In this document: positions 1 through 64,000 of the stretch, in pieces
Layout: the number at the start of each line of letters is the position of its first letter
Numbering within the stretch: position 1 is the stretch's first letter
Source: a virus
IMG/VR virus record: IMGVR_UViG_3300001868_000005
Reading direction: 5' to 3' (one strand)
DNA: 64,000 nt
Program-made: the position numbers and the translations under genes
Notes under the pieces: generated by a model
The model's input: only the letters and a program-made list of their open reading frames with translations
What the model was told of the DNA's origin: nothing
The model's database searches: none

Positions 1-1
1 G

Positions 2-3000
2 CCCGTTTCAAAGCAATTAAGAGACTTATATGACTTTAAATTAAAGAAAGTCAGTGATTATTATTTAGACCCAACAAGAGAGTTAAAAGATTTTGTGGTT
101 ACGCCACAGGACGACCCCTATACGGTTAATCTTAAAAACTATGCACACCAAGCATGGACCAATAGAGAAGCCAATCCCATACTTGCGCCCCTACTCGGAA
201 CGGCAAAACAAATAATCGGAGGAGTAAAAAGAAGTATCATTGACCCTACATATGGGGTTGCTAACATTATCAGTGATGCACTTATTGGAATAGGCGTTCC
301 TCCTCCACCTAAAATATTATCAAATGAAAGCATAGCAAAAGGACTGGACTATATTCCTGTAGTGGGTGATCTGTTTAATAGGTATGAGGATATGAATCGG
401 AATGTTCCAGACCTACCAGAAGGAACACCTAATACGTTTGGTGGCAATGTGGCTAAAGTTGCAAATACGATACTTGGAGGTGCAGCACAGCTTCCAGGTA
501 TGATGGGTGGCATGGAAATAGGAGTTGGTCTAACTGGCGGCATAAGGGCGGGAAAACTCGGACTTACCATGGCAGGATACATGGGAGGTGAAGAATTCTT
601 AAACAAATACAACGACCTATCAAAAGAGAATACCCCTGTTATTGATAAGCTAAAAGCATCTATAGCAGCAGGAATAGAGGGCGCAGTACAGGGTATGGCT
701 ATGGAAGGAATAACCAACGCAGCACCGTACGTAGCAGCTAATGTAGCAGCAAAAGGAGCATTGGGTAAAGAAGCATGGAAAACAGCAGATGAGGCAACAA
801 AAGCCGCAGCAAGGGACATTTCACAGGCAAAAGGAGAGGGTTGGTGGACTGCAAAAATGATGGGATTCTTGGGTTGGGGTAACCTTGACTTAATTTCTCA
901 ATATATGCAAAATGGCTATGTTGATCCGTATGTCGCAGTTGGTAATGGTTTATTTGGTGGAGTGGTAACAGAAGCAGGAATACACAAAGCAGAGGGAATT
1001 GATATAGGCTCAGAGGCTATGGGTAAGAGATTCGACCACTGGCTACAAGCTACTCCCGAAGAATCTAAAATGATTTCTAGCATCAAGACACCAATAAGGG
1101 AAATGAGACAAGCAGCCAGTAAAATGGCTGAAAAAGTAGTTGATCCCAAAGATATTACCGTTGAGCAAAATGAGAACGGAACGCATACTATTTCTGCAAA
1201 TTTTAACCTTGAAAACAAAACACAGCAGGAATTAAGCTCACTCGGAATGGGTGAATTTCTGACTAAGATAGCCAATGTAAAAGAAAGTAGTGACGAAATA
1301 GCCAATTACCCACAGTTTTTTACCGAAAAAACAAACGAACACTTAGCCAATGGAGATATAACTCCCGAACAACACGCTATTTTATTAAAAAAGATTAGCG
1401 AGGATGTTGCCAACCATGACCCGATAAATATTAAATCAGAAGAAATACAGAATGAAATTGACGTATTAAACCAAAAAATAGCCGGAGTAGACGCAGGCTA
1501 TGATATTCCTGTTGTAAAAAAGGTCAAAATTGAATCACTAAACAAACAGATTAAAGAGAAAACAGCACAGATTGAGAATATTGTAAACGGTGTACCTGAA
1601 ATTAAACCTGCCGAAACTCCGGCAGAACCCATTAAACCGGAATTACCAAAGACAGAGGAAGAGCAAATAGCAGATATAGAACAAAGACGACAAAATGAAT
1701 TTAATAATACACAAGGAACTGTATTATTAAGGTCTTCAATTCCTATTATCGAGAGCGTAATAGCCGGAGATAGGGTATACAGGGCAGGAATAACGAGTAC
1801 TGCGAATAGTGCGTCAGTGTCTATTAATAAAAACTTCACCAACATTGCAGGAACAGAGGTTAGGCTTAACGAATCAGAGTTTAAGGAATATTCAACACTG
1901 AATGGGTTATTGGAAAATGAAATAATAACCCGAAAAGAATATAGCGATAAAATGGACGAACTTGGCAGGCGTGTACTTGAAAGAGGGCTTGGTGAGAATA
2001 AAATAACAGATCATCGTAGCGAACTAATTACGGGTGAATCTATTAATGAAAAATATGATAATGAAATTAAAGCATTAAAAACAGAACAAAATCCACAGAT
2101 TATTAATCCTAAACCCGAACCAAATGGTAAAGAAAAAACCAATGCCGAAGCCGACAATAACAAGAAAAGTGACGTTAGCACCAAAAATGCCAATGAAACC
2201 GACCAAAAAGGGCTGTTAAATCCCGAATTACCAAAAACAGATGTAGTGACAGGCGAACAACCTGTTGCTACTTCAATTTTGAACCAAGAAAATGATTTAA
2301 AAGGCGAAAAGAAGAATGATGCAATGTTAGAAGTTAAAAGGTCTAACTCTGTTGACGATTTGAAACCTGATGATATTGTTATCGTAAAAGGCAATAACCA
2401 ACCCGATATGGAAATGTCATTCAGGGGATTTGACAATAAAGGTAATGCAGTTGTATATAGCAAAAAAGACGGTCAGTTTTCGGTTAAGAAATCAGAAATT
2501 ACCCCAAAAGACAGCAAGGTAATAGGATATGACAATACTGAAAACATAGCATACGCACTCGAAAACGGAATATATCAAAAATGGGTAGGTGAGGGCAGAA
2601 TATCTCAATTGGATGCTGAAACTATAATTAAATCAGCAGGGTTGGAAGTTCCAAAAGAATTGCAGTCAGTAGGTGACAATACGACACCGACTGAAAACAG
2701 ACCGCCAACAGAATTAGAAATAGTAAAAATCAATTTAGGCTTCGCGGAAAAAGACCTATCTGATGCAGAAAATTATTTAATAAAAGCAGGTGGAAATGTA
2801 CTTGCACCTGAGTTGAAATATAATACTGAAAAGCGAGCATTTAATAATAAAAGAATAAAAGAATTAAATGCCGAAATAGCAAGGTTGAGCGGTGATGGGA
2901 AAATAGAAAATAAAAAGGTATTAAATGAGACACCAAAAGAGATATTGTATTCAATCAAGGGCAAAGATGTTGTAGCTGAAATTACTGTAAAAAATAATAC

Positions 3001-6000
3001 AGATATGATTGGGGTTGAATATTCAGATGGAAAAACTGAATATTTCAAAAAAGATAAACTTTCTGATTTAAAATCACATACACCGACTGAAAAGGTTATC
3101 GAACCGAAAGTCGAACCTGAAATTTTTGAACCCAAACAAGCAAAGGTTAAATCGGTTTCCGATAAAGCAACCGAACAACTCAAAAGAGACCGTATCAAAA
3201 AACAAGTTGCTGATTCTAAGGTGCTCAGAGAGGACAAAGATAGGGTATTGGGAGAATTATCCACTATTAGAGAAACAATAAAAGAAGACTTAGAAGTAAA
3301 GGGGGATTTTAAAACAACCCAAGAAGTATATGATTGGCACGTAAGTGCTTTTGGAACCGTAGGGAATTTAATAACAGATAATGTACGCTCCAAGCTAAAA
3401 GAAAAGGGAATTAATATTGATGAAAAAGGATATGTAACTATTAAAACTCCAAAAGGCGAGTTTAAATTTCCTGTTGCGGATATAGCAAGTATTGAAAAGG
3501 CAGTAAAACAGGACTATCCATCAAATACAACCGCAGGCAAAGCTAAATCCGACCCTATCACTTCTCCACGCCAAAGAACATACGTAAATCAACTTGACAA
3601 AAATGGTCGATATAAGACCAAAGAGCAAGTCTTGTCTGATATTGAATCACAGATAAGGATGCACGAAGAAAACATAGCACAGGCAAAGAAAACAGGTAAC
3701 ACGAAGCTAATTGAGACGTTTCAAAAGGAAATCGACAATCTGAAAGAATATCATGGTCAAGCAAAAGTAACTGACTTTGAACAAAGAGAAATTGAGCGAA
3801 TTATCACCGAAGATTTGAGAGATAACCCATTAATGAAATTAGTTTCAAAACTAAATGAAAAAGGTGTTAAGATTGACAAAATTGAGTTTGGTAAAAAACT
3901 TCTTGCCTTAAACATGGCTGACTATAAGCTCGGAAAAAATGAGGGAATAGTAGACTTTAATAATGCAATGGATGAAGCATTACGCATTAAACAAGGTTAT
4001 GATGGCAATAAAACAATTGAATCTGTTTTAGCTAAACACAATAGGGAGTTAAACAGGTTGCATGATGAACGTAATAGCATAACAGGCAGAAAATCAAAAG
4101 AACGTGATCGTAAATATGAGTCTGTAAATTCAAGAATAAAGGAAACAGAGGATAAAATAACCACACTCGAAAATAATAAACCACTAATCGAACAAGCATT
4201 AAAAAACGAACCGTATGAATACAGAGGTGGAAAACAAATCAAAATTGAACCTGCAAGAGACACAAGAATTATTATCAGCGAAGCACAGGCTATTGAAAAT
4301 AAGGCAAAACTTGATAAATCGAGGACAGATTTTGAAGAATCAATCGCAAGGGTTGATAAAATAATTGATGAAATTGACAATAAGGTTGATGAAGTCAACA
4401 AATTCGACAAAGCACGCCAAACCATAGAATCCCTACGTGAACCAACAAAAGCGTTCATTGAGAGTAAAATCGGAGTAAACACACCCAAAGATGTCGTTAA
4501 AAACGGTATCGGGATGGACGAACTCGTAGACGGTCTGTTTGATTTTGCCAAAAAGTCAATAGATATAGCCGAGGGAGTTACAGAGAGGGCTAAACTGATT
4601 AAAGAATTTCTCGACCTGCAAAGAGAGAATTTAAAAGACTACGTTGAAAATATTGAAGAAGTCATACAGAAACTTGCGGATAAATTCAAAGCAGAATATA
4701 AACAAGAACCCGTAATAGAACCAAAAGTCACAGAATTTCCCCCACTTTCAGAAGCAGGTAAATCCGGTGAAATAAAAGAAAGCGGAAAAACATTCCAAAC
4801 AGTTGCTGATTTTGTCCGTACCTATGAGGGAATTGAACTCAAAGGAATAGATAAATTCGCAAATGACTACATAGAGAATATGTCAGTTGACAGAGCCTAT
4901 GATGAAGTTATAAGAAAAATACCTGACGTAGAGGTCGCACCTGCATTTCAGGCTATTCGTGGTCGCTTATTAGAGGTTTTGTCAGATGATGCAGCGACTA
5001 AAATGACTTCGGGGGAAAATATTGACGCATTGGCTGAGAAGATAGACAGACTAGGTCAGGTGTGGTCAAAGGAAGGTACTAAGATGGGACAAGCGAGTTC
5101 CGTTAATGCCTTATTCCAAAAATTAAACCATTTATACGTTGAAAACAGAGTCAGGGATGCCAAATTAAAAGCAAAACAACTAAAGGAAAAACCTATAAAA
5201 GAAGTTGCAAAAGAAGTTGTTACAAAGAGAAAACAGTCTTTTGAAAAAGGAATCGACGGTGCAGACAAAAAACTAAAACTAATCCACGATCAGGTTCCTG
5301 TTGTAAAAAAAGAGCGTGGTCAGAAAATAAAAGAAGCAAACGAATTAATTCAAAAAGGTCGGGATATTTGGAGAAACAGTAGGGGACAGATGAATGTTAT
5401 CACAACCGCTACTGCCGAGTTTCTTAAAGGCGCAAGATACATCACAGAAGGGCTTGTAAAGAAGGGTTATTACGAAGTAGGTAGAATAGTCGAGGAAGTA
5501 AATAAACTCGCTAAAACGCACGGTATTGACTTTTCTAAGCACCAAAAAGAATTGTCGGAAATAGCCAAAGAGGAAATCGACAAAATGAAGTTTGGTCAAG
5601 TTGATAAATTAATCAATCCCGAACCAAAGGCTAAAAAGGAAACCAAAGAAACACTGAATAGTAAGTACCGTGATTTAATCAAAGAAGTCAAAACAGGTGA
5701 CGTTGAAAAATTGGTCGATAAGTTTGTTTCAGACTTGGAATTAGGCGAAACAGAAGCCGGAAAACTTCGTGAAAAACTACTCACAGAGGCCAATAAAGTA
5801 AGAAGTGAACATGATTTATCTATTCAGGAAAAAGAAGCTAAAAAACAAGCAACAGAGGATAAAAAACAAGCCGAAAAAGAACAGGCCAAAACGGATAAAG
5901 AAATAGCCGACTGGAAAAAGAAATATGAAAATATCCCAACAGAAGAAGAATTTAACCAAAGCGTAGTCGATGATGTTTTTTCTTTAATTGAAAAGAATAA

Positions 6001-8791
6001 TCAAGAACCAACAACTAAGGTCAAACCCGAAAATATTTCGAGTGATTTCAAAACTTTTATAACCGATATTAAAAAAATTGTCAACGACAATCAAAACAAT
6101 AAAGACCTCAGAAAAGAGGAACTTGTTAAAAAGTTTGTCTCTGAATTAGGAATTGATAAAAATTCTGCTGAAAAAATCTACGATGCAATAAAAATAGAAG
6201 CGGATAAGATTTATAAAAAAGAAATTACAAAATTATTTACTCAAAAGTTTGGAATAATAGGTAAACGAGTAAGCGTAAAAGGCAAAGCATTTGAAAAGTT
6301 AGCAGGTGACGTTGAAAGAGGTGTGTTTGATGAAAACTACGATCAATTTGCTACCGGAATATCAGAAAAATATGGATTAAGAGAACTAACTACAGAAGAA
6401 GCTAAGATTTTAGGTGAATCAATAAGGGCGGCCAAAGCAACATCTGATGGGCCACTTGGAGAAATTGCGATGTTTAAAGCATCTAAGATTTGGGAATTCT
6501 TAATGCCACGAGATCCCATGTTAATCGGAATGATTAAAACAGGAATCGGTATAACGTATGAAAATATGCTATCGGGGCCGACTACTCAGTTTGCGAATAT
6601 GATTCCAAATATTATGAACATTTCATCTAAGGGATTTGAGAGAATAACAAATCCAGGTAGATGGGGTGATTGGTATAAAGGAATAAAAGAGTCCGAAAAA
6701 AGATTTATAGGTGATGCAGCCAAAAGGACGCCTTTATATAATATGATTGAGACTTATTATCTTTACTCTAAATCCGTAGAAACAGCAAGAAATATAGCAT
6801 GGAGAATATTAAGACACGGAGGAATAAGCAGTACTAAATACACCGAAGGAACTGACGTAAAAACAGTAATGTCTCATGTTCCTAACTCGGAGTTACTCAG
6901 GTTCGGGGATTTGGGCGATGTGCATAATATGACCCGCTATCAACGAATAATGATCGGCAAGTGGAACGCAAACCCTACCGAGATGCTAAAGTATATCACA
7001 AGGTCATTAGATGCTGGGGATAGGTCTATTCAGCATATAGCCAAATCTGATGCTATTGCACAGCTTTTAAGATGGGCACAAAGAGAGGACTTAAAAACTA
7101 ATTCCCACGAAAATGAAAATGCAGTATTAAATGATGTTTTCAGTGATATGTTTTATTCTAAAATGTCCGACGCTCAGAGAGAAATTGTCGACCAAAGACT
7201 TCAAGAGGCAGTAAATAAATATATCCAGAACGTAAAAGAATTTCCAAGTAAACCGCAAGTAGCAGAACAAAGGGCTTTTATTATCGAAGGTCTGGCTAGA
7301 GAGAAATATAAAATAGATCCCGAAAGATGGAACCTTATGGAAGAAGACGTAAGAAAAGCCGTATTCAGAGGAGAAGGAGGAGGAACGTTTACAATGATGG
7401 CAGACCTCATAGGTAGGTGGGCTAGTCATAATTTGGCTACAAGGGTTTTCTTTATGCAATTTGTCCCATTTACATCAATAATTGGTCACATGGGAGACTA
7501 TGGACTAGACTACGTGGTAGGTATTCCAAGGTCTTACGGAATAAGCATCACACATGGACTTTCTAAAATAAATCCTAACATTAAATCAGGAAAAGCCGGA
7601 GAAAGAGGTCTTGATGGGTTAATACCAGAATCCTTAAAAAGACAAAGGGATAGAGGTTATTTCGGATTGGCTATGATGACTGTTGGCGCTGCTTTATTCT
7701 TTGGAAACAAAGACAATGAAATCCACGGAAGCATGGCGTATGACGACATAGACAACAGAGATGATGCTTTCACCGCTAAGATAGGTAATTTTAAGTTTAA
7801 TTACTCTATCTATCCACAGTTGATGTTGCCTTTTGGGTTTTTGGGTTCACTTCAGGATATGAAAAGTGCCGGAATAATTAAAGAAAACCAAACTAACCTT
7901 AACATTCTTGATTCGGAGAATAAAAGACAAGCGTTTGCAACTTCTATGATATATTTTGACGCTTTCGTAAAGTCTCTTTCTGTTATAAAAGAACAATCAG
8001 TATTAAGTGGATTGAATAATTTAATAACCGTAGGTCAAGACGCTATTGGAAACCAGACAAGTTTTCAGAAACAACACGCATTAGGAGAGGTTGCCAATCC
8101 AACAGTCGAACCACAGGAGAAAGATAAAAAACTGCCAAAACCCGTAAAAGATATGATGAGTATTTTCGGGAAAGGAGTTACAGGATGGCTACCAACAAGG
8201 AATAATTTAATACAACAAGGATTAAGGTTTTTCGACCCGCATAAAAAACAAGGCTTAACTGCATGGGATATTGTAATGAACTCCATGGGGACTCAGGTAT
8301 TTACCAATGGTGACGCATTAAACGTACTTGGGGACAAGCAAACACTATATCCCGGAACGAACCAAGTCTACTACTCAAAGACGCCCGACCCGTACAAGGA
8401 TTTTATGAGAGAATGGAAAGCACAGCCCAAAAAACTCGATCCTTATGCTTTTTATACTGTAATTTCTGCTGATGCCGTAAAACAAGTAGAGACACCAAAA
8501 GGAATGGTTAATGATACAACTTGGTCGGCAAAGAAGGTTCAGCTTGACGAAAAACAATTCAGAAAATACGTCGAGGAAACCGGAAAACAGTTTAAGATGC
8601 AAATTGACGTACTAAAAAATGCCACAGAGTTTGTAAAAGATTACGCTCCGATAGTTTTAAATGAAGGCAAGCCCGGAGTTCAAACAGAAACCCTTATGCA
8701 GAAAAAAGTAGGTGAAGCGTGGAATAGAGCTAAATTGCTCGCACTTCCGGCTATTCAAATAAATAATATTCAACCAATACCTAATCCATAA
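2..8791 (+). CDS. Giant virion-associated (internal/DNA ejection-like) protein, 5'-truncated, >2900 aa
   Basis: Frame is open from base 2 (PVSKQLRDLYDF...) through the listed GTG at 95 to TAA 8791. Gly/Ala-rich N-terminus, long charged coiled-coil middle and helical C-terminus are typical of podovirus ejection proteins; lies upstream of tail genes. Confidence 0.65.
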   Translation, partial: PVSKQLRDLYDFKLKKVSDYYLDPTRELKDFVVTPQDDPYTVNLKNYAHQAWTNREANPILAPLLGTAKQIIGGVKRSIIDPTYGVANIISDALIGIGVPPPPKILSNESIAKGLDYIPVVGDLFNRYEDMNRNVPDLPEGTPNTFGGNVAKVANTILGGAAQLPGMMGGMEIGVGLTGGIRAGKLGLTMAGYMGGEEFLNKYNDLSKENTPVIDKLKASIAAGIEGAVQGMAMEGITNAAPYVAANVAAKGALGKEAWKTADEATKAAARDISQAKGEGWWTAKMMGFLGWGNLDLISQYMQNGYVDPYVAVGNGLFGGVVTEAGIHKAEGIDIGSEAMGKRFDHWLQATPEESKMISSIKTPIREMRQAASKMAEKVVDPKDITVEQNENGTHTISANFNLENKTQQELSSLGMGEFLTKIANVKESSDEIANYPQFFTEKTNEHLANGDITPEQHAILLKKISEDVANHDPINIKSEEIQNEIDVLNQKIAGVDAGYDIPVVKKVKIESLNKQIKEKTAQIENIVNGVPEIKPAETPAEPIKPELPKTEEEQIADIEQRRQNEFNNTQGTVLLRSSIPIIESVIAGDRVYRAGITSTANSASVSINKNFTNIAGTEVRLNESEFKEYSTLNGLLENEIITRKEYSDKMDELGRRVLERGLGENKITDHRSELITGESINEKYDNEIKALKTEQNPQIINPKPEPNGKEKTNAEADNNKKSDVSTKNANETDQKGLLNPELPKTDVVTGEQPVATSILNQENDLKGEKKNDAMLEVKRSNSVDDLKPDDIVIVKGNNQPDMEMSFRGFDNKGNAVVYSKKDGQFSVKKSEITPKDSKVIGYDNTENIAYALENGIYQKWVGEGRISQLDAETIIKSAGLEVPKELQSVGDNTTPTENRPPTELEIVKINLGFAEKDLSDAENYLIKAGGNVLAPELKYNTEKRAFNNKRIKELNAEIARLSGDGKIENKKVLNETPKEILYSIKGKDVVAEITVKNNTDMIGVEYSDGKTEYFKKDKLSDLKSHTPTEKVIEPKVEPEIFEPKQAKVKSVSDKATEQLKRDRIKKQVADSKVLREDKDRVLGELSTIRETIKEDLEVKGDFKTTQEVYDWHVSAFGTVGNLITDNVRSKLKEKGINIDEKGYVTIKTPKGEFKFPVADIASIEKAVKQDYPSNTTAGKAKSDPITSPRQRTYVNQLDKNGRYKTKEQVLSDIESQIRMHEENIAQAKKTGNTKLIETFQKEIDNLKEYHGQAKVTDFEQREIERIITEDLRDNPLMKLVSKLNEKGVKIDKIEFGKKLLALNMADYKLGKNEGIVDFNNAMDEALRIKQGYDGNKTIESVLAKHNRELNRLHDERNSITGRKSKERDRKYESVNSRIKETEDKITTLENNKPLIEQALKNEPYEYRGGKQIKIEPARDTRIIISEAQAIENKAKLDKSRTDFEESIARVDKIIDEIDNKVDEVNKFDKARQTIESLREPTKAFIESKIGVNTPKDVVKNGIGMDELVDGLFDFAKKSIDIAEGVTERAKLIKEFLDLQRENLKDYVENIEEVIQKLADKFKAEYKQEPVIEPKVTEFPPLSEAGKSGEIKESGKTFQTVADFVRTYEGIELKGIDKFANDYIENMSVDRAYDEVIRKIPDVEVAPAFQAIRGRLLEVLSDDAATKMTSGENIDALAEKIDRLGQVWSKEGTKMGQASSVNALFQKLNHLYVENRVRDAKLKAKQLKEKPIKEVAKEVVTKRKQSFEKGIDGADKKLKLIHDQVPVVKKERGQKIKEANELIQKGRDIWRNSRGQMNVITTATAEFLKGARYITEGLVKKGYYEVGRIVEEVNKLAKTHGIDFSKHQKELSEIAKEEIDKMKFGQVDKLINPEPKAKKETKETLNSKYRDLIKEVKTGDVEKLVDKFVSDLELGETEAGKLREKLLTEANKVRSEHDLSIQEKEAKKQATEDKKQAEKEQAKTDKEIADWKKKYENIPTEEEFNQSVVDDVFSLIEKNNQEPTTKVKPENISSDFKTFITDIKKIVNDNQNNKDLRKEELVKKFVSELGIDKNSAEKIYDAIKIEADKIYKKEITKLFTQKFGIIGKRVSVKGKAFEKLAGDVERGVFDENYDQFATGISEKYGLRELTTEEAKILGESIRAAKATSDGPLGEIAMFKASKIWEFLMPRDPMLIGMIKTGIGITYENMLSGPTTQFANMIPNIMNISSKGFERITNPGRWGDWYKGIKESEKRFIGDAAKRTPLYNMIETYYLYSKSVETARNIAWRILRHGGISSTKYTEGTDVKTVMSHVPNSELLRFGDLGDVHNMTRYQRIMIGKWNANPTEMLKYITRSLDAGDRSIQHIAKSDAIAQLLRWAQREDLKTNSHENENAVLNDVFSDMFYSKMSDAQREIVDQRLQEAVNKYIQNVKEFPSKPQVAEQRAFIIEGLAREKYKIDPERWNLMEEDVRKAVFRGEGGGTFTMMADLIGRWASHNLATRVFFMQFVPFTSIIGHMGDYGLDYVVGIPRSYGISITHGLSKINPNIKSGKAGERGLDGLIPESLKRQRDRGYFGLAMMTVGAALFFGNKDNEIHGSMAYDDIDNRDDAFTAKIGNFKFNYSIYPQLMLPFGFLGSLQDMKSAGIIKENQTNLNILDSENKRQAFATSMIYFDAFVKSLSVIKEQSVLSGLNNLITVGQDAIGNQTSFQKQHALGEVANPTVEPQEKDKKLPKPVKDMMSIFGKGVTGWLPTRNNLIQQGLRFFDPHKKQGLTAWDIVMNSMGTQVFTNGDALNVLGDKQTLYPGTNQVYYSKTPDPYKDFMREWKAQPKKLDPYAFYTVISADAVKQVETPKGMVNDTTWSAKKVQLDEKQFRKYVEETGKQFKMQIDVLKNATEFVKDYAPIVLNEGKPGVQTETLMQKKVGEAWNRAKLLALPAIQINNIQPIPNP
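2124..2219 (+). CDS. Putative nested small basic peptide in the +1 frame of the giant gene (MVKKKPMPKPTITRKVTLAPKMPMKPTKKGC)
   Basis: ATG 2124 to TAA 2219, 31 aa, Lys/Pro/Met-rich; AT-rich upstream context attattaatcctaaacccgaaccaa. Confidence 0.4.
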   Translation: MVKKKPMPKPTITRKVTLAPKMPMKPTKKGC

Positions 8792-8814
8792 TCGTTCTAA
8801 ATTACTGACACCTA

Positions 8815-8845
8815 TTGCATTTTGATTTTTTGTGTTGTAAATTTG
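8815..8845 (+). promoter_or_regulatory. Bacteroidota sigma70-type promoter
   Basis: TTG 8815, 20 nt, TAAATTTG 8838-8845. Confidence 0.65.
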
Positions 8846-8857
8846 TCGAAAAAAAAT

Positions 8858-9268
8858 ATGGACAAATTAGCAATGCTTCAAAACGCACATGAGGAGATTT
8901 ATAAGAATACCGCAATTATTGAAAGCATAAACAGCGACATTAAGAATGACTTAGAATCTTTTGTAAAGAAAAACTATGGAGAGACCAAAGTAAAAAGGGG
9001 TGAAAAAGAATTTGAATTTTTTCAGTGTATAGTCGCTACGTCTCGTTATGATACAAGTAGTACAACCATTAGATTGTATTTTGTTATTTGCAGTAAGGTA
9101 GAAAAAAGGGTACGGGAAAGCATTGAAAAAGAGGTAAGGTATATAAAAGAAGATACATTTCAGGTGTGGGTTAGAGATAGGTATCTGAATCGCTTTATCC
9201 TTCAAATGGACTACAGTATAAAAATTGAACAAGTATTTGATGGAAAAATATCCCTAAGGATAGAATAA
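8858..9268 (+). CDS. Hypothetical protein
   Basis: ORF track 8822-9268; ATG 8858 is the likely start because it follows promoter TAAATTTG at 8838. Confidence 0.7.
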   Translation: MDKLAMLQNAHEEIYKNTAIIESINSDIKNDLESFVKKNYGETKVKRGEKEFEFFQCIVATSRYDTSSTTIRLYFVICSKVEKRVRESIEKEVRYIKEDTFQVWVRDRYLNRFILQMDYSIKIEQVFDGKISLRIE

Positions 9269-9312
9269 ATTATTTGTATCCATTCTAAATAGTGTCTAAA
9301 TTACAAAATCGC

Positions 9313-9372
9313 TTGCTTTTTCAATAAAATTGATATTACCTTTGCATTCACCCAAATAATGTACTATCTTTG
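9313..9372 (+). promoter_or_regulatory. Tandem Bacteroidota-type promoters upstream of the candidate ncRNA
   Basis: TACCTTTG 9337-9344 and TATCTTTG 9365-9372. Confidence 0.6.
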
Positions 9373-9377
9373 CTATG

Positions 9378-9750
9378 TCATTTGTTAGGGGTGATGTCTT
9401 AAAATCTGCGGTTCTAAACAAACCAACGAAACCCCTGAGAAAGCAGACCCTAACCTACTTTTGATGGGGTTTTGCTTTTAGGCAGATGACTAGGGTTTCA
9501 GTTGCATCTTTTCCCTAGTCTGATTATATCGAGATAACCCAAAGTGCTGACACGAAAACATAATCAACCGCAAAAAATTACTATGCTCTATCCAAAATCT
9601 GATAACATAGAACCGCAGAGAAAAGTTTGATTATGGGTCTTGCATAAAAACCGTGAAAAGCCAGAGCTAAACGGATCTCAAGAGAGATGGGGGTGCATTA
9701 TTCAGAGTGTCTGACTAAATCGAAAGATTTGGTACCTCCTGCGGGGGATA
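9378..9750 (+). ncRNA. Candidate structured non-coding RNA (~370 nt)
   Basis: ORF-free region after promoters at 9337/9365. Perfect helices 9405-9416/9608-9619 (12 bp), 9488-9495/9513-9520 and 9559-9567/9627-9635; GAAA-capped hairpin 9714-9733. Confidence 0.55.
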
Positions 9751-9793
9751 AAGATTTTCTATTTCCTTATTCATATTTAATCTAAATATTCAG

Positions 9794-9824
9794 TTGCATA
9801 AACTTTAAGAAATGGCTATCTTTG
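9794..9824 (+). promoter_or_regulatory. Promoter of the tail/lysis operon
   Basis: TTG-20-TATCTTTG. Confidence 0.75.
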
Positions 9825-9847
9825 TAGAGAAATAAAAATCTACAATT

Positions 9848-10354
9848 ATGTCGATAATCAGTATTGGAGTTTTGATCACGCCACAGTTACAAGGGATTGT
9901 TAGTGGCGCAGGCATCAAGTCAACAGGGGACAGCGTAACCCTTACCGGAGTCCCTAATAACAGGCGTTATTTTGTCAATTGGAAGCTACCTGACGGCACT
10001 TTCTCCACGAATAACCCTCTTACCTTCACGGCTTCTGTAAACGCTACATATGAAGCCAATTTCCAAAACTACGTATCCGTAAAAGTCAATACGGTAGGTA
10101 ACGGTTCAGTCACAGGTGAAAACCTACAAGCCAAACCCACCGACACCATTACTTTAGCGGCTACACCCAAAACGGGACAAAGTTTTGTTGGGTTCTACGA
10201 GCGAGGAAACTTACTTTCAGCTTCCACTCCTTATGTGTTCAAAACCTCTGGCGACAGAGTGATTGATCCTGTTTTTCAGAACACGGAAGCACCTACACAT
10301 TTAACTTCTGGCACGTTTGTTTATCCACCGATCAACGTAAAAATTATAACCTAA
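9848..10354 (+). CDS. Virion protein with two InlB B-repeat-like (Ig-like) domains
   Basis: Repeated G-G-V-G...T(L/V)TA.P..G..F..W/F...S..NP..F......YxAxF pattern; own promoter at 9817. Confidence 0.6.
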   Translation: MSIISIGVLITPQLQGIVSGAGIKSTGDSVTLTGVPNNRRYFVNWKLPDGTFSTNNPLTFTASVNATYEANFQNYVSVKVNTVGNGSVTGENLQAKPTDTITLAATPKTGQSFVGFYERGNLLSASTPYVFKTSGDRVIDPVFQNTEAPTHLTSGTFVYPPINVKIIT

Positions 10355-10608
10355 TGGAAATTACATTAGTAGGCAGAACAATTAAAATCGTAGATACAAA
10401 AACTTTCATTCTACGAGAGGGTAATTTGGTCGATGTAAAAAATCGCAACGATTATGTCTTAATTGAGACAGATCAAGGAAACGTACCACAGCATATTCGG
10501 ATTTACCGTAAAGATGTGATTATTCCTTCGTCAACTTCTTTGGATGATCTTTATTCTCAGGTAAGAGGGTATTTCGATGCTATTAAAAACGAACCACTAA
10601 ATACCTAA
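10354..10608 (+). CDS. Hypothetical structural-module protein; paralogous to N-terminus of 10611-11276
   Basis: Coupled TAATG start; MEI.LV...I.I.D and IRIY..DV.IP...SLD.L motifs are shared with the next gene. Confidence 0.6.
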   Translation: MEITLVGRTIKIVDTKTFILREGNLVDVKNRNDYVLIETDQGNVPQHIRIYRKDVIIPSSTSLDDLYSQVRGYFDAIKNEPLNT

Positions 10609-10610
10609 AC

Positions 10611-11276
10611 GTGGAAATTGCTATAGTCGAAAAATCATTATTGATAACCGATGGGAATAATGTGTGGAATTTGGATCAATTCGATCTTTTAATCCCACCC
10701 TATAAAAGTCCTCAGGGGTATATATTGTTCAATTTTCGCTCTACTAAGTCAAATAAAGGCACTTTCGAGATAAGGATTTATCCCAACGAAGTTTCTCTGC
10801 CTGTTCACTCTGGATTGGATTCCTTGTTTATTACGTTTAACAGCTGGTGGAACCTTGCACAGCGCAGACGTGCATTTGACGACGTTACAGAGCAGTTTAA
10901 CAACATCGCATCTATTCTATCTATTTATCCTATCGGAGTGCCTAGTCTCATGGTTGGCAATATAGAAACCGCTACTCTTTGGCTGTGGACTATTGACCAC
11001 TGGATTGACACCCATATTCCCAATAAACTAGGTGGGATAAGAGACAGGACACCATTTCCATTCGTAAACACTAATTTACCAACTATAACCGACTATCAGG
11101 CTATCTACTCAGCTATCTATACTCAAACCCCTACTGTTTCTATCTGGGCTTACGATCAGGATGGTAAATACACTCAAAGAAGTGAGACAGCACAAACAAC
11201 CATGGTTGACGGTAAGATCGACACCATTTATTTTGAACTACCGCAGGAAATGAGCGGAAATATAATTCTATCATGA
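10611..11276 (+). CDS. Hypothetical structural-module protein
   Basis: 221 aa ORF in tail operon; stop overlaps next start. Confidence 0.6.
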   Translation: MEIAIVEKSLLITDGNNVWNLDQFDLLIPPYKSPQGYILFNFRSTKSNKGTFEIRIYPNEVSLPVHSGLDSLFITFNSWWNLAQRRRAFDDVTEQFNNIASILSIYPIGVPSLMVGNIETATLWLWTIDHWIDTHIPNKLGGIRDRTPFPFVNTNLPTITDYQAIYSAIYTQTPTVSIWAYDQDGKYTQRSETAQTTMVDGKIDTIYFELPQEMSGNIILS

Positions 11277-14200
11277 GAAAGCTACTTTTACCAATATTTA
11301 TCTTTTGTTCGTTCTTTGCTCATGCACAGAACAATCAGGACACCCCACCAACTGGAAGTAATTTCAAGTCCATTTCCACGCACTCTATTTCGTATTACGT
11401 CACCGATTCTTCCGTGTGGCTATTCAAGGGAGCGACCTATGGATGGAATGAATTAACTACCCATAAGCAGTTAAAGCACGTAGCAGATTCGCTGGGTAGA
11501 CTGGGATACACAAAAGTAGAGGTGAATAATCTTTTGGCATTAAAGCTGAATTGCGCAGATTCGCTGAACAAATACATAACTCCCTATTATTTAAGTCAAA
11601 ACTATCTTAAAAAGACTGACACAACTTTCCTGAATAAGCGAGATATTGCTATTAACAATAGACCTAAATGGTCAGACACCACTTATTTGAACAAGAGGGA
11701 TGCGGCTATTAATTTACGCTTAACTTCGGCTGATATAGCAGGTAAAAAGGATAAAACAGACAGCACATTAGGAACAGGCTACACTTCAAGGGATAGACTT
11801 GCTACTCAATTAGCATTAAAACAAAACACTCTTACAAATCCATTAACCCAAAATGACACTATTTCGAGGGTTGGAACTAAATATAATTTAACTGGAAAGG
11901 TAGATAAAATCACTGGCAAAAAGTTAAGTACTAAGGACTATACATTAAGTGACAGTACAAAACTGGCAGGTCTGGCAGCACAACAAAGTTCCGACTGGAA
12001 TAGTGTAACAAGTCCGACGAATATTCTAAACAAACCCTCAATTCCCGCAGCTCAAATACAATCAGATTGGACACAGGCCAGTTCAGGAAGTTTGGATTAT
12101 ATTAAAAATAAACCTACCATTCCTGTAATCACAGGTAAAAGAGATATATCTGACACTATTGCAAATTCAGGGACGGCAACTAACTATAATTTAACCCAAC
12201 AATTAACCTTTTCAAATAAAAATAGAGGCACTGCACCTGTTATTATATGGGCTGGTAATTCATTAACAGTTGGATACAGTAGTCCAGGATATTCCTATCC
12301 GCCTTCGAGCTATGTAGTGGCTCCTGAATATAACGGAATTACATACGAAAAAATAAACTTAGGGGTAGGAGGTTTAAGGGCTTCGGAAATTGACAGTGCT
12401 ATTGGTGCTAGACTTGTTTCTGAATACAGAAATAGGGCAGGAAAGAATATAATGATAGTTCAAATTGGAGTTAATGATCTAGGGAATTCTGTAACACCGG
12501 GTAGAACTTATTCTTACTTATCGGCATTTTGTTTAAAGTATAGGGCGATGGGATATAAAATACTTGTATCAACGCTACCTTCTTCAGCTCTTTGGTATGG
12601 TAACCCAAGCCGGGAACCGTATAACGAAATGATAAGAAACGGGTACGCTAATTTTGCTGATGGTTTAATTGATTTAGGAGGTGATTTTTTAATTGGTAAA
12701 CCGACTTCTTATTCAGATACAACATACTTTACTGATGGGGTACACATGACAGAGGCAGGGTATCAGGAAATTGCCTCACAACAAACAATTGCATTAAACT
12801 ATTTGGTAACACAAGAAAACTTCAAAAATTTAAACTCTTTATCTATTGGTGATCCTGGGTTAACTTCACACTACGACATGACCAAATTACAGGTATTTGG
12901 AACGAGTAAGGCAAATCAAACAGTGGGAACAGAAAGAATTGCATTATTTTCAAGACAATACAATGAAGGTGCTTCATTCCCTCAGTCTGTATCCTTTAAC
13001 TTAGGTAGATATAGTGTTGAATCTTTTACCTATAGGCCCCGTACAAGGTTTGATATATCATTTGATAATGATGATTATGTTAATAGTTTTACTACCCCCA
13101 ATAAGGTTTTAACTTTACTTAGTAATGGACATGTAGGGATTAATGATACACTGCCATCGGAATACTTATCATTACCTCAAAATATGTCGTTAAAGGGAGC
13201 CACATCAGGGAGGGCAATTATTCAAGTTTCGGCAATAGCAGGAACACCAACACTAACATTGCCAACTACAACAGGCACTTTGTCACTAAGAGGTGACAGC
13301 ACAGTATTTTCAAGCGTTTATCAGAATGGATTAAAAGCAAATAAATCCACTACAGTTTCAGGTTATGGAATAACAGATATTGCAACTTCAATAGGACTTA
13401 GTGGTTATCTCCCCCTATCAGCAGGTAGTGGTCAGGCTTTGACTGGTACACTTTATGGTACCACAGCCATCTTCTCTAATCTTACAGCTAACTACCTACC
13501 TATGCATACAGCAGGGGGATTAGTTAATAGTCAAATATATGATAATGGAACAAATGTTAGTATTGGCACTACAGCTTCCGTTGCAACTTTAACCCTGAAA
13601 AGCCAGGGGAGGATTCAATGGATAACTGGGAATATAAATACAGATAGTCGTTCTTGGGCTTTTGATAATGATGTTTTAGTTAATGGAGATTTTCATTTAT
13701 TAAGTTCTGTAAATAATAGCAATACTGTTAGTAGAAAAGTGTTGTCTTTTAGTAATGATGGTAATGTTTCAATCCCTTCAGCCACCGCCTCAACCTCTAG
13801 TACAACAGGTGCATTAGTTGTGGCAGGCGGAGTTGCTGGTAATTCGGCCGCATTTGGTTCGTTAGTAGGCACAGGCACAAGAATGGTAGTTGCTGACAAT
13901 GCTGGAGTAATAAGTACACAGGCAATACCCTCAGGTGTTGGTGGGGGTACAGTGGTATCGGTATCAGTAAATTCATCTAACGGCTTTGCAGGAACTTCGT
14001 CAGGGGGCGTAAATCCTGCTTTAACCTTATCAACTACCATAACGGGTTTATTATTAGGTAATGGCACAAGCGTTTCAGCCGTAACTAACAATTCAGCTAA
14101 TTGGAATACTGCCTATGGATGGGGCAATCACGCCAGCGCAGGTTATTTAACTTCAGAGACTGACCCTAACTCTATTCACAATCAAACAGGAACTCAAAGT

Positions 14201-14572
14201 AGTGCCAACTTTAATATCGATGGTAATGGTTATTTAGGTGGTTCAATAACAGCTTCGGGTGGCGGATTTAACTCACTTCGTAGTCTTAAAAACATTCACC
14301 CTGATTGGGTAGGTACTGCCACTGGTGAATTAAGCAAGTTCAAGTTAAGAGACTTTAACTACAAGACAAGACCCGAAGTTGATTCGACTTTAGGATTTAT
14401 TATTGACGAAATTCCGAAATCAATTGCCAAGTATGTACTAATGAATAATGGAACTGCAATTAACACCTACACCTTGCATGGGTTAGAGGTTAAGGCTATT
14501 CAGGAATTGACAGAAAAGAATAAGGAATTGGAAGCAAGAATTGAGAAACTTGAAAAACTACTTATAAAATGA
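11273..14572 (+). CDS. Tail fibre/spike-like protein with SGNH esterase domain and C-terminal peptidase S74-like chaperone; N-terminal signal peptide
   Basis: SGNH blocks AGNSLT, GVGG, GVND, DGVH. C-terminus SLRSLKNI...FNYK...GFIIDEIP...KAIQEL..KNKELEARIEKLE is S74-like. Fibre-type repeats SDW...I(L/K)NKP.IP. Confidence 0.75.
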   Translation: MRKLLLPIFIFCSFFAHAQNNQDTPPTGSNFKSISTHSISYYVTDSSVWLFKGATYGWNELTTHKQLKHVADSLGRLGYTKVEVNNLLALKLNCADSLNKYITPYYLSQNYLKKTDTTFLNKRDIAINNRPKWSDTTYLNKRDAAINLRLTSADIAGKKDKTDSTLGTGYTSRDRLATQLALKQNTLTNPLTQNDTISRVGTKYNLTGKVDKITGKKLSTKDYTLSDSTKLAGLAAQQSSDWNSVTSPTNILNKPSIPAAQIQSDWTQASSGSLDYIKNKPTIPVITGKRDISDTIANSGTATNYNLTQQLTFSNKNRGTAPVIIWAGNSLTVGYSSPGYSYPPSSYVVAPEYNGITYEKINLGVGGLRASEIDSAIGARLVSEYRNRAGKNIMIVQIGVNDLGNSVTPGRTYSYLSAFCLKYRAMGYKILVSTLPSSALWYGNPSREPYNEMIRNGYANFADGLIDLGGDFLIGKPTSYSDTTYFTDGVHMTEAGYQEIASQQTIALNYLVTQENFKNLNSLSIGDPGLTSHYDMTKLQVFGTSKANQTVGTERIALFSRQYNEGASFPQSVSFNLGRYSVESFTYRPRTRFDISFDNDDYVNSFTTPNKVLTLLSNGHVGINDTLPSEYLSLPQNMSLKGATSGRAIIQVSAIAGTPTLTLPTTTGTLSLRGDSTVFSSVYQNGLKANKSTTVSGYGITDIATSIGLSGYLPLSAGSGQALTGTLYGTTAIFSNLTANYLPMHTAGGLVNSQIYDNGTNVSIGTTASVATLTLKSQGRIQWITGNINTDSRSWAFDNDVLVNGDFHLLSSVNNSNTVSRKVLSFSNDGNVSIPSATASTSSTTGALVVAGGVAGNSAAFGSLVGTGTRMVVADNAGVISTQAIPSGVGGGTVVSVSVNSSNGFAGTSSGGVNPALTLSTTITGLLLGNGTSVSAVTNNSANWNTAYGWGNHASAGYLTSETDPNSIHNQTGTQSSANFNIDGNGYLGGSITASGGGFNSLRSLKNIHPDWVGTATGELSKFKLRDFNYKTRPEVDSTLGFIIDEIPKSIAKYVLMNNGTAINTYTLHGLEVKAIQELTEKNKELEARIEKLEKLLIK

Positions 14573-15885
14573 GAAAGTTACTATTAATATCCCTACTGTT
14601 TTTATGCTCGTTTGGTCAGGCTCAGATTGGATGGAGTAGTTTAGGTTCAAACCAGTGGGTATCTTTTCAGGATGCACAGGGTTCAGGCATAAGTCAAAAG
14701 ATTCCTCTTCCTGATGGGATTAACTGGATGACAAAACAGGCTGCTATGTATTATTTAGACATAGACACTTCTTATTTGGTTGGAATGCCGATGAATCAGT
14801 GGATAAGCAAAACCCAAACCATAGCATATCCTGCAAGCAATTCAATTGACTGGACTTATACTGTTTCTGCTGGGATATATGGAGACTATATGACCATAAC
14901 AAAGAACGGTACTTCAATGGTCAATGTCACAGATTCAGATTATGGCTGGTTTTCTGTTGCCGAAGGTGACGTGGTAGTTATTACAGTACACTCCTCATCA
15001 GGTCAGTCCGATGGAGAAAATGCTACACTTGGAGTTTACGGAAATAATCTAAATTATTTCAACTCTGTTAATGGGTATAATCAATCAGTAGCTAAGACAA
15101 TTACATGGTCACCTAAAATGCACGAACTATCTGTATATGGGTATGTCCAAACTTCTAGCTATACGGCTGTATATCAAAACGTAGCTATCTCAATGGATAA
15201 GATAAAAAACAATTGTTCCTCTGGATATAGCGGATCTATTATTACTTATACTGTGCCGGCCAATACCTACACTGCTTCAAGTCAAAGTGATGCTGATAAC
15301 ATGGCTATTGATGACGCAAATATGAATTCACAAGCTTATGCGAACGCTAACGGTAGTTGTACATTAAATGACGTGAGTACTGGTTGCTATAACTCTTTTA
15401 TAGTGACCTATAACCCTGACCTAGCTTTAGGTTCTGGAGTTTATGTAATGATGGGCATACACGATACAGTAGGCATGTATAGGATGGATATAGTTGGCAG
15501 TCATTCAATAGGTGTACATGATGGGGATTCAATCTTCATAAAAATACATTTTCCTGCATACACCCCAAAATTATTGGGAGTTAATATATTAGGGCAGGCG
15601 GTTTGGAAGCACCCCCCTGTACTATCATTAACAGGAGGCGCAGTAGCCGGTGCTGCGGGAACGGGAACGCTATTTATTGCGGCTTCTACCCTTACAGGCG
15701 GTGTTGTATTGGCGGCGACAGTTTTAGTGCAAGGTCTTATGAATTTACTTACCTATACACCTAACTACGATCTAAATACAACCTCCTATGCACCTAATCA
15801 TGATCCTTATGATATATGGATGAAAGAGAAATATGCGTGTGATCAGGGGAACATACGCTTTATAATTACTAATCTAATGAAATAA
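14569..15885 (+). CDS. Tail-associated protein with DUF5977-like domain; N-terminal signal peptide
   Basis: KNNCSSGYSGSIITYTVPANTY..SQSDAD..A.......QAYANANGSC matches the DUF5977 repeat pattern. Confidence 0.65.
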   Translation: MRKLLLISLLFLCSFGQAQIGWSSLGSNQWVSFQDAQGSGISQKIPLPDGINWMTKQAAMYYLDIDTSYLVGMPMNQWISKTQTIAYPASNSIDWTYTVSAGIYGDYMTITKNGTSMVNVTDSDYGWFSVAEGDVVVITVHSSSGQSDGENATLGVYGNNLNYFNSVNGYNQSVAKTITWSPKMHELSVYGYVQTSSYTAVYQNVAISMDKIKNNCSSGYSGSIITYTVPANTYTASSQSDADNMAIDDANMNSQAYANANGSCTLNDVSTGCYNSFIVTYNPDLALGSGVYVMMGIHDTVGMYRMDIVGSHSIGVHDGDSIFIKIHFPAYTPKLLGVNILGQAVWKHPPVLSLTGGAVAGAAGTGTLFIAASTLTGGVVLAATVLVQGLMNLLTYTPNYDLNTTSYAPNHDPYDIWMKEKYACDQGNIRFIITNLMK

Positions 15886-15895
15886 ATTAACCAAT

Positions 15896-16228
15896 ATGAA
15901 AAAACTATCTAAAAATCCAATTGTAATCATCGGAGGTACACTTCTAATCTTACTACTATTGTTCTTTTGGTTCGTACCAAACGCTTCAGCACAGGAAAAA
16001 CCAAAGCCCGACAGCACCCAGGTTTATCAATTTACTATTTTGCCTGCTAATTTCAACACGGCAAATAAAATCTTAAATGATAAATTTTGCCCTAAAGATA
16101 AGTCAGGAACCGTAAGTGACACCGTACTTTTACAAAGTGCAATGAACATGCTTTTCTCAAACGGGAAAGCAGTAAAGATTTTAAATCCTGAAAAGGAAGT
16201 AAAGAAAATTTCACCAATTAAAAAGTAA
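15896..16228 (+). CDS. Exported/membrane-anchored hypothetical protein
   Basis: Hydrophobic N-terminus ending NASA-Q. Confidence 0.6.
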   Translation: MKKLSKNPIVIIGGTLLILLLLFFWFVPNASAQEKPKPDSTQVYQFTILPANFNTANKILNDKFCPKDKSGTVSDTVLLQSAMNMLFSNGKAVKILNPEKEVKKISPIKK

Positions 16229-16232
16229 AATT

Positions 16233-16640
16233 ATGAACGCAAATCAAAACATGATTGTCAAATGGCTGGGAGAAAACATCCAAAGGCTATTCGCTAAAAG
16301 TCCATTGTTTTTTCAAATATGGCAAATCATTTCATTTATTTTAATAGCCATTACATGGATACCGGATTTATTAAATCTAATTCCGGGAATCTCTATCCCT
16401 GACCTATGGAATACTCAAATTACGCTAATCGTAAAATATGCTTCGCTTGCGACTTTGTTTATGTCCTCACTTTCTACTCAAAGCAAAGCTGTGGGAGTTA
16501 CGACTAAAACGGCTGCGGGTATTCCTTCAGGAACTGTAATTAAGGCTACTGATACCAAATTACCTTTTACGGTTCAGGCAGAAAAAAATACCGCAAGTGT
16601 TGCAGAGGTAAAGACAGTAGAAGTTACGACGGTAAAATAA
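16233..16640 (+). CDS. Putative holin
   Basis: Two hydrophobic segments; RLFAKSPLFFQ N-terminal motif resembles Bacteroidota phage holins; lysis cassette context. Confidence 0.5.
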   Translation: MNANQNMIVKWLGENIQRLFAKSPLFFQIWQIISFILIAITWIPDLLNLIPGISIPDLWNTQITLIVKYASLATLFMSSLSTQSKAVGVTTKTAAGIPSGTVIKATDTKLPFTVQAEKNTASVAEVKTVEVTTVK

Positions 16641-16719
16641 ATTATTTTAACCCAACTTGTAAATAATCCTTACGAGTTGGGTTACCTTTCGGAAAAACAC
16701 GGATTAATAAACAAGTGAA

Positions 16720-17154
16720 ATGATGACGCAACAGGAAAGCATCAGCCTCAAAGAACACTTTACGGCTATAATGAAAGAAAGAGATAACTCTTTTAACGAG
16801 CGTTTTGACGCTCTTGAAAAACTAATTAACAGCAACTCAAAAGAAGCTAAGGAGGCAGTTAAGTCGGCACTTGATGCACAGGAAAAAGGGACAGGTGCTG
16901 CTTTTGCCGCAGCGAATGCCGCAGTCCAAAAAGCTGAAATAGCCGCAGAAAAAAGGTTCGATAATTTTGTAGAGAATTATACAAAGGCTCTTGACGCAGT
17001 AGCAAAACAGGTTACGGAACTACGGGAGTCCCGAAGTGGCGACACCGGAAAAGATACGGGTCGAAAAGAGATTGGAATTACATTAAGCAATGTTATTTTA
17101 GTGGTGATAGCACTTGGAGCGTTACTGATTAATTTCTTAAAAGTTAAGTTATGA
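16720..17154 (+). CDS. Putative holin/lysis membrane protein (coiled coil plus C-terminal TM), Met-Met dual start
   Basis: Coiled-coil body, C-terminal hydrophobic helix, upstream of endolysin. Confidence 0.5.
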   Translation: MMTQQESISLKEHFTAIMKERDNSFNERFDALEKLINSNSKEAKEAVKSALDAQEKGTGAAFAAANAAVQKAEIAAEKRFDNFVENYTKALDAVAKQVTELRESRSGDTGKDTGRKEIGITLSNVILVVIALGALLINFLKVKL

Positions 17155-17756
17155 AAACAAATACATGGACTTGGATTGCAGTAGTTGGACTTTTATTGGT
17201 CGGTGCATTAATCGGTTGGCAGTTGACAAAGGCATTTACGCCTAAACAGCAAATTAAGAGCGATACGGTTGTAATTAAGCACCTTGATACCATAAAATTC
17301 AAGGTAAAAGATACTATTTACAAAAAAATAAATCATACCGACACTATAAAAAAGAACATATCAATACACGATACCGTAATGTCACATACGGATTCTATAA
17401 AAATAATCAAGGCATTTTTTAAACGTACAGGAATAACTAGGATAATACTCGACAACGACACTATTTACTTAGAGTTAAGAGATTCTATTACTCAGAATCA
17501 AATTATTTCAAGCGTAGGAAAATATGTATGGAAACTCGCAACACAAACCATAAACAATAATCCAGTCGCCAGTCCGTCTAATCAACTCTATTTAGGCGTG
17601 AAATTAGACGGTTTAAGCACGGGTTTCGGTATAGGTGGCACAATTCTATTAAAGACACGTAAAGAAGCTATTTGGAGCGTAGGGATTGATTATATACCTA
17701 TACTATCAAAGCAGCTTATATATTCAATTGGTAGGAACTTCAAAATAAAATTATAA
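17151..17756 (+). CDS. Putative spanin-like membrane protein
   Basis: N-terminal TM, repeated DT(V/I) motifs, beta-rich C-terminus; immediately upstream of endolysin. Confidence 0.45.
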   Translation: MKTNTWTWIAVVGLLLVGALIGWQLTKAFTPKQQIKSDTVVIKHLDTIKFKVKDTIYKKINHTDTIKKNISIHDTVMSHTDSIKIIKAFFKRTGITRIILDNDTIYLELRDSITQNQIISSVGKYVWKLATQTINNNPVASPSNQLYLGVKLDGLSTGFGIGGTILLKTRKEAIWSVGIDYIPILSKQLIYSIGRNFKIKL

Positions 17757-18274
17757 TGGCTGATGTTTTAAAATTGAAACCACATATCTTGCAGTGGGAA
17801 GGTCTTTGGTCGTGTGATCCACTCGATCATGGTGGTGCGACAATGAAAGGTATAACATTTAGAACATATCAAGCATACTGCAAACTTAAAGGAAAACCAG
17901 AACCAACCCTCGATGACTTAAAAAACATTTCAGATACAGAGTGGACAGATGTATTAAAAGTTATGTTTTGGGATAAATGGAAAGCTGATGAAATCAAAAA
18001 TCAATCAGTTGCGAATACTTTAGTCGATTGGTATTGGGGATCTGGGAAATGGGGTATAGTTATTCCGCAAAGAATATTAGGTGTCCATGATGATGGTTTG
18101 GTCGGACAACATACTCTGTCTGCTTTGTCAGAAGTAAATCAAAGAGGTTTTTTTAATGCGATTTATTTTGAGAGGTCTAAGTTTTTACATAATATTGTAA
18201 AAAGAGATCCTTCTCAGGAAAGATTTATAAAAGGGTGGATAGGAAGATTAAATTCCTTTACTTATTCAGATTAA
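17756..18274 (+). CDS. Endolysin, glycoside hydrolase family 108 with peptidoglycan-binding C-terminus
   Basis: EG.WS.DP.DHGGATMKGIT motif; C-terminal Q.RFIKGW..R. Confidence 0.9.
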   Translation: MADVLKLKPHILQWEGLWSCDPLDHGGATMKGITFRTYQAYCKLKGKPEPTLDDLKNISDTEWTDVLKVMFWDKWKADEIKNQSVANTLVDWYWGSGKWGIVIPQRILGVHDDGLVGQHTLSALSEVNQRGFFNAIYFERSKFLHNIVKRDPSQERFIKGWIGRLNSFTYSD

Positions 18275-18279
18275 TATTG

Positions 18280-18370
18280 TATCTTTGCCTTATCGTGTCG
18301 CTGCGGTAGAAAATTTATTGTAAAAGCCTAACCCGGAGAGACAGCGACCTCGAAGGGATTAGGCTTTTTT
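18280..18370 (+). promoter_or_regulatory. Promoter plus pseudoknotted leader RNA of the HNH gene
   Basis: TATCTTTG 18280; GTCGCTG 18297-18303 complementary to hairpin loop CAGCGAC 18342-18348. Confidence 0.7.
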
Positions 18371-18387
18371 GTTTCAATTAAATAATT

Positions 18388-19065
18388 ATGACAGGAGTAT
18401 TTGAAGACTTAACAGGTAAAAGGTTTAACAGACTTACGGTTATCGGTAAGGTAAAAAACACAAAATGTGTGACATGGGAATGTAAGTGTGATTGTGGGAA
18501 AACAATTTATGTTACCACACAGCCACTAAATAGTGGGCACACTAAAAGTTGTGGGTGTTTCAAGGGGGATAAACTAGGAGAGTTTGCTACTACACATGGA
18601 AGGAGTGCAGAGAACAAAAGGCTGTATAATATGTGGAGGGCTATGATTGATAGGTGTTATAATAAATCTATTGCTAATTATAAAAATTACGGAGAAAGGG
18701 GTATCTCGGTATGTGAATCATGGCAGGATGTAAATGTGTTTTTTGAATGGGCATTAAAAAATGGGTATGAGAAAAACCTACAAATAGATAGAAGAAATAA
18801 TGATGGGAATTATTGCCCTGAAAATTGTCATTTTGTAACAGCGTCGTACAATAGCAGAAATCAAAGGGTAAAAAAGAGCAATACAACTGGATTTGTGGGT
18901 GTTAGTAAGGAAACAGGGAGAGAAACCTATGCTTATGCTATTAACTGTGGCAACAAAAGATATAGAAAGGCTGGATTTCCAACAGCAATGGAATGTGCAA
19001 AAGCAAGAGATAGGGTTATTGTTGACAATAAACTAGATGGATTCAATCTTAATAAATATGAATAA
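18388..19065 (+). CDS. Free-standing HNH-type endonuclease with AP2-like C-terminus
   Basis: DLTGKRFNRLTV, W.CKCDCG, SCGC, RLY..W..M..RC, QIDRRNNDGNYCPENC, then NTTGFVGVS. Confidence 0.85.
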   Translation: MTGVFEDLTGKRFNRLTVIGKVKNTKCVTWECKCDCGKTIYVTTQPLNSGHTKSCGCFKGDKLGEFATTHGRSAENKRLYNMWRAMIDRCYNKSIANYKNYGERGISVCESWQDVNVFFEWALKNGYEKNLQIDRRNNDGNYCPENCHFVTASYNSRNQRVKKSNTTGFVGVSKETGRETYAYAINCGNKRYRKAGFPTAMECAKARDRVIVDNKLDGFNLNKYE

Positions 19066-19077
19066 AAATATCATAAC

Positions 19078-19644
19078 CTATTGACTAGGTGTGCGGTAAG
19101 AAAGTATGGGACGTGGAGGCGCTACACCAAGAATCTCTTTTGCTGTCTGTACCAAATTGGCAGTGCTTCCGGCTGGCAGTTTTATCTCGTCGGTATCAGC
19201 CATGGTCTCGAATGAGGGTATAGCTTCGATAATTAAATCCATCTGCTTTGTCATTCCCCACAGCCACACTTCCTGTCCTTTTACTTCAAAGGAAACAGTT
19301 CCGTCAATTTCATTTATTTCTCCTATCAAAGAGTGTTCATCCATACGTATAGGGACAAACATAAGCTCAGGTTCAGATTGCGAATAAACCCTCGTTGCAT
19401 CCCCGATAGTCGGGAACTGCATCACAGAAGTAGGTAAGGTACAGATTGAGATGTTTTCATCATGCCTTACGCTTGTCACATGGTATCTATGCAGGTAGTC
19501 ATTAATAAAAGCCGGTTCCTGCTTAAATATATCGAAATAAATATCACCCAAAGCCATTCCAAGGACACGACTAATAAGTCCTCTGGAATAATTGTTATCA
19601 GGGGATAGTTGAGTCAAAACGTCAACGAGGTCAGATTTTATCAT
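19078..19644 (-). CDS. Putative head-tail connector/ring protein
   Basis: Coupled to 19644-20504; size and position fit crAss-like ring proteins. Confidence 0.45.
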   Translation of the reverse strand: MIKSDLVDVLTQLSPDNNYSRGLISRVLGMALGDIYFDIFKQEPAFINDYLHRYHVTSVRHDENISICTLPTSVMQFPTIGDATRVYSQSEPELMFVPIRMDEHSLIGEINEIDGTVSFEVKGQEVWLWGMTKQMDLIIEAIPSFETMADTDEIKLPAGSTANLVQTAKEILGVAPPRPILSYRTPSQ

Positions 19645-20504
19645 TATTGCTGTTTTTGTTGAAAGCCACCGGTGCGGTTAATCATCACTATTTGGTAAAC
19701 CTTCTGGACAAATTCCTCATAGGCCCACACAGGAATATCTAACTCAATAGATTGACTTACGTACCCATTTATGTTATGTTTGGTATGGGTAACTGAGGCC
19801 ATAATAATAGCGTCTCCTAATGCTTGATATTTTGGATTAGTAGCCGGTGCAGTGGTGTCGGTATTTAACACTGCTGTGATTACCTTGTAAGCTATTCCTA
19901 TGTTGGTCACCCTTGCCCCTACAGAATACGCAGTAGAGGCAGTCCATGCGGCGACAGCCCTTACTAAATCAAGATTAGCTCCATTTGTTACTAGCCAACT
20001 TCCAGGTTCCATATAATAAAATACCTGATTCGCATCAAAGACATAGTCAAAGAAAACACTGAGCGGTAGTCGGTAATAAACAAGTGTGGCTGTGGTTGGA
20101 TTATTAGAAATAACGACAACTCCTTGTTCTACCTTAGCAAAAGCCCTTGAATTTTCGTAGAAAGGGTTGTGAACCAGATAGTTATATCTCGTTGGGTCGA
20201 GAATGGTTACATCAAAAAAACCGACAGTTAAGGCTTTCTCAAACATAAAATCAGTAGGAACATTAAAAGGGGGTGTAATCACTGCTGATTTTACAAGCTG
20301 AACCAGTGGATTAAATTCATTGGGAACTATATCCATCTTTTGATTAATAGGCGTAGACCTTAGTTGCCCTATAATGGTTGAATAATAACCGGACTGTGCA
20401 AGTGTGGCTGCCCGACTGAATTCTTCAGGTGTAAATGTGTAGCCACTCTGGTCTTTATTTGTTAAGAAGTTGACCTGCTGGAAGATATCATACAAATTGG
20501 CCAT
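19644..20504 (-). CDS. Putative ring/connector structural protein (crAss-like type)
   Basis: N-terminal NKDQSGYTFTPEEF..A..AQ resembles the NKEQxGYxTPxEFN motif of Bacteroidota phage ring proteins. Confidence 0.55.
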   Translation of the reverse strand: MANLYDIFQQVNFLTNKDQSGYTFTPEEFSRAATLAQSGYYSTIIGQLRSTPINQKMDIVPNEFNPLVQLVKSAVITPPFNVPTDFMFEKALTVGFFDVTILDPTRYNYLVHNPFYENSRAFAKVEQGVVVISNNPTTATLVYYRLPLSVFFDYVFDANQVFYYMEPGSWLVTNGANLDLVRAVAAWTASTAYSVGARVTNIGIAYKVITAVLNTDTTAPATNPKYQALGDAIIMASVTHTKHNINGYVSQSIELDIPVWAYEEFVQKVYQIVMINRTGGFQQKQQ

Positions 20505-20974
20505 TATACTATTGGTATTATTATTGGGTTAAAGTCATTAAGGATATTTACGATATTGGCATAATGTCCGGAGGTATCCAGACTGAAGGTTTTGGCGAAA
20601 TTGAACATCACTATCTCGTTCTGGATTGCGATAACATTGGGTAGCATCTTATTTGCCATGGCTGCGTTAGGCGTATTCCCGACCAATCCGGCAAATGCGT
20701 AGTACGTGTTAAGGAAATTGGCTATATTTGTGTAGTCTGCTTGTGTCCAGTTATGGAGTGCGAAAGTAGCGGTGTAGGTAGCATCTACTGAAGGAGTGAT
20801 AGAAAGAAGTGCGTTAACGGTGGTTGACCCCCCAGTGAGTACCCAGTGGACAAAATCATACCCTACCAACGGAACCGCTATAAGGCTAATCGGTGTACCT
20901 ATTTCTTGTAGTCCAGTTGCGGGTGACGCTGTACCTCCAGTATTTGAATTTATTGTTATGGTTACTTGACTCAT
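20504..20974 (-). CDS. Virion protein with InlB B-repeat-like domain
   Basis: GGTASP...GTPISLIAVP..GYDFVHW...YTATF; own promoter 20991-20998. Confidence 0.55.
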   Translation of the reverse strand: MSQVTITINSNTGGTASPATGLQEIGTPISLIAVPLVGYDFVHWVLTGGSTTVNALLSITPSVDATYTATFALHNWTQADYTNIANFLNTYYAFAGLVGNTPNAAMANKMLPNVIAIQNEIVMFNFAKTFSLDTSGHYANIVNILNDFNPIIIPIV

Positions 20975-20990
20975 ATCGCAATTATTTCTA

Positions 20991-21021
20991 CAAAGATAGG
21001 CATTTCTACAAAATTAATCAA
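20991..21021 (-). promoter_or_regulatory. Promoter of the ring/connector operon
   Basis: TTG-20-TATCTTTG on the minus strand. Confidence 0.75.
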
Positions 21022-21049
21022 GACTAAATCTAAATAAGGTTTTGGAAAT

Positions 21050-21081
21050 AAAAAACCACACTCAATTGAATGAATGTGGTT
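21050..21081 (-). terminator. Intrinsic terminator of the minus-strand early/replication operon
   Basis: Minus strand: AACCACATTCA / TGAGTGTGGTT stem followed by a T run. Confidence 0.75.
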
Positions 21082-21094
21082 ATACTTTGCGGTG

Positions 21095-21634
21095 TTATTG
21101 GTTTTCCTGATTGTATTTATTCAGTAGAGTTCTAATATCCTTGATTGGCAATGATATGGTTGTTATCATTCTACTTTCGTCTGTGGGTAAGTAAATCGCT
21201 GCTTCGGGGAACTGCTCTTCGACCCTCTTGAATGTACCCAGAGAAATAAGTGTTGATTCAATTTGCGTAAAAAGCAAATCCATGTCTTTTCTTAATTGCT
21301 TTAGGTTTTCGTTTCCGCTTCTAATTGTTTCGTATTCATCCCTGGTAACGAGAATGGACTTATTGTCATACCCTTCTTTACATGGAATATTCCGTTTCGT
21401 GTACATTCCGATATGCTCTAGATTACCAGAAAAGAAGTTGTAATAACTTCTCGTTGACACAAATCCCGGAAACTTTTTATAGAACTTTACCACTTCCGGG
21501 TTTACGCTATTTTCCGCAATAACCGCACAATATTCTGAATTTTCGGCATCAACTGATTTTATCTTCAAGTCAAACGCTTTTCTGCAAATTGTAGTTGCAA
21601 TTTCTTTGGCTAATTGTTTTGTGATTTTACTCAT
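21095..21634 (-). CDS. Hypothetical phage protein
   Basis: 179 aa ORF with AT-rich start context. Confidence 0.65.
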   Translation of the reverse strand: MSKITKQLAKEIATTICRKAFDLKIKSVDAENSEYCAVIAENSVNPEVVKFYKKFPGFVSTRSYYNFFSGNLEHIGMYTKRNIPCKEGYDNKSILVTRDEYETIRSGNENLKQLRKDMDLLFTQIESTLISLGTFKRVEEQFPEAAIYLPTDESRMITTISLPIKDIRTLLNKYNQENQ

Positions 21635-21677
21635 TTTTTTTTGTTTTTTAAGTTATTTGTAATTTATAATCATTTAA

Positions 21678-22181
21678 TTAAGCAACCAGCAATAATTTTA
21701 TACTTTCGATCTCGTGTCTGAATATAGGCTCCGTATCAATCCTGTTCATAACAGCCTTTTTTGCGTGGTTAGTAGTAGAGTGATCCTGCCCAAAAAGCAA
21801 AGCGGTTTGAGCGTTGGTTAATTTGGTGTATTCCTTAATAAGATAATAAGACACCTGCCTTGGTAGTACGAATTTAGGCTGTCTGTCTTTAATTGTAGCC
21901 AAGGAGGTGTCTATTCCGTAAAACTTATAGACAGTATCAATGATCTTATAAGCCCCTATCAGGTGTTCTGGGTGCTCTGTTAACTCAGAGTAGTAATTAC
22001 CAGAGAAGTCCTCTGAGAACTGCCTAAAAACGCATTGGTGATCCTGACACATGGAATATAGTCTCTTTAGCGAAATATGTCCGTTATCATGGATAAAAAC
22101 GAGTATATTAACAAAGATACCTACCTGTTCGGGTGTGAATAAGCAGGTTATCTCGCTAAATTTGGTGGTGTTGAGGTTCAT
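21678..22181 (-). CDS. Protein with C-terminal DnaA-like HTH domain
   Basis: PRQVSYYLIKEYTKLT......FGQDHSTT.HA.K.V matches the Bac_DnaA_C pattern. Confidence 0.75.
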   Translation of the reverse strand: MNLNTTKFSEITCLFTPEQVGIFVNILVFIHDNGHISLKRLYSMCQDHQCVFRQFSEDFSGNYYSELTEHPEHLIGAYKIIDTVYKFYGIDTSLATIKDRQPKFVLPRQVSYYLIKEYTKLTNAQTALLFGQDHSTTNHAKKAVMNRIDTEPIFRHEIESIKLLLVA

Positions 22182-22414
22182 ACAATGGAGTGTGAGTAGT
22201 TCTTATAAAAGTTTTTCTTTGTTTTCTCTACATCGGTTCCTTTCGGTCTGTAAATAAAAGCATTCGGACTGACCTCGATTTTGAGCATCTTTTCAGTTTT
22301 GGGTGAGTTTTTGATAAGTTCAGCGAGTTTCTTATCTCGCGCGATTTCCTGAACATCAATTAGTGTCGCTTTAGATAGGTCACGATTTCCCATCATATTA
22401 TTTTTACAACTCAT
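22178..22414 (-). CDS. Hypothetical protein
   Basis: Coupled ORF in operon. Confidence 0.55.
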   Translation of the reverse strand: MSCKNNMMGNRDLSKATLIDVQEIARDKKLAELIKNSPKTEKMLKIEVSPNAFIYRPKGTDVEKTKKNFYKNYSHSIV

Positions 22415-22854
22415 TACTTTGAGGTTATGGCTAAGAAAGATGAAGTAGTGAATGTAGGCGGGAATATCCTTTCCCCTGAATCCTTATCGAATACCTGATC
22501 GTCTTTCGGGATAGCTTTTAAGAATATCTCTATCTCTTCTTTACGTTTGATTAGTTTATCGTATTCCGTATGCCCACACTTAGAGTAGTTGTATGTTCTT
22601 TTTGACGAAACAACAATTTTGTTACCCATAAAATCAAAAGATTTTCCGTTCTTTTCAGCTTCGGTCATTACATAATCTTTGACTTCCTTGTCCTCTCTGA
22701 TCTTTTTGATAATATCAGCAAGGTTTTTCAGATAGACTTCGGTCTGGAGTGGATTTACATTACCTGAAAGGATCTCGTCTTTGCATTCTTGGATGAACTT
22801 TGCTTTTGATTCTTTGGTAACAAGTCCGTTGCTTAATTTTTCGAGTGAGTTCAT
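22414..22854 (-). CDS. Conserved phage protein adjacent to the recombinase gene
   Basis: 146 aa coupled ORF; YNYSKCG motif typical of ERF-neighbouring genes. Confidence 0.55.
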   Translation of the reverse strand: MNSLEKLSNGLVTKESKAKFIQECKDEILSGNVNPLQTEVYLKNLADIIKKIREDKEVKDYVMTEAEKNGKSFDFMGNKIVVSSKRTYNYSKCGHTEYDKLIKRKEEIEIFLKAIPKDDQVFDKDSGERIFPPTFTTSSFLAITSK

Positions 22855-23529
22855 CTAATAAGTGATTTTAAGATTCGATATATCATTCAAAAGCAACTCT
22901 TCTGTTATGGCATCAATGACATACATCTTTTTTAACTCTTCAATAGAGTAGATTTTCCCCTTGATACCAGTTGACATAGCAATAATGGCACTTTGGTACT
23001 TATCGGAATTGTGGATAAGTTTTACGGGTTCCTTTTTTGCAGGTGTAGGTGGTTTTGGTGGGGTAGGTAGTTTTGGTGGGGTAGGTGTTTGTTCTTTTGG
23101 TTTAGATGGATCGGGTGTGGTAGAATCAGCGTCTTTAAGCTCCTCTGTTGGAATAAGGAACGTTTGCATCATTGCATACTTTAACGCTGCGCTCATAGCT
23201 TTATTTGCGCTCTTATCAGCACTATCCATAGCTTCACCTATCAATATAGATGATACACTTGAGCCATCAGATGTAAAAAAGCTGATTTTTACGTCAAGTA
23301 TGGTGTAGATAATATTTCCACCTGATTTTGTTACACGTTCTTCTCTTGTGGTTTTCAGAACTTCGCTGATAATAAATACTTCATGCTTTGCGAATAGTTC
23401 ATGCAGTGCATTGTACATATCATCAATACCCCTGAAACTGTAACCCTGTTGTTGGTTTTTTTTGTTCTTTCCAATAAATTCAACGTCCTTAAAAATCTCG
23501 GACATCTTTTTGTAAATTAAATTTTCCAT
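22855..23529 (-). CDS. erf: ERF-family single-strand annealing protein
   Basis: GYSFRGIDD, GEAMDSADK...KAMSAALKYA...FLIPT...DAD. Confidence 0.85.
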   Translation of the reverse strand: MENLIYKKMSEIFKDVEFIGKNKKNQQQGYSFRGIDDMYNALHELFAKHEVFIISEVLKTTREERVTKSGGNIIYTILDVKISFFTSDGSSVSSILIGEAMDSADKSANKAMSAALKYAMMQTFLIPTEELKDADSTTPDPSKPKEQTPTPPKLPTPPKPPTPAKKEPVKLIHNSDKYQSAIIAMSTGIKGKIYSIEELKKMYVIDAITEELLLNDISNLKITY

Positions 23530-23539
23530 TGGTTTTAAT

Positions 23540-26500
23540 TTAATAATTGATTTTTAAATTTCTGAATCCCTTGTTAATATAATATTTCTTCCTCATCTGT
23601 AAATAAGAAAATGTCCCTGTTTCAAGTACGGTTTCTTTACGTGGGATTTTATGTGGAAGTCCCTCAATAATTACGGTCTTGAATATAATCTCGACTAACT
23701 TGCCTATCTTACCCGGCTTTGTGATTCCGTAATTTTTAAGTCTGCCAAATTCGGTTTCCTTATTCACCTAGTTGGTTATTAAGATCTTCAAGTTCTTTTA
23801 ATTTTTCGGGTAATAAAACGTCTCGTTTCCATTTCTTAAACCTCTCTTTTAGTAATCCATCAAGTCTTATGGATTGCTCTTCTGTGAATGGAAGTGACAT
23901 AAAGTTATTACCGTGTGTTCCATGTGGATTTCTATATTCGGGTATATTTGCCATCCATATTTCAAAGACATATTTTTCATCTATTTTAATTTCCCAAACG
24001 TGGGTTCCTTTGGTAATTATTTCAAATTCATCTGCTAATATCTTAGCAGTAAAGTAATCCTGAACTTCTTTAATTTTCTGTTCCATTTTTAAATAATTTA
24101 ATAGTGGTTTCTTGATTCTTGCATTATCCTGATAGTTTCCTTGAGTTGTTTAATTTCATAATCTTTGTCTCTGATTATGTCATCATGGATAGCCTCCTTG
24201 TTGGCCTCATAGATTTCCTGTCTTATTTTCGGCCACCATTGTCCCAGATAGGTTCCTGCTTGTTTCTTTTCTCTCTCCTGATCTGAATAATCACAAAGGG
24301 CTTTAATTACTTTCATTCTTAGATCAGTCCAGGAATCGTCGTTTACGATTTCGTCTGCAATTGTTCTTGTAAACTCATAATATGTATTATTTGATAGCTC
24401 TTCTAATTGTTTAGAAAACTTTTCAATAATCTCTTTTGTTTTTTCTTGCCCGAATTTCGATAATTCAGGATAGATAAGCGAATAATCTTCATCTTTATTC
24501 ATTTATACTGTTTTTAAAAGTTTCAATTCGTTTTCTTAACTCAATTCTTTTGTCAGAGTTTTCCAGTTCTTGCTCAATTGAGAGATCTAACTGCATATAC
24601 GGTAATTTTGTAATTTCCGCTTCGAGTTCCCGGATTGTCCTGTCGTACTCTACAATCCATTTTATAGTTTTGAAATTATCGTAATCTTCTTCGGCTTCTG
24701 TCATCGTGTGAACATAAAAATGATAAGTCCCCAGAATAACAGGCAGGCAAAAATAATAGTCAATAAAATACGCTCACTTTTTAGTTTTTCATTCATGGAT
24801 CAGTAATTTGATTTTTCAAGTGAATCCGGTCTGCACGCATGAGAGGTAGGATTATGATTAAAACTCACAAATACAAATGTGTCATTCGTAGAAGTGACTA
24901 ATCCGTAATTGTCTTGTGTTCTGCCTTCACCGATAAGATGTGGGGACGTATAGTAAACTTCGTCTCCCACTTTAAAATCTGTAGTCTTTTCCATAATTTA
25001 AGTTTTTAAATAATAAATACATTTACATATTTTAACTTCAATTGGCATTTTAATTCTTGGGTGTAAACAACTGCTTACTTTGCCCGTGTACGGTATGGCA
25101 CATGACTTACAGTCGCCACAGAATGCCTCTGGAATAATCTTTTCGGGCTTACTTTGCTGCTTCGCCATTCCATTTATATGTATTAGATATAAACCATATC
25201 CGTTTTCTGATCTCAAGAGAATACGACCTGATACCTTCTTTGTTGGTATCTTTGGTTAGAAATATTTTGCGTCTGATTCTAGTCTTGAATCCTTTCTCAT
25301 TTAATAGCCATACTGCATATTTGGTATCAAGATTAAACGTCCAGATAAAGGCTTTCTTACCTTTGTTTAAATTAAACTGCCATTTAATGATTATGAAGTT
25401 AATTTGCTGTTGAGTTGATTCTAATAAAAGTTCGTTCATTGGTTTAATTTAAGACTGTAAATTTACTGATAAAAATAACATAAAAGCAAGTAAATGTGTA
25501 ATTTATAATGATTCTTAATAATCCCGAAGCGAAGACGGTGCTACAAAATTATCAGGTCTGGTCTTTATTCCCTGTCCTCTGGTTTTACAACATTCCATCT
25601 TATAACGTACTCCAGATAGTTCGCTCATTAGCTTTCCGAAAGTAAAGGGACAGTTACAAACCTCGATAGATTCTTCTATCTTAGACTCCTTTATGATAAG
25701 TTCTTTTAATTTTTCCTCGCTTGTCATCGTATGTGGTGGTGGCCTTGGAAGTCATTTGCACTAGCGAAAGTTTTGTTTTGAAGTGGTTTTATCTTAAAAA
25801 GATTTTGCCACTGATTCCTGAGGTAAATTAGAAGTTTTTTCATAATTATGGATTTAAAATAGTGGGATCATTTTAACATTGCAAATAATTGAATAGAATA
25901 TTGTCCAAAATAATAATGCTACAATAATTAAAAAAACATACTCTTTGCTTCTTTCTGTCATGTTAAAAATTTTTAAAGTGTAAATTTATCAGTTAACTCA
26001 GTCTGTTTTTTGCTTAAAATATCGTTTAGTATCCTAACAGAGCCGTCTTCGTCTGTCATGTGGTACATTGCTTGATAATTCGATAAAAGTCTCTTACAGG
26101 GCTTTATTTGCTGAATTAGGGTGCATGATTCAATAACCTTTTTGGTTTTTTCAAATGCTGTTCTCATTTGTGAATGTTTTCTACATGTAAAATTATATCA
26201 TTAACATACACAAAAGTGATTTTACCTAAGATATTTCTTTTTATAGACTTAATTTCACCTTTGACTTTTTTGTTTTTCGAGTAATAAGATACCTTACTCC
26301 CGATAGTTAGATTTTCCCTGAATATTTGCAGTCGTAAACTTTTGTAAAAATACCACAACAAAAACAGGAATACAAGTAAGATTATGCAGTATTTCATAAC
26401 TCTGTTACTTTTTTAAGTTCCATAATAAAATCGTCAATAGCTGTGATAGTTATTTGATTTGTAAAAACCTTGTCGTACATTTCATGCAGTGACTCTACTC

Positions 26501-26893
26501 CAAAATCGCCCCCTGATTCCTTAATCAGTTTGTTTTGATCGTTCATCTTTTCAATGTGGAGTTTCTTGCGTTTTTCGTACTCCTTAATTAACTTAGATAG
26601 TTTCATTTGTCGTAAAGTTTAATAAAATTAAAATACATTAATTCGTGGTTTTTATTTCCCTCAAAATATCTTCTATTATATCTTTCACTGTTGTCGATAG
26701 TTAGGTGTGTCAATGAAGGTACTCTTTCGCCCTCTCCCATGTCAAAAAATAGATAAGGGCTTGATATTTTATCAACTTCTTGCGACTCTGGCCCAACGGT
26801 AGCGAACCATTTGTACCCATTTTTAAATAATAGTTCCTGAACTCTTTTGCTTTGTTCGGGAGTTACTCGCATTTTAAAAGGTGCTATTTTCAT
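23540..26893 (-). other. Run of about 15 small, translationally coupled hypothetical genes
   Basis: ORFs 23540-23767, 23760-24086, 24098-24502, 24495-24704, 24800-24994, 24998-25216, 25149-25439, 25515-25727, 25973-26167, 26164-26397, 26394-26606, 26603-26893; ATGA/TAATG overlaps. Confidence 0.7.
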
Positions 26894-27141
26894 TTCATAA
26901 TCTTTTTTACAATTTGTAGATCATAGCCTATACTTTCAAGTTCATTAAATAAGTCTTCATACTCTTCTGGTGAAGCCAACTTGGTAGTTTGAACAATTCC
27001 CTTACTTGCTGGGCTGTGTTGTCCTACGTGCATGTAAGAGCCAATTAGATACCCTTCCGGCATTTCAGGAAAGAGGGCTATAATCTGCCCGTCTGAAAAT
27101 TTCCTGAAAATTACTTTTGTTTTGATCGTGTCTTTTTTCAT
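26890..27141 (-). CDS. Early-region phage protein (VIFRK...IIALFP...SYMHVGQHS..S family)
   Basis: Motif common in phage/plasmid early regions; function unknown. Confidence 0.6.
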   Translation of the reverse strand: MKKDTIKTKVIFRKFSDGQIIALFPEMPEGYLIGSYMHVGQHSPASKGIVQTTKLASPEEYEDLFNELESIGYDLQIVKKIMK

Positions 27142-27182
27142 AATGAATGTTTATTTAATTTAAAATTATTTGCCTTTGATTC

Positions 27183-27341
27183 CTAAATGAATCCCTGGGT
27201 TTTGTAGAGCATTTTCAACCGATATTCTTCCCGTATTAATCTTTTGCGTTTTTTGTCGTCTGCCTTTGCTTGTTGCCTGGCTTTTTGATTTTCTGCTTCT
27301 GTGATAGGTTGATTTAAAAATTCTCTAAGCTCTTCGTACAT
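27183..27341 (-). CDS. Small hypothetical protein (52 aa, not in ORF track)
   Basis: MYEELREFLNQPITEAENQK...; start overlaps the upstream stop (TAATG). Confidence 0.55.
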   Translation of the reverse strand: MYEELREFLNQPITEAENQKARQQAKADDKKRKRLIREEYRLKMLYKTQGFI

Positions 27342-27553
27342 TATTCTCCTTTCTCTTGTTTAGTTGCTGAATTAAAGCAACTTTCGCAAAGAATTAATTT
27401 ACCTGTTGGCTTTTCTTTTTTGTAGATATACGAGCCATTAGTTTCTCCACAGGCGCAAGTACAAGTACAAACATCAACGGTTAACCCTTGTTTTTTTGCG
27501 TCTGCAATGGCTTTGTAAAATTCTTTTACTGTCAAAAAATAGGTAGTTTTCAT
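27341..27553 (-). CDS. Small Cys-containing (zinc-finger-like) protein
   Basis: CTCTCACG and CESC; likely start MKTTYF at 27553. Confidence 0.55.
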   Translation of the reverse strand: MKTTYFLTVKEFYKAIADAKKQGLTVDVCTCTCACGETNGSYIYKKEKPTGKLILCESCFNSATKQEKGE

Positions 27554-27554
27554 T

Positions 27555-28067
27555 TTAATAAAGTTCTCCATCTTCTGTAAAATCATAATCATTGCATTCA
27601 ATTGATTCTATTATAGCTTCTGTACTTGTTCTATAATCATAATCATGTTCAAGTAAAATGAGATAATCCTGCAATAAATCATTCAAAAATTCAGTTTCTA
27701 AATCAATCAATGTTTCTTCACTCTCTGAACTTTCATAATTTTCTGAACTTTCATCCATGTAGTCGCTAAAAATTGGCTGCCATACCTCCATAAATTTCTC
27801 TGTGGTTTTATACGTTTCGCAACTCTCCCCGTGTGAATTTAGTACGTTTTGAGCTACTTCGCACGCTTCCAAATTAAACTCCCCTGTTATGTCTTTTCTG
27901 TCTATGTCAGAAGATGTAATTTTTAATCCAATTTCTTTTGCATCTTCATACATATCTTCCCACCAGTTATAATCTACATTCAGATCAAATAAGTGATCTA
28001 ATGCTTTTTGTTTTGCTGTCTCTGAAAGTTCATTGAACTTGTAAATGTTAATTGATACTGTTTTCAT
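27555..28067 (-). CDS. Acidic early phage protein
   Basis: MKT....IYKFNELSE.AKQKA ... I..N.Y.FTEDG; likely start 28067. Confidence 0.65.
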   Translation of the reverse strand: MKTVSINIYKFNELSETAKQKALDHLFDLNVDYNWWEDMYEDAKEIGLKITSSDIDRKDITGEFNLEACEVAQNVLNSHGESCETYKTTEKFMEVWQPIFSDYMDESSENYESSESEETLIDLETEFLNDLLQDYLILLEHDYDYRTSTEAIIESIECNDYDFTEDGELY

Positions 28068-28179
28068 GTCGTTTAATTTAAAAGTGAATAAATGTATTGT
28101 TAATTTAAAATAGTTCGTTAGGTTGGTCAATACGTCCCTTTAGAGACGTTTCGGATATGTTTAACCCTCATCAGTTAAC

Positions 28180-28575
28180 CTATTCATCAAACATCCTACA
28201 AACTTCTTCGGCCGCGAACCATGCCATAATATTTGTAACAGATCCTTGTTGAACTTTTGCACCTCCCAAATATTTGTAAAGGTCATTTTTTTCGTCTCTG
28301 TCCATTTTGCCTTTAAATATTCCGAAATTATTAACCATTTCGCAAACATCTTCGCCCATTTGTTCGGCTGATTCTTCGAGTAGTTTAACGATCAATTTTC
28401 TGTATTGTAGTGCAAATTTATGAGTATCTGAATAATAAATAAAGCCATTAAACCCGCCATCAATACCATGATTAACAACGCCCATAATTGATTCTTTGCC
28501 GATTCTTGAGACTACTGCATTAATAAGGGTTTTGTAATCTGAATTTTCTGAAATTACTGATTTAATTGTTTTCAT
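28180..28575 (-). CDS. Early phage hypothetical protein
   Basis: 131 aa ORF with HG..GGF.GFIYY..T motif. Confidence 0.65.
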   Translation of the reverse strand: MKTIKSVISENSDYKTLINAVVSRIGKESIMGVVNHGIDGGFNGFIYYSDTHKFALQYRKLIVKLLEESAEQMGEDVCEMVNNFGIFKGKMDRDEKNDLYKYLGGAKVQQGSVTNIMAWFAAEEVCRMFDE

Positions 28576-28817
28576 AATGATTTTAATTTAAGATTTATAA
28601 TTTAAAAAATTGGTTAAATTGTTAATGATAAACAGATAGATAAAACTATCATGCAAATTAATACGGATTCGATTGATATTTTTTTCATGTTAATAATGTA
28701 ATAAGTGTTCGATTTGTAAAGGAGTTAAAGAATAAAGATAAATAGCAATTCCTGAAGCTAAAACCAAAAAAGCTAACAGGGTAGAGAAGGTTTGCGGGTA
28801 ACGATTAATTAAGGTTT

Positions 28818-29030
28818 TCATTTGTTTAGAAATAAAATGTTATCAATTTCTCTTTTTGAACTTCTTAAAACATCAATGGCAGCAGATAGTCTTATTTTTT
28901 CCATCTCTCTTTCGGTGTGTGCTTGTAGGTTTTGAGGAGTTGGGAGATCCATTAAAAGAATATGATTAGTTAGTAGTGTTCCGATTCTCTGATCGTATTT
29001 TTCCGATAATTCAATTAACATTGTTTTCAT
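28818..29030 (-). CDS. Hypothetical protein
   Basis: 70 aa ORF with AT-rich start context. Confidence 0.55.
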   Translation of the reverse strand: MKTMLIELSEKYDQRIGTLLTNHILLMDLPTPQNLQAHTEREMEKIRLSAAIDVLRSSKREIDNILFLNK

Positions 29031-29322
29031 TTTGTTATAATTTAAGATTAGTTTTTTGTCCTTGTTTGTATTGTAAATTTATTACTGTTTTAGGCTATAT
29101 CTACATTATTCGTTATTTGTTTTGAAAATAATTTGATTCATTAAATCAGTGAGTTAGCACGTTGTTTGGACTAAGTAAATATAAGAAGTCAATTTTATAA
29201 GGTAGATTATTAAAAAAGTCGCCCCTTTTTACTCCATTATAGAAAATAACTACAAAGTATATTGTTTATATTTATTTTAAATAAGTCTTGCATATTGGGA
29301 TTAAAAGAGTTATCTTTGTATT

Positions 29323-29472
29323 ATGATTGAATTAACAGGTAAGCAGGCGGAAAGATTTAATAAGATGGCTAATGATAATTTAAGCCGTCCAAAGATCAAC
29401 TTCTCAGATCAAATAAGATCATGTGAAAAGATTTTAGCAAAATCCAGGAAACCGGCCAGACCAATAACCTGA
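29323..29472 (+). CDS. Small protein (49 aa, MIELTGKQAERFNKMANDN...) with own promoter
   Basis: TTG-20-TATCTTTG promoter at 29288-29318 directly upstream; not in ORF track. Confidence 0.55.
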   Translation: MIELTGKQAERFNKMANDNLSRPKINFSDQIRSCEKILAKSRKPARPIT

Positions 29473-29642
29473 ATAAATTACTGTAGTGATGCAAATAAAG
29501 AGGTCTAACGAATGATATTTAAAAGAGAGTATAAAGGGACAACAAAGAAAGAAAAGAGAGTTAAACAGACCCTATAACGTTTCAGGAATTAAATCTAATT
29601 GGTAATTGTACACTAATATAAATCTATTCAATTGTCAGACAT

Positions 29643-29669
29643 AAAAAAAGCCCGAATTAACGAGCTTTT
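29643..29669. terminator. Bidirectional intrinsic terminator
   Basis: A7-GCCCG...CGAGC-T4 between convergent genes. Confidence 0.6.
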
Positions 29670-29690
29670 AAATATTGGGAGGTGAAAAGG

Positions 29691-29879
29691 TTAAAATTTT
29701 ATTGATCTGTAATATTTGCAGGCTTCTGTATAGTCGTCAAACATTTGTTTACTGTAATATCCTTTGGTATCATCTTGAACTAAGAAATAACCAGTAAAAA
29801 CATTTTGAGTTAATGATTTGCTTTTATTTGTCTTTGGGTTAAACTTTGAGCGTCTGACATATTCCTTAACATCATTCAT
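29691..29879 (-). CDS. Hypothetical early protein
   Basis: 62 aa ORF. Confidence 0.55.
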   Translation of the reverse strand: MNDVKEYVRRSKFNPKTNKSKSLTQNVFTGYFLVQDDTKGYYSKQMFDDYTEACKYYRSIKF

Positions 29880-29919
29880 AATAATTTAATTTAAAAGGTT
29901 AATAAGGATTAAAGGTTAA

Positions 29920-30150
29920 TTAAAGTGTTATTGAAATATCTTTGAGAAATTTCTCTTTTGCATCTTCGATATTTATAATTCTAAAACCAATTGATACAAC
30001 AGGATTAGATGTATATTGTAAGTAAACAATGGATTTATTTTTTTGTAGTTCTTTTGCGTGGTTTAATTCACTAATAGACCAGTTTACTAATTTTGTAGTT
30101 CTCTGTGTTAGATTAGAAACATCTAATAATGTAATTCTGTAATTTCTCAT
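29920..30150 (-). CDS. Hypothetical early protein
   Basis: Likely start MRNY at 30150, after promoter at 30185-30192. Confidence 0.55.
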   Translation of the reverse strand: MRNYRITLLDVSNLTQRTTKLVNWSISELNHAKELQKNKSIVYLQYTSNPVVSIGFRIINIEDAKEKFLKDISITL

Positions 30151-30284
30151 AACATTTAATTTAAGTGTGCAACGTTGCAACCCACAAATATTTGTTATTT
30201 AATTTACAAAAGTCAAGCGTTTTGGTTATCAATAATGTTTCTAAATAAGCAAATGCCTGGAAATCAAAGATAAGATAGTGTAGT

Positions 30285-30614
30285 TTATTTTGATTCTAAA
30301 TTAATTAGTTGGTCATCTATGTAGTTTAACACTTCAATAGCTAAGGGAGTAAAGATAAAAGTATCATTTGAAACCCTTTCAATTAATTTATAGTTGATCA
30401 AATCTTTTAATACTTTACTAATAGATGAGGGCATAAGAGACCAGCCAACAACATAACGACTAATATATGCTTTTTTATCCCCTTTATATTGCATGTAGCA
30501 AGTGTATAGAACATATAGGTAGTATTGCTTAAGTTTATATTTGCGTGCAGCACAACGAACATAAAGAACTAATTTGGCTATATCTTCAGGTGTGTATGTC
30601 TTTTGTTCTGTCAT
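30285..30614 (-). CDS. Winged-HTH (MarR-like) transcription regulator candidate
   Basis: SSISKVLKDLINYKLIERV.....FTPLAIEVL resembles a MarR recognition helix and wing. Confidence 0.5.
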   Translation of the reverse strand: MTEQKTYTPEDIAKLVLYVRCAARKYKLKQYYLYVLYTCYMQYKGDKKAYISRYVVGWSLMPSSISKVLKDLINYKLIERVSNDTFIFTPLAIEVLNYIDDQLINLESK

Positions 30615-30665
30615 TATATTGGTTAAAGTAATATCATTTTGATATCATTAAGCAGGTAGTATTAA

Positions 30666-30754
30666 TTACATTCATGTAAAGATATGCACACAGGTGTAAA
30701 ATAATTCTTTACACTAACAATTTCTTTACACGTGTAAACAATTTCTTTACACGT
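30666..30754. repeat. Cluster of TTTACA(C)/(G)TGTAAA direct and inverted repeats
   Basis: AACAATTTCTTTACACGT twice (30716-30733, 30737-30754); perfect palindrome TTTACACGTGTAAA 30725-30738; dyad 30694-30714. Confidence 0.8.
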
Positions 30755-30926
30755 ATAACTCCCTATTATTGTGCTGTTTGTGCCTGTCATTGTGTCATAC
30801 ATTAGATCATTATTAATATTCATTTGCTTATTGGTTGTGTATTAGATAGATAGCGTTGGACTTTTATACATATTACCCAATGGCTGAATGAGTCTAAATA
30901 AGAATAATACTCTTATACTCTTTCTG

Positions 30927-31646
30927 TCAGGTAGATAGCTTTCCTTTGTCATATTTCTTATTGTTTGTGTGTTTTGTTTCAATTTTGGAGGGTGGCAGGT
31001 ACGCAAAAAGCCGATTTTCTGATGGTTGAGCCGGCTCTATATAATCATTAATTGGTGATAAGGACGAGGACTCGATGGTTAATTTTAGTGATAGATACAT
31101 GTCTCTCAATACAGAGTCGTCACTCCCTGTTGGTACATATCCCACAAATGGTAAATTACATGTAGGGGGTATTTTATTTGGGTGATTTTCGTCGTTCAGT
31201 TTAGCGAATTCCCCATAATATTTAATTGCTCTGTTATCGGAGTCTGCTATGGCCTCTTCGAGTGTATCAAAGGTCTTAGGAACGCACCACACGATTGATT
31301 TATACTTATCACTACCTACGCACTTACTGACCCTTATAGCCACTGTAGAGGGCGTACTGCGCATGCTTCTGTTTCTGGCGTTATCGCATAGTGTCGCAAA
31401 CCGGATATTCGTTGATCTCTGGTTATTCAATCCATTACTGTCTACGTGGTCAATTACTTTGTCTGGTAATTTCCCGACGAGAAACTCCTGAAGTTTTAGT
31501 TCATAATTAGGGATGCCAACAATCGTGTATGCGTAGCTGGAGTTTTTTTGTCTGTGTATATGCCACTTGTACTCCATACATGGTTCGTAGTCACAATCGT
31601 CTACCGTTGTTACCTCATTTGAATTATATAGTGGGATCTCTTTCAT
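30927..31646 (-). CDS. HNH endonuclease with AP2-like domain
   Basis: VIDHVDSNGLNNQR..NIRFAT..DNARN, then F.TLEEA...D..A..YYGEFAKLN. Confidence 0.85.
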   Translation of the reverse strand: MKEIPLYNSNEVTTVDDCDYEPCMEYKWHIHRQKNSSYAYTIVGIPNYELKLQEFLVGKLPDKVIDHVDSNGLNNQRSTNIRFATLCDNARNRSMRSTPSTVAIRVSKCVGSDKYKSIVWCVPKTFDTLEEAIADSDNRAIKYYGEFAKLNDENHPNKIPPTCNLPFVGYVPTGSDDSVLRDMYLSLKLTIESSSLSPINDYIEPAQPSENRLFAYLPPSKIETKHTNNKKYDKGKLST

Positions 31647-31692
31647 CGTTTGTATTGTGAGTAGTAATCCTTATCTCTGAGAAGATCGTTCA

Positions 31693-32677
31693 TTAGATGG
31701 GTTTATTTAGTATATCAACGGTTTTTCCCCATTCCAAAATATGTAATCTGTGATATATTTTATTGTTCTTAGTGAATCGCTGATCTTTTATTCCCAGTAC
31801 GCCTGTCATAATAAAATCTCTGGTGGCTCTTCTCTTGAGTGCCTTATAATATCTGACTTTTGAATCTGATCTTCGTTTCATTTCGGATACCTTCCTTTAT
31901 TTGCTCTCTGGGTTACTTTTAATTGAATTTTAGAAGCAGAACAGCCCATGTCTGAGTAGTACTTCTCCCACTCCATGCGGAGTTTGCTGTTGTCGGGGTA
32001 ACAATATTCAAATAGTGGGTTCATTTCTTGTGGTGTCTTATGTCCCAATCATTAAGAATAACATCTGTATCTTGACCATCCGTAGGTTGAATAGAGCGAA
32101 AATATACCGCAAACTCCGTCATATCTCTTCCTGTGAATTTCACACATGGATCTCTTTCCATTAGCACCTTTCCGTCAAAGTCAATGATCTGCTCAATACC
32201 TCTTACCGGGTCTGGGAATTTACCGGATCCTCTTACTTCTTTGTTGCAGTAGATTACTTGGATTACTTTTGTTTCGTTCATACCTCCCTCATTTCTTGTT
32301 CAATGCCGTCCAAAATATCTTGGCTTTTGATTGATTCGTTGTGGTGATTATTATTTTGACTTGCCATAAGCCCGTATGTTTTCCATAAATACATCACCTG
32401 TTTTATATTCAGGTAGTTGTCTCCATTCTCCCGATGGAAATTGGATATTTCATTCATAAATCCACGTGCGTTTTCTTCTTGGTTCATCTTAGAATATTAT
32501 TAAAACATCTTCACCAACTTCTTTCTTGCAAAACTCGTATCCAGTGTTTTGTTTGACCATGTGTCTTACAAGCACGTTTTCTTGTTTTGCTTCGGAAAAT
32601 ATTCCTTCGTCCGCAGATATCACCTTCATGTCTGGTGGGTACTTTGATAATTCCTCTTGAAGTTCTTTTACTGTCAT
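31693..32677 (-). other. Small hypothetical genes 31693-31881, 31878-32024, 32021-32281, 32278-32487, 32489-32677
   Basis: Coupled short ORFs; 31878-32024 (48 aa) is not in the ORF track. Confidence 0.6.
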
Positions 32678-32681
32678 AATT

Positions 32682-32927
32682 TTATTTTGAGTGACACCAT
32701 TTCTGAAACAAATCTTCCCATTCATCCATATCGTGAAATTCTTGCGCCTTAAACCACACGGAGAAATTAATCATATCTTTTTTGGTGTATCTTACCATTG
32801 GGTCGTATTCTACGATTGTATTTCCGTCGAAGTCGAGTATTTCTGTTATTCCTCTTACTGGGTCAGGATATACTCCGGTGCCTTTTGTTCTGTTGTCGGT
32901 GAATATCACCTGTATTACTTTTGTCAT
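32682..32927 (-). CDS. Hypothetical protein, paralogue of 32021-32281
   Basis: Shared TKVIQVI......G.G..PDPVRGI..I.DFDG....E.DP. Confidence 0.65.
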   Translation of the reverse strand: MTKVIQVIFTDNRTKGTGVYPDPVRGITEILDFDGNTIVEYDPMVRYTKKDMINFSVWFKAQEFHDMDEWEDLFQKWCHSK

Positions 32928-33160
32928 ACCTGTTTAAATTTTACTTTGTTCCAGTCCTTTGGAATTAAATCGGTTAGCATTTTTAAAGTTAAATCTGCCC
33001 TAAACTCGCTGCCATATTTGAACTTATTTTTAAATTCATCTACGGTTTTAAAAACAGATGTTCCATAAAATCTGTAATAAGTCCCGGTCTCCTCGAATGA
33101 GAACCCAATCGGATTGACTGCTTCTTCACTGGCTTCGACTTAATAAATAAATTTAATCAT
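32924..33160 (-). pseudogene. 78-codon reading frame interrupted by in-frame TAA at codon 7
   Basis: ATG 33160 coupled to the upstream stop; MIKFIY*VEASEEAVNPIGF...KFKQV; its TGA overlaps the next ATG. Confidence 0.5.
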
Positions 33161-33495
33161 TAGTCCTGATACTCATAGGTTTGTGGAATAAGTCCGGTTA
33201 TTTCGTCAATGTTTTCCGGTTCATGCCATTTAAAATTCTCCCACTTTTCTCTGGTTAGTTCTGCACCATCAAAATTAATTGGCTCTGGTATGATTGGGTA
33301 AATTCCTTTATGTGGGGTTTTCATTCTCCTTAACTCATCCTCAGTGAGCATTTCGTCTGGGATATATCCGGGTGGAAATCCGGTCAGTTCTGAAATGATA
33401 TTTGTTCCGTTGCAGACGCTACACGGTACTGTCATTTCCGACAAGGGAATAATATTGGTTCCGGTTCCGTTACATATTGGACATTTCTGAAACAT
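33160..33495 (-). CDS. Protein with DnaJ-type CxxCxGxG zinc finger
   Basis: CPICNGTG and CSVCNGT. Confidence 0.65.
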   Translation of the reverse strand: MFQKCPICNGTGTNIIPLSEMTVPCSVCNGTNIISELTGFPPGYIPDEMLTEDELRRMKTPHKGIYPIIPEPINFDGAELTREKWENFKWHEPENIDEITGLIPQTYEYQD

Positions 33496-33497
33496 AA

Positions 33498-33653
33498 TTA
33501 ATTGGTTATTAGTTGATTATCATCATCCGTATCGCCACCTGAGTCACAGAATGCAGCACACGAATAGACGCTTCCATCTGAATTCCGGTATCTGTCACAT
33601 TCGCAGGATTCTGGATCAAAAATACAGTCATCACAAAGATTTATTTCGTCCAT
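33498..33653 (-). CDS. Small acidic Cys-rich protein (51 aa, not in ORF track)
   Basis: MDEINLCDDCIFDPESCECDRY...CAAFCDSGGDTDDD; TAATG coupling. Confidence 0.55.
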   Translation of the reverse strand: MDEINLCDDCIFDPESCECDRYRNSDGSVYSCAAFCDSGGDTDDDNQLITN

Positions 33654-33847
33654 TATATTGTGTTTTTTATATTTTGAAATACAAACCCAATTAATTCATC
33701 GGCAGCTTTCATATATCTCTTATGCGCAGAGGAACTACGAAATGTTGCGGTAGTTTTAAACCCAAATATTTTTGCCAAGTCTTCATGTCTCAGTTTTAAT
33801 TTTCTTACGTTTGGGTACTTTACTTTTTCTTTTATTAGTTCTTGCAT
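33653..33847 (-). CDS. Small HTH-like DNA-binding protein
   Basis: HEDLAKIFGFKTTATFRSSSA; own promoter 33869-33876. Confidence 0.5.
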   Translation of the reverse strand: MQELIKEKVKYPNVRKLKLRHEDLAKIFGFKTTATFRSSSAHKRYMKAADELIGFVFQNIKNTI

Positions 33848-33902
33848 ATGCGGTTATCGAATACGCTGCAAATATACAACAATTAAAATCGGAAAGCAAG
33901 CA

Positions 33903-36900
33903 TTATTTTTTATTTAACTTAACCCTTTCACAGCACTCTGCAATCCATCCCACCAAGTAGGCATAATGCTCGTCTTTCCCATCATTAAAACCCATAGACA
34001 TTCCCAGTCCATCAAATATTGAAGACGCTGCATGGACGCTCTCGTGTGAAATATTTTTAATAGTAAAATGTTTTCTCCTAACGAAACAGATACATACACC
34101 AATCATTCTTGTTTCTTTCTGGGACACATTAAAAACAAACGCAGCACTTCTTTCAAAATAGTTTTCGCAATCTTCCTCAAATTCAAAGTTCTCCCTTAGT
34201 ATTTTTATATCATCTGTTACAACAATCCATAATCTCCTTGGATAAATCACTGGGTCAAATTCGTGTATTTGTATTTTATTCATTCGATATCCAAATAAGC
34301 GTAAATCAATTCAAGTATCTTCGGCTCAACCGTAAACGCACCGGACAGCATTGAGTTGACATATCTGGGTGACTTCTGTATTACGTCTCCTAAACGCCAA
34401 TTAGTTACGTGGTTAACCTTCATTGCATCGTCAATTTTCATTGCTGTAATCATCCTTTGTCTGACAATTTCTGCTTCTTCAGGGGAGCCCATTATTTCGT
34501 CTGCTATGTTCATGGTTAGTTTTCGCTTTTTGTATAACAATGTACTTCGTGATAATCACAGTGCTCGCAATTGTATTGTTTCCAAATGTATCCATTTTTA
34601 TTTCTCAGAGAAGAGGTGTTCCATAAAAAATCTTTACCGCATACGGGACAAAGTTTTTCAGCACCATCGGCATAACCGAGCAGTGCTAAGAATTTCCATG
34701 AAGGAACTCCTATTTTCTTTTTACCAGATTGGATCCATATAGTATCTGTGACTTTAATTTGGTCTAACATAATAATATATTCTGCTTTTTTGAATGTGTA
34801 TGTCGAGCCGGTGTATCCATTGTAACCACCTGCCGATATATAATTACCAAAATCAGCAACCCTGCCAATATTTGAAAAGGTTTTGTTCTTTAATTGAGAC
34901 TCCGTAATGTACTTATTTCCATATTTTTTAATCCACGCCTTGCCCTGTGGTGTATTTTTCATGGAGTCTGTTATCCCGACTATTGAAAATTTGTCAATGT
35001 CTTTATTTGTCCAAATATACCCTGACATTTTAAATACAGAGTCTGCCTCTGCGAAAGACTTATCGAATTTGTTTGTCGATAATATTTGTAGATTATTTTG
35101 CCCTACACAAACAAACGATAGGGTGATTAGGATTATTAAAATTAGTGTTTTCATTTGGGCTTGAGTTTAGTTAAACATTTAGTAACCAGATTATTGAGTT
35201 CTATTTGTTTTTCATTCATTTCCAACTGTGCATTATTGTTTTTTATTATTTTGCTGTTGATTTTGGCTTGTTCGCCAAGTGCTTCTGTAACCACAGCAAG
35301 TTCTTTTCTGATAGTGTCCAATTCATCTGAAATTGTGTGAATAGTTACAATATAAACGATACAGGCGATAATAAATGTTATAAAATATTCCATAATTATT
35401 TCTTTTTATTTTGATAATATGTTATTGTATCTTCCATGCAGCAACTCAAAAGTGTTCCGAGAAACTGTCTCTCGCATGAAGTAAGTTTAGATTTAAGGTT
35501 CAGAATGAGTTCACACTCAACCAATATCTTATCAGTTGTTAGTAATCCTCGTTCTTTTAATCTTGAATAAGCATCACGCTTTAATACTACTTCGGTGGTT
35601 ATGTTGTGTTTTTTATTATATATCGAAGTTTTATCGATAAGATTATGTCTGTCATTCTCAAGTTCTGTTAGATATTCAGTAACTTGATTTCTAAAACAAG
35701 CGTCCTGTAAAAATTGATTTGTTCCGAGTAGATTCTTCATTAATTATAAAGTATTTGCGTTAATAATAATTCTTCTTCTCCGAAATAATCACAACAACCG
35801 GTAAGTATGCTAACCTCCATTCCAATAACATATTCATCGTCAGACCTTACATTGTTCCCAATAAGATTTGCTAGTTCGTCGCCAAAGAATATGCACGTCT
35901 CGATATGTTCAACGAGTTTATAGTACGGTAGATTTTTCATTTATCCTCCTTCACAATAAAATGCGTTTTAGATTTGCAGATTCCATGCGATATTTCTATA
36001 CAGTGCTCAGATTCAATCAGATCACAATTTGCACAATGTGTGTTATCCGACTGAACCAGCTTCCATTTCTTCTTCTTTAGTTCTTCGATAGATTCTTTCA
36101 TATCGTTTGCGTATCTGTTACTGCAATTAAATGACCAGGGCAACCGTGTTCAAAATAATCAAATCCTTCGCACGGAGAACATGGAATTTTCTTCCACCCC
36201 TTTCCCTGACATTCTGCAAGATATTTTCGTGCTTCAGTATCACTCATTTGGCTACCGTCGTCATTGGTGAAATATGTTATCTTTTTCCTTTTGTGGAACC
36301 TCAAACAACCTTCAATATTTAACGACATGTGATAATTTGAATGATATACTTTACCAACTTCCATTTTTGATTCGTCCATGTTGTTTTTTAAATGATTACC
36401 ATGATATTAATGTTGGTTCTTCGTCGTCATTTCGACTTGCTTTCGTAAACGATTTCACTGAGTAGCCCTTTTCTCTCAAATAGTATTCGATGTGTTCGGG
36501 TAGTTCGCCTGTCTCTACTTCGTTTTTAAGACCTGCAATACGGATTGATGTAAAGATAAAAATTAGTTCCTCCTCGCAGTCTTTCTCGATCTGTGCCAAC
36601 GTCAGGTTTTTAGTTTCCTGTGCCGTGGGGTAAAGAGGTGTGTGTATTTTGTATTTCTTTGGTTCCATAGTTTTGCAAATTTATAATTAATTTTTGGTTA
36701 AGTCAATATCAGTGCGTTATCAATAATCATTCTTAATTGCGGAGTATTTCAAGTAGTCTTTTTATCTTACTCTCGTTCCGTATTTCGTATTCCAGTAAAA
36801 TCCGGTAGCAGTCACAACTTATAATCTGAATTCCGAAACTGAAAACAAGATCGTTTTTTGCTGCCATTAGCTGATATTTTATGCTTAGGGTGTTTAGGAA

Positions 36901-36915
36901 TACGTAGGGAGTCAT
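33903..36915 (-). other. Run of hypothetical genes
   Basis: ORFs 33903-34283, 34280-34513, 34516-35154 (signal peptide, C-terminal CxxC pairs), 35151-35393, 35396-35740, 35740-35940, 35937-36101, 36098-36379, 36396-36668, 36733-36915. Confidence 0.65.
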
Positions 36916-37580
36916 AATTTTAACGTTAATTCGTGTTCCGCTAATAAAAAATCTCCCCACTGCCTTGCTGCCGCTTCCGCAATTCCCTGATAGGTTTTGG
37001 ATCTTAACTTTGACCTTTCCGGCCCTGGTGACATTTTAAATATTTTTTGCTCTCTGCCTGAAACAATGTTCGTTGGAATTAATTTCGGTAAATTCTTCAG
37101 CCACAAACAGGTTGCTTTTGTTTCTCCGTGTCCAAACATCCAAGGCTGTAATACCTGATCTGGTTTTCTATATCTCGTACTCATTACACCGATAGGATTT
37201 TCAATGGCTATATGGTCACAGTTGGCATAAACTAACCCCATAAAAAACATTATAGCCCCTCCTCTCGCCTCACATCTTTCCCTGCCAACAAGCGCACCTG
37301 ATTTACGTTCCGGCTGATCTTTATACCACTTGTTCGCACTAATCGTTAAATAATCACATGGCGGATGCGCAATGATTAAATCCCAAAATTTAGGATACGC
37401 TAACCCTGGCTTACCAAGTATATCCCAAATACTTTTTTGTATGTGCCATTCTGGGTGTCCTCCGCTTTCTTTTTGAATATCGCAGGAATAAGCCTCAAAT
37501 CCAAGTTTACGAAACTCCATTGTGACAATTTGAGACTCCTCGCATGCCACCAATACTTTTACATCTTCTGGTTTCCTCAT
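36912..37580 (-). CDS. DNA cytosine methyltransferase-like protein
   Basis: VLVACEESQ, YSCDI, DLIIAHPPC (catalytic PC), IAIENP, FGH...KATCLWLKNLP, RSKTY.GIA.A.A.QW. Confidence 0.8.
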   Translation of the reverse strand: MRKPEDVKVLVACEESQIVTMEFRKLGFEAYSCDIQKESGGHPEWHIQKSIWDILGKPGLAYPKFWDLIIAHPPCDYLTISANKWYKDQPERKSGALVGRERCEARGGAIMFFMGLVYANCDHIAIENPIGVMSTRYRKPDQVLQPWMFGHGETKATCLWLKNLPKLIPTNIVSGREQKIFKMSPGPERSKLRSKTYQGIAEAAARQWGDFLLAEHELTLKL

Positions 37581-37669
37581 ATTATTCGTTTTTATGCGCT
37601 TTTAATTCGATTATGCGAACTTTCTATGCAGATTCAATAGTTAGTTCCACTTTGTACTTAAAATTCGTC

Positions 37670-38225
37670 TCAGGGCTTTAAATTGCATTTTTCAATTAGG
37701 TCTTTTTGGGACTGGGTTAATTCAAAATCTTCTTTGGTGGATTCAGGTCTGGAGTAACTCACGACTTCCTGGATGGTAAAGATACCACATTTCGGGCAAG
37801 GGAGTAGTGGTGCACTTCTCAGGTAAATATTCATCAGTTGATGAAAATTGTTTTTCTGCTGCATAGTTGGTTCATCGCTATCGCAAAATGAGAATTCTGT
37901 AATCGTCGAACATTTTCGACATTTGGTTTCATAGGTTAGGTTTTCCATTAGAAATAGTTTATGTAAATTGATACTCCGAGAATAAACGCAATTATGAGAG
38001 TGCGCCAGTCGATTAAAAAGAGTAATAGTTTTTTCATTTTGTCCATTTTTCGATTAATGATTTAAAAGTTTCAATATAATTTTCATTTTGCGAAATATCG
38101 TGTTCACATATTTTTATTTGTTCGTCGTTTAATTCACCGGAATCAAATCTTGTTTGCAGATAATCATTATTGTTTTCGCATTTTATAACTAACTGATCGA
38201 GTGTAAATAATATTAATTTTTTCAT
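37670..38225 (-). other. Small genes 37670-37948 (two CxxC), 37948-38037 (29 aa hydrophobic peptide), 38034-38225
   Basis: Coupled short ORFs. Confidence 0.55.
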
Positions 38226-38227
38226 AA

Positions 38228-40021
38228 TTACCATCCTGTATCTGTTGATTGAATATTAGATTTTTCTGTTTTATTAAAGAATAAACTTCTTGTATCGAGT
38301 TCATAAAAAATATCAATTACCTTACCACTTCCACGCTTATTCACAAGTCTTATATTTCCATATTTGTTATTATAGTCTGGCATTCCTTCGGTTGTCATTT
38401 TGTGTTGTGCCATAGAAATGTAAAAATCACAATTGTCAATAATTTTTTCACTCCCCCGAACAGCCTTACTTAAATCCCGGCACTCTCTATCCTCTCCTTT
38501 GGAAATGTGACAAATAAGAATAACAAACATATTCCACTTCTTAGCCAGATCCTTTAGCTCTTTGGTCGCCTGAGAATATCGTGCCGTTTCCTCTCCGGCT
38601 CCACCCATCATCCCAAGTCCGTCAACAACCAAAACATCCACCATTCCGGTTCTTGCTACAATTTCTTTTATCATTTCATCATATCCATCACAGGTCATTG
38701 ACCCTGCATCTGCCATCCACAGTTTATCCCCCAAAATTGGAGAAGCGTTTTCTTCTAACGCCCTGACAACATATTCGTGATCGTGTTTGTCAATTATTTC
38801 AAGTTCAAGTGATGCAGAATATTGTTCCGGTTCAAGTGTCATATTAATTGTTCTCTCCATTAGGTTTGCTACGCTCATTTCCATTGTACTATACAAAACC
38901 CTCTGACCGCTGGTTATATTTGAAAGAGCAACAAACTGAGCAAATAAAGATTTCTTTGACCCACCGTAACCGATTATATCACATACCTTACCCCTGAGTT
39001 TTCCTCTCATTTCTTTTTCAAGTTCTTCAAAAACCAAAGTAAGTCTGTTTTTCTCTGGCTTAATTGAGTCAAGCCAAAGTGGTATTGCATCCTGAAAAGT
39101 GTATAATTTGAATTTTTGTTCTACCTGAACCCTTACTTTTGCTGCACTTCTGACAATAGACGTAATTTCTTCTACCAACAATGGTTCAGTCGATGATTTA
39201 TTTAAAGATGAAATAATATCAAAAACAACTGGTTCCGAAAATGTAGAGTTTTTAAAAAGAGAACATGCCTGTTTATGGTAGCCACTATTTCTGTTTCCTG
39301 CCGGCATTACCCCCCAAAACCCATCACTATCCTTTGCGCCATATTCCGTTGCTTTAGTTCCAGAAAGATAAGACAAAAAATCATTGAATAATTTTTCTGA
39401 TTTCTGAATATCCGTGTATAAGATTTTTCTATTAGCCTCTCGTGGAGCCATAGAAATTTCTTTTATGTTTTCTATTCCTAAATTTAGTTCATCAAGTGTA
39501 ATTTCTACCTTGTATCTTCCGGTCTTTGCGTGTTTTGAGTTTGGAATACGAATAAGTCTGTGATCTTCATAAATCACAGTATCAATATTCGCTATTCCAC
39601 CGAAAGTATCTTTAATATAATTTTTACACTTACTCCCAATTGATTCAAAATATCTACCGTGAATTCCCAATAGTCTATCACACAAATAAACGTGAAACCC
39701 CTTATTGCCCGAATAATAAATAAAAAGTTCATCTGGTGAAATATTGTAAATTGAATTTAGTCTGTCAATAACCTGTAATGTGCTGTGTCTACTTCCTTCA
39801 AGATCATTTTCGTTGTCAATGTCAATACAGAGAAATAAGCAAGCATGTTCACCGGAATATCCTTTGATCGTACCATGTAATTCAACGTATGGCAGGATGT
39901 TTTTATCAAAGGGGAACAGTGAAGTATATGCCTCGTAATCTCTCGACATTTTACCGGCTTTGCTTATCGGAACAATATTTCCCCTGTTATTAACGCTTCT
40001 TTCGACTAATTCTACGTACAT
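38228..40021 (-). CDS. Primase-helicase fusion (AEP primase plus DnaB/RecA-like helicase)
   Basis: AEP motifs IDID, YSGNKGFH, RLIRIPNSKH; Walker A GYGGSKKS; Walker B VLVVDG. Confidence 0.85.
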   Translation of the reverse strand: MYVELVERSVNNRGNIVPISKAGKMSRDYEAYTSLFPFDKNILPYVELHGTIKGYSGEHACLFLCIDIDNENDLEGSRHSTLQVIDRLNSIYNISPDELFIYYSGNKGFHVYLCDRLLGIHGRYFESIGSKCKNYIKDTFGGIANIDTVIYEDHRLIRIPNSKHAKTGRYKVEITLDELNLGIENIKEISMAPREANRKILYTDIQKSEKLFNDFLSYLSGTKATEYGAKDSDGFWGVMPAGNRNSGYHKQACSLFKNSTFSEPVVFDIISSLNKSSTEPLLVEEITSIVRSAAKVRVQVEQKFKLYTFQDAIPLWLDSIKPEKNRLTLVFEELEKEMRGKLRGKVCDIIGYGGSKKSLFAQFVALSNITSGQRVLYSTMEMSVANLMERTINMTLEPEQYSASLELEIIDKHDHEYVVRALEENASPILGDKLWMADAGSMTCDGYDEMIKEIVARTGMVDVLVVDGLGMMGGAGEETARYSQATKELKDLAKKWNMFVILICHISKGEDRECRDLSKAVRGSEKIIDNCDFYISMAQHKMTTEGMPDYNNKYGNIRLVNKRGSGKVIDIFYELDTRSLFFNKTEKSNIQSTDTGW

Positions 40022-41001
40022 GATACTGAATTTTTGGCAATAGTTTTGTTTATTAATTCAAAAAGTGATTCCGTTTGGGGTATCATGCAGATAAGATCAA
40101 TATCTAACAAAGCATCTTCTACCTGTTTTCTTTTAAACTTTTTTATCATTTCATTATATTCAGTAAGACTTAAAAGCTTTTCGAGTGATTTTATGTTTGA
40201 ATATTTATTTATCAATAAATTATTAAAATCAATTAATTTTTCTTCACCTGTCTTTTTTCTTTCACATAAAGACAAATAAGATTCATCATTCCACCTTTTT
40301 TGATTTATGAACGTTTCTGGGTTGGGATGTTTCCATCCATCAAACTGACTATACTTTGAATATGATTCAATTCTTAGGTTTATTTCATGCCTTTCTTCAT
40401 CTGTCAAAATTTCCCATTTCTTCTTACAAACATTCTTTCCTGTCTTATTTGGATAATTTTCCCAGAAAAAAATAAATTCGTTATTTCTTTTTATTTTATT
40501 TAATTTACTATACTCTACTCTACTTTGTGGAGTTTCTGTATCAGGAATAACAGGTTCTTGTGGAGTTTCTGGAGTAGAAACTCCTTGTGTCTGGTCAATC
40601 TGTGGAATAAACGTTCCATTCTCTCGTCTTTTTCTTGTCTTTGATATTTCTTTAGACTGTTTCCTTTTTTCAAAAACGGGCTGTAAATTTTCATTTAGGC
40701 TCTCAGAAAAGATAAAATTATCCTTATTCACAAAAAGCATTTCTATTCTGATACAGTAATCTACCATGTTACGTATTTCTGTCACAGAAACCCCTAACTC
40801 TCCGGCAAACATCTCCAGTTCTATTTCTGAATTTTCTACCTCACAGCCATCCTGTTCTGTTAGATATTCAATAAACATAGCCCAAAAAGCATAGCCAAGA
40901 ACCTGTCCGAATTTATTTCGTAATGCTTTCACTTTTTTGTGATTTCTCATTGTGGTTAAGTGAGGAAAATAATCACAGTTATTTTTTAGAGGTCGTGCCA
41001 T
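40012..41001 (-). CDS. Replication initiator-like protein with DUF4373 N-terminus
   Basis: YFPH...MRN..KVK.LR.KFG..GYA.W...IEYL; C-terminal F..FW..YP.K.GK..C.KKW..L...PETFINQ.RW.DE. Confidence 0.75.
   Translation of the reverse strand: MARPLKNNCDYFPHLTTMRNHKKVKALRNKFGQVLGYAFWAMFIEYLTEQDGCEVENSEIELEMFAGELGVSVTEIRNMVDYCIRIEMLFVNKDNFIFSESLNENLQPVFEKRKQSKEISKTRKRRENGTFIPQIDQTQGVSTPETPQEPVIPDTETPQSRVEYSKLNKIKRNNEFIFFWENYPNKTGKNVCKKKWEILTDEERHEINLRIESYSKYSQFDGWKHPNPETFINQKRWNDESYLSLCERKKTGEEKLIDFNNLLINKYSNIKSLEKLLSLTEYNEMIKKFKRKQVEDALLDIDLICMIPQTESLFELINKTIAKNSVSCT
40501..40584. repeat. Iteron-like repeats inside the initiator gene (candidate replication origin)
   Basis: TTGTGGAGTTTCTG at 40525-40538 and 40558-40571; inverted AGAAACTCC 40576-40584; adjacent AT-rich tract and TACTC repeats. 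Confidence 0.5.
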
Positions 41002-41003
41002 AA

Positions 41004-41588
41004 TTAAAAGGGGAGTTTATCTTCTTTTGGTTCTGGGAGTAAATTATTTTTAGACAATATTGATTCAATAAATTCAACTTTTTGTTTCAGTTGGGATATG
41101 TATATATCATTAAAATCCACATCCTGTCTCAGTTGTATATTTCTTATTATTTCAGCCAATAATCCCCTCCTATTTAACGCATAGGATAAATTACTTAAAA
41201 CCTCATAAATATCAAATGATACATCATAAGTAAAGTGATTTACAAAATCAGATAAGTCTCCAACTAAATCTCCCCGCATTCCTTTTGATTCTATCTGGTT
41301 TATATTACCAACCAATTCCTTATATTTTTGTGGAATAACTTCTACTACTTGTTTTTCTTTTACTTGACTATGAATTTTATCGTGGCAATCACAACAAAGA
41401 ACCATAAATATATCGTTATCGTATTCCCAAGGCTTACGGCCTTTGATATATCTACTGTGATGTACGTGAAGTTGTTTATCTTCATTACCACATTCCTCAC
41501 ACTTAAACCCCCTTAGATTTAAAACGTCCAGTCTTTTCTTTTGCCATTTTGGTGACTGTAATAGGTCTGAATAGTTTATTTTAGCCAT
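41004..41588 (-). CDS. HNH-like zinc-binding protein
   Basis: YSDLL..PKWQKKRL..L....FKCEECG....LHVHH..Y....PWEY......LC..CH. Confidence 0.75.
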   Translation of the reverse strand: MAKINYSDLLQSPKWQKKRLDVLNLRGFKCEECGNEDKQLHVHHSRYIKGRKPWEYDNDIFMVLCCDCHDKIHSQVKEKQVVEVIPQKYKELVGNINQIESKGMRGDLVGDLSDFVNHFTYDVSFDIYEVLSNLSYALNRRGLLAEIIRNIQLRQDVDFNDIYISQLKQKVEFIESILSKNNLLPEPKEDKLPF

Positions 41589-41631
41589 AATATTATTATT
41601 TTACAATGTTGAATTCCAAAAGCTGACAAAA

Positions 41632-41787
41632 TTATACCTTAACGAGTGTAGTACCCATTACGGTAAGCGTTTTTAATGAACCTGATTTGATCTGAAGGTT
41701 TACCCATGACCTTGTTTTTCCTACCTTCTTAGCATATTCAGCCTGAGTGTAGAGGTCTTTCCTGATTTCTTTTGGTTGAATTGACAT
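41632..41787 (-). CDS. Small HTH/excisionase-like protein (51 aa, not in ORF track)
   Basis: LYTQAEYAKKVGKTRSWVNLQIKSG; own promoter 41837-41844 and leader hairpin 41812-41829. Confidence 0.6.
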   Translation of the reverse strand: MSIQPKEIRKDLYTQAEYAKKVGKTRSWVNLQIKSGSLKTLTVMGTTLVKV

Positions 41788-41884
41788 AGTTGAAATTAAG
41801 ATTGAAAAATTAGCCGACTTTCACCGGCTTTGACTGCAAAGATAGTCCATTCCAAACTACAATGCAAGTAAAATTAAAAATAAA

Positions 41885-42106
41885 TTAAATTATTTCTGCC
41901 AGACGTTTGTTTAGATAGTCGAGACACTCGTTATTATGTTCGATATTGTTATTTAAACCAATAATCAAAGCCCTTAGTTTGTCGTTTCGGCTTAAATTTC
42001 CATCTAACACGATTTCTTTGGCGAGGTTTTTAATAATCAGCCGGGTTTCTTTTGTGTCCTTATCGGTAAACCTTACAAATTTTTCCAGTATTTCTTTCTC
42101 TTTCAT
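41885..42106 (-). CDS. Hypothetical protein
   Basis: 73 aa coupled ORF. Confidence 0.55.
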   Translation of the reverse strand: MKEKEILEKFVRFTDKDTKETRLIIKNLAKEIVLDGNLSRNDKLRALIIGLNNNIEHNNECLDYLNKRLAEII

Positions 42107-42513
42107 TTGTATGTTTCAATTATGGAAATATACAATAATCTGTCTGGAATAAAATTAGACTTTGCCCTAATTTCGAGTAGTTGTAATTCTTCTGGACTGA
42201 ATTTGTTCTGCATGAACTTTGTATATTCAATTAAATTACCCGATAGGTGTGTATTACAGCGGTCACATTGGGCAAAAGTATTATTTAGGTCGAATTCAGT
42301 TCCAGGATGATTACCTGCGCTCCAGTAGTGTCCTGCGTGCATTTTAGTGCCTCGTATAATGAAATTCTGACCACACGAACAACAGGTAAACCACGATTCA
42401 TCTTTAGTATCTCTTTTTCTGACAAAGGCATGGAAATACTTCTTAGCTGTTTTTTTGAGTGCAGGCAGTGATTTACTTTTGTATTTCTGTATTTGTTGTG
42501 CGGTTAGTTCCAT
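42103..42513 (-). CDS. ninG: NinG-family recombination endonuclease
   Basis: F..FVR.RD....CCSCG....HAGHY......T.FDL.N...QC.RCN..LSGNLIEY...(M/L). Confidence 0.85.
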   Translation of the reverse strand: MELTAQQIQKYKSKSLPALKKTAKKYFHAFVRKRDTKDESWFTCCSCGQNFIIRGTKMHAGHYWSAGNHPGTEFDLNNTFAQCDRCNTHLSGNLIEYTKFMQNKFSPEELQLLEIRAKSNFIPDRLLYISIIETYK

Positions 42514-42958
42514 TATTCGTGGTTTAAAAGTAATTCAATGGCATATTCAATTTGTGCAATTGTTTGCTCTGTATCTTTAATCCTGTCTTTAAAATACTTT
42601 GTTTTCGGTCTAAGTTTCATTGACCTGTAAACATTTAATCTTGCCTTATATTCGGGTAAACTTGCTTCGAGTATTGAAATTGGTATTTTCATTTTGCTTC
42701 AAGTTTTAAAATTTTAGCCTCAAGTGCTTCAATGTCTCTTTCCAATTCTGCAATTGTATCTTCGCTTTCCTCAAAGTCGCTTTCCGCTTGTGTTAATGAA
42801 AACTCTAATTCCCTTACCCTCTCATCTGTTTTGTCTTCTTGAATTGTTTCAATACAGGTGTTCATAATTGAGGTCACTTCATCAAGTAAGTTCAGTTCCT
42901 GTAATTTATTGTAGAATTGAAGGTCGTTAGTTAAAATGTAAAGTTCGGCTTCGTTCAT
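42513..42958 (-). other. Small genes 42513-42692 and 42689-42958 (coiled coil)
   Basis: Coupled short ORFs. Confidence 0.55.
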
Positions 42959-43161
42959 TTTGTTTATTATTTATCGCAGCCCTCCGAGAGTTGAACATCG
43001 GTCTAATCCATCAGGGCTGTCAAACATTTGTTATGACAAAGTAAAAAGACTGACAATAAAGTTTCACGGAAATTATCAATCTCACTCGTGTATTATTCAG
43101 GGGTGGACTTTTGTTGGATTCGTTCATCTACTTTTATTTGGCTTTAGGGATAGTATTTTAA

Positions 43162-43701
43162 TCATTCAGTGTAATATCTCAGGTCACTTTTATTCTTTTG
43201 TTGGCCAGTAAGCATGTGACCTATAATCACTAATGACATATTCTCTTTTTCGCAAGCATATTTTAGACTATAATAAACTACATTTGTTTTTATGTTTATT
43301 ATTTTTCTACAACTACTACAAAGTTCGCCTACTCTTGTTTTCATATATTTAGAAACAGCAGACTTTTGTATATCAGAAGGTTTCTGTAATCCAGTCCTAT
43401 ATGCGTGTCTCATATTTTCCGACTGTGTGCACCACTCCAAATTTTCTGGTTTATTGTTTATTTTTACTCCGTCAATATGATTAACCTGTGGCTTATTTTC
43501 AGGGTTAGGTATATATGCCATAGCTATTAGCCTATGAACTGAAAATCTTTTTTCTGTTTTATTTCCACAAAGAATGACCTGAGCATAGCCACGGTTGCTA
43601 AGCGATATATTTAGGTACCGTCCAATACGTGTCCCCACCTTGCTGAATATCCTGCCATTTTCGCAAGCAAAATATCCCGGAAACCCTTCAATTTCTTTCA
43701 T
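43162..43701 (-). CDS. NUMOD4-HNH homing endonuclease
   Basis: IEGFPGY....GRIFS, VHRLIAMAYIPNPENKPQVNHIDG.K.NN..ENLEWCT..EN..HA. Confidence 0.9.
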   Translation of the reverse strand: MKEIEGFPGYFACENGRIFSKVGTRIGRYLNISLSNRGYAQVILCGNKTEKRFSVHRLIAMAYIPNPENKPQVNHIDGVKINNKPENLEWCTQSENMRHAYRTGLQKPSDIQKSAVSKYMKTRVGELCSSCRKIINIKTNVVYYSLKYACEKENMSLVIIGHMLTGQQKNKSDLRYYTE

Positions 43702-43711
43702 AATAATTATT

Positions 43712-44282
43712 TTATTGTTTTAGTTTTTTAGTTGGTTTCAGGCTAAGGGTTTTATAGGCGTCTGAAATTTCAGAATCTTTTATGCCAAGATATATCCTTG
43801 TGACACCGGAATTACTATGTCCCAATATTTCGCTAAGCAAAATAAGCGATGCTTCATTACCTCCGTTGTTATCAAAGATTGCACGAGCGAATGTTTTTCT
43901 CATAGTGTGATTGGAAACATTAATATCCCAAATTCCCAATCTATGAACGAGACTTTTTAGAACGTTTGAACATTGATTAGATTTTATGGGAACCACAAAT
44001 TCATCTTCATCTTTCATTAAATCTTCCTTGCACATGGAAATTAAATCAATAACGTCTTGTGTAAGTGTAATGTCTCTTTTCTTCTTTGTTTTTTCCTCTT
44101 GCACTTTAAGAATAGGTTTGATGTCCTTGTATTTTAGTTTCAAAATGTCACCAATACGCAATCCTGAGAAAAACCCCAAAGATACGAATGCTAAATATTG
44201 TGTAGATTGGAACTTTTCGTCTTTTTTTAGCATCTCAATAATTTTGAGAGCATCATTCCATTGCAAATAATCTGATCGCATA
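43712..44282 (-). CDS. Tyrosine recombinase/integrase (catalytic domain only)
   Basis: GLRIGD, EEKTKK, HTMRKTF, LGHSN...T.IY give the R-K-H-R-H-Y set. Likely start MRSDY at 44282, after promoter 44294-44301. Confidence 0.9.
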
Positions 44283-44293
44283 ATTTTTTTATG

Positions 44294-44406
44294 CAAATAT
44301 ACTACAATAATTATAGAAAAACACAAAATCAAATAATAACGCTTATCAATAATCATTATAAATTACGTGCTTAATGTAATTTTACCGAAAAATTGTTTTA
44401 TCTTTG
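44294..44406. promoter_or_regulatory. Divergent promoters (recombinase / SSB-glyco operon) with 17-bp dyad
   Basis: Minus TATATTTG 44294-44301; dyad 44346-44362; plus TATCTTTG 44399-44406. Confidence 0.7.
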
Positions 44407-44424
44407 TGGAAGAAAATAAAAGTA

Positions 44425-44837
44425 TGTTAAATCTAATTGCAACACCCGGAAAGTTGATCGAAGAGTGTACTGAAATACAGGCATTTTTAGATTGTGTAAT
44501 GAGTGAAGAAATAAGCGAAGCACTATTCAGGGGTAATCAAACAGCTACCTATAAATCAAGGACTGGCAAAATGATGGCAGATGCAAAATACCACCTTGAC
44601 AGCAAAATGAATAACGAAATAATGGAGACTCTGAAAAAGATCGCAAAAGACACACCATTCGCTACTTCTAAGACTGTAAATTTGCTCGTAGATTCATTAT
44701 GTAGAGATGAACATTATCTATATAAATGGGTAGAGAGACTAAATTCAACGTGTGCATATCAGTTAGATTGGTGTAGAACCGTTGTAAGTAATGCAAAAGC
44801 AGACAGGTACGCATCAAGGGGTGTAAACGGTCAATGA
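44425..44837 (+). CDS. Conserved hypothetical phage protein
   Basis: ATG 44425 follows promoter 44399-44406; ORF track 44367-44837. Confidence 0.65.
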
Positions 44838-45223
44838 ATAATATTCAGCAAAGAAGAAGATTAATTAAATTTAACAGAATAATGAACGAAAAAACAAAAG
44901 AATTACTAAAAGATATTATGACATTCCACCACGAAAGCGGAAGCGTAACAACACCGGACGTAGAGGACATCCAAAATGTTTACGATATTGTAATGTACGA
45001 AGTTGGAGACAAATTAAAAGAGCTTCAACACTTTAAGGATTCGTCGGTTGGTTTATTTTGTACCGACAAAAAACCAAAGGACTTGTTTTTAAATTCAATA
45101 AAAGATCAGTTCGATGTAATTCCAATTTATTCAAGCAAAAACCAATTAGTCGAGAATGTGGTGGCGCATTTTGATAAATTATGGAAAGAGTATTGTGATA
45201 GGATATTTTTTCAACTAAAGTAA
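44834..45223 (+). CDS. Hypothetical protein
   Basis: Coupled ORF. Confidence 0.55.
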   Translation: MNNIQQRRRLIKFNRIMNEKTKELLKDIMTFHHESGSVTTPDVEDIQNVYDIVMYEVGDKLKELQHFKDSSVGLFCTDKKPKDLFLNSIKDQFDVIPIYSSKNQLVENVVAHFDKLWKEYCDRIFFQLK

Positions 45224-45241
45224 AATTAATATAAATAAATT

Positions 45242-45598
45242 ATGGCAAATTATGAATTGAGCGGAAAACTCTTCGAGAAATTTCCGACACAGCAGGTAAC
45301 AGATAAGTTCAGAAAAAGAGAACTGGTCATCGAAGTTGCAGGAAGCAATTACACGCAACATATCAAGTTGCAACTCACAAAAGAACGTTGTGATATATTG
45401 GATAAATTCAATATAGGAGACGAAGTAAGGGCTACCATAAATATCAACGGCAGGCGTAGTGAAAAAGACGGCAAGGTTTCTTATTGGAACTCTCTCGATA
45501 TTTGGAAACTGGAATTGGTTAGTACAACGAACACATCAGCAAATCCAGCACAAGAAGTACCGTTTGAAGCTACGCCTGATGATGACCTACCCTTCTGA
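45242..45598 (+). CDS. ssb: Single-stranded DNA-binding protein (DUF3127-like)
   Basis: F.KRELVIE....Y.Q.I..QL....C..LD....GDEV....NI.GR; acidic DDDLPF tail. Confidence 0.85.
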   Translation: MANYELSGKLFEKFPTQQVTDKFRKRELVIEVAGSNYTQHIKLQLTKERCDILDKFNIGDEVRATININGRRSEKDGKVSYWNSLDIWKLELVSTTNTSANPAQEVPFEATPDDDLPF

Positions 45599-45611
45599 TA
45601 TTCAGTAAGTT

Positions 45612-46280
45612 ATGATAATTCTAAATCAACCCACAGGTCTTGGCGATATACTATTTACTATCCCCTTAGCACGACACTTCATCGGGCAGGGGGAGGTGGT
45701 AGTATATCCCTACGACCCTATTTTTGGAAACATCGGATGGCATTTTCCCGACATAGGGTTTATTCCTAAAGACTCTTTAAATCTGGACTACGAAGAAGAA
45801 AACGAGTACATGTTAGGAAACTGTCACGTATTCCCTTTGAGATTTGCTGACGAGAATTTACAGAACAATCCAAATACCATGCGAGCAAAGTATGATATGT
45901 TCGGACTTGACTTCAATATGTGGCGAACCCTAACATGGAGGCGTGGAGAATGCGAGAAATGGCTGTTTGAACGACTCAATCCCAACAACGAGGAATATAT
46001 CATAGTCAATAAGAACTGGCATCACACGAACCGAAAATGCGATTTTAAGGTATTTCCCAAGTTAAAGGTTATAGAAATGGAACCTATCGGTGGTTATACT
46101 TTACTTGACTGGGGATATTTGCTTGAAAACGCTAAGGAAATTCACACCGTAGGCACTTCTATCGTTTATATGCTTGAGATTTTAAATGTAAAGAATGTAC
46201 ATTTGTACAAGCGTCCGGGGGAATCTGGATTTAAAAATTACGATTATTTATTGAATAAAAAATACACGTATCATGGGTAA
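45612..46280 (+). CDS. Glycosyltransferase-like protein (GT-B/GT9-like)
   Basis: N-terminal QPTGLGDILF; C-terminal LLDW..LLENAKEIHTVGTS..Y. Confidence 0.55.
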   Translation: MIILNQPTGLGDILFTIPLARHFIGQGEVVVYPYDPIFGNIGWHFPDIGFIPKDSLNLDYEEENEYMLGNCHVFPLRFADENLQNNPNTMRAKYDMFGLDFNMWRTLTWRRGECEKWLFERLNPNNEEYIIVNKNWHHTNRKCDFKVFPKLKVIEMEPIGGYTLLDWGYLLENAKEIHTVGTSIVYMLEILNVKNVHLYKRPGESGFKNYDYLLNKKYTYHG

Positions 46281-46641
46281 AGGAGAAACATTATTCAGAG
46301 GGAAATTATTTAATAACAATTCATGGGTATATGGAGGTGCATTAATATGGAATGGTAAGGCAAGAATCATTCAGCATATTCAGTGCCTTAATTCTATTTG
46401 GACGACAAAAACGCATGACGTAAAGATAGAATCAGTAGGACAATTCACAGGGCTTTTAAATAAAGACGGATCAAAAATATTTAGCGGAAAAATAAGAATT
46501 GATATTTCTGGTATTGGTGGGGGTGAAGCTGAAATAAAAATGTTTGAGGGTAAATGGCAAATATTTGAAAGTTCACAGGGTTATTTACCGTTGTTTAATG
46601 CCCTTGAAAGAGATAATTTTATTATAACACAAGAACAATAA
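46273..46641 (+). CDS. YopX-family protein
   Basis: FRGK......WVYG ... ESVGQFTGL.NKDG.KIF.G. Confidence 0.8.
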   Translation: MGKGETLFRGKLFNNNSWVYGGALIWNGKARIIQHIQCLNSIWTTKTHDVKIESVGQFTGLLNKDGSKIFSGKIRIDISGIGGGEAEIKMFEGKWQIFESSQGYLPLFNALERDNFIITQEQ

Positions 46642-46645
46642 ACCC

Positions 46646-47599
46646 ATGCCAAGACTAATACAATACAACAACAAAGAATATTTCCACTTTCAGACCACAG
46701 GAAACTCTGCAAGGTTTATAATTCCGTTCGCAGAAGAACTCTGTATCGGGAATGGTTATGATATTGGTGCAGGGAATTGGAACTGGGCTTTAAGTGGCGC
46801 AGAAGTGATCGACACAAAGTTAAACGGACTAAATGGCGACAACCTGCCACCCGATTTGGTTGACTATATTTTCTCCTCTCACTGCCTTGAACACTGCGAT
46901 AATTGGGTAAACACTTTAGAACATTGGTTAAGCCGAATAAGACTTGGTGGAGTGCTGTTTTTGTACCTACCGGACTACTCACAGGAGTACTGGCGTAGTT
47001 GGTCGAACCGCAAACACAAGCATAACCTACGACCCGAAGAAATCAAAGACTTTTTGCAGTCAAAAGGACTAAAAGTTTTCACCTCGGGAGTTGACCTGAA
47101 TAATTCATTCTCAGTAGTGGCATTTAAGCAACTCGACCCTTACGGCTCACATATCCCCACATTTGACAGGATATTTGCAAAGAACAAAATAAAAACAGTC
47201 TTAGAGTTCGGTGGCGGAGATCACAGTACTCCGTATTTCATCGAGAAAGGCTGCACGGTACACTCTATTGAGATGCAATCAGAAGAATGGTATAATCATA
47301 TAGTTGAGAGGAATCCTACGGCTAAAGTATTCTTTGATCTTGGCAAAGATGGTTGGAGGAATCTGATTCCTATTTTAAGCGACCACTACGATTTAATTTT
47401 TGTCGATGGTCATTTAGATTCACGTCCCGAATGTGCGAATTGGGCTAAGAACCACACCGATATAATAGTCTTACACGACACCGAAGCGCACTGTTATGGT
47501 TGGCAAAGACTTCAACTAAACGACTGGATAAAATACGAAGATATTGAAAATCACCCACAAACACAAGCGTATGGACGTAATAGTAATCCCTGTATATAA
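46646..47599 (+). CDS. Two-domain class I SAM-dependent methyltransferase
   Basis: Domain 1: GYDIGAG, DYIFSSHCLEH, GGVLFLYLP. Domain 2: VLEFGGG..ST, YDLIFVDG...RPEC, IIVLHDT. Confidence 0.75.
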   Translation: MPRLIQYNNKEYFHFQTTGNSARFIIPFAEELCIGNGYDIGAGNWNWALSGAEVIDTKLNGLNGDNLPPDLVDYIFSSHCLEHCDNWVNTLEHWLSRIRLGGVLFLYLPDYSQEYWRSWSNRKHKHNLRPEEIKDFLQSKGLKVFTSGVDLNNSFSVVAFKQLDPYGSHIPTFDRIFAKNKIKTVLEFGGGDHSTPYFIEKGCTVHSIEMQSEEWYNHIVERNPTAKVFFDLGKDGWRNLIPILSDHYDLIFVDGHLDSRPECANWAKNHTDIIVLHDTEAHCYGWQRLQLNDWIKYEDIENHPQTQAYGRNSNPCI

Positions 47600-48182
47600 C
47601 AGACCCGAATATCTGGAACGAACACTGAAATCGGTGTTTGAAAATCACAATGGTGAGTTTATTCTTATTTCAGACGATGGATCTACTGATAAGAAAGTCC
47701 AAGACGTGCTGAATAAGTATTTCGAGTTAGCAGATATTAGTGGAATAATTATGCAGTGGTTTACTTTTGAAAACGCAGGGATAGCACAGAATTTAAAGCG
47801 AGTACTGGATAAATGTAAAAGCTACGATACGATAATTACCCTGGATTCAGATTTTATCGTAAAGAAAGACTGGGTGAAGAAGTTAAAAGAGTTAGTGGCT
47901 GAAAACGTAATAGTTACAGGATTTAACGCACCGAGACATCCTATTATTAAAAGTGGTAAATTCCACGTAAAAAAGACTATCGGTGGAGGTAATTTGTGCT
48001 TTACTTTCGAGACTTATTTGAAGTTTATCAGACCGTATCTTATTGATCAAATGTGGGACTGGAGTATGAGTTACAATGCCCCAAGGCTTTTATGTACAAA
48101 TCCGAGTGTTTGTCAACATATTGGAGTTCAGAGCGCAATGGGACACGTAAATGCTGATGTTGCGAAAGATTTTAAATTGTAG
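47571..48182 (+). CDS. Glycosyltransferase family 2
   Basis: VIVIPVYNRPEYL..TL.SV, ISDDGSTD, ITLDSD, QHIG. Confidence 0.85.
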   Translation: MDVIVIPVYNRPEYLERTLKSVFENHNGEFILISDDGSTDKKVQDVLNKYFELADISGIIMQWFTFENAGIAQNLKRVLDKCKSYDTIITLDSDFIVKKDWVKKLKELVAENVIVTGFNAPRHPIIKSGKFHVKKTIGGGNLCFTFETYLKFIRPYLIDQMWDWSMSYNAPRLLCTNPSVCQHIGVQSAMGHVNADVAKDFKL

Positions 48183-48202
48183 TACCTTTACAGAAAAAAG
48201 CC

Positions 48203-48484
48203 ATGAAAGAGTGCAAAAAATGTGAGTCACAGAAAGAAGAAATTGAATTTACCGACCAGAACGGGCTACATAACGTCTGTAATAAATGTAGAGGGTCATT
48301 GAAAAAACCAGTTGTTGTGGTTCCTGAGAAAGTGAGCGACAAGCCGGTAAGCGTAAAAACTACGACACCTGAAGTGAAAAAGGTGGTTGTTCCAACTAAA
48401 AAAGTTGTAGCACCTGCACCGAAAAATGTCCCTGTACCGGAAGAACCAGCCAATGAGGGGCCGGTGTCTGTACGGGAAAAATAA
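48203..48484 (+). CDS. Small protein, CxxC..CxxC plus Lys/Pro/Val-rich tail
   Basis: CKKC, CNKC and a low-complexity C-terminus. Confidence 0.55.
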   Translation: MKECKKCESQKEEIEFTDQNGLHNVCNKCRGSLKKPVVVVPEKVSDKPVSVKTTTPEVKKVVVPTKKVVAPAPKNVPVPEEPANEGPVSVREK

Positions 48485-48509
48485 GTTTGCTATTTGTAAG
48501 AAAAAAGAC

Positions 48510-48606
48510 TATCTTTGTATCTGAAATCTGACGACCAGCAGATAAACAGTAATTATTTCTGAAAACCTTGTTCCGAGAGTCTGGTCGCTCAAAGAACGAG
48601 GTTTTC
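48510..48606 (+). promoter_or_regulatory. Promoter plus pseudoknotted leader RNA
   Basis: TATCTTTG 48510; CGACCAG 48532-48538 complementary to loop CTGGTCG 48581-48587; 13-bp stem. Confidence 0.7.
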
Positions 48607-48622
48607 TATTTTAAACAAACTT

Positions 48623-49171
48623 ATGAAAAAAGAACCACATTTAATCAAAGTTGACGGAAAGCTATTTTACGAAATGGCAGAGTTTCTAATCGAAAAGGAT
48701 GCAAAAGACACTGACGAGTACGGTGACGTATTAATTCGTGTTCAGAACGCACAACAGTACGCTTTTGGCAAAGCAACAGAGTACAGACCTCGTTATAAAG
48801 AACGTGGCACAGGCGACCTGCTTATGTTCTGGATGAACGTGTACGAGGTACTTCAGGACGTACATATCTCAAAAGAACCAATGCAGGCTGAATCTGATGA
48901 ATTAGAAATCAATGAAACAAGAATTGCAGATCAGGATATGGAGTGCGGTGCTTGTGAGTGGTTCAAGAATAACGATATTGACATTTCTGGATTTACCAAA
49001 TCCAAACAAAAGAATGTAAGAAAAGCAGAAAAGAACGGATTTAAGATCCTAAAGGGTGAAAAATATTTGTACCAGAAAACAACTAACGAGGACGGTGATG
49101 AATTTGAGTTTACCGCTATCCGGGCTATACATGAGATTTGTGGTAAGTATGGGATCTATCAATACGATTAA
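48623..49171 (+). CDS. Hypothetical protein with own promoter and structured leader
   Basis: 182 aa ORF after promoter 48510-48517. Confidence 0.65.
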   Translation: MKKEPHLIKVDGKLFYEMAEFLIEKDAKDTDEYGDVLIRVQNAQQYAFGKATEYRPRYKERGTGDLLMFWMNVYEVLQDVHISKEPMQAESDELEINETRIADQDMECGACEWFKNNDIDISGFTKSKQKNVRKAEKNGFKILKGEKYLYQKTTNEDGDEFEFTAIRAIHEICGKYGIYQYD

Positions 49172-49173
49172 TC

Positions 49174-49815
49174 ATGGAAAAGATAAGTATTAACGGATTT
49201 GATACATTTGAAATAATAATGGATGGCGTAAGGTATCGGCAAATGCCCGAATGGACTAACTATTGGGTAGGGGAAAATGGGAGGGTATATAATATGAAAA
49301 TGAAATGGATGCTTGGAGAGGTTCTGAGTAGCCATGGATATACTCAGGTATTTTTCCATCAAGACCAAAAAATAAGTACAGGCCAAAAAACACATAGGTG
49401 GGTTGCTAAACTATTCTTACCTAATCCTGAAAATAAAAGGGAAGTTAATCATATTGATGGAGTAAAAAAGAATGCCGACATATCTAATTTAGAATGGGTA
49501 ACGCCAAGCGAAAATATGTATCACGCATTTAGAACAGGACTTAATAAACATTCAGACTATCAAAAGTCCGAATCGGCAAGGCGTGGAAGATTATTATATG
49601 GGGGAGGTGGTAATCCAAAAGCAAGAAAGGTAATAAACATCAAAACAAATGAAATATTTGGGTGTTCTATCGAAGCTGCCGATTCAATTGGAATGAAAAA
49701 AGGTACGCTAAGGGCGCAACTATTGGGTCACAATAGCAACAGGACTGATTTCAGATATTTAGATACTATTACTAATAATTCCGAAGTTGATAAAATTCCG
49801 CCACATCAAATTTAG
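49174..49815 (+). CDS. NUMOD4-like HNH homing endonuclease
   Basis: HRWVAKLFLPNPENKREVNHIDG.K.N...SNLEWVT.SEN..HA. Confidence 0.9.
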   Translation: MEKISINGFDTFEIIMDGVRYRQMPEWTNYWVGENGRVYNMKMKWMLGEVLSSHGYTQVFFHQDQKISTGQKTHRWVAKLFLPNPENKREVNHIDGVKKNADISNLEWVTPSENMYHAFRTGLNKHSDYQKSESARRGRLLYGGGGNPKARKVINIKTNEIFGCSIEAADSIGMKKGTLRAQLLGHNSNRTDFRYLDTITNNSEVDKIPPHQI

Positions 49816-52051
49816 TATCGAACCTCCCGGCAATATCATCCGCATAAGTCGATTTCTCTCCGAGGAGCGTACCCATATACGCAGACAGGCCGTCGAAATT
49901 TGTAAGGTCTTGTAAGCCAAGTATATCCATAGCTTCTCTGAGTAAGGGTTCTAGTTCGTGTCTCTGAACGTGTATGTTTAAATCGTCAGACATGTAATTA
50001 AAACCCTTAATTTTTGAGTGAGTAGAACTATATCCTGCATTTGGACGGGGATAACCATCGTCGTCTGTGTCGTATATTAGATACCCCTCAAAATCGTGTA
50101 ATTTGAAGTACTTATTGACATGATCCACATCGTTTTCAGGATAGCACCCACATCCGTAAAATATACAAAGTTTAAGCACATCTTCGCAGAAAATATCCGT
50201 TGTCTCTGGTCTATAAGAAGCATATACGATAGGTTTTGCTGTAATCCAATCCTTAACAGGTTTAGTGTCGGGATCTATCTGTGTGTCTCGTTTTAATCTT
50301 AAAGCAACACCTCCGTCAGATTTTCTTCCATGTGTCGTTTTGTCCAATCTAAAAGCATCAGCAGAGCAAATATACTTTGTACCAAATTCAGGATATTGAA
50401 CACCACGCACCATTTTAAATCTGTTTTGTTGATCTATTGGTGGGATATACGATGCAAGATAATCTCCCTCTTGTCCGTCCGGTGGAAAAACCATTGCTAC
50501 TTTACCTCCAAAATTATCGACCCACGCCAAATTAAACGATCTGGTAGTTTGTTGTCCAAACCTTAGTTCGGTTATTCTGTCTGAAATCTTTTGAACCGGG
50601 AAGAAATTATTGTTCGCGGGGGGTGTAAATATTTCGCGATACTCGATAGGATTTTGCCTTTTCTCCTGGCTTAGAGCATCTTCCGAAAGTCCCTTCCTAT
50701 TATTGAGCAAGTATTCTTTTGCACCCATATTGGGATTCATGTTATGCGCTTTTAGAAACTCTCTTTGTTGCGGTGTTGGTTTGTACTCTATTGAGAATCC
50801 AAATTGATCAACGAATCCAGGATAACCGTCACAGGCACGAAAGAATATTGTAACCATACCTGTTTGTGTTTGACCGGAATCCTTGCGTTGGTAAAACATG
50901 GAACCCTTGCATAGTTTCAAAAAAGCCAAACCTGCTTCTTTCGACATATCTTCCACTGTCGATGTTCCTGTTATATCACCGTCAATTCTATCGCGCTCAG
51001 AACAGCATAACTTAATGGTAGTGTGGCGTTTAAGTATATCTTCCCCTTCGACTTTTCCTAATTCATCTCCGTAATATTCAGCTAAACCGGAACCGTCATA
51101 GTGTGAACCTTTCTTACTGCTCGCAAAATCCAATACCGTATTCAAAGAAATATCCATATCATCAGACATAAATGACAACTTAGATTTGGAACTCATAGAT
51201 TCCATTAACGGTTTAAAAATAAGCGGGAGTTTTCTAAATTGGAACATTATATGGTCACTGAAAATCCTCTGACTGGACTCCTCGTCGCAGCCTTGATTTC
51301 CAAATCTTTTCTCCAAAGTTCTGCTTGATGACTCAAGTTGTGCCGAAACCGATTTGCTCGTATCGCCTACTCTTCGGGCCTTTCCGATCAGGATACCGTA
51401 GAAAACACGCCTCATTAGGTCGATCATTTCATAGGTTCCGTCACTTTCAGGAATAGCCACACCGTCCTTATCTGTCTTGGCGAAAGTTCTTGTTTCTAGT
51501 CTTGCCCACTGTTTAGCTATGTACCATCTTCTGTCCCGGTCTCTGTATTGTGGTTCACCTGCTTTTGGGATCTCGGTAAAGTTAACGTAGAAGTAATCTG
51601 CACCAGTCATATAATATCCCCGGCCATTGAGCATAATCCAATATCCGAAAAGCCGGTGGAACCACATCTTTTCAATCCATTCTATTTCTTCTTTATAGTC
51701 GATTGCTTTTGATTCAAGTTCGTCCCAAAAATTATTAATAGTATTTATCTCTATTTTTATAGAAGTGTTTTCTCTGGCCTTATTTGACTTCTCCTTAGAC
51801 CGTAAATGACGCTCTAGGCTCAAAAGTCTGGGTGGTACGATTTCTCTGTGGAATATTTGTTCCTCTGGGGGTAAACCGTAATTTGCCATTGTACTATTAT
51901 CTGGCAAAAATTGAGGTTCGGGTTTATTAAAACTTCGGTAAGTTCGCTGTATTAAATCTAAAATATCTACCTTAACTCCCTCACCATTAGGAGTTAAATC
52001 TTTGTCGGAATTTATTATCACAAACTTTTCGCAAGGTTCGTAGGAATACAT
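49772..52051 (-). CDS. terL: Terminase large subunit (crAss-like type)
   Basis: YMTGADYFY, Walker A-like KARRVGDTS, DELGK Walker B, RNase H-type nuclease (ADAF, END, DG..AY). Confidence 0.85.
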   Translation of the reverse strand: MYSYEPCEKFVIINSDKDLTPNGEGVKVDILDLIQRTYRSFNKPEPQFLPDNSTMANYGLPPEEQIFHREIVPPRLLSLERHLRSKEKSNKARENTSIKIEINTINNFWDELESKAIDYKEEIEWIEKMWFHRLFGYWIMLNGRGYYMTGADYFYVNFTEIPKAGEPQYRDRDRRWYIAKQWARLETRTFAKTDKDGVAIPESDGTYEMIDLMRRVFYGILIGKARRVGDTSKSVSAQLESSSRTLEKRFGNQGCDEESSQRIFSDHIMFQFRKLPLIFKPLMESMSSKSKLSFMSDDMDISLNTVLDFASSKKGSHYDGSGLAEYYGDELGKVEGEDILKRHTTIKLCCSERDRIDGDITGTSTVEDMSKEAGLAFLKLCKGSMFYQRKDSGQTQTGMVTIFFRACDGYPGFVDQFGFSIEYKPTPQQREFLKAHNMNPNMGAKEYLLNNRKGLSEDALSQEKRQNPIEYREIFTPPANNNFFPVQKISDRITELRFGQQTTRSFNLAWVDNFGGKVAMVFPPDGQEGDYLASYIPPIDQQNRFKMVRGVQYPEFGTKYICSADAFRLDKTTHGRKSDGGVALRLKRDTQIDPDTKPVKDWITAKPIVYASYRPETTDIFCEDVLKLCIFYGCGCYPENDVDHVNKYFKLHDFEGYLIYDTDDDGYPRPNAGYSSTHSKIKGFNYMSDDLNIHVQRHELEPLLREAMDILGLQDLTNFDGLSAYMGTLLGEKSTYADDIAGRFDTKFDVAEFYQLRNY

Positions 52052-52083
52052 AAGCTACGTTAATTGGTCTATGCAAAGATAGT

Positions 52084-52665
52084 CTAAATTATCTTAAAAG
52101 CCAACAATACTACAACCTTATCAATGTCTAAATTAAGCCTTACGCACGCCTCAGTTAATAGATACTCCTTTAACTGCTCTAAGTCACACCCATCAAATGT
52201 TCGTGTAATACGTGAATGCTCATGGCATTTAGCACCTTGTTTGTCGCAGATATTTCTCTCGTAGACTGTAATCATAGCATCATTTCTAAAAGTTCGTCAA
52301 TTATAGTCTCCGGTATGCAGATTATGGCATCAGGTGGACTTGAATTTAGCTGTCGGGTCTTGCTGATGAATTCTGCCCAATTGAGAAATCCGTTGCATAC
52401 AGCCCAATAATTCTTAATTTCTATGGTACTTTTCAGTTTAAATTCAGTCATTTTTACCTAATTCTTGTTTGAATTGTGCTTGAAGTTCCTTAATATTTGG
52501 GATTGGTATTAGTTCTCCGGTGCAGTTAGGATGACCACATTTTTTGTCATCATCAATTTTCAATCTTATACATATCTTTTTGTGTATGGTACACTGATAT
52601 GCGTTATTAATATCCCAATTCCATTCTGCAATTATGCTTTTTGTGTTTTCGTCAAATTCTAACAT
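52084..52665 (-). other. Small genes 52084-52275, 52272-52451, 52444-52665
   Basis: Coupled short ORFs between terL and the conserved packaging-module gene. Confidence 0.55.
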
Positions 52666-52681
52666 GTTTTTACGTTTTAAA

Positions 52682-53230
52682 TTATTGGTAATACTGATCT
52701 TTAATCTTTAAATTCTTTTCGGAAATAGCTTTTGCCATTTCCTCAGGACGCAACCTTAATTTGTCAACCATACTAGAATACAGTGCTTTACGCAAACTTT
52801 GGTCACTATCTCCGAACAAATTAACCTCAATGTCCTTTAGGTTATCACTAAGGTTGTTTATATTCTCACGGATTATCTTAACAGCTTTCTCGTCAGTTTC
52901 ACCCATTGATCTTTGAACCTGAGAAGCAAGCATCTGTTGAAAAGCTACATACCGTATCATATCGGGAGAACCAAGCGAAATAATGTAGTCGATAATTAAT
53001 CTGTTAGCTTCGGGGTTTTTGCCAATTAGCATTTCCTCTACTTCGGGTTCAAAGGTGTCATCAAACTCAAATCCAGACTGTATAGCGCATTCACGTTTTC
53101 TTTCTGAGTAGTCTTGATACTTTTTACGGTTTTCAGACTTTGGATTATACATGTGGATTATATACCTATCTAATTTTACAGGGTCGATATAATTAGATTC
53201 GGGTTCTTCTATTTCTTTTTTCTTAGCCAT
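52682..53230 (-). CDS. Conserved packaging-module protein (possible terminase small subunit)
   Basis: Helical 182 aa protein between terL and the GroES-like gene; assignment is positional only. Confidence 0.4.
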   Translation of the reverse strand: MAKKKEIEEPESNYIDPVKLDRYIIHMYNPKSENRKKYQDYSERKRECAIQSGFEFDDTFEPEVEEMLIGKNPEANRLIIDYIISLGSPDMIRYVAFQQMLASQVQRSMGETDEKAVKIIRENINNLSDNLKDIEVNLFGDSDQSLRKALYSSMVDKLRLRPEEMAKAISEKNLKIKDQYYQ

Positions 53231-53352
53231 TTCTCAGTTTCTCGATTAATTTCTCCAATATTTTAATTACATGTGCTTTATTCACACAGTTAGACGTAAA
53301 TTCTATTTCTCCATTAACAACGGTAATATTTAACGCTGTAACAACTTTTATC

Positions 53353-54117
53353 TTATCCAATTATTAACTCCCCTCTTTTTACGTAAAGAATATCTTTTCT
53401 CATAATCGGAGTTAATAGCCCAAATTCCTTTGCAAGTCCGTTATCCAGTCTCCGATTTCTGTATTTTTTGAAACAAATTACATCGTTAACCTCAACTTCC
53501 ATGTCAGAAGGCGTATATAAGCTCTCAGATGCAGGTTGCCACCGCTCAAGGTGATTAGTGTTCATCCTTCCTACAAACTTCACTGTAGCGAACTGTTTGG
53601 ATTCCTTTTTAACTACCTGTTCGATGTATTTTATCTCGTCAATTACAGGTTCGCAAATCACGTAGCCGTTAATTGGGGTAAGATTATATAACGAATCAAA
53701 CCCAATCCCATTTTCATCTGTATCTGAATTAATTCGTACATCAACCAATTTTTGTTTGCAATAAATATCCGAATATTTTATCCAAAAATACCTTACACCT
53801 TCGCAAATAATAAACTGCTTGTCGTTTTGTGCAAGTTGAAGTGGGAGTTGATTTACCACAACGGTATCGCCTACGGATAATTCCATAGTCGTTTCCCATT
53901 CTGAAAAACCTTGACCAAATTTAATGTTTTCCGGGACTGCTATTACCTTGTTAACAACGGGTACGTACCGAAATTGATCCTCAGTAAAATCAACATCCAT
54001 TGTTAGTTCTACCTCTTTTGTTAGTGCAAATTTACTTCTATCCTCTAATGGCATTAAAAGTACCATATTATTTATTGGGGTAATTCTTAGCAACTCTTCT
54101 TTGGTTAGCTTTATCAT
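53353..54117 (-). CDS. Tandem GroES-like (co-chaperonin-like) protein
   Basis: Two units: ITPINNMVLLMP...V.AVP...L.VGD.VVV and LTPINGYVICEP...A.VKFVG...V.V.DVI.F. Confidence 0.65.
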   Translation of the reverse strand: MIKLTKEELLRITPINNMVLLMPLEDRSKFALTKEVELTMDVDFTEDQFRYVPVVNKVIAVPENIKFGQGFSEWETTMELSVGDTVVVNQLPLQLAQNDKQFIICEGVRYFWIKYSDIYCKQKLVDVRINSDTDENGIGFDSLYNLTPINGYVICEPVIDEIKYIEQVVKKESKQFATVKFVGRMNTNHLERWQPASESLYTPSDMEVEVNDVICFKKYRNRRLDNGLAKEFGLLTPIMRKDILYVKRGELIIG

Positions 54118-54133
54118 AAAAATGTTTTATATG

Positions 54134-54340
54134 CAAAGATAGACAATCAATAGGTATATATTTACACCTCACGCTAGTTTAGAATCATTCTAAATTAAAA
54201 TATTTACTTGATAATAATTATATTTTATTGTATCTTTGTTCCGCTACTCAGATAATATGAAAAAATTTAATCACCTCTTAGAGCCATTGCCAAAATTGAC
54301 GATCTCCGTCAGACTGGGTAGCCTTTGGTTTTAAGGGGTG
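54134..54340. promoter_or_regulatory. Symmetric divergent promoters around a perfect 17-bp dyad, plus pseudoknotted leader
   Basis: CAAAGATA 54134-54141, 36 nt, TTTAGAATCATTCTAAA 54178-54194, 36 nt, TATCTTTG 54231-54238; leader 54243-54340. Confidence 0.8.
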
Positions 54341-54347
54341 TTTATAT

Positions 54348-55056
54348 ATGGAAATAAAAATAAAAATAAAAAAACACAGTAAGTATACGTGCGTTGACTG
54401 GGATTTTGATGCACAAAAAATGGAGTGTAGCTGTTAGGGGAATTAAAAAATGTTATATCGGACTTTTTGATGATGAATTAGATGCAGCACACGCATACGA
54501 TGATTATATAATAAAAAATAATTTAAATAGAAGATTGAATTTTCCACCACCAGAACCACCAACTGTTATCCCGAACACTCGATGGATATGCCTAACACGG
54601 GGGAAGTGGGCTTTAATTGATGCTAGAAATTACGATAGAGTATCTAAGTATAAATGGCAAGCATTTAAAACAAAAAATGGAGTTTATTATGCCGTTGCCA
54701 ACACCAATAATGGAAATGAAAAAATATACTTACATAGATTTATATTAGGAATAACTGATAGCAAAATACAAGTAGATCACAAAGACCACGATGGGTTAAA
54801 TAATACCGAGGAAAATATTAGAGCGTGCACATCAAGACAAAATCTAACAAATAAAAGAAAAAATAAGGCTAATTTGAATAAATATAAAAATGTTTATCTT
54901 GATAAAAAGTCAAATAAGTGGTTGTCTAGGATATATATAGATGGAACTGTTATATATATTGGGAGTTCCAAATCAGAAAACACAATGGCAGAAAGATACA
55001 ATATGGCGGCAAAATGGTTTCACGAAGAATGGGCATGCCTAAGTGAGATCGTCTAA
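54348..55056 (+). pseudogene. AP2-HNH-AP2 endonuclease with a one-base frameshift in an A6 run (54415-54420)
   Basis: ATG 54348 frame reads MEIKIKIKKHSKYTCVDWDFDAQK then stops. The +1 frame continues WSVAVRG...YIGLFDDELDAAHAYD, followed by HNH motif VDHKDHDGLNN..EN.R and a second AP2. Confidence 0.7.
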
Positions 55057-55540
55057 TTTTACCGTATCTTTTCTCCATGTTTTACTATTCAGATTCGTAA
55101 CCTCAATAATTCTGTCACCGTCAATTGCTTTAACCCAATTTGGCTGAGTTTCCACAATTAGCGAGCAATTAGGTCTATCAATATGATCTTCTTCGGTTAG
55201 AAAGTATTGATAATTATTTTGATCCACGAAGTTGTATATAACCTTTACGAGCTTTTCAGTCATTTTAATATTCATTTTTCATCTTAACGCAATCTTCACC
55301 GTCTTCGAGTGTGGTCATAATTGCAAAATCAAGCATTTCATAAAACACTCCAAGTCCTTCTGAATTCTCTGTTCTGTTTTGAATATTATCTAAAACAAAT
55401 TCAGACAGTTTGTGTTTATCTTTAACAATTAGCGGGGTTTCGGGATTATGTCTTGCTAGAAAAGCAATATAATTAACAGGAATGGTAATTATTACCGATT
55501 CTTTTGTTTTCTCAAATGTAGGAAGCTGTTTTGTTTTCAT
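55039..55540 (-). other. Two hypothetical genes (55039-55263, 55265-55540)
   Basis: Downstream of minus-strand promoter 55555-55562. Confidence 0.55.
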
Positions 55541-55554
55541 ACTTAATCTTTTGA

Positions 55555-55651
55555 CAAAGATAACTCCCTATTTACGAATATCCAAACTTTGGGTCTAATT
55601 TGGAATCATTCTAAATTGTATTGCAAAATAATTCACAAATGCCTATCTTTG
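55555..55651. promoter_or_regulatory. Divergent promoters (small genes / portal) with 17-bp dyad
   Basis: Minus box 55555-55562; dyad 55599-55615; plus TATCTTTG 55644-55651. Confidence 0.75.
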
Positions 55652-55667
55652 TAAAAACTATTCAGAG

Positions 55668-58142
55668 ATGTATATTCCTGGCTTGAGTGAAAAGTATAAG
55701 GATCTTCCTTATGATATAAAAAGGACAAACGGCAAAAAAGACAAAGATTATTATAGGTCGAACATTATAGGAATGTACAGCGTGCATGTCCGTGATAGCG
55801 CAGGTATTACATTTTCATCACAGCAAAATTTTGACCTACTCCGCTCTTATGGCTCAGGAAAACAAGACGAAAATAAGTACAAAAATTACATGTCTACCAC
55901 TAGACCGACCAACGAAGCGACATCTCCGGCAACAACGGCATTAGACGGCCCCGGTGGGTTTACGCAAGCGAAAGAGACCCAGAGAAAGGGGTACATGAAC
56001 ATTTTTTGGAAAATTATATCGAGTGCGCCTAAACTAATGTCTACATTACTTGGAAAGTTTGAGCAGGCAGAGTACAGTATCGAATGTAACCCAATAGATG
56101 CACAGTCGGGAGCAGAGACCGAAAATAAGATGGTCGAATTGTGGGCTGTAAAAGAAGAAGAAGCGTTTTTAAAAGAATATCATGCAAATATTGGGATAAA
56201 ATTTCAGGAACCGAACTATCTTCCCGACACCATAGATGAACTCACTTTATTTAAAAACAGGGGTGGCTTTAAGCAAGAACATAGTATGCTGATGGAAACC
56301 CTAATAAATTGGACTTCCAAAACCTCTCACTTAAAAGAGATCAAAAAAGAATGTATAGCCGACCTCATTAATTTAGGTGTTTGTGTCGTTAAAGATTACT
56401 ACGATAAAGAAGACGGCACTGTAAAGACAAAGTACATCGACCCAAAGATGTTCTCTATACAGTACTCTAAACACTCAGATTTCAGAGACTCAGAATACGG
56501 TGGTCACGCAGAATTAATGACTGTTTCGGAGTTGAGAATTGCAATGCAGCAAGAAGGGATTTCGAAAGATGTTTACGAACAACAACTTCAAAAATGCTCG
56601 CAAGCCTATTCTGGAAAATTAGGAAATCCAGGATTAGAGCAATGGGACGTAAATAACTCTCAGATAGAATCAGGTGGTTGGAAATATGACTTCTATAAAG
56701 TCTTAGTTTATAACGCAGAATGGATAGATACAGACGAACTCACAGACATTTTAAGAACCAACTCTTATAATAAACTAAAAATTATCCCCGTTCAAGAAGG
56801 CGAAAAGATAAAAGAAAAACCGAATCAAAAAGTCCAAATCACTCAAATAAGAAAACGATTTAAATGTAAATGGCTTATCGGAACTGAAATAATTTTTGAA
56901 TACGGAATCGACCAAAATATCACCAGACCGAATAAAAAAGACGTACTTATTTCTTATCATGCCTATAAACTGCCTTTTGCGTCGATTACAGACCAGCTTA
57001 TACCTATATATGACAACTTCGTAATAATCTGGCACAAGTATCAAAACAACATCGCTACAGCTATAAATAAAGGGTATATCTTTAACCTTGATGCTTTCAA
57101 TTCCTTAGATAAGGGTGGTCAAAACGGAATGGTTGAGATTCTAAGACAGTTTATGGAAACTGGAATAGGTTTTTCTAAAATGACTGACGCCAAAGGAACC
57201 CGACAGCAAAATAACCAACTTCCGGTTCAAGAATTAAACGGTGGTATGGGTAGTGCTGTTACTGACTTTTTCACTCAACTAAAACTAAATTTAAGTTTAA
57301 TTGAGAATTTAACAGGGATTAATCCTTTATCACTTGGAACCGTAGACCCTAATGCGCCTGTTAGAACGAATGAAATAGCAGTACAAGCCACCTCTGACAC
57401 TCTCAGACCTATACTTTCAGGTTGGTTGAATGTAAAAGAAGGCTATGCCAAAAACGTAGTTCTTACTATTCAATTACTTTTAGAATTCGACGAGGACGCA
57501 AGAGAAACCTACAAAGAAATTATCGGAGAAAGAGGACTTCAGGTTTTAAAACTCGCAGTCGGAAACGCTACTAAGTACGGAATAGCCATTGAAGCTATGC
57601 CTACTGATCAGGAAAAACGAGACCTAATGGAAAGTGCTAAAATCGCCTTACAAAGTGGTAGAAACGGTCAACCCGGAATTACTGATGCAGATTATTTCGC
57701 AGTCACTTCTATTTTAAGTTCTGGTGGATCTTTAAAGTTAGCCGAAATGTGGTTGGAATCTTCTCGCAGAAAGAACCTAAAGTTAGCACAAGAACAAGCA
57801 CAGGCAAATTCTACTCAACAAGCACAAGTTTCAGCACAGGCTACCCAAATGGCAGAACAGATGAAAACTGAAGGTGCTTTAGCTATCATTAAACAAAAAG
57901 GTATCGAGGACAGGGAAACACTTGTCACAGGTGCTTATTTAACAGCTTTGGCAGCAGGTGATAGCGCACAAGCCGATATGCAGATAAAGTTGATTGACAA
58001 CTACATAAAAACAGGCAACTTGCTTACACCTGAAAATTTCACCCAACAGAATCCACAACCTGTTCCACCACAAGGACAACAGGGTACGGGACAGAATCCA
58101 CCCCCGCAAGAACAAACACAGGTTCCGCAGATGCAACAATAA
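55668..58142 (+). CDS. Portal protein (crAss-like/Bacteroidota podovirus type)
   Basis: LRSYGSGKQ...KYK, YMNI.WKI....PKL, VKTKYIDP; 824 aa with Q/P-rich tail; next to terL and capsid genes. Confidence 0.85.
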   Translation: MYIPGLSEKYKDLPYDIKRTNGKKDKDYYRSNIIGMYSVHVRDSAGITFSSQQNFDLLRSYGSGKQDENKYKNYMSTTRPTNEATSPATTALDGPGGFTQAKETQRKGYMNIFWKIISSAPKLMSTLLGKFEQAEYSIECNPIDAQSGAETENKMVELWAVKEEEAFLKEYHANIGIKFQEPNYLPDTIDELTLFKNRGGFKQEHSMLMETLINWTSKTSHLKEIKKECIADLINLGVCVVKDYYDKEDGTVKTKYIDPKMFSIQYSKHSDFRDSEYGGHAELMTVSELRIAMQQEGISKDVYEQQLQKCSQAYSGKLGNPGLEQWDVNNSQIESGGWKYDFYKVLVYNAEWIDTDELTDILRTNSYNKLKIIPVQEGEKIKEKPNQKVQITQIRKRFKCKWLIGTEIIFEYGIDQNITRPNKKDVLISYHAYKLPFASITDQLIPIYDNFVIIWHKYQNNIATAINKGYIFNLDAFNSLDKGGQNGMVEILRQFMETGIGFSKMTDAKGTRQQNNQLPVQELNGGMGSAVTDFFTQLKLNLSLIENLTGINPLSLGTVDPNAPVRTNEIAVQATSDTLRPILSGWLNVKEGYAKNVVLTIQLLLEFDEDARETYKEIIGERGLQVLKLAVGNATKYGIAIEAMPTDQEKRDLMESAKIALQSGRNGQPGITDADYFAVTSILSSGGSLKLAEMWLESSRRKNLKLAQEQAQANSTQQAQVSAQATQMAEQMKTEGALAIIKQKGIEDRETLVTGAYLTALAAGDSAQADMQIKLIDNYIKTGNLLTPENFTQQNPQPVPPQGQQGTGQNPPPQEQTQVPQMQQ

Positions 58143-58143
58143 T

Positions 58144-58617
58144 CTATATTCTATGATTGTTGCAATATCTGGAACAGTATTTTGCTGGGTTCTTAATTGT
58201 TTCTGATTTTAGCCTTCTGAATATTTTGCCACAATTTAAACAAGTATGCGTATCCCAATTATTTTCGTCTGTCTGTTTTGGGTGATATATCCTTTCGTGT
58301 TCGCTTGTGCTTGATAGTAACACTAAATTGTTTATATCGTTATCATCCTTTATCTTATTTATATGATGAACGACCTCGGTATCCAAAAGTGGTCTACCTA
58401 TATGCTTTTCCATCACAAGCCTATGTTCTCTTACGTATTTACCATTAATTCTTATTACGATATACCCATACCAGTTTTTACACCTTCTTGGGTATTGTAT
58501 TTCCTCTCTACATTTTTGGGAACAATATTTTATCCCTCTCTTTATTCTGTATGGGATTGCGAAAAATTCATTACCACAGCACTGGCAAACCGTCTTAATC
58601 CTATTCGATTTTGGCAT
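58144..58617 (-). CDS. HNH endonuclease with zinc-ribbon motifs
   Basis: CQCCG..F, YCS.KC, EHRLVME..IGRPL...EVVHHIN..K.DN...NL; likely start MPKS at 58617. Confidence 0.9.
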   Translation of the reverse strand: MPKSNRIKTVCQCCGNEFFAIPYRIKRGIKYCSQKCREEIQYPRRCKNWYGYIVIRINGKYVREHRLVMEKHIGRPLLDTEVVHHINKIKDDNDINNLVLLSSTSEHERIYHPKQTDENNWDTHTCLNCGKIFRRLKSETIKNPAKYCSRYCNNHRI

Positions 58618-58773
58618 ACATTTTATATTAAATTGTTTATACTGCAAATATACAAAATAATCTACCATAAAAACAGCACATCTATAAAAATAAATTCCCG
58701 AAGCCTATTGTTTATATTTAATCTAAATAAAAACTTGTATTAAATTCTACATAACATTATCTTTGTAAATTAA

Positions 58774-58905
58774 ATACGGATAGGCGTAAACTTGACACCT
58801 GAAGCCATGACACAGCAAAACCCACAACCTCAACCACCGATACAGGACACAGGTCAGAATCCAGTACCACAGGAACCACAACAGGTTCCTCAAATGCAAC
58901 AATAA
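58774..58905 (+). repeat. Diverged second copy of the portal 3' end (small ORF 58807-58905)
   Basis: Encodes ...NLTPEAMTQQNPQPQPPIQDTGQNPVPQEPQQVPQMQQ* versus portal ...NLLTPENFTQQNPQPVPPQGQQGTGQNPPPQEQTQVPQMQQ*. Confidence 0.85.
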
Positions 58906-59587
58906 TGGAAAAAACAGATTGGATTGACAGGTTACACGATGCGATGAAAATAGCATCAAAAGAAGTTTGTTCCGCAAGAAAGGAAAAACGAAAGGTTGAC
59001 CCGAATATAGCAGAGGGATATTATTTGGAATCCGATGAAACTACGTGGTCATTAATTCCACTTGCAAATCTACAAGAAGCAAGAAGCGACTTAATCTTGT
59101 ATCATATTTTAGAAGAAATGAATAACCTAACAGAATAATGGACTTCGCTAAAATAATGAGAAACGTTCAGCAAGCCATTAGTCTACACAGGGCTATGTTT
59201 GGAGTAGATACCACTGGGTTTGCCCAACAAAGCAGAAACCTACTTCTTAGCAATGTGCATCAAGGGCAAAATGGATTTATAGGCAATAAAAGAGACGATT
59301 TAAATAAATACAGTCCTGCATTACTAAATACATTGGGTGCAACAGGCAACGGAAATCCTACTCAATGGTACACCAAACCTACAGAAAACGGAATAGTAAT
59401 GCAACCACTCGGAGACCCCAATGCACAAGTTAATTTAGGAACAGATAAAGCATTTGCGGACTACGTTTCAACTATTGGAGTTACAGAAGCCAATAAATTA
59501 AAGAATCCTTTAGCTTATCAACAGGCACAAAGAGAGTTTGCAAAGAGAGTAAATATTAAGCCCGTAGAGTTATTTGCTAAACAGTAA
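58905..59587 (+). other. Hypothetical genes 58905-59138 and 59138-59587
   Basis: Coupled ORFs. Confidence 0.6.
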
Positions 59588-59660
59588 TTTAGAATCGTTA
59601 TAAATTACTATCTTCTATTGATTTACGTTTTTATTCGTTGTATATTTGTGGCAAAAATGT

Positions 59661-61486
59661 ATGACAACTAAAAAAGATATTATTCAAACACTTTTACTAA
59701 AAACGGTAGAAGTTGTACTAAAAAACAATTTGGAGTTAATAAAGTGTGATGCAGCAAGAGCAGCGTTTAGCACTTTTAATAGAGCAGAACTACAAAAAGA
59801 GCAGGATATCTTAAAAGAAGGTATCGAATGGCTATCAGAGCAACTCTCGCTGGAAAAGATAAAAGAAGCAAAAGTCGACTGGGACAAAGCACTTGAAGCA
59901 GCACAGCGACTAAATAATTCTAAAGAAGAATTTGCCAATTGCTTTTACCAAAGGATTTGTGGAATATTCTCTCCTAAAGAAAGAAAGGACGAAGCAAAGA
60001 AAAATGATCATTGTATATTTTATGCAGGTTTTGGGAAATTCTGTCCTGAGAAAGAAGATTTACATGATAATAATAGATATTGTATTTCGGCAGGAAGGTA
60101 TTGCAGGGTTCCGTTTTGTAATACGAGAGAGGTATGAACATAAACGAATTACGTATTGGGAATCTAGTAACAGATCAATGGTATGAATCATTCAAAACGA
60201 TACTGAAAGTTGAGTCCATAAATGAAAATGGAATCAATCTTCAAATTGAAGATGATGGGAATTGGTCAGAGTGCGCACAAAGATGGATCGGGGAAGAATA
60301 TAAGATTGGTGAAATTTATCCTATTCCGCTAACCAAAGAATTACTCGACAAAACCAACTTAGAAAAAGTTGATTTTTATTATCATATCTACAAAGGTAGA
60401 TATGAAGTTACTCCAATGGCAAAACCGTATTGGGGTATTTGGCTGGGAAAAATTGAATCCTTACCTGACACACAGGAATTTATGACAGGAATAGAATATT
60501 TACACGAATTGCAAAACATATACTTTGCCTTAACGAGTACAGAACTTGAAATAAACCTATAACCTATGGCAACTAAAATAAGATTAATACCTACACTGGA
60601 AGGAAAGACGGCAAAGGACTTCGTTGAAAAGGCTGATAGAAATTTAGTAAAAGTGCAGGCATGGAACAAAATACCAGAAAAGTGTTTTGTTTGTCAAAAC
60701 GCACTGACAGATATTTGTCACAACTGTATTAATTATCCATTAAAAAAAACTTAATGAAATGGCAAAGCTAAGGGGAGGTAAAAACGAACTACTTATAACG
60801 TGCGTTGAAATGCTGAAGGGCGGTCTTTTGTATTCTGAAAGTGATCCCGAAATCTTTATTGACCACGTAAGAGTGTGTATAGCTTGTCTTCAAAAGGAAA
60901 TATTAAAATTTAAAACCAAAAATGAGCAGACCACATAAATATCCAAAGAAAAAGAAACTACTTAAACATACACCGTGTTTCAGTCAAATTAAAGGTTACT
61001 CAAACCAAAAAAGCAGATTTATTCCTATTGACTGGAGTGGGTGTATGAGTCAGTTTTCGGGTTCTAGATTATCTATTTCATTTTTACATAATCAATTAAT
61101 ATGAAAGCGCAAACAAAGTTATTATTAAAAGAAGCCTATGATTTTTGTAAAAAAGAGAACAGGTCGTTAGCTTATACGGTTGAATACATGTGCGTATTTG
61201 CCAATGTGGATGAGAATTGTGCTGCGAATTGGTTGGGTAAATATTCGGGTGACTATGAAACTAAAACAAAATGAACGACTTATTTAAACAAGCAGGCTGC
61301 GGTCAGAGAAAACATTCGGACAGGTTCAATAAAAAGGAACCATCTGGGAGTAAAAGATTGTTTTCGGGATTGAGACGTGCAAAAGTAAACAGAATTACGC
61401 AAAACGAAATTACAGAAGAGACACAAACATCGTATTTAGTTGCTGAATTTTATAGGGGTGTTTATGTAGAATCGTTCTACTGGTAA
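59661..61486 (+). other. Operon of small hypothetical genes with own promoter (59641)
   Basis: 59661-60137, 60134-60562 (MNINELRIGNLV family), 60566-60754, 60922-61104, 61101-61274, 61271-61486. Confidence 0.65.
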
Positions 61487-61554
61487 AATCTGGAAGTTGT
61501 GGGCTGATTTCTCAAACCCTCTACCTTATGCTTCGGATAGGATAAAAGCACACT

Positions 61555-61585
61555 AAAACCTATCATTAACTTGGTAGGTTTTTTT
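61555..61585 (+). terminator. Intrinsic terminator
   Basis: AAAACCTATC / GGTAGGTTTT stem plus T run, just before the scaffold promoter. Confidence 0.8.
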
Positions 61586-61601
61586 ATTGTCAATTTCCTT
61601 A

Positions 61602-61655
61602 TTTGTATTTAGACTAAATTAATATTGCATATTTCTGCGATAAGTCCTATCTTTG
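61602..61655 (+). promoter_or_regulatory. Scaffold/capsid promoter with upstream dyad variant
   Basis: TTTGTATTTAGACTAAA 61602-61618; TTG 61625, 20 nt, TATCTTTG 61648. Confidence 0.75.
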
Positions 61656-61720
61656 TACTTTAATTAAACAACCAACCTGTTATTTGTCCCATTCGGACAA
61701 CCAACACAAAACTCAAAAAT

Positions 61721-62878
61721 ATGGAAATAGAGGAAATGATCGAAAAAGCTGAAGCAAGAAACGCTTTAGCAAATGGAACACCCCCAGTAATACCACCTGT
61801 AATACCAGAGGTGGATAAAACCATACCTACACCCGAAGTAGTAATTCCCCCGACAGATACCCCCGACGAAGTAGTTAACTATTTCAAAGAAAACGGTTTT
61901 GAAGGCACAAGGGATGATTTTAAACCATATTTTGAGAAAGCCAAAAATTACGATACAGAAGTTGAGAAAATAACTGCATACGAAAAAAGGGTACAGGAAA
62001 TGACAGAAAAGGAAAAACTCTTAGAGGAAAAGTTAACTCTTTTAAAAGACTTTGCAGATCCTCTGAAACTTTTTAACTCTGAGGACGAATATAAAGCCAG
62101 CCTTTTAAGAAAGCAGAAACCTGAACTCGACCCTTACGCTTTACAACAAGTAATGACCAAAGACCTTAACTCTCTACAACCGTTAGACGTTTTAAGGTTA
62201 CAAAAGAAATTAAACGATTCAGACGTATATCCCGATCAGTCTACCATAGATGCTATCATGGCAGAACATTACGGATATGAAGTCGGAACCGAATTTGAAG
62301 ACCTCGACCAAATAACACAATCCAAAATAAGGAAAGACGCAAAAGAAGCACGAAAAGAATTTGACACTCTAAAGGCAGAGGTAAAAATTCCGGAAGTGAT
62401 TGACATTGACTCTTTCTTGCAGCAAAAACAAACTCAAACTAAAGAAAGTATTGAGAAGCTATCGCAAGAGTGGACACCACTTGTGAAGAAGATCCCCGAA
62501 GCAATGGACAAAATAGTAATTACCGAAGATGGTAAACCTATTTTTGAATATAACATCGAGGAGGACTTCAAAAAATCAATTCTGGAGAACATTGGCGCAA
62601 CAAAAGACTGGCTAATTAGTCAGAATATTGCCCCAACGAAAGAAAATTTGGAACTACAGATCCAAAACCTGAAGGATTACTATGCTAATTTACCCGAAAA
62701 CAAGGTGAAGATGTTCAAAGCCTACGCAGCACAAGAAGTGACTAAGCGAGAAATTGAACTGAAAAAAGAAATCAGTAATCCAACCACAGGCAACAGGTCA
62801 CAGGCTCCACAAAATAATACTCCTGAACAGATCAAGAAACAAGAAGAAGTAAATGCGATATTGGATTATTTGAAATAA
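61721..62878 (+). CDS. Putative capsid scaffolding protein
   Basis: Acidic, coiled-coil 385 aa protein directly upstream of the capsid gene; promoter 61648-61655. Confidence 0.65.
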   Translation: MEIEEMIEKAEARNALANGTPPVIPPVIPEVDKTIPTPEVVIPPTDTPDEVVNYFKENGFEGTRDDFKPYFEKAKNYDTEVEKITAYEKRVQEMTEKEKLLEEKLTLLKDFADPLKLFNSEDEYKASLLRKQKPELDPYALQQVMTKDLNSLQPLDVLRLQKKLNDSDVYPDQSTIDAIMAEHYGYEVGTEFEDLDQITQSKIRKDAKEARKEFDTLKAEVKIPEVIDIDSFLQQKQTQTKESIEKLSQEWTPLVKKIPEAMDKIVITEDGKPIFEYNIEEDFKKSILENIGATKDWLISQNIAPTKENLELQIQNLKDYYANLPENKVKMFKAYAAQEVTKREIELKKEISNPTTGNRSQAPQNNTPEQIKKQEEVNAILDYLK

Positions 62879-62907
62879 ATAAATTATTCACACTTAACTC
62901 CTAAAAA

Positions 62908-64000
62908 ATGGCAGTTGACAATCAGGTAGTAGCAGCCGCTACATCCGCAAGTATCGCAAGTTTGCGTTCCTTCCAGAATATGCCGGAAGTAGATTCGCAA
63001 TTACACAAATTATATGGTGAAGGACTACTGATGGTAGATTTCCTTCACAAATCAGGACGTTCACGCCCTATGGCTTCAGACACCGTATCAGGTGAAGAAG
63101 AAGTATTCACACACCGTACCATGAAATTGGGTACTATCGTAACCAATGCCGCAGGATCAGCTACTGTAAAAATTGATGCAGACGATTTTGACAATCTTGG
63201 TAACTACTATCCTCGTGTAGGATTTTCCGTAATGGTAGGTAATACTATCGTAGGATTCACCGAATGCCGAATCAGTGCTATTGATACTACCGCAGCACCT
63301 AATACAGTCTTTACTCTGTTACGCTACAACGCTACAGCAGTAGGATTGGATGCTCACGTGTACGCAGGTACTCTCGCATTGGGGATTGAATTACCTATTA
63401 CTGCTTCCGCTTTTGGAGTAGGAACAGGTCAGCCCGCACCTACCAACGTAGGAACCATCCAGAGAATTTTCTATCCTCAGATCATCAAAGAAAGTTTAGC
63501 ATTTGAAGGTCGCCAATTGGTTACTCAGAAATGGGTTGCAGTCAATGGTGGAAAACAGTTCTTTAATAAAGAGTTGCTTCGTGCTGAGTTCTTAATGGAT
63601 GCTCAAGAGGAAATGATGGCTTTAATGGGCCAAACCAATACAGCCAATCTTACCCAGACTTCTTTGATGTCTAATACCGCTAACGTAATCGGTAAAGTAA
63701 AAGGTCTTTATACTTGGGCAGAAGAATTAGGTGGCGACATCTTAATTGGCTCAACAGGTATGAGTATCGACGACCTCGACACCGTAGAGTCTTATTTGAT
63801 CTCTAAAGGTATCTCTGACTCCGTAGTAGCTTTATTTGGTGGTAATTCAGCTATCAGGAAACTGATGAAGAACACTATCGCTAAAATTCAAGGAACTTCA
63901 GGTGGTTTAGCAGGCTCACCATTTGTAGGTGAAATCCAGGATAAACTGTTTGGTGGAAACGCTATCAGTGTTAACTTTAACGTACAGGTGATTAAGGGTT
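62908..64000 (+). CDS. Major capsid protein, 3'-truncated (not in ORF track)
   Basis: ATG 62908, open to the window end (MAVDNQVVAAATSAS...KLYGEGLLMVDFL...QIIKES...E.MMALMG...KGLYTW); follows the scaffold gene. Confidence 0.8.
   Translation, partial: MAVDNQVVAAATSASIASLRSFQNMPEVDSQLHKLYGEGLLMVDFLHKSGRSRPMASDTVSGEEEVFTHRTMKLGTIVTNAAGSATVKIDADDFDNLGNYYPRVGFSVMVGNTIVGFTECRISAIDTTAAPNTVFTLLRYNATAVGLDAHVYAGTLALGIELPITASAFGVGTGQPAPTNVGTIQRIFYPQIIKESLAFEGRQLVTQKWVAVNGGKQFFNKELLRAEFLMDAQEEMMALMGQTNTANLTQTSLMSNTANVIGKVKGLYTWAEELGGDILIGSTGMSIDDLDTVESYLISKGISDSVVALFGGNSAIRKLMKNTIAKIQGTSGGLAGSPFVGEIQDKLFGGNAISVNFNVQVIKG

What the first reader, a model, noticed from the sequence alone, without database searches (positions are those of the whole stretch)
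9378..9750. ~370-nt ORF-free, promoter-driven structured RNA with two mutually exclusive folds
Seen: a 580-bp gap with two promoters (9337, 9365) and no useful ORF. It holds a perfect 12-bp long-range helix TCTGCGGTTCTA (9405-9416)/TAGAACCGCAGA (9608-9619), an 8-bp hairpin (9488-9495/9513-9520), a 9-bp helix CATAATCAA (9559-9567)/TTGATTATG (9627-9635) crossing the long helix, a GAAA-tetraloop hairpin (9714-9733) and small 3' hairpins. Alternative partners exist: 9407-9413 can pair with AACCGCA at 9566-9572, and 9560-9566 with TGATTAT at 9521-9527. The 5' end carries a copy of the loop-pseudoknot leader (GTTAGGG 9384-9390 / CCCTAAC 9448-9454). Inference: a phage ncRNA or bistable RNA switch sitting between the ejection gene and the tail operon. 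I do not recognise its family.
Basis: partly seen in the sequence, partly recalled or inferred. Interest (0 to 1): 0.8.

Follow-up and report, generated by a model that had tools for sequence, protein, structure and literature searches.

The report
ORF-less phage RNA cassette with hairpins
An uncultured peat phage carries a promoter-driven stretch of about 380 bases with no gene in it; it starts with a known-looking leader and contains several small hairpins kept in one diverged relative, but the long-range "switch" helices are no better than chance.

Summary
The gap 9269-9847 has no ORF in any frame or under any single stop reassignment. Both promoters fit the phage's own consensus. Rfam and ARAGORN find nothing.

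The site is an insertion hot spot. Three relatives have an empty junction, three carry homing-endonuclease genes there, and only the window phage and one diverged relative (L009) carry this cassette.

The first ~100 nt are a copy of the kissing-loop terminator leader that this scan has already noted, on this phage and on other DNA, in front of homing-endonuclease genes. Its loop pairing covaries in L009.

In the body, the local hairpins H2, Hm, Ha and Hb are kept in L009. Across Hm and Hb, 14 of 14 pairs are kept, 5 of them changed on both sides.

One 12-bp repeat per 64 kb is at chance level (1.8 expected). L009 as a whole folds no better than shuffles.

A decayed small gene is a live rival.

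Verdict: probably a real accessory non-coding RNA cassette made of a chain of hairpins, function unknown, not a bistable switch. Only two lineages are known. Interest is moderate.

The parts
9295..9344 (+). Promoter P1 (-7 box TACCTTTG at 9337-9344). It is homologous to the promoter that drives an HNH endonuclease gene in relative L007 and a 73-aa ORF in L009.
   Evidence: blastn: 94% identity to L007:40-89 and 92% to L009:1698-1748. Sequences read. L007's protein matches Pfam HNH.
9341..9372 (+). Promoter P2, a full Bacteroidota-type consensus (TTTG, 20 nt, TATCTTTG). Its -33 element overlaps the -7 box of P1.
   Evidence: Pattern match. CTATCTTTG occurs 10 times against 0.66 expected in the window. 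Conserved in L009.
9378..9480 (+). Kissing-loop terminator leader. The 5' arm GUUAGGG (9384-9390) pairs with the loop CCCUAAC (9448-9454) of hairpin 9429-9435/9466-9472, which is followed by UUUUGCUUUU.
   Evidence: Same layout as the copies at 18280-18390 and 48510-48625. L009 has GUCAGG/CCUGAC, one compensatory pair; the stem is 7/7 identical. Pairwise alifold z = -4.2, SCI 0.72.
9488..9520 (+). Hairpin H2 (GACUAGGG/CCCUAGUC), directly after the leader.
   Evidence: In L009: 4 pairs the same, 1 one-sided G-U, 1 compensatory, 2 gapped. alifold z = -2.2 to -2.8 on the + strand, +0.3 on the - strand.
9521..9532 (+). Conserved unpaired island 1, UGAUUAUAUCGA. It is repeated with 2 changes at 9712-9723.
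   Evidence: Identical in L009. Internal repeat found.
9581..9610 (+). Hairpin Hm: CUAUG/CAUAG plus UAUC/GAUA, with an 8-nt loop.
   Evidence: All 9 pairs are kept in L009; 2-4 are changed on both sides, depending on the alignment. alifold z = -5.5 to -5.8 for the middle segment.
9651..9674 (+). Hairpin Ha (CCGU...ACGG, with inner stem AGC/GCU).
   Evidence: L009 has CCGA...UCGG, one compensatory pair. The same two-tier shape appears in the separate folds.
9675..9688 (+). Hairpin Hb (AUCUC-AAGA-GAGAU).
   Evidence: L009 has AACUC-GAAA-GAGUU, one compensatory pair and 5/5 paired. Ha plus Hb alifold z = -4.0 to -4.5 on the + strand, -2.3 on the - strand.
9709..9718 (+). Conserved island 2, GUCUGACUAA.
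   Evidence: Identical in L009. It lies in a stem in the window and in a loop in L009.
9732..9765 (+). Variable 3' end: a weak hairpin (CCUCC-UGC-GGGGG) followed by a U-rich tract. Inferred end of the transcript.
   Evidence: L009 has a different, stronger hairpin plus UUCUUUUU at the same place. No shared structure under the alignment (z = +1.5). The terminator scan finds nothing here.
9766..9847 (+). Promoter P3 of the 168-aa tail-operon gene (-7 box at 9817-9824). Not part of the cassette; it marks the right border.
   Evidence: Conserved in all relatives L005-L009. 93-97% identical in L009.
9405..9619 (+). Judged not to be a functional helix.
   Evidence: One per 64 kb observed against 1.8 expected. 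L009 keeps 7 of 12 pairs, none compensated.

Best explanation
The gap holds an accessory, self-promoted, non-coding cassette. It was inserted at a junction (giant virion-protein gene | tail operon) that is empty in some relatives and holds free-standing homing-endonuclease genes in others.

Shown:
- Promoter P2 is a consensus promoter of this phage.
- The first ~100 nt are a member of the kissing-loop terminator leader family that precedes HNH genes in this phage, and the pairing covaries.
- No ORF follows.
- Local hairpins H2, Hm, Ha and Hb and two unpaired 10-12-nt islands are kept in the one diverged homologue, while the rest drifts at roughly neutral rate.

Inferred:
- Most transcripts stop at the leader hairpin plus U tract (~9480), giving a ~100-nt RNA.
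- Read-through gives a ~380-nt RNA built as a string of independent hairpins, ending at a weak hairpin plus U tract just before P3.
- The RNA itself, rather than a protein, is the cargo that the leader doses.
- Its target or role is not known. It is not a two-state switch built on long-range helices.
For: - ORF-free in all frames and codes.
- Promoters.
- Leader layout matches the other copies. The kissing pair covaries and the stem is identical in L009.
- Insertion status: empty junction in L008 and L071/L072. HNH or AP2-type endonuclease genes at the same place in L005-L007. P1 is shared with L007's HNH gene.
- The cassette homologue L009:1981-2500 is collinear with the window.
- Hm and Hb: 14/14 pairs paired in both sequences, 5 changed on both sides, 0 broken; slid controls give 25-44% paired. 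RNAalifold predicts the same helices without guidance.
- Column-shuffle z: -4.2 (leader), -5.8 (Hm segment), -4.0 to -4.5 (Ha/Hb). The minimum among 32 control coding windows is -3.7.
- H2 and Ha/Hb score better on the + strand.
- No third-codon-position excess of substitutions.
Against: - Only two lineages exist, so covariation rests on one pairwise comparison.
- The Hm and leader signals are as strong on the - strand. DNA-level palindromes, or quasi-palindrome correction, could mimic compensation.
- L009 as a whole is not more stable than shuffles (z = -0.95).
- The 3' third shares no structure between the two sequences (z = +1.5).
- An ATG sits where the other leader copies have their start codon. 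L009 has a 73-codon open run in that frame (p = 0.037), and codon usage mildly favours that frame (p = 0.03 to 0.08). This hints at a dead gene.
- There is no transcript evidence.
- No target was found in the phage for the conserved islands.
Confidence: 0.5

Rival explanations
1. Dead gene cassette. The leader once controlled a small protein gene of about 80-100 codons or a homing-endonuclease gene. The ORF has decayed. The insert persists because it is harmless, or because any insert splits the target of endonucleases that attack the empty site. The hairpins are incidental or leftover signals.
For: - ATG 9486 lies 13 nt after the leader hairpin. The start codons at 18388 and 48623 lie about 17-20 nt after theirs.
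- In L009 that frame reads ATG GGG TTT TAA TAA, then 73 open codons ending in the conserved GACTAA (p = 0.037).
- The window's stops TGA TAA align with L009's TGT CAA.
- Codon score is best in that frame in both sequences.
- The body's identity of 40-63% per 30-nt window is about neutral by my estimate.
- The site is a homing-endonuclease hot spot.
Against: - Substitutions show no codon-position bias: 9/27, 7/29, 11/30.
- The window has 6 in-frame stops. No canonical start exists for L009's open run.
- The conceptual peptide has no hit among 1.84 billion representative proteins, Pfam, PHROGs or the Atlas.
- There is no tblastn/tblastx similarity to any HNH or other gene of the window or the fetched loci.
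- The codon score is equalled by a - strand frame.
- Neutral decay does not explain 5-7 compensated pairs with none broken.
Confidence: 0.3
2. A long regulated 5' leader of the tail operon. Transcripts from P1/P2 that pass the leader terminator run through the hairpin region into the 168-aa gene. This would add a second, separately timed input to tail-gene expression.
For: - Same strand as the tail operon, and directly upstream of it.
- The 3' hairpin plus U tract of the window is weak, and no terminator-like site passes the scan.
Against: - The tail gene keeps its own promoter P3, conserved in every relative. It is expressed from P3 alone in the empty-site relatives.
- L009 has a better terminator-like hairpin plus U run before P3.
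Confidence: 0.1
3. One reading: a ~370-nt bistable RNA switch. Its two folds are set by the 12-bp helix 9405-9416/9608-9619 and the crossing 9-bp helix 9559-9567/9627-9635, together with their 7-mer alternatives.
For: - The helices exist.
- The 12-bp pair is locally improbable (p = 0.004).
- The segment 9400-9625 folds with z = -5.3.
Against: - Genome-wide, one 12-bp repeat is at expectation (1.8 per 64 kb).
- The same segment gives z = -4.3 on the - strand, so it behaves as a plain inverted repeat.
- In L009 the 12-bp helix has 3 broken and 2 gapped pairs, and the 9-bp helix has 2 broken and 2 gapped; nothing is compensated.
- The single-sequence MFE fold does not use the full 12-bp helix.
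Confidence: 0.03
4. A DNA-level element, such as a transcription-primed origin, a packaging or recombination site, or protein-binding palindromes, rather than an RNA.
For: - The hairpin signals are nearly strand-symmetric.
- Two tandem promoters in front of non-coding DNA recall promoter-primed phage origins (T7 and T4; from my own knowledge).
- The short motif TTCTAAAT(TAC) recurs at cassette borders.
Against: - The tandem promoters are not conserved: in L009 a 73-aa ORF separates them.
- There is no GC-skew change at this point.
- Protein-binding palindromes keep their letters, not their complementarity.
- G-U pairs favour the + strand RNA in H2 and Ha.
Confidence: 0.07

Closest known systems
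Kissing-loop terminator leader of homing-endonuclease and early-gene cassettes in Bacteroidota phages. Seen repeatedly by this scan (e1-5348694, e1-5354353, e1-3428426). Not in Rfam.
   Same: Consensus promoter; a 5' 7-mer that pairs with the loop of a terminator-like hairpin; GAGA motif in the loop; U tract; covarying kissing pair.
   Different: No protein gene follows here. About 280 nt of hairpin-rich non-coding RNA follows instead. The spacer between the 5' arm and the hairpin is about twice as long (about 38 nt against 17-22).
Free-standing homing-endonuclease cassettes of T4-type phages and their expression limits, for example the intrinsic terminator inside T4 mobE (Wilson and Edgell 2009, PMC2790892).
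   Same: Insertion between conserved genes at a site that is empty in relatives. A terminator-like hairpin that would throttle transcription. Relatives carry HNH genes at the very same junction.
   Different: There is no endonuclease ORF and no detectable remnant of one. mobE has no promoter of its own, whereas this cassette has two.
Phage morons: self-contained units of promoter, cargo and terminator inserted between conserved genes (general concept, from my own knowledge).
   Same: Own promoter; a hairpin plus U tract at the end; present or absent among close relatives; bordered by repeated promoter-upstream motifs.
   Different: The cargo appears to be RNA, not protein.
Large structured phage and bacterial ncRNAs in Rfam (GOLLD, ROOL, HEARO, raiA and others).
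   Same: Several-hundred-nucleotide ORF-free structured RNA on a phage.
   Different: No Rfam model reaches threshold. All six matches at E up to 10 lie far below their gathering scores and are eukaryotic snoRNA or miRNA models or a cut-off CRISPR repeat. This RNA is a chain of short hairpins with no conserved long-range architecture.

Membership tests
Kissing-loop terminator leader (scan-internal family, not in Rfam) | Lies directly downstream of a Bacteroidota-type promoter (TTTG ... TAnnTTTG). | tested here: met
   P2 at 9341-9372. The CTATCTTTG box is enriched 15-fold in the window.
Kissing-loop terminator leader (scan-internal family, not in Rfam) | A 5' 7-mer complementary to the loop of a hairpin that is followed by a U tract. 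| tested here: met
   9384-9390 pairs with 9448-9454. Stem 9429-9435/9466-9472, then UUUUGCUUUU. The copies at 18280 and 48510 have the same layout.
Kissing-loop terminator leader (scan-internal family, not in Rfam) | The kissing pair is kept by matched changes in homologues. | tested here: met
   GUUAGGG/CCCUAAC in the window against GUCAGG/CCUGAC in L009. This is one homologue only.
Kissing-loop terminator leader (scan-internal family, not in Rfam) | Followed within about 20 nt by the start codon of a protein gene. | tested here: not met
   ATG 9486 opens only 10 codons. L009's ATG opens 3 codons.
Any Rfam 15 family | Covariance-model score at or above the gathering threshold. | tested here: not met
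   No match in the whole window. All matches at E up to 10 lie far below gathering, in both the window and L009. No tRNA or tmRNA.
Bistable RNA switch or riboswitch | Two mutually exclusive helices, both conserved or covarying among homologues. | tested here: not met
   The 12-bp and 9-bp helices and one 7-mer alternative are broken in L009. The other 7-mer is split by an insertion. None is compensated.
Bistable RNA switch or riboswitch | A ligand or other trigger that shifts the fold. | not testable with these tools
   Needs probing experiments.
Free-standing homing-endonuclease cassette | Encodes an HNH, GIY-YIG, LAGLIDADG or AP2-type endonuclease. | tested here: not met
   No ORF. No translated similarity to the HNH or AP2 proteins of the window or its relatives.
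Free-standing homing-endonuclease cassette | Inserted between conserved genes at a site that is empty in relatives. | tested here: met
   L008 and L071/L072 are empty. L005-L007 hold endonuclease genes there.
Pseudogene of a small protein | An intact homologous ORF exists elsewhere. | tested here: not met
   P0013 has no hit in 1.84 billion representatives, Pfam, PHROGs or the Atlas.
Pseudogene of a small protein | Frame-consistent coding remnants. | tested here: inconclusive
   Open run p = 0.037, codon score p = 0.03-0.08, but no codon-position bias and an equally high - strand frame.

The most novel reading that the evidence does not exclude
The cassette is a new kind of accessory phage element: a self-promoted RNA cargo with no protein. 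It uses the dosing leader of homing-endonuclease genes and competes with those genes for the same intergenic insertion site. It might, for example, occupy and so protect the site, or act in trans on host or rival-phage functions through its two conserved unpaired motifs.
Probability: 0.12. Interest if true: 0.7.

Novelty: new variant of a known kind. Interest (0 to 1): 0.4.

Why it matters
If the body hairpins are truly under selection, the kissing-loop leader module of Bacteroidota phages can carry an RNA cargo as well as nuclease or early protein genes. Homing-endonuclease hot spots would then also collect non-coding cassettes. That would give a concrete candidate for a phage non-coding RNA in a group where almost none are known.

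If it is instead a decayed gene, it is an ordinary stage of the invasion, decay and loss cycle of selfish cassettes. Its main use would then be as a marker of that hot spot.

Tried and rejected
- Known RNA: Rfam at gathering threshold and at E up to 10, on the window and on L009, and ARAGORN. Nothing found.
- Alternative genetic codes: the stops are of mixed type in every frame.
- Decayed HNH or AP2 gene: tblastn of the relatives' endonucleases and tblastx of the gap against the whole window and all loci. Nothing found.
- Paralogues in the window: only the promoter regions match.
- GenBank phages: no blastn or megablast match.
- IMG/VR and GTDB genome scans for the P1 promoter, the leader 21-mer, the Ha/Hb pattern and the two islands. 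The only hit, L070, is a chance match in an unrelated high-GC contig.
- Exact-protein look-ups gave only identical copies of the two variants.
- The upstream 148-aa ORF has no relative beyond the phage's own copy.
- The small ORFs 9375-9464, 9544-9630 and 9687-9785 are not kept in L009, judged by eye from the alignment.
- Targets for the two conserved islands in the phage are at chance level.
- The codon-usage score looked like strong coding evidence at first. It shrank to p = 0.03-0.08 against composition-matched random sequence, and a - strand frame scored as high.
- One background run timed out and was repeated with fewer shuffles.

Full report
**1. The observation**

The window is a phage from a peat or bog metagenome. 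Identical copies lie on a 76-kb JGI contig and on Logan contigs. The gap 9269-9847 separates a 148-aa orphan ORF, which follows a protein of more than 2,900 aa, from a 168-aa gene with InlB B-repeat domains that opens a tail-fibre-like operon.

The gap has no ORF above 41 aa. Each of the six frames holds 9-19 stops of mixed type, so no stop-codon reassignment opens a frame.

The two -7 boxes fit the Bacteroidota TAnnTTTG type. P2 has the full TTTG-20 nt-TATCTTTG consensus. CTATCTTTG occurs 10 times in the window against 0.66 expected, and those occurrences include P2 and the tail-operon promoter P3.

**2. Is the structure more than chance?**

- The + strand of 9378-9760 folds with z = -3.5 to -3.6, the - strand with about -1.
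- Against 128 same-size windows of this phage (mean -0.17, sd 1.3), 2 reach -3.5. The region is unusual but not extreme.
- The 12-bp inverted repeat is improbable within the 383 nt (p = 0.004). It is, however, the only one in 64 kb, where random sequence gives 1.8 +/- 1.2. It also stabilises both strands (z = -5.3 and -4.3).
- Repeats of 9 bp or more are expected 0.32 times per 383 nt.

**3. Known families**

Rfam gives nothing at gathering threshold. At E up to 10 only spurious matches appear: eukaryotic snoRNA or miRNA models and a truncated CRISPR repeat. This holds for the window and for the homologue. There is no tRNA or tmRNA.

**4. Context in relatives**

Relatives of the 168-aa gene were collected.

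- L008, and L071/L072 found through the giant protein, have the giant gene followed directly by promoter P3 and the tail gene. The site is empty there.
- L006 and L007 carry an HNH endonuclease gene at the site (Pfam HNH). L005 carries the C-terminus of an AP2-type endonuclease.
- P3 is conserved in all of them.
- P1 of the window gap is 94% identical to the promoter of L007's HNH gene.

The junction is therefore a hot spot for selfish cassettes, and the stretch under study is an insertion rather than a fixed feature of the lineage.

**5. The one homologue**

L009 comes from the same JGI sample. Its tail gene is 90% identical in protein to the window's. Its layout is: giant gene | P1 | 73-aa ORF | P2 | a region collinear with window 9341-9847 | P3. 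L068 and L069 are identical to L009.

Per 30-nt window, identity is 63-90% across the promoter and leader, 40-63% across the body from 9539 on, and 93-97% in P3. L009 also lacks an ORF there.

**6. The 5' part**

Earlier notes of this scan (e1-5348694, e1-5348696) describe a leader in front of HNH genes of this same phage, in which the transcript's 5' end pairs with the loop of a terminator-like hairpin. I read two of those copies.

The segment 9378-9480 has the same layout: GUUAGGG pairs with CCCUAAC in the loop of stem 9429-9435/9466-9472, followed by UUUUGCUUUU. In L009 the pair is GUCAGG/CCUGAC, a matched U-A to C-G change, and the stem is identical. Pairwise RNAalifold with column shuffles gives z = -4.2. 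This part is a genuine member of that leader family.

**7. The body**

Each window helix was tested on the sequence-only alignment.

- Kept: H2 (one compensatory pair, one G-U), Hm (9 pairs), outer Ha (CCGU/ACGG to CCGA/UCGG) and Hb (AUCUC/GAGAU to AACUC/GAGUU).
- On the MAFFT alignment A7, Hm and Hb give 14/14 pairs formed in both sequences, 5 changed on both sides and none broken. Partners slid by 1-3 columns give 25-44% paired.
- RNAalifold predicts the same helices unaided.
- Column-shuffle z is -5.8 for the Hm segment and -4.0 to -4.5 for Ha/Hb. Thirty-two control windows from the flanking coding alignments have a minimum of -3.7.
- Not kept: the 12-bp helix (3 broken, 2 gapped, none compensated), the 9-bp crossing helix, Hc, Hd (deleted), the GAAA hairpin He (4 broken), and the 9690-9766 part as a whole (z = +1.5).
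- L009's region as a whole folds no better than shuffles (z = -0.95).
- Two unpaired islands are identical in both sequences: UGAUUAUAUCGA and GUCUGACUAA. In the window they are imperfect repeats of each other. No complementary target stands out in the phage.

**8. The dead-gene rival**

For:
- ATG 9486 lies where the other leader copies have their start codons.
- In L009 the same frame reads ATG GGG TTT TAA TAA and then stays open for 73 codons, ending in the conserved GACTAA. Such an open run has p = 0.037.
- Two window stops, TGA TAA, align with L009's TGT CAA.
- A codon-usage score favours this frame in both sequences.

Against:
- Measured against composition-matched random sequence, the codon score reaches only p = 0.026 (window) and 0.06-0.08 (L009), and a - strand frame scores as high.
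- Substitutions show no third-position excess: 9/27, 7/29, 11/30.
- The conceptual peptide has no relative in 1.84 billion representative proteins, Pfam, PHROGs or the Atlas.
- Nothing resembles the endonucleases.

I keep this rival at about 0.3.

**9. Reading**

The most likely reading is an accessory non-coding cassette with four parts: a consensus promoter; a kissing-loop terminator leader that should stop most transcripts near 9480; a chain of small, independently folding hairpins kept by compensatory change; and a weak hairpin plus U tract before P3.

The switch model built on long-range helices is not supported.

Caveats:
- There are only two lineages.
- The covariation signals are largely strand-symmetric. 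Only H2 and Ha/Hb favour the + strand.
- There is no expression data.
- Function is unknown.

The closest published analogue for the throttling step is the intrinsic terminator in T4 mobE (PMC2790892).

**10. Novelty and score**

The leader has already been found by this scan, on this phage and on other DNA. What is new here is an ORF-less RNA cargo behind it, at a homing-endonuclease hot spot. This is a new variant of a known kind. Interest is 0.4.

Noticed in passing
window 8789-9847; L005-L009, L071: The junction between the giant-protein gene and the tail operon is an insertion hot spot. It is empty in L008 and L071/L072. L006 and L007 hold an HNH gene there, L005 an AP2-type endonuclease, L009 a 73-aa ORF plus the RNA cassette, and the window a 148-aa ORF plus the RNA cassette.
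   Followed up: yes
window 8792-8806, 9279-9302, 9779-9790; L009:1690-1706; L008:567-580: A short motif, TTCTAAAT(TAC), lies just upstream of each cassette promoter. It flanks the 148-aa ORF cassette on both sides. This suggests that cassettes are swapped by recombination at promoter-upstream repeats.
   Followed up: partly
window 8822-9268: The 148-aa ORF upstream of the gap is an orphan. It has no relative in IMG/VR, and only the phage's own copy among 5.8 billion proteins. It is absent from L009 and from every other relative.
   Followed up: partly
L009:1759-1980: A 73-aa ORF of unknown family is driven by P1 in L009. It is missing in the window, where P1's -7 box overlaps P2's -33 TTTG, as if the ORF had been deleted between the two promoters.
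   Followed up: partly
L002 end (= window ~9352); L069 end (= L009 ~2443): Logan contigs of both strains from one run (SRR3989260) break at the borders of the cassette. This is as expected when two co-occurring strains share the promoters but differ in between.
   Followed up: no
L071:3501-12332 (P0012): The giant protein of a 52%-identical relative carries a precomputed Pfam ddrB-ParB (PF18763) hit. The window's own giant protein gave no Pfam hit, so the label 'ejection protein' is untested.
   Followed up: no
window 42001-42383 and 45001-45383, + strand: Two other 383-nt windows fold with z of about -4 in the background scan, as low as or lower than the region under study.
   Followed up: no
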